Program-made: the position numbers and the translations under genes | The notes under the pieces: model-generated | What the model was told of the DNA's origin: nothing | Database searches by the model: none | The model's input: only the letters and a program-made list of their open reading frames with translations | In this document: one piece after another, positions 1 to 20,000 of the stretch | Numbering within the stretch: the stretch's first letter is position 1 | How the letters are laid out: every line of letters begins with the position of its first letter | Assembly (NCBI RefSeq): GCF_004010195.1 | Contig: NC_057758.1 | Coordinates: forward strand, 6,817,041 to 6,837,040 | Length of the DNA: 20,000 nucleotides | DNA from: Chiloscyllium plagiosum | Lineage: Eukaryota | Direction of reading: 5' to 3'

Positions 1-227
1 GATTGCCATGTAAGGAATAGTATCCTGCAGCATACAATCTTAGCCCATCATTTTGTTTCCACGTACGCACATTACAAAAAGTTTGCAGGACGGGTGTTGT
101 CTCTCGGCCTTGTCCTCTTATCTCTGGGATGTGAGAATTTTCCTGCTCTTTTGCCATTAGGCATGCAAGTTCATATAGGATGTGCCTTGCTGCTGTTGTG
201 GATTTGTGTTACGCCTTTTCAAATCTT

Positions 228-1290
228 TCAGGCCTGAAGATGGTTTCTGTCTGACCTCGTGCCGCTATTCTTTATTAGTTCCTGTGTTCGTCCATGTGGA
301 TTGGTCACGACACCTAAATACATCCTGTTTCTCGATGTTCTTTCCCAGCGATGTTCTGCTAATCCACTCTTTCCATTCACATATAATCTTTTCAGCAGCT
401 CTGACTGGTTTCCTTTTGAAATTAGTTTCATAATTAATGTAACTGGATATTTCACCATGCTCTTTAACTGTTCTCTGAACGTGGATTGCGTCTCAATATA
501 AATTAATGTGTTTGTGCAGCAATTTAAATTCAGCAAAATATGTGCAACTTCCTTAAATATGTATTCAGAATTGGCATCGAAGAGTTCATTAACATTAAAA
601 ATGAACAAAATATACGGTCACCACAACAGTATAAAACTTCTCGATATAGTGAGGAGTAAAATCACAGAATTCCGCCTGCTGTCCATCTCTGGATCAATCT
701 GTCCCTTGCCATGACCCTTCAGTCCCTTACGAACTCGACTATCCACTAATATATGCCTGTCTATCAGAGCATTGAGCAACAGAATTGAACCAAATGGTGA
801 CAATGGCATTAAAACCTTATCAACCATTCTACATGCAATCCATCTCGGGTCAGTAAATTCGCTTCATTTGTTCGAACAATACAGAGGAACATTGTGAATT
901 ATTCGCTTAGGCTTAAATCGGAAGTAAATGGGTGTGTTTTTAAACTAAAAAATATACTGATTGTTGCAAGAGCTCCTGTTGCAGTATTCCTGGTGCAATA
1001 TTTAAATTTAAGCCTCTCGCAACAAATAGCAATAATTCGATCAAAAGTAACAGCGAAAGTGAACCAGACTGAACAGTCCATTGCTCATCGAGCCAGGAGG
1101 TAGTTAACCTTACACACAGCAGTGAGTTTCAGGAGAGGCAACGGGAAATAATACCAATTGATTCGGAGAAGCATGACCTCAGTGATAATCGTCAGTAGAT
1201 CCGCCATTGCCATGGCCACCATGCAACGAGTGGTGCAGTTGGAGATCCCACACTTTCCCTGGGATAGGATGGCAACTGCCACGAGATTTG
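228..1290 (-). pseudogene. GPR139-like: GPR139-like class A GPCR pseudogene, copy A (main coding exon only; first exon missing)
   Basis: Minus-strand ORF pieces join into a 7TM receptor: ANLVAVAILSQGKCG (TM1), MAMADLL (TM2), TFDRIIAICC (TM3 DRY-like), PFGSILLLNAL (TM5), DPEMDSRRNSVILL (TM6), NCCTNTLIY (TM7). Intact acceptor ctcttacAG at 1292-1291. In-frame TGA stops at 1085-1087, 864-866 and 618-620, plus a -1 frameshift in the run at 937-941. The true C-terminus is uncertain (copy B stops at the position equivalent to 384-386). Confidence 0.88.
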
Positions 1291-1361
1291 CTGTAAGAGG
1301 AAAGAGGCAGAAGGATCTCAATTTTGTTTATATTCGTGTGGAGATAGTAAGCACTGAAATT

Positions 1362-1418
1362 GGACGTGCACACCCAGATCCCTCTGTTCCTCCTACACTG
1401 CCAAGAATCCCGTCTTTA
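1362..1418 (-). mobile_element. Short CR1 LINE remnant in the copy A intron
   Basis: Reverse complement ggattcttggcagtgtaggaggaacagagggatctgggtgtgcacgtcc matches the CR1 segment at ~10515-10562 (LGSVEEQRDLGVHV-type motif). Confidence 0.7.
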
Positions 1419-1765
1419 ATCATCTGTGTTAATCTCTGTGCATTGATATCAATTCTTTCCTAAAGCAGGACGTGTGACATCCAATTCTATTTAAAATTGT
1501 GCACCAGAAAGAAGATTAATCAAGATGTGAAAGTGCTGCCATTCAATCACTGCATCTAATTAGATTAAAATTAAATGATGTGTGAAACCGAATGCAATAA
1601 ATCACACAAGAGTAAATCTAATCTATGATTCGTCTCAGTAAGAAAAGACAACTGCTGTTATGGTTGTCCATTTTCATCGCACACAGTGGAATCTGACATT
1701 GATAATTCAACAATACCTATTATCAGGGAACCTCCCCCTTCCGGACTCTAGCTTCACAGGGCAGA

Positions 1766-1766
<1 letters not shown>

Positions 1767-1830
<64 letters not shown>
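1767..1830 (+). repeat. Perfect (CA)32 microsatellite
   Basis: Uninterrupted CA dinucleotide run read directly. Confidence 0.97.
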
Positions 1831-1831
<1 letters not shown>

Positions 1832-1834
<3 letters not shown>

Positions 1835-2055
1835 CAGGAACAACTTTTCCCTGGCTGTGTTAGACAGGTGAATGGACTCCTTGGCCTCAAATAATGATGA
1901 TCTTCCTTACGTTGTTCTGGCAGAGTGTGGAAACGTGCAATGTCTCTACCTCAATCGTCATGATCTGTACATCCACGCTTACTATCATCTGCCTGTTCTG
2001 CACATAAAAAAAACCTTTCACTGTAATTCTGTACATGTGACAATAAATCAATCAA
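1832..2055 (+). mobile_element. 3' end of a Rex1/Babar (or L2-group) non-LTR retrotransposon
   Basis: ttcaggaacaacttttccctggctgtgttagacaggtgaatgg resembles the decayed C-terminal motif FRNSFFPAVIRLLN. It ends in cttt-cactgt...tacatgtgacAATAAAtcaatcaa, a poly(A) signal followed by a short-repeat tail. Confidence 0.6.
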
Positions 2056-2099
2056 GACGGCGTCTCTTGTAGGGTCTGAACTGGAGGACGAACAAATTA

Positions 2100-2180
2100 T
2101 TCATAAAGGTGCACAAATGTCGAATTGCACGGTACAGAAACAGACACTTCGTGTCCAACTTGCTCTTGCCCAGATATCCT
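2100..2180 (-). mobile_element. Decayed CR1 3' UTR fragment
   Basis: acagaaacagacacttcgtgtccaact...agatatcc is the reverse complement of the CR1 3' end seen at ~19761-19815. Confidence 0.5.
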
Positions 2181-2201
2181 TACATTGTTGAACTCCTTTG
2201 C

Positions 2202-2276
2202 CAGAAACACAAACAGGAAATGCTGGAAAGAGCTCAACTGGTCTGGCAGCACTTGTGGATTTAATCAGAGTTAATA
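2202..2276 (-). mobile_element. Penelope-like terminal-repeat (pLTR) fragment
   Basis: aaatgctggaaagagctcaactggtctggcagca is similar to gtgctggaaaaccacagcgggtctggcagca at 9441-9471. It is truncated before the hammerhead core. Confidence 0.5.
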
Positions 2277-2289
2277 TGGCGCCCCTCTT

Positions 2290-3385
2290 TGGCCTCCAGT
2301 CTGAAACAGAACCTTCCACCACCATCTTGTCTCCCTCTTTCAAGGCAATTTTATATCCAAGTGGTTAGCTCTGCTAGATTCCATGTGATCAAACCTTGCT
2401 ATCTGGTCTACCATGCAGAACATTATCAAAAGCCTTGGTAAAGACCATTTGGACAAATCCCTGTTCCACCTTCATCAATCTTCTTTGTCACATCTTCAAA
2501 AATTCAATCAAGCTCATGAGACACGATTCCAACCGCACAACACCACGTGGAGTGCTCCTAATTAGTCCTTTCCTTTCCAAATACATGTAAATTCTGTCTG
2601 TGAGGACTTCCCCCAACAACGTACCAACCACTGACATCAGTGCCACTTGTCTCTACTTTCCTGCCATTTCCTTACCACCATTTTTAAGTATTGAAATCAT
2701 GTTAGCCAATCTCCAGTCTTCCAACGCCTTCCCACAAAGTGCTGGCTTTCATCTGATCACGTCCCTGGTCTTTATCCACATTTCTGTATTTTAAGATGCC
2801 CAGCACCTCCTCCTCAGTAATATGGACACTTTTTTGCATGCGACTGTACATTTTTCCAAGTTCTTCTGTTTTCATTTCCTTCTTAACAGTAAATACTGAT
2901 GTGGAACACTTGTTTATGAATCTCGCCTGTCTCTCTCAGTTCCACACATTCCACATGGCCTCGATGACTTTTCGGGGGAATGCGGATATAGGGGGGGGAG
3001 ACGGCTCTTCTCTCCCTCGTCACTCTTTTGTCCTAAACGTTTTTTGTGGAATATCTTTGGATTCTCCTTAACCATATTCACCAAAGTAACCTCATGTCCC
3101 CTTTTTGCCTCCTGCTTTTCCACCTGAAATCCTCCGATTTCCGTTATACTCCGTTCGGATTCACTCAATCTCAGCTGTCTGTAATTGACTAAAACCTCAA
3201 TCTTTTCTTGACCAGAGCCTCAATTTCTCTTGCGTTCCAGCATTCCTTCCACCTACCAGACTTGCCATTCATTCTGACAAGAACACACTGTCTCTGGGCT
3301 CTTTTCATCTCATCTTCAAAGGCATCCCACTTACGAACTGGCCAATTTACTGACCAAAACCTCTCCCAGTTACGTTTTAAAAGAC
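2290..3385 (-). mobile_element. Degenerate CR1 LINE ORF2 fragment with internal deletions
   Basis: Minus-strand pieces WDAFEDEMKRAQRQCV, AKRGHEVTLVNMVKENPKIF and VVEGSVSDWRP correspond to the CR1 ORF2 tether and RT regions. Many stops and frameshifts. Confidence 0.85.
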
Positions 3386-3637
3386 AGCAATGATGAGAGG
3401 GCAAGTGACACTGGCAGGTACAGAACCCTGGGGAGAGTCAGAACACCATCGTGCAGCCAAGGTGATGAAGAACACAAAGGCATTCTGCGGACAAACGCAG
3501 ATCCGTCTCACAGAAACTCTTTGTTCATGAATTGGATCTTTCTAGAATTTCATAAGAATGCTTGACCCTGACATTATTGTAATCATTCTCATATTGTTCT
3601 GGTCCTTTACACCTTGATTTCTTGGTAGATCTGCTAT

Positions 3638-3846
3638 AATCATCGAGATTTACAACATGGAATCACACCCTTCATCCAGGCCGACAAGATTTCCTAAATA
3701 AATCTACGTCGATTTGTCTACATTTGGCACATAACCCTCTAAACCCTTCCTATTAATGTCCCCATCTAGATGGCTTTTAAAGGCAGTAATTGCACCAGCC
3801 TCCACCATTTCCTCTGGCAGCTCATTCTACACACGCTTCACCCTCT
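3638..3846 (-). mobile_element. CR1 LINE 3' end
   Basis: Reverse complement gaatgagctgccagaggaaatggtggaggctggtgcaattactgcctttaaaagccatctagatg matches 19628-19690 (NELPEEVVEAG). Confidence 0.85.
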
Positions 3847-5206
3847 ACAAGTATTAGCCGTTCGACAGTTTTCAGAATCTTCCTGTCAATGAACAGTCCA
3901 AACACTAAGCAGCAGATCTCACATCACCACATAAACATTATTTTCCAACAGAAGACAATAAGGCGTGGGACAAGAAGACGATTCAACTAAACAACTTTGC
4001 TCTGTCAAAAAAAATCGTGACTTAGCTAATAATCCTCAGTTTCACTTTCCCACATTTTTTTCTGTGAATCTGAATCACTTGTACATTTAAGAGAAAGCCT
4101 CTACGAATGCACATATTAGTCAAACTTTGACAGCGACTGAAGTGAAGAATTCCAAATGCACCCTCTAAAAGGAGAAAATCATCCATATTTCTCAGCTAGG
4201 TGTTAGTGGTTGGCTACAGTATTGCTGGTGATGATGGCCCACGGTTCCCTCATGGATGTTCAATTTTAGTTACTGGATTCTTGATAGGTATGACCCACTT
4301 TGCCAGTAGTAGTGCCACATAACTCTGAGAAGGCATCTTCATAATGTGTGGGAATTCACTTCTGTCATGCCTGTGCGCTGGACTCTCCCAGAAATACCAT
4401 TGCGGAGAGATCCATCTGTGACAGGTAAGTTTGTTCAGAATCAGTTCGTTTAAGTTGCTTCCATTTGATGACCCACTAATCACTTTCTGTAGTCTAGCTG
4501 CTCTGCCTTTTATCTCTCAGCCTGTTGAGTCAGATTTTGTTTTCTATGGAGATTCTTTATGTGATGAGCATTGAAGTGTCACACCCGGAGCATGCTGTGT
4601 GCCCCTTCGATCTCAGTGTATTCCTCAATTTATTTTCATCATTGAAGAGGACTGATGTATCACTGATCTCAACCATTCCTTCAGTGTCGCCGAGTCAAAA
4701 TCCTGGAATCCCCTCCTTAATTATTTATTGTGGGTCTGCCTACAAAACACAGTCTGCAGAGGTTCAAGGAACAGCTCACCCATACCTCCACCCCACGTTC
4801 TCAAGAGGGGGAACGAGAGACGGGAGACAAATACCAGGCAGGCAAGTACCACCCAAGTCCCATGAATTAATAGAAATGAGATTTGATGAAGATGTTCGAG
4901 CTGTGGCTTCAGAGAAATGTCATTTCTCTCCTCACCCACAACGGAGCCCACCCTATTGGAGGATTTTCCATCCTTCTGACCTGCTCCACTCTTGAGACCT
5001 GACAGTGAAGTTGTTCGACTGTTGCAAGCGTTCAGACATGATTTTTTTTTTAAAAAGTCTGGAAAATGGTACAGGACACCACAATCCTTGAACTGTTATA
5101 ATTGATTCACAACCGAGGACATCAGCTAAAAATAGATAACACAGACAAACAGGTGTTGGATCCAATACGTTTTGTCCTTTAAATCAATGATTTGATTGTC
5201 ATTGGG

Positions 5207-7697
5207 TAGTTGTCATGGGAGACTTCAACTATCAAAATATTGACAGGGATCACTACTGTATGAGTACTATAGATGGGTCAGCTTTTGTCCAGTGTGTGCA
5301 TGAGGGCTTCCTGACATAGTATGGAGACAGGCCTACAAGGGGCAAAGTCACTTTAGATTTAGCGCTGGGTATCGAGCCTGGCCAGGTGTTAGATTTGAAA
5401 GTAGGTGAGCACTTTGGAGACAGCGATCACAATTTTGTCAGTTTTACTTTAGTGATGGAAAGGGATACGTGTACCCCACCAAGCAAGAGTTACAGCTGGG
5501 GGAAGGGACATTACGCTACAATTAGTAAAGATTTAGGAAGGGTAAAATGGGGAAGGAAACTGCAGGGGATGAGCACATTAAAAATGTGGAGCTTATTCAA
5601 AGAAAAATGACGAACATTCGTCGACCCAACACCGACCCAACACCGTGTGGACGTGATAATTTTGTGCCTGTCAGGCAGGAAGGAAGATATAGAATGCGTG
5701 AGCCGTAGTTTACTAAGGGAGTAGAATCCCTGGTCAAGACGAAGAAGAAGGCTTATGTTCCGACAAAATATGAAAAAAAGTTAGAGCGCTTGAGGGTTAC
5801 AAGGAAGTCAGGAAATCCAAAAAAAAACAGATTTCAGAAGAGCCAGTAGGAGACATGAGAAGTTGTTGGCGCATTGAAGCAGGATTAACCCTAAGCCTTT
5901 CCATAGGTATGTCAGGAATAAAAGAATGACGACAGCTAAATTAGTGCCAATCAAGGATAAAACTGGGAAGTTGTGTGTGAAGTTAGAGGAGGTAGGGGAA
6001 GCACGAAACATATATTTTTGTTCACTGAAGAAAATGAAAGTGTTGGCGACGAAGATACAGAGATACTTGCATCTGGACTAGAAGAGATTGAGGTTCACAA
6101 CGAAGAGGTATTAGATATACTGCAGAGTGTGAAAATAGATAAATCCACTGGGCCGGATGGTATCTATCCTAGGATCCTATGGGAAGCAAGGGAAGAGATT
6201 GCCGAGCTTTCGGCATTGATCTTCAAATCATCATTGTCTACAGGAATAGTGCGTGATGGCTGGAGGATAACAAATTTGGTTCCTTTTTTCAAAAAAGGGT
6301 ATTAGAGACAACCCTGGTAATTAAGGACCAGCAAGTTTCACTTCAGTTGGTGGTAAAGTGTTGGAAAATGTTCTAAGAGATAGGATGTATAACCATCTAG
6401 AAAAAAATAATCTGATCAGGGACAGTGAGCACGGTTTTGTGAAGGGTAGGTCGTGTATAACGAAACTTGTTGAGTTTTTTGACAAAGTGACCAAACAGAT
6501 GGATGAGAGTAAATCAGTTGATGTGGTGTATATGGATTTCAGCAAGGCGTTCGATAAGGTTCCCCACAGTAAGGTATTATACAAGATGCGGAGGAATGGG
6601 ATTGTGGGAGACATAGCAGTTTGGATCAGTAATTGGCTTGCTGAAAGAAACAGAGTGTTATGATTGATGGAACATGTTCATCTTGGTGCCCAGTTACTAG
6701 CGGCGTACCGCAAGGGTCGGTGTTGGGTCCACTAATGTTCGTCATTTTTATAAATGACCTGGATGAGGGTTTAGAAGGATGAGTTAATAAATTTCCGGAC
6801 GACACTAAGGTCGGTGGAGTTGTGGACAGTGACGAAGGATGTAGTGGGTTGCAGAAAGACACAGATAGGATGCAGAGCTGAGCTGAGAGGTGGCAAATGG
6901 AGTTTAATGTGGCCAAGTGTGAGGTGATACACTTTGGATGGGGTAATAGGAATGCAAAGTACTGGGCTAATTGTAAGATTCTTGGGAGTGCAGATGAGCA
7001 GAGAGATCTCGGTGTCCATGTACACAGATCCCTGAAAGTTGCCACCCAGATTGACAGGTTTGTTATGAAGGCATGCGGTGTTTTGACCTTTATTAATAGA
7101 GAGATTGAGTTCCGGAGCCAGGAGGTTATGTTGCAGCTGTACAAAGCTCTTGGTACGGTCACACTTGGAATATTGTGCACAGTTCTGGTCAACGCATTTT
7201 AAGAAGGATATGGAACCTTTGGAAAGGGTGCAGAGGGGATTTACTAAGATGTTGCCTAGTATAGAAGGAATGTCTTAAGAGGAAAGGCTGAGGGCCTTGA
7301 GGCTGTTCTCGTTAGAGAGAAGAAGGTTGAGAGGTGATTTAATAGAGACATACAAGATAATCAGAGGGTTAGATAGGGTGGAAAGGGAGAACCTTTTTCC
7401 AAGTATTGGGACGGCAAACATGAGGGGACACAACTTTAAAGTGAAGGGAGATAGGTATAAGACAGATGTCAGAGGTAGTTTCTTTACTCAGTGAGTAGTG
7501 AGGGTATGGAATGGTTTTCCTGCTACGGTAGTAGATTCGCCAAGTTTATTTGCATTTAAGTCGTCATTGGACAGGCATATGGACGTACATGGTATAGTGT
7601 AGGTGGGATGGACGTTAGATTAGTATGACAGGGCGGCGCAACATCGAGGGGCGAAGGGCCTGTACTGCGCTGTAATGTTCTATGTTCTTTGTTCTAT
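5207..7697 (+). mobile_element. 5'-truncated CR1 (HER1-like) LINE with a nearly complete but disrupted ORF2
   Basis: APE endonuclease motifs VVVMGDFNY and GDSDHN. RT motifs [45 protein letters not shown] (~6702-6731) and FPDDTK (catalytic FADD variant, ~6793). The 3' UTR ends in tgttctatgttctttgttctat. Multiple stops and frameshifts. Confidence 0.95.
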
Positions 7698-8480
7698 AAT
7701 GGGGACATGAGGTAACTTTGTGAATATGGTTAAGGATAATCCAAAGAGATTCCACAAATACGTTAAGGATAAAAGTGACGAGGGCGCGAATAGCCGCCTT
7801 CCCCCTTTCCCCTATCCCCCAAAAGGTCAACAAGGCCAACAATGTGTGGAACTGCAGAGATAGGCGAGACACTTAACAACTATTTCACATCAGCATTTAT
7901 TATTAATAGGGAAATGAAAGCAAATGAATTGAACAGCCACATCTTACTGAGGAGGAGGTGGTGGACACCTTAAAATGCACACAACTATTTCACATCAGCA
8001 TTTATTATTAATAGGGAAATGAAAGCAAATGAAATGAACAGCCACATCTTACCGAGGAGGAGGTGGTGGACACCTTAAAATGCACAAAGGTGGATAAAGC
8101 CCCAGGACATGATCAGATGAAAGCCAGAACTATGTACGAAGTTGGAGAATTGATTGTTGTGCCCCTTGCTGAGTTATTTTTAACATCGATCAATACAGAT
8201 AAGGTGCTGGAAGACTGGAGATTGGCTAACGTGATGTCAATGCTTTAGAAAGGAGGTCAGGAAACGGCAGGAACGTAAAGGCCAGGTAACCTGTTGTCAG
8301 TGGTAGGTACGTTGTTGGAGGGAATCCTTGGGAACATAATTTACATGTGTTTGGATAGGCAAGAACTAATTAGGAGCAGTCAACGTGGCGTTGTGTAGGG
8401 AAATCGTGTCTCATATGCATTATTGCATTTTTGAATAAGTGACAAAGAAGGTTGATGAAGGCGGAGCAGGGGATGTTGTC
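7698..8480 (+). mobile_element. Older degenerate CR1 ORF2 fragment abutting the tail of the 5207-7697 element
   Basis: KVDKAPGHDQ and LEDWRLANV motifs, ending at gttgatgaaggcggagcaggggatgttgtc just before the YMDFSKAF region. Confidence 0.85.
7876..8085 (+). repeat. 105-bp direct tandem duplication
   Basis: 7876-7980 equals 7981-8085 with two mismatches (7929/8034 and 7948/8053). Confidence 0.95.
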
Positions 8481-9393
8481 ATGGAAGGCAGGTTTCCGTG
8501 ATGGTGTGGGCTGAGCACCCCACATTCTGTATCATTTTGCAGTCAGAAACAAAAAAGCAACACTTTGGAATCGCGGTAGTTCTGAACGACTGGAGATGGA
8601 GATTTAAAGTACAGGACGACGCTGTGGTTGCACTGAATTTCGCATGTCCTGGCACCACTGTGTTTGGGGACTCCATAGGATTATGAGAATAATTACTTTT
8701 ATTTTACCACCTACTGCCTCGGCCCTGCAGTCACTGCAATCAAGTTGTCCAAAGAGTTAAATCTTTAAAAGATTCACATATATGTGCATTTTATTTTACA
8801 GAAATCGAGTGCATTAGATGGTGGTTCCACTTAATCATCCAAAACTCCATCTGTCAATTTTGGAAGTAGCTGCTATTGTAAACCAGGTAGATCATTGTAG
8901 AAGGGATTCAATTCGAGAACAAGAAAACTGACAGATGTGATAACTACAATGTGGGGTTCACACATTAGAAACAAAAAGGCATTGCTCCCCCCCCCGCCCC
9001 GTACATGTGAAAAACCTCATGGAGCTAAATTTTATACATTAGTAATGCAAAGGTGGTACTGGGGAACCATCCTTTTACATCCTGTCCCATGTGAAACCAG
9101 AAACATAACTGGGAGAAAATGAAGCTATGACAAATTTCTTCAAAAGCGAGTTGAACAAGCAGCTATGAGATAAAGTCCAGGAGAAAAAGAAGGAAGTGGG
9201 TGCGTGAGCTCAGCTGAGTGCAGGCTGAATAGTCACTTGCTGGGCTACGACTATCTTAATGGGTTTACGTTGGGGTTCTGATTTGTTTATCTAGATTCGT
9301 TAGGTCCAGCACTGGAACAGTATAAAATACAGATTTCAAGTTCATGTTGTAGTTTCGCAGTTTCCAAGCGTGAGGACAATTTTAAACTGATCA

Positions 9394-9598
9394 GTAGAAA
9401 GTGAGGACTGCAGATGCTGGTGATTCGAGTCGAGAGTGTGGTGCTGGAAAACCACAGCGGGTCTGGCAGCAGAGAGAGGCAGGAAGATCGACGTTTCGGG
9501 CAAAAGCCCTTCATCAGGAATCTGATGATAGGCTTTTGTTCGAACTGTCGATTTTCTTGGGATGCTACTTGACCTGTTGTGCTTTTCCTGCATCACAC
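9394..9598. mobile_element. Palindromic Penelope-like pLTR-derived insertion with 13-bp target-site duplication
   Basis: Arms 9435-9517 and 9522-9599 are imperfect inverted repeats around a gaat loop. tttaaactgatca flanks both sides (9381-9393 and 9599-9611). Confidence 0.8.
9486..9522 (-). ncRNA. Minimal hammerhead-ribozyme core (Penelope type)
   Basis: Minus strand reads gattc-CTGATGA-a-GGGC-tttt-GCCC-GAAA-CGTC-gatc: both conserved core boxes, a perfect 4-bp stem II and a GUC triplet. Stem III is reduced to the palindrome ACGT and stem I is weak. Confidence 0.6.
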
Positions 9599-9763
9599 TT
9601 TAAACTGATCAAACCTGGCCATTTTGAGTGTTTTAGGCTCCAGTTAAATCTCAACACCTGTGTTTTACATCAACAGGGGATACCACGCATGTTGTAATCT
9701 GTTTACTCAAAATTTACTAAATGAAAAAGATCACTTCAGTGTCCCGATAGATGCCCCTAAAAG

Positions 9764-9770
9764 TATAAAA
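9764..9770 (+). promoter_or_regulatory. Candidate TATA box of GPCR copy B
   Basis: Consensus TATAAAA about 85 nt upstream of the ATG at 9853. Motif and position only. Confidence 0.35.
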
Positions 9771-10126
9771 TGCATGTATTGAGATGGAACGTTTCAGAGT
9801 TGAACGTGGAAAATTGTCTGCAGTACAAACCCAACACATTTTCCCAGACAAAATGCACAATACCTTACGAGCTGTCAGGAAAATGTTTTATGCAATCCTT
9901 ACTATAATTGGTATTCCTGGTAAGTGTTTATTAGGCTTAAAATCGTTTAATTCTCTGTATGCATTGGCTTTTGATATGCACAGTGACTTCATATAGTATT
10001 TGCTGGCCATTCTAAGACCGACACCATAGCATTATTACTGGCACCAATACGTCATTTTTATCTGTACAATGCTTCTTTTTTCGCTGAAAATCCCTGTCTT
10101 GTTGAATTTCTTCTCGATCATAGGGA

Positions 10127-10168
10127 TGTGTGTCTGCGAATGTGTGTGTGTGTGTTTGCGTGTGCGTG
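10127..10168 (+). repeat. Interrupted (TG)n microsatellite, counterpart of the (CA)32 at 1767
   Basis: tgtgtgtctgcgaatgtgtgtgtgtgtgtttgcgtgtgcgtgt lies at the mirror position in the inverted duplication. Confidence 0.8.
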
Positions 10169-10499
10169 TTTCTGTATGGTCTGTCCTGTGAAGCCAAAGT
10201 CAGGAAGGGGAAAATTCCCTGATAATAGGTATTGTTGGAGATTATCAATTTCAGATTCCACTGTATGCGATGAAATTGGACAACCATAACAGCAGTCGGC
10301 TTTTCTTACTGAGAGGAATCACAGGTTAGAATTGCTCTTGTGTGGGTGATTGCATTCGGTTTCACACGTCATTACATTTAATCTATTGGCAGCAATTTCT
10401 CAACTTGATTAATCTTTCTGGTGCACAATTTTAAATATATTTGAATGTCACACGTCCTGCTTTAGGAAAGAATTGATATCAATACACAGAGATTAACAT

Positions 10500-11102
10500 A
10501 GGCGATTAAAGATTGGATTCTTGGCAGTGTGGAGGAATAGAGGGATCGGGATGTGCACGTACATAGATCCTTCAAAGGTTCCACCCAAGTGGATAGTGCT
10601 GTTAAGAAAGTATATGGTGCTTTGGCTTTCATCATCGGGGGATTGAGTGTAAGAGCTGTGAGTTTTTGCTGCAGCTCTACAAGTCCCCGGTGAGACCACA
10701 CTTGGACTTTTGTGTTCAGTTTTGTTCGGCCTGTGGTAGGAAAGTTACAGAGACTTTGAAGAATGTGCAAAGAAGGTTTACCACGTTGCTGCCTGGACTG
10801 GAGGGCTTGCCTTATGAAGAAAGTTTGAATAGGCACGTGCTTTTCTCTCGGGAGAGAAGGAGGAAGAGAGGAGACCTGATAGAGCTGTGCAAAGTAATGA
10901 GAGTAACAGATAGAGTCAATAGCCAGATTCTTTTCCCCGGTACAGGATTGACTGGTACGAGGAGTCAAAATTTGAAGATATTAGGAGGAAGGTATAAAGG
11001 AGATGTCAGAGGTAGGTTCTTTACACAGACAGTTGTGATTAAATGGAATGCGTTGCCAGCTGTGCTGGTAGAAGGAGAGTCATTGGGGCATTTAAGTACA
11101 TA
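10500..11102 (+). mobile_element. CR1 LINE ORF2 3' fragment in the copy B intron
   Basis: LQLYKSPVRPHLDFCVQF, VQRRFTTLLPGLEGLPYEESL, RGDLIE and RFFTQTVVIKWNALP are CR1 C-terminal motifs. Confidence 0.9.
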
Positions 11103-11380
11103 TTTGAACTGCAGGAGGAAAGCGGAGCACCCGAAAAAAACCCCAGACAAACACGGGGAGAATGTGCAAACTCCACATAGAGAGTTGTCCCAGATTGGAA
11201 TCAAACCCGGGTATCTGGTGCTGTGCAAAGCCCAAAGAACAGAATTGAATGAGGATGTTGGAAAAGAAAAACGTTCTGCAAGATAGGAACTGCTCAGATA
11301 ATCATTCCATTGTCTGTGCTCACCATTTATTGTTGAGAACTGACATGCCACTGTGAGGCAGCAGTGCTTACCACCGACCC
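11103..11380 (-). mobile_element. tRNA-derived V-SINE (HE1-like), split by a ~130-bp insertion
   Basis: Minus strand has the head ggtggtaagcactgctgcctcacag (11375-11351), a B-box ggtttgattcc (~11207-11197) and the V-domain tgtggagtttgcacattctccccgtgt...gggtgctccgctttcctcc. Confidence 0.8.
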
Positions 11381-14300
11381 TTAGTGTACAGAGATGTGCA
11401 CGCTCGGTAAATGCGCCATGGGAAATGTGATATTACCGGTTTGGCATGAAAAATTTTCGTGGGTTTACAGGGATGGGCGCTCTGGTTGGCATGTTCTTCT
11501 GAGGATCAGTTCAGCCTCGATTAGCCAAGCAGCTTCCGTAGTTATTCAATTATTCTTTAGACATAAAAATAGTCAGACCTTCATATCAGTAGATTTAGTA
11601 GATTTGTCGAAATCCCGAGTTCCACGTATGAAAGAAAATTAGTTATGGTTCAAATTGTGAAAAGAGCCGATTGCCAAGTTTTTAAACAAATCTCAGTGCT
11701 TACTTTCTCCACACGAATATAAACAAAATTGAGACCCTTCTGCCTCTTTCCTCTTACTGCAAATCTCGTGGCAATTGTAATCTTAGCCCAGGGAAAGTGC
11801 GGGATTTCCAACTGCACCACTTGTTACATGTTGGCCATGGCAATGGCGGATCTACTGACGAGTATCACTGAGGTCATGCTTCTCGGAATCAATTGGTATT
11901 ATTTCCCGATGCCTCTCCTGACACTCACTGCTGTGTGTAAATTTAACTACCTCCTGGCTCGATTAGCAATGGACTGTTCAGTCTGGTCCACTATCGCCTT
12001 TACTTTTGATCGATTTATTGCAATTTGTTGCGAGATGCTTAAATCTAAATATTGCACTAAGAAACCGCAACAAGAGTTCTTGCAACAATCTACTTATTTT
12101 TCAGTTTAAAAAACATACCATTTACTTTCGATTTAAGCCTAAACGAATTATTAACAATGTTTCTCTGTATTGTTCTAACAATCGAACCTATTTTACTGAC
12201 CCGAGATGGTTTGGATTTAGAATAGTTGGTAAGGTTTTAACGGCATTGCTACCATTTGGTTTAATTCTGTTGCTCAATGCTCTGATAGTAAGGCATGTTT
12301 TGGTGGCTATTCGAGTCAGAAAGTGACTGAAGGGTCATAGCAAGGGAAAGAATGATCCAGAGATGGAGAGCAGATGGAATTCTGTGATTTTACTCCTCAA
12401 CATATCGGGCATCTTTATACTGTTGTGGTTTCCGTATATTCTGGTCATTTTTAGTGTTAATGAACTCCTCGATGACAATTCTGAAAATTTATTTAAGGAA
12501 GTTGCGTACATGTTGCGGAATTTAACATGCAGCACAAACACTTTAATTTATGTAGCGATGCAGTCCAAGTTCAGAGAACAGTTGAAGAGCATGGTGAAAT
12601 ATCCGGTTACGTTAATTATGAAACTAACTTCGAAAGGAAACAACTCAGAGCTGCTGAAAAGATGATACGTGAATTGAAAGAGTGGCTTGGCAGAACATCG
12701 CTGGGAAAGAAAATCGAAAAGCAAGACGTTTTAACATGTCGTGACCAATCCACATGGAGTAACAGAGGAACTAAAAAAGAACAGCGGCACCAGGTCAAAT
12801 AGAAACCTTCTGAAGGCCTGAAAGAAATGAGCAGGTATAACCCAAATCCACAACAGCAGCAAGGCATATCCTATATGAACATGTATGATTAATGGCAAAA
12901 GAGCAGGAAAATTCTCACATCCCAGAGATAAGGGAACAAGGCCGAGAGATAACACCCGTCCTGCAAACTCAGTTGTAATGTGCATACGAGGAAATAAAAT
13001 GATGTGTTAAGCTTGTGTGCTGCAGGATACTATTCCTTATATGACAATCAATGAAAACATTTTCTGTCAGACAGGGCTAAATGATTCAACAAAGAAAGGA
13101 TTAACTAGGCGTTGAACTTTATTCATCATATTATTGACATTGATACACGAGCAGATTAGATGCGATGGTTTCTGTGGTAAGGAACTCATCCCCACTCTCG
13201 AAAATGAGATGGCACTATCTAGAAAGCAGACGTCCAAAATATAATGAGATACTCGCAGATTTGCGCTGATTGGTGCAGCTCGAACAATACGTGGGACTCA
13301 CAACCGCTGCAGTAGGAATTTAACTGGAAAACATTTTTTTAATCAAGTTAAATATTCGCGTCCGAGCCAGATTCTGCCCAGAGCCACATAAATTTATGTA
13401 GTCTAGTTAAACATTCTGCTCCGGATAAAGAAGTTATCCATCTATCACTGGAAACCCTTCACATGAATATGGCCTTTCGTATTGCCTTCACATCTTTAGA
13501 TTACTGAGGGGTCGGTGGGTTGGGGGGAGCTAATACATAGAGTGATTCGTTACAATCTTACTTACATAGGGTTGAATAATGATATCTGGCAATTGTTTGC
13601 CAGAGAGAAGTGAGCACAATGGGGGAGGAAGTGATTCACTTAGCATTACTTCCAAACAGTAAAGCGTGCTGAGCAGAGAGATTGGTGCAGGATTCCAACT
13701 CCACCACACGAACCCACCCCGAAGTACCACATGCTGGTGAGTTGCAGAAAGAGGACTTTTCAGCAGTTGCACAATTGTTGGAGAAATGGTCAAAAGTGAA
13801 AACGGTCTTGGAGTGCTTTTGATTTTTGTGCATTGGATCTTATCCTTGGGCGTGCATGGTCTCTGCAATATTAAAATACAAACCGGAATGCAGTGATAGA
13901 CATACCGAATAGGAATCTACAAAGACAGGAAAGATAATAGGAATGTATTTGTTTCTGAATGAAAGTAGCATCAAGTGTCCTTGTGGAAACTTCATTGAAC
14001 TCAGAGATCCCATGCAGAAGCTCTGAGGATGTATCTTCAAACAACATCATTGATATATACAGCTGTTTCCCTGAGGACCCATTTTCTACGAATATAACGC
14101 AGAATCTGCTTCTATACGCCATCATTTCGACATCTTCTCATTCTACGCTATTTCCTTTTATTGCACTCGAGAGCCATGTACAAGTTTTAGTACCTGTGAA
14201 ACCAGTGTCAGCATCAGCTTTCATTACTATTTGTCATTGTGTTATTTCAGATAACGTTAAGCCTGTTCTGAGAAATCTGACAGAAATCTTGCTTCATCGT

Positions 14301-15084
14301 CTTTTTAAAAGCTATGCTCGAAATTGCCAGTCATGGAACGAGTGAAGAAAATCTTGTACTATTTCTCCAATCCTCTGCTGTTTCTCTAAGCAATTCTCAT
14401 CAATACATTGCAAAAATAAACGAGAAACTATGCTCAAATTACACATTGTCCTTCTTCTATAATAATGAGACTAAATGTAAATTTGACCAGCTGTGTTACA
14501 GTCCTTATCTCTGGCCAATGATTGCCCTCCCTATCTTGAATGATGACATTTGCAGATTAGAAAACGATGCAGGCAAATGAATTGTGATGATCTTGGACAG
14601 TTCCTCAGGAAACGATAAAAGTGGAGGCAAACTCTAGGTACATGTCGTTCCATGAAACGCCAGTTTTAATATCGTTTGATGGTGGTTTCCTACTTGATTA
14701 AACAGTTTTATTCAAAAAAAGTAATTCAGTCTGTACTTCATTGATTGTTGATTGACGTTTGTGCAAACCTTCCTGTGTTTGATACATTGTGACAACCTCC
14801 GACGATGAAAGAGAACATTGAATTACTTCCGCATTATCCAGTGCCTGAACTGTATATGACTAAGAACCTGCCGTTTGCTCCCAATCTTTCACTCTCAGAT
14901 TTACGAATCTCTGGGACTGTGGAACTTTGTTTCGTGTCATACATTGAAAGTGGGATTTATTCTTTCTCTGAACTTTGCTGCCTGTCAGTGTGAATTGCAA
15001 CGCTTATTTCCGAATCTCTGGGTTTGTGCATGTAAGTGAGATCCACTCTGCACTGACGCCCTGCTCAACATTGAGTGTCCACCC

Positions 15085-15645
15085 CCATTTGCAGAACACC
15101 TCCAGTCTGTAAACAAGCAAGGCCCAAAATTTCCCGTAGCCCAGTCATTTTAACACAGCATCCTGCATGCAAGTTCATTTGTCTGTCCTCGGTATTCTAC
15201 CATACTCCAGTGAATCACGGCGAAGCTGGAGAAGCAGCATCTCATCTTCAAACTAGGCATGTTCACAAAATTCTGGACTATTGCTGAGTGCAGCACCTTC
15301 AAATTGTGAGCTCATTGCTTCATTTTCTCGCAACTTTGCTTTTTACCTTCTCTATCACTCTCTCTCCCCTCACGCCCGCACCAGTGGGACGGTCTACTCT
15401 TGCCAGTTTGGCAGATAGAAACACAGTTGTTCTGCCATTCACACAGTCTGACCACTTAATATGAATTGTCAACATTCTTTCGAAGCCACAGCAGTCCAAC
15501 CATCGCCCCAGCAATGTTGCATAAATGCTGCTCTCTCAACACATCAACATCAAAACTCAAAACTTGGCTTTCCTCCATCTCCATAGATATAGCCCTTGAC
15601 CCACTCTGGTCTCCAATATTGTGCTGTTTTCAGTTTCCAGTTCGA
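15085..15645 (+). mobile_element. Penelope-like element 3' fragment (GIY-YIG endonuclease C-terminus plus pLTR)
   Basis: Frameshift-corrected translation from 15088 gives FAEHLQSVNKQGPKFPVA-HFNTASC..HLSVLGIL..KLEKQHLIFKLG, matching the PLE pattern RFxEH..PVAxHFN..EQxLIFxLGT. A decayed pLTR follows (ctccatagat..tgaccc..tgttttcag). Confidence 0.75.
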
Positions 15646-15657
15646 CAGAAACAATTC

Positions 15658-16145
15658 CCCAAACCACGCCCCCTCACACAGTGTCCCGCCCAGCACGCCC
15701 AAACCACGCCCCCAAACACTGTGTCCCGCTAGCACACCGCAAACTCCACCCACAAAAACTGTGCCACGCCCAGCACACCCAACATCCACCCCCAAACACT
15801 CTGTCCCGCCCAGCGCACCTTAAAATCCGCCCTGAAACTCTGTGCTACGCCTAGCATACCCAAAACCCCGCCCCAAATGCTTTGCCCCGCCCAGCACTCC
15901 CCAATCTCCGCTGCATAGCACAATTCTCTGCCCAGCTCACCCTGCTCCTAAACACGGCCCCGCCCTTTGCACAAACCTGACCAACTACAATTTCCCACGC
16001 AGTGCACCCCAGGCACTTACCCAATCACTCTGGACTGCCCAGCGCTCCCCAAACACCGCTACCATGCACTCTTCCCTGTCCAGAACACCTAACAAATTGC
16101 CCCAACCATGATTCCAAACCTGTCCCTACCACAACACCCCGCGCC
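15658..16145 (+). repeat. C-rich minisatellite, ~40-bp unit, at least 7 recognisable copies decaying to the right
   Basis: Unit approximately cccaaaccacgcccccaaacactgtgtcccgcccagcaca, starting at 15658, 15698, ~15739, ~15779, ~15820, ~15860 and ~15900. Confidence 0.85.
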
Positions 16146-16874
16146 TAATTTCAAAGCACCCATTTTCCGAAAGTCCACCCTCCATTATCCAATTCCTCCT
16201 CATTCCATACCGAGGACCAGATCTTTCTCTTTCTCTCTTTTTTTAAGTTTGGCGATGGGGTTTTTGTTGGAAGGTGACAGGTAAGGAACAGATGTGATTC
16301 TCTCTCCTTTGTAGTGCTGGGCTGGGAAGGGAAGTTTTGTCAGAGAAGTCTTGATGAAATTCTGAAAATTTGTTCCCATTAAAAACTGGGCCTGATGCTT
16401 TTGGACCATATTTGACATCAACCAATTCTTGCCCCTAAGAGCTAGGCCTCATATTTCAAACTTCAACAAATCAGGCCAATCCACTGGGTGGTGATGTAGG
16501 CACTGGTATGGCCTCCAGATGCATCATAACGAGGATGGGCCAGAGGACCCTTTGTGGCTGCCATTTGCTCCACTCTTTGCTGGAGACGACCGACTCCAAG
16601 ACGCAGCCTTGGTGCCAATCAAGCCCTGGAGGACCGTGATGGTGAGCTGCAGCCGCTGGTGAAGGTAGTGCTGGATCTCATTCAGCTTCTGCTGCTCACC
16701 CACGATATCGTCCAGGAGGCACCCTGCTGGTAGAGGAGGCTGGCGGGCTCCCAATCCTCCATTTGTTGCCAGTAGTGGGTGAGTTCCTGGAGCCGGGCAT
16801 TCAGGAGCCTTGGAGGATAATCATGGAAACTGAGAGTCAGAGGCTGGCGAGGTTGCACTCAGCCGTGGCGCAGT

Positions 16875-17142
16875 ATTGGCCCACGATATCAGTTGGGCCA
16901 CATTGAGGCCTCAGTCAATTGCACAGCCAATTGGTGAAGCAAATCTAAAACAGAGGCAGTGCCTATATTTCCTTGCACTGAGCAGCAAGTTCTGAACTTC
17001 ACTCTGATTGGCTCACTTGCACTCGGACCAATATGCAGCCTCGTCCTATATGCCCCTGCATTAAATCCACTAATTGGCTTACCCAGCTCAGGGCCCCCGA
17101 TGCATCCTGAGTCGATATTTCACTGCATTGTCGAGATATTGG
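16875..17142 (-). promoter_or_regulatory. CCAAT-box cluster (candidate NF-Y promoter)
   Basis: ATTGG at 16875, 16930, 17007, 17073 and 17138, and CCAAT at 16927 and 17028. Confidence 0.35.
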
Positions 17143-18089
17143 TTAATTGACTAACACAGCACGAGTTCTGAGATACATCCGAGTCCTGCATCAGGGTCAT
17201 GGTGCGAGTGAGATGTGCATCATTTTGGCCCAGACATTCAACCTTCGTTCTTCATCTCTGATCTGTGGAGTTCAGCTAACTCTAGATCAAATGTAAGCAC
17301 TAGCTCCATGATCTGAATCTTAGGCCTAAACCTCCCGCGCTGTAGGTCTCAATTCATCCCCAATTCATCTAGTGTGAGCTCGGTTTTGTAAAGGGCCCGA
17401 AAATAGAGCCTGGGACTCTCCTGCTCTATGTGCACATGTCTCTCGCTGTGAGTGTGAAGGTCTTTAGTTTCACAGCACTTGTAAGGTCAAGTCCCCAAGA
17501 TGATGCGCAGGCTTACGTTTCCCTACATTGTGGGTCCTGGTCAGTCCCGGAAGGAAAAGTCAGGAAAACTGGCAGATGAGACATTCTGCTCTGAGTCACC
17601 TGGTTTATCTCAAAACAGAAGACCGGTGTGTTCATTTCCATCATCTACTGGGTTTTAACTCTCTGTGGTTAGGAAAGAGATTTGTATTCTCGGCAGTACT
17701 AGGTCAAGGTGGAAACTGGAACTTTCCTCCTATGGACGTCCATACTTGTGGGGGCTCTCAATCCCATAGATTCCATGATAGATCAACAAACAAGAGCATG
17801 AGACGGGGCCTCCTTGTCCGGATACTTCAAAGTCCCACATTGGGTGAAATTGTTAAATTCAGTGCTCGGCTGAAAATGGAGCCTGAGGCCTACACTTCCC
17901 TGCATCGGACTCCAACCGCCCCACATGGGGTGAAATTGGTAAAATCAGTACTCGGCCTTAGATCGAGAAACGGCATGTCTCTGCAGTGCATTATAATATA
18001 TGTGGAAGAGAAGGATTTACTTTCTGGTGAAGAGACAATTCCAGGTGTAATATAAACACTCAAGAAGCAAGGGCAGTGCAAGATTGATT

Positions 18090-18412
18090 GCTTAAAACTC
18101 AGTAATAGGAAATCCGAAAAAACAATGCTGCGTTTATACTACAGGCCTCCCAACGACTCCCTGGCGAAAGAAGGCGAGAAAATGCAGACAGATCTTTGAA
18201 AGATGTAATAGCAAGGTTATTGTGGTGGGCGCTTTTAACTTCCCTGACACGCTAGGAACTTGGATGGGCAGAATTTGTAAGGACCATTGAGGAGGGATTC
18301 CTGACACAACAGGTAAACTGTCCAACCAGGGAAGGGACCTGAGTTTAGGAACTGAGCCAGACCAGGTAAGTGAAGTTTCAGTGTGGGAGAATTGTGGGAG
18401 AAGCGACCATAA
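18090..18412 (+). mobile_element. Degenerate CR1 endonuclease-domain fragment
   Basis: tactacaggcctcccaac (YYRPPN), gttattgtggtgggcgcttttaacttccct (VIVVGxFNFP) and agcgaccataat (SDHN). Confidence 0.8.
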
Positions 18413-18432
18413 TGATGTGCATTGCAACTTTG

Positions 18433-18514
18433 GACGCAGTGGCTGAGTGGTTCAAGCGAAGGACTGCTAATCCATTGTGGTTTGCACGCATGTGTTCAAA
18501 TCCCATTCTCGTCA
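18433..18514 (+). tRNA. tRNA-Ser(GCT), probably a pseudogene
   Basis: 82 nt collinear with vertebrate tRNA-Ser(GCT), with the long variable arm and anticodon GCT at 18466-18468. A-box TGGCTGAGTGG, B-box GTTCAAATCC, and a TTTT terminator at 18518-18521. About 13 differences from the canonical sequence as I recall it, several of which break acceptor, anticodon and T-stem pairs. Confidence 0.85.
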
Positions 18515-18523
18515 GTATTTTAT

Positions 18524-19888
18524 TATTTGGAAAGGCAAGGATTTCTCAGGAATAGTCAAGATGGCGTTGTGCATGGGAAATCATGTCTCACAAACTTGAT
18601 TGAGCGTTTTGAAGAAATAACAAAGAGGATTGAAGAGCAGTAGATGTGATCTATATGGACTTCAGTAAGGCTTTCGACAAGGTCCAATTGGGAGACTGAT
18701 TAGCAATGTTAGATCTCGTGGAATAAAGGGAGAACTATCCATTTGGATACGGAACTGGCTCAAAGTTAGAAGACACAGTGTGGTGGCGAAGGATTGATTT
18801 TCAGACTGGAGGTCTGTGAGCAGTGGATTGCCATTGGATCGGTGCTGGGTCCTTTACTTTTTGTCATTTGCATTAATGGTTTGGATGCGAGCATAAGAGC
18901 TACAGTTAGTAAGTTTGCAGATAACACCAACATTTGAGGTGTAGTGGACAGCGAAGTGGGTTACCTCAGATTACAACAGGATCTGGACCAGATGGGCAAT
19001 GGGCTGAGAACTGGCAGATAGAGTTTAATTTAGATAAAAGTGAGGTGCTACATTTTGGGAAAGCAAATCTTAGAATGACTTATACATTTCCTGGAAAGGT
19101 CCTAGGGAGTGCTGCTGAACAAACGGACCTTGGAGTGTAGGTTCATAAATCCTTGAAAGTGGACTCGCAGGGAGATAAGATAGTTAAAAAGGCGTTTGGT
19201 TTGCTTTCCTTTATTGGTCAGATTACTGAGTACAGGAGATGATAGGTCATGTTGCGGCTGTACTGGGAATTGGTTAGGCCACTATTGGAATATTGCGTGC
19301 AATTCAGTTCTCCTTCCTTTGGAAAGATGTTGTAAAACTTGAATGGTTTCAGAAAAGGTTTACAATGATGTTGCCAGGGTTGGAGGATTTGAGCTATAGG
19401 GAGAGGCTGAACAGGCTGGGGCTATTTTCCCTGGAGCGTTGGACGCTGAAGGGTGATCTTATCGTGATTTACAAAATTATGATGGTCATGGATAGGATAA
19501 ATAGATAAAGTATGTTACCAGTGATCGGGGAGTCCAGACCTAGAGGGCATAGATTTAGGGTGAGAGGGGAACGATATAATACAGACCTTAGGGACATTTT
19601 GTTCCCGCAGAGGGTGGTACGTGTATGGAATGAGCTGCCAGAAGAAGTGGTGGAGGCTGGTGCAATTGCAACATTTAAGAGGCATTTGGGTGGTTATAAG
19701 AATAGGAAGACTTTGGAGGGATATGGGCCGGATGCTGGCAGGTGGGACTAGATTTGGTTCGGATATCTCGTTGGCATGGACAGGTTGAACCGAAGGGTCT
19801 GTTTCCATGCTGTACATCATTATGACTCATTGACTCATTGAACCGAAGGATCTGTTTCCATGCTATACATCTTAATGACTCATTGACT
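18524..19888 (+). mobile_element. 5'-truncated CR1 LINE (RT region to 3' tail)
   Basis: YLERQG..GKSCLTNLIE, tatatggacttcagtaaggctttcgacaagg (YMDFSKAFDK), aagtttgcagataacacc (KFADNT) and VWNELPEEVVEAG. The 3' UTR ends in tgactcat repeats and its terminal ~53 bp are duplicated. Confidence 0.93.
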
Positions 19889-20000
19889 CTCTCACACACA
19901 TACACACACTCTCACATTCTCTCTCTCTCACACACACACTCCCTCTCTCTATCTCACGCACACACATACATTCTTTCTCTCTCAGACACACTCTCTCCCT
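19886..20000 (+). repeat. Compound (CT)n/(CA)n low-complexity repeat
   Basis: Alternating ctctct and cacaca tracts to the window end. Confidence 0.85.

Follow-up and report, generated by a model that had tools for sequence, protein, structure and literature searches.

Organisation of the locus

The window, i.e. the whole 20-kb stretch of Chiloscyllium plagiosum DNA that was analysed, includes two inverted GPR139-like paralogues, at 1–1818 on the minus strand and 10127–13049 on the plus strand, which are 83–87% identical and are both pseudogenes. The downstream gene matches Pfam 7tm_1, and a search with its exon 2 gave 48 matches; the 45 that are named all come from cartilaginous fishes, and 44 are called probable or putative GPR139. 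The acceptor of exon 2 at 11758–11759 is TG, as compared with AG in the minus-strand paralogue, the frame breaks between 12064 and 12123, and a TGA lies at 12324–12326. Judged by the lost splice acceptor, the frameshift and the stop, the downstream receptor is a pseudogene. Both paralogues lose the frame near the same residue (about 143–145 of the homologue), and this loss may predate their duplication. A TATAAAA motif at 9764–9770 lies 166 bp past the end of a 205-bp insert, a distance correctly given in an earlier note on this DNA. The insert and the adjacent exons include the following features.

9381..9393, no strand: left copy of the putative target-site duplication (TSD), 13 bp, 10/13 bases A or T; family edge at 9396/9397
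9394..9434, minus strand: putative one-sided 'tail' of a Penelope-like element (PLE), 41–42 nt; no partner arm, family depth like that of the arm, tail known from the literature
9435..9521, minus strand: left arm, a 5'-truncated pLTR copy with its sense on the minus strand; starts 4 nt upstream of the hammerhead core
9490..9517, minus strand: intact minimal type I hammerhead core, a putative ribozyme by comparison of the sequence with published minimal hammerhead (min-HHR) features
9518..9521, no strand: centre GAAT, 4 nt, probable head-to-head joint of two 5'-truncated ends; bridged by one paralogous contig
9522..9598, plus strand: right arm, an inverted 5'-truncated pLTR copy without a tail; broken hammerhead and a 5–6-nt deletion
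9599..9611, no strand: right copy of the putative TSD, 13 bp
9853..9920, plus strand: exon 1 of the GPR139-like pseudogene (context, outside the element), located by tblastn with the P0002 residues 1–22 region (E 0.003); donor GT at 9921
11760..12665, plus strand: exon 2 of the GPR139-like pseudogene (context), with acceptor, frame and stop defects

Decayed, mutually similar fragments of LINE-type reverse transcriptase (RT) occur on both strands at 2293–3846, 6325–8471, 10516–11283 and 18524–19818, with an RVT_1 match at 6325–6660; one of them sits in the receptor intron. A C-rich tandem array with a 40/81-bp period occupies 15651–15911.

Boundaries and hairpin of the insert

An exact 13-bp direct repeat, TTTAAACTGATCA, is present at 9381–9393 and 9599–9611 (13/13 identical), with no third occurrence in the 20-kb window. 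The 205 bp between the copies contain no open reading frame, and both the repeat and the insert are positioned as the earlier note had described. Exact 13-mer pairs at 50–400 bp spacing appeared in 31 of 200 simulated 20-kb sequences; the pair is counted as a TSD because of its position. The inner edge of the left copy lies at most 3 bases from the family edge, marked by contig loose ends at 9396/9397 (see below), and that of the right copy coincides with the point where the right arm stops (9598/9599). We infer, rather than observe, a TSD around the whole unit, because among the joints and records listed for two relatives there is no insert-skipping joint, i.e. no empty site, in 15 joints and no record bridging the right junction in 24. 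The empty-site check suggested earlier also fails in the window paralogue at 1–1818, because exon 1 and upstream DNA are absent there, the homology stopping at 1818/10127.

The arms, 9435–9517 and 9522–9599, align over 83 columns, of which 59 are identical, 19 are mismatched and 5 hold gaps, and the centre is predicted to form a perfect 7-bp stem with a 4-nt loop. The predicted fold energy is −116.9 kcal/mol on the plus strand and −87.9 kcal/mol on the minus strand (z = −11.2 and −8.9, respectively), and 0 of 200 shuffles were as stable on either strand. A hairpin with arms of about 80 bp had been proposed to span the insert; the arms are real, and the span is not, as 9394–9434 is unpaired. 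This extension of 41–42 nt (9394–9434/5) occurs at the left end only, has no partner arm in the alignment, folds apart from the hairpin and has the same contig depth as the arm. Its outer end probably marks an outer reverse-transcription start. The arms are so imperfect, with 19 of 83 columns mismatched and a 5-nt gap, that the cruciform also suggested earlier is unlikely. Elsewhere in the window, a 31-nt stretch at 2221–2251 resembles arm positions 9442–9471 (best plus-strand local match) and is possibly the decayed end of a related PLE family.

Hammerhead cores

The insert carries two divergent CTGATGA boxes, one in an intact and one in a degenerate setting, as had been noticed. The minus-strand core, read from 9517, is intact: CTGATGA-A-GGGC-TTTT-GCCC-GAAA-CGTC. 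As RNA, 9490–9517 thus includes CUGAUGA, an extra A, a 4-bp helix II with G10.1–C11.1, GAAA and a palindromic ACGU, and cleavage is predicted after GUC at 9490. The absence of helix III, the extra base after A9, the G10.1–C11.1 pair and the palindromic 15.2–16.2 are the features of a min-HHR. The plus-strand core, from 9522, lacks this signature, as its CTGATGA is followed by a stem II damaged by mismatches and by GAAC in place of GAAA. Among the rows listed, the left core does not differ from the family majority letters, and the right core is broken. Helix I of the minus-strand core has 2 bp in register, as compared with the 4–5 bp expected of a min-HHR, and a predicted 5-bp helix I lies one base out of register; stem I is therefore weak, as the earlier note had cautioned.

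The covariance-model search recommended there gave no support: an Rfam scan of 8400–10600 at E up to 10 produced six matches, none of them to a hammerhead family. The best match, mir-577 (32 bits versus a cut-off of 100), was rejected as a generic hairpin well under the cut-off. Co-folding of the two cores gave no hammerhead-dimer fold, energy folding being by nature unable to test dimers; dimerisation of these two cores in cis is impossible, as was already recognised. Folding of an insert-spanning RNA predicts that the intact core is base-paired as part of the long hairpin, and cleavage in place would therefore be unlikely. According to the available part of PMC4209133, single minimal hammerheads show no cleavage in vitro and dimers show low cleavage. 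Both points argue against the proposed cleavage of antisense transcripts.

Abundance and structure of the family in related organisms

Twenty sequencing runs from two organisms contain 0.07–0.34 of the words of 8700–10100 and, with so small a share, represent relatives and not the same sequence. Four of the 24 listed runs, three DNA-type and one RNA, were aligned to 9050–9950 at 80% likeness. In all three DNA-type runs the summed contig depth was 0.38–4.3 million over 9391–9545, as compared with 44–1,700 in the flank bins; the outer right arm, which is more diverged, gave 26,000–59,000. The insert thus exceeds its flanks about a thousand-fold or more in contigs of the two related organisms, in sums that are not copy numbers and derive from relatives with at most 0.34 of the window's words. 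So great a difference indicates a very large dispersed family, the edges of which coincide with those of the insert.

Varied loose ends in the same three runs likewise indicate many dispersed copies. Hundreds of contigs exit before 9396/9397 and behind 9521 (agreement 0.32–0.40), the numbers behind 9521 being 438, 764 and 969 with an agreement of 0.32–0.36. The majority letters behind 9521 start with GAGG; hence, other copies carry further family sequence upstream of the core, and the centre of the present insert is atypical. Most family copies listed are single arms that continue into varied sequence. Opposite-strand joints account for 8 of the 15 joints listed, each in 1–8 contigs per run and with differing centres. 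The prevalence of single arms and the varied fold-back centres show that the palindrome is an insertion product and not a mobile unit. Palindromic copies may be undercounted if assembly graphs cut contigs at perfect hairpins.

Several other joints and edges were observed. Joints from 9520/9521 to 9396, which number 6, 56 and 61 contigs in the respective DNA-type runs, place 126-bp arm-plus-tail units as head-to-tail neighbours on either side of intervening sequence, and these are possible retrozyme-like tandems or partial tandems. In all four runs, the majority letters before 9396/9397 form an AT-rich stretch that closes with a TAAACTAG-like word, with low overall agreement. The TSD in the window contains TTTAAACT, a few bases further out than the TAAACTAG-like word of other copies, and this word points either to preferred targets or to a tail that extends further. 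In two runs, joints from 9923/9925 to 9396 connect the donor region of receptor exon 1 to the family end across 16–19 AT-rich letters, and another receptor paralogue seems to carry an independent family insertion at the start of intron 1.

The RNA data are from one single-cell poly(A) run of organism A, one of the relatives, about 2% of which was read. A total of 1,872 of 12,955,460 records lie on 9050–9950, in both orientations, and 99% of them continue into unlike sequence; family sequence is transcribed passively, within other RNAs. Of the 30 bins, 22 were empty of reads, those of exon 1 and of the flanks on both sides among them, and there was no pile-up of starts or ends, in a fragmented poly(A) library of a type that could not show cleavage ends. 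The searches linked neither an RT nor a GIY-YIG ORF to this family. A short-peptide protein search with the 41-residue minus-strand reading as query, meant to reach an autonomous ORF, yielded none of 3 candidates at an E limit of 10, which is weak evidence. Pattern scans of viral, metagenome and prokaryote-genome collections gave no matches in any of them, as expected for a vertebrate repeat.

Age and decay of the insertion

The left junction is bridged by 6 of the 24 listed records, from both organisms, with at least 31 letters on each side and 10–16% other letters. Two of these records resemble one paralogue in two samples, and one (X2 record 13) also spans the centre by 36 letters. Since the closest flank-only contigs, among those listed, differ by 1–5%, the bridging records at 10–16% are paralogues. 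The insertion is old because paralogous loci that are 10–16% diverged have the same left junction. The simplest reading of these sequences is one old insertion carried along in duplications of the receptor cluster, which agrees with the single event claimed in the earlier note.

As compared with the family majority letters among the rows listed, the left arm differs at 9452, 9459, 9464, 9473–9478 and 9486, and the right arm at 9529, 9530, 9557, 9567 and 9569. The differing positions are separate, and the arms have therefore decayed independently.

Origin of the insert

The insert is composed of two head-to-head end pieces of a Penelope-type element belonging to a very abundant repeat family. 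Its sequence has the structural features of an EN+ PLE insertion: an inverted 5'-truncated pLTR at the 5' end, the family sequence extending upstream of 9521 in other copies, a one-sided tail of 41–42 nt (30–40 bp in published cases) and the putative TSD around the whole unit. Together with the min-HHR features of the core, this insertion anatomy bears out the Penelope-type origin proposed earlier. We put the probability that the insert is an ordinary, old, decayed PLE stub at roughly 0.88.

The RT/GIY-YIG protein of a PLE would have made such a stump-sized, now dead insertion as follows. Its endonuclease would cleave both strands of an AT-rich target, with a stagger of 13 nt to judge by the TSD, and each freed 3' end would prime a short cDNA on the pLTR RNA of the element. 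Priming of the top strand from an outer start site would give the arm plus tail (128 nt), and priming of the bottom strand from an inner start site the arm only (77 nt). Both cDNAs would stop at the front edge of the hammerhead, 0–4 nt before the core, and joining of their ends head to head would leave a hairpin with two divergent cores. The hammerhead would then be a passenger of the pLTR. The insertion would later have been duplicated with the receptor-gene cluster, and both arms would have decayed. Taken by itself, the step of priming on both target strands is slightly favoured; that both arms were primed on the target and then joined is thus put forward as a probable course.

Within the same PLE origin, the second arm may instead have arisen by fold-back self-priming, in which the cDNA loops near the hammerhead and copies itself, and the endonuclease resolves the product at the tail boundary. 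We consider this possible, if not the expected course. The perfect 7-bp stem and 4-nt loop at the centre would suit such a loop, and the available part of PMC3846280 interprets palindromes at inverted junctions as self-priming. Near 9485/9554, both arms also seem to depart from the loose-end consensus by the same minority variant, as if copied from one template; however, the same is equally expected from two RNAs of one subfamily. Moreover, fold-back needs an extra step to end the second arm exactly 41–42 nt short, whereas two RT starts, as described in PMC11167929, explain this directly. Fold-back remains a real rival, and a single decayed copy cannot decide between the two. Many copies are present in sharks, and subfamily typing arm by arm could separate two-strand priming from fold-back without experiment.

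It is improbable that the palindrome itself is a non-autonomous family that spreads by transcription and re-insertion of the complete hairpin, as the earlier note had supposed. Other palindromic copies exist among the opposite-strand joints, and one diverged contig (X2 record 13) shares the centre; however, this contig also shares the left flank and is thus a segmental duplicate and not a new insertion. The centres of the fold-back copies differ, copies mostly run past the centre, and exits at 9521 into unlike sequence are seen in a far larger number of contigs.

Even less credible is co-option by the host, in which RNA from the insert, as a hairpin or a ribozyme, would control the receptor gene or be a source of small RNAs directed at the family. 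The insert is retained in several paralogues, and its predicted fold is more stable on the plus strand. The mismatches between the arms include 11 transitions, of which 9 still allow a G-U pair on the plus strand, which is receptor-sense, and 2 do so on the minus strand; however, this bias is not significant (two-sided p = 0.065), was examined post hoc and was not accepted as selection. The remaining eight mismatches and the gap disrupt pairing on both strands, and no compensatory pair is evident. The bins without reads in the one RNA run, which include both flanks and exon 1, also speak against co-option. Because the receptor is a pseudogene, there is today no working gene for the insert to regulate at a promoter; with the insertion old and both arms decayed, the role at the receptor envisaged in the earlier note is not upheld, and the insert has no evident present function.

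To our knowledge, a 13-bp TSD fits no common transposase superfamily. A DNA-transposon MITE, which the insert recalls in being short and non-coding with inverted repeats inside direct repeats, is hardly credible, as earlier anticipated, because, according to PMC8969392, a MITE needs a terminal inverted repeat immediately internal to the TSD at each of its two ends, whereas here the left repeat is non-terminal behind a 41–42-nt extension, single-arm copies prevail among the listed contigs, and the full min-HHR signature is present.

The preferred reading, a PLE stub, gives this copy little importance, as it is old, decayed and beside a pseudogene. The family is of modest importance: it forms a large and under-annotated share of shark genomes, and its minimal insertions, being clean, are well suited to studying how PLEs make inverted pLTRs and tails. 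A broader proposal, which we regard as doubtful, is that such stubs are genomic records of an unsolved PLE step: a dimeric protein would prime two cDNAs, one per strand of a long staggered cut, from different internal starts; both would stop at the hammerhead front edge, 27–31 nt upstream of the cut site, and their ends would be joined, the ribozyme marking the 5' boundary of the template rather than cutting.

Comparison with known systems

Penelope is named among whale-shark repeats in a passage of PMC8455134 that gives no detail, and no paper on this shark PLE family was found in a literature search that left out most subscription journals, Repbase and Dfam. In PLE insertions described in PMC8557442 and PMC3846280, the 5'-truncated element lies next to an inverted pLTR, and there are a 30–40-bp tail at one end, junction palindromes and 8–10-bp TSDs; the rotifer elements Pen2a_Av and Pen2_Av, for example, have an inverted pLTR, a 31-bp tail and a 9–10-bp TSD (PMC3846280). 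The tail is described in PMC11167929 as well. The insert is similar to EN+ PLEs (Penelope/Poseidon and Neptune; Arkhipova et al. 2013, Craig et al. 2021), as far as these are covered in the parts available, in the head-to-head inverted pLTR ends, the short junction palindrome, the one-end tail and the TSD round the whole unit. It differs from these examples in having no ORF or internal body within its 205 bp, a TSD of 13 bp rather than the 8–10 bp of rotifers, and a tail of 41–42 rather than 30–40.

The core shares with the min-HHRs of metazoan PLEs, as presented in PMC4209133 (Cervera and De la Pena 2014), the lack of helix III, the extra base after A9, G10.1–C11.1 and the palindromic 15.2–16.2. 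These min-HHRs likewise occur mostly in truncated copies and in opposite-strand pairs, which lie 100–700 bp apart, as compared with 4 nt between the cores here. Helices II and I are 7–8 and 4–5 bp in the Schistosoma families covered, versus 4 and 2 bp in the insert. The Results and Discussion of that paper make no mention of sharks.

Non-LTR retrozymes (Li, Clavereau, Pollet, bioRxiv 10.64898/2026.07.22.740005), according to the available text, are also non-coding, contain type I hammerheads, derive from PLE pLTRs and are present in the one chondrichthyan sampled. By definition they consist of two or more units in head-to-tail tandem, each with a complete hammerhead, whereas the insert has one intact core and arms that are head to head; hence, identification of the insert as a non-LTR retrozyme was rejected.

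The closest functional parallel available is PAc, the Poseidon of Anolis carolinensis. In the accessible portion of PMC11167929 (Frangieh et al. [quoted passage not shown] When positions in the insert are numbered from the ATG of its core, the cut site, arm end and tail end are at +25, +79 and +121, respectively. With the hammerhead about 25 nt before the cut and the RT start about 110–120 nt downstream, the core-to-start spacing resembles that of PAc by positional analogy only, the two being compared by position and not by sequence. PAc is also alike in the two starts delimiting a tail, the AT-rich targets and the extension of both strands; that portion of the paper gives no account of how inverted arms are joined. 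The combination of inverted pLTR, tail and TSD, and the opposite-strand min-HHR pairs, are already published PLE features, and the present insert is therefore a real but ordinary example of them.
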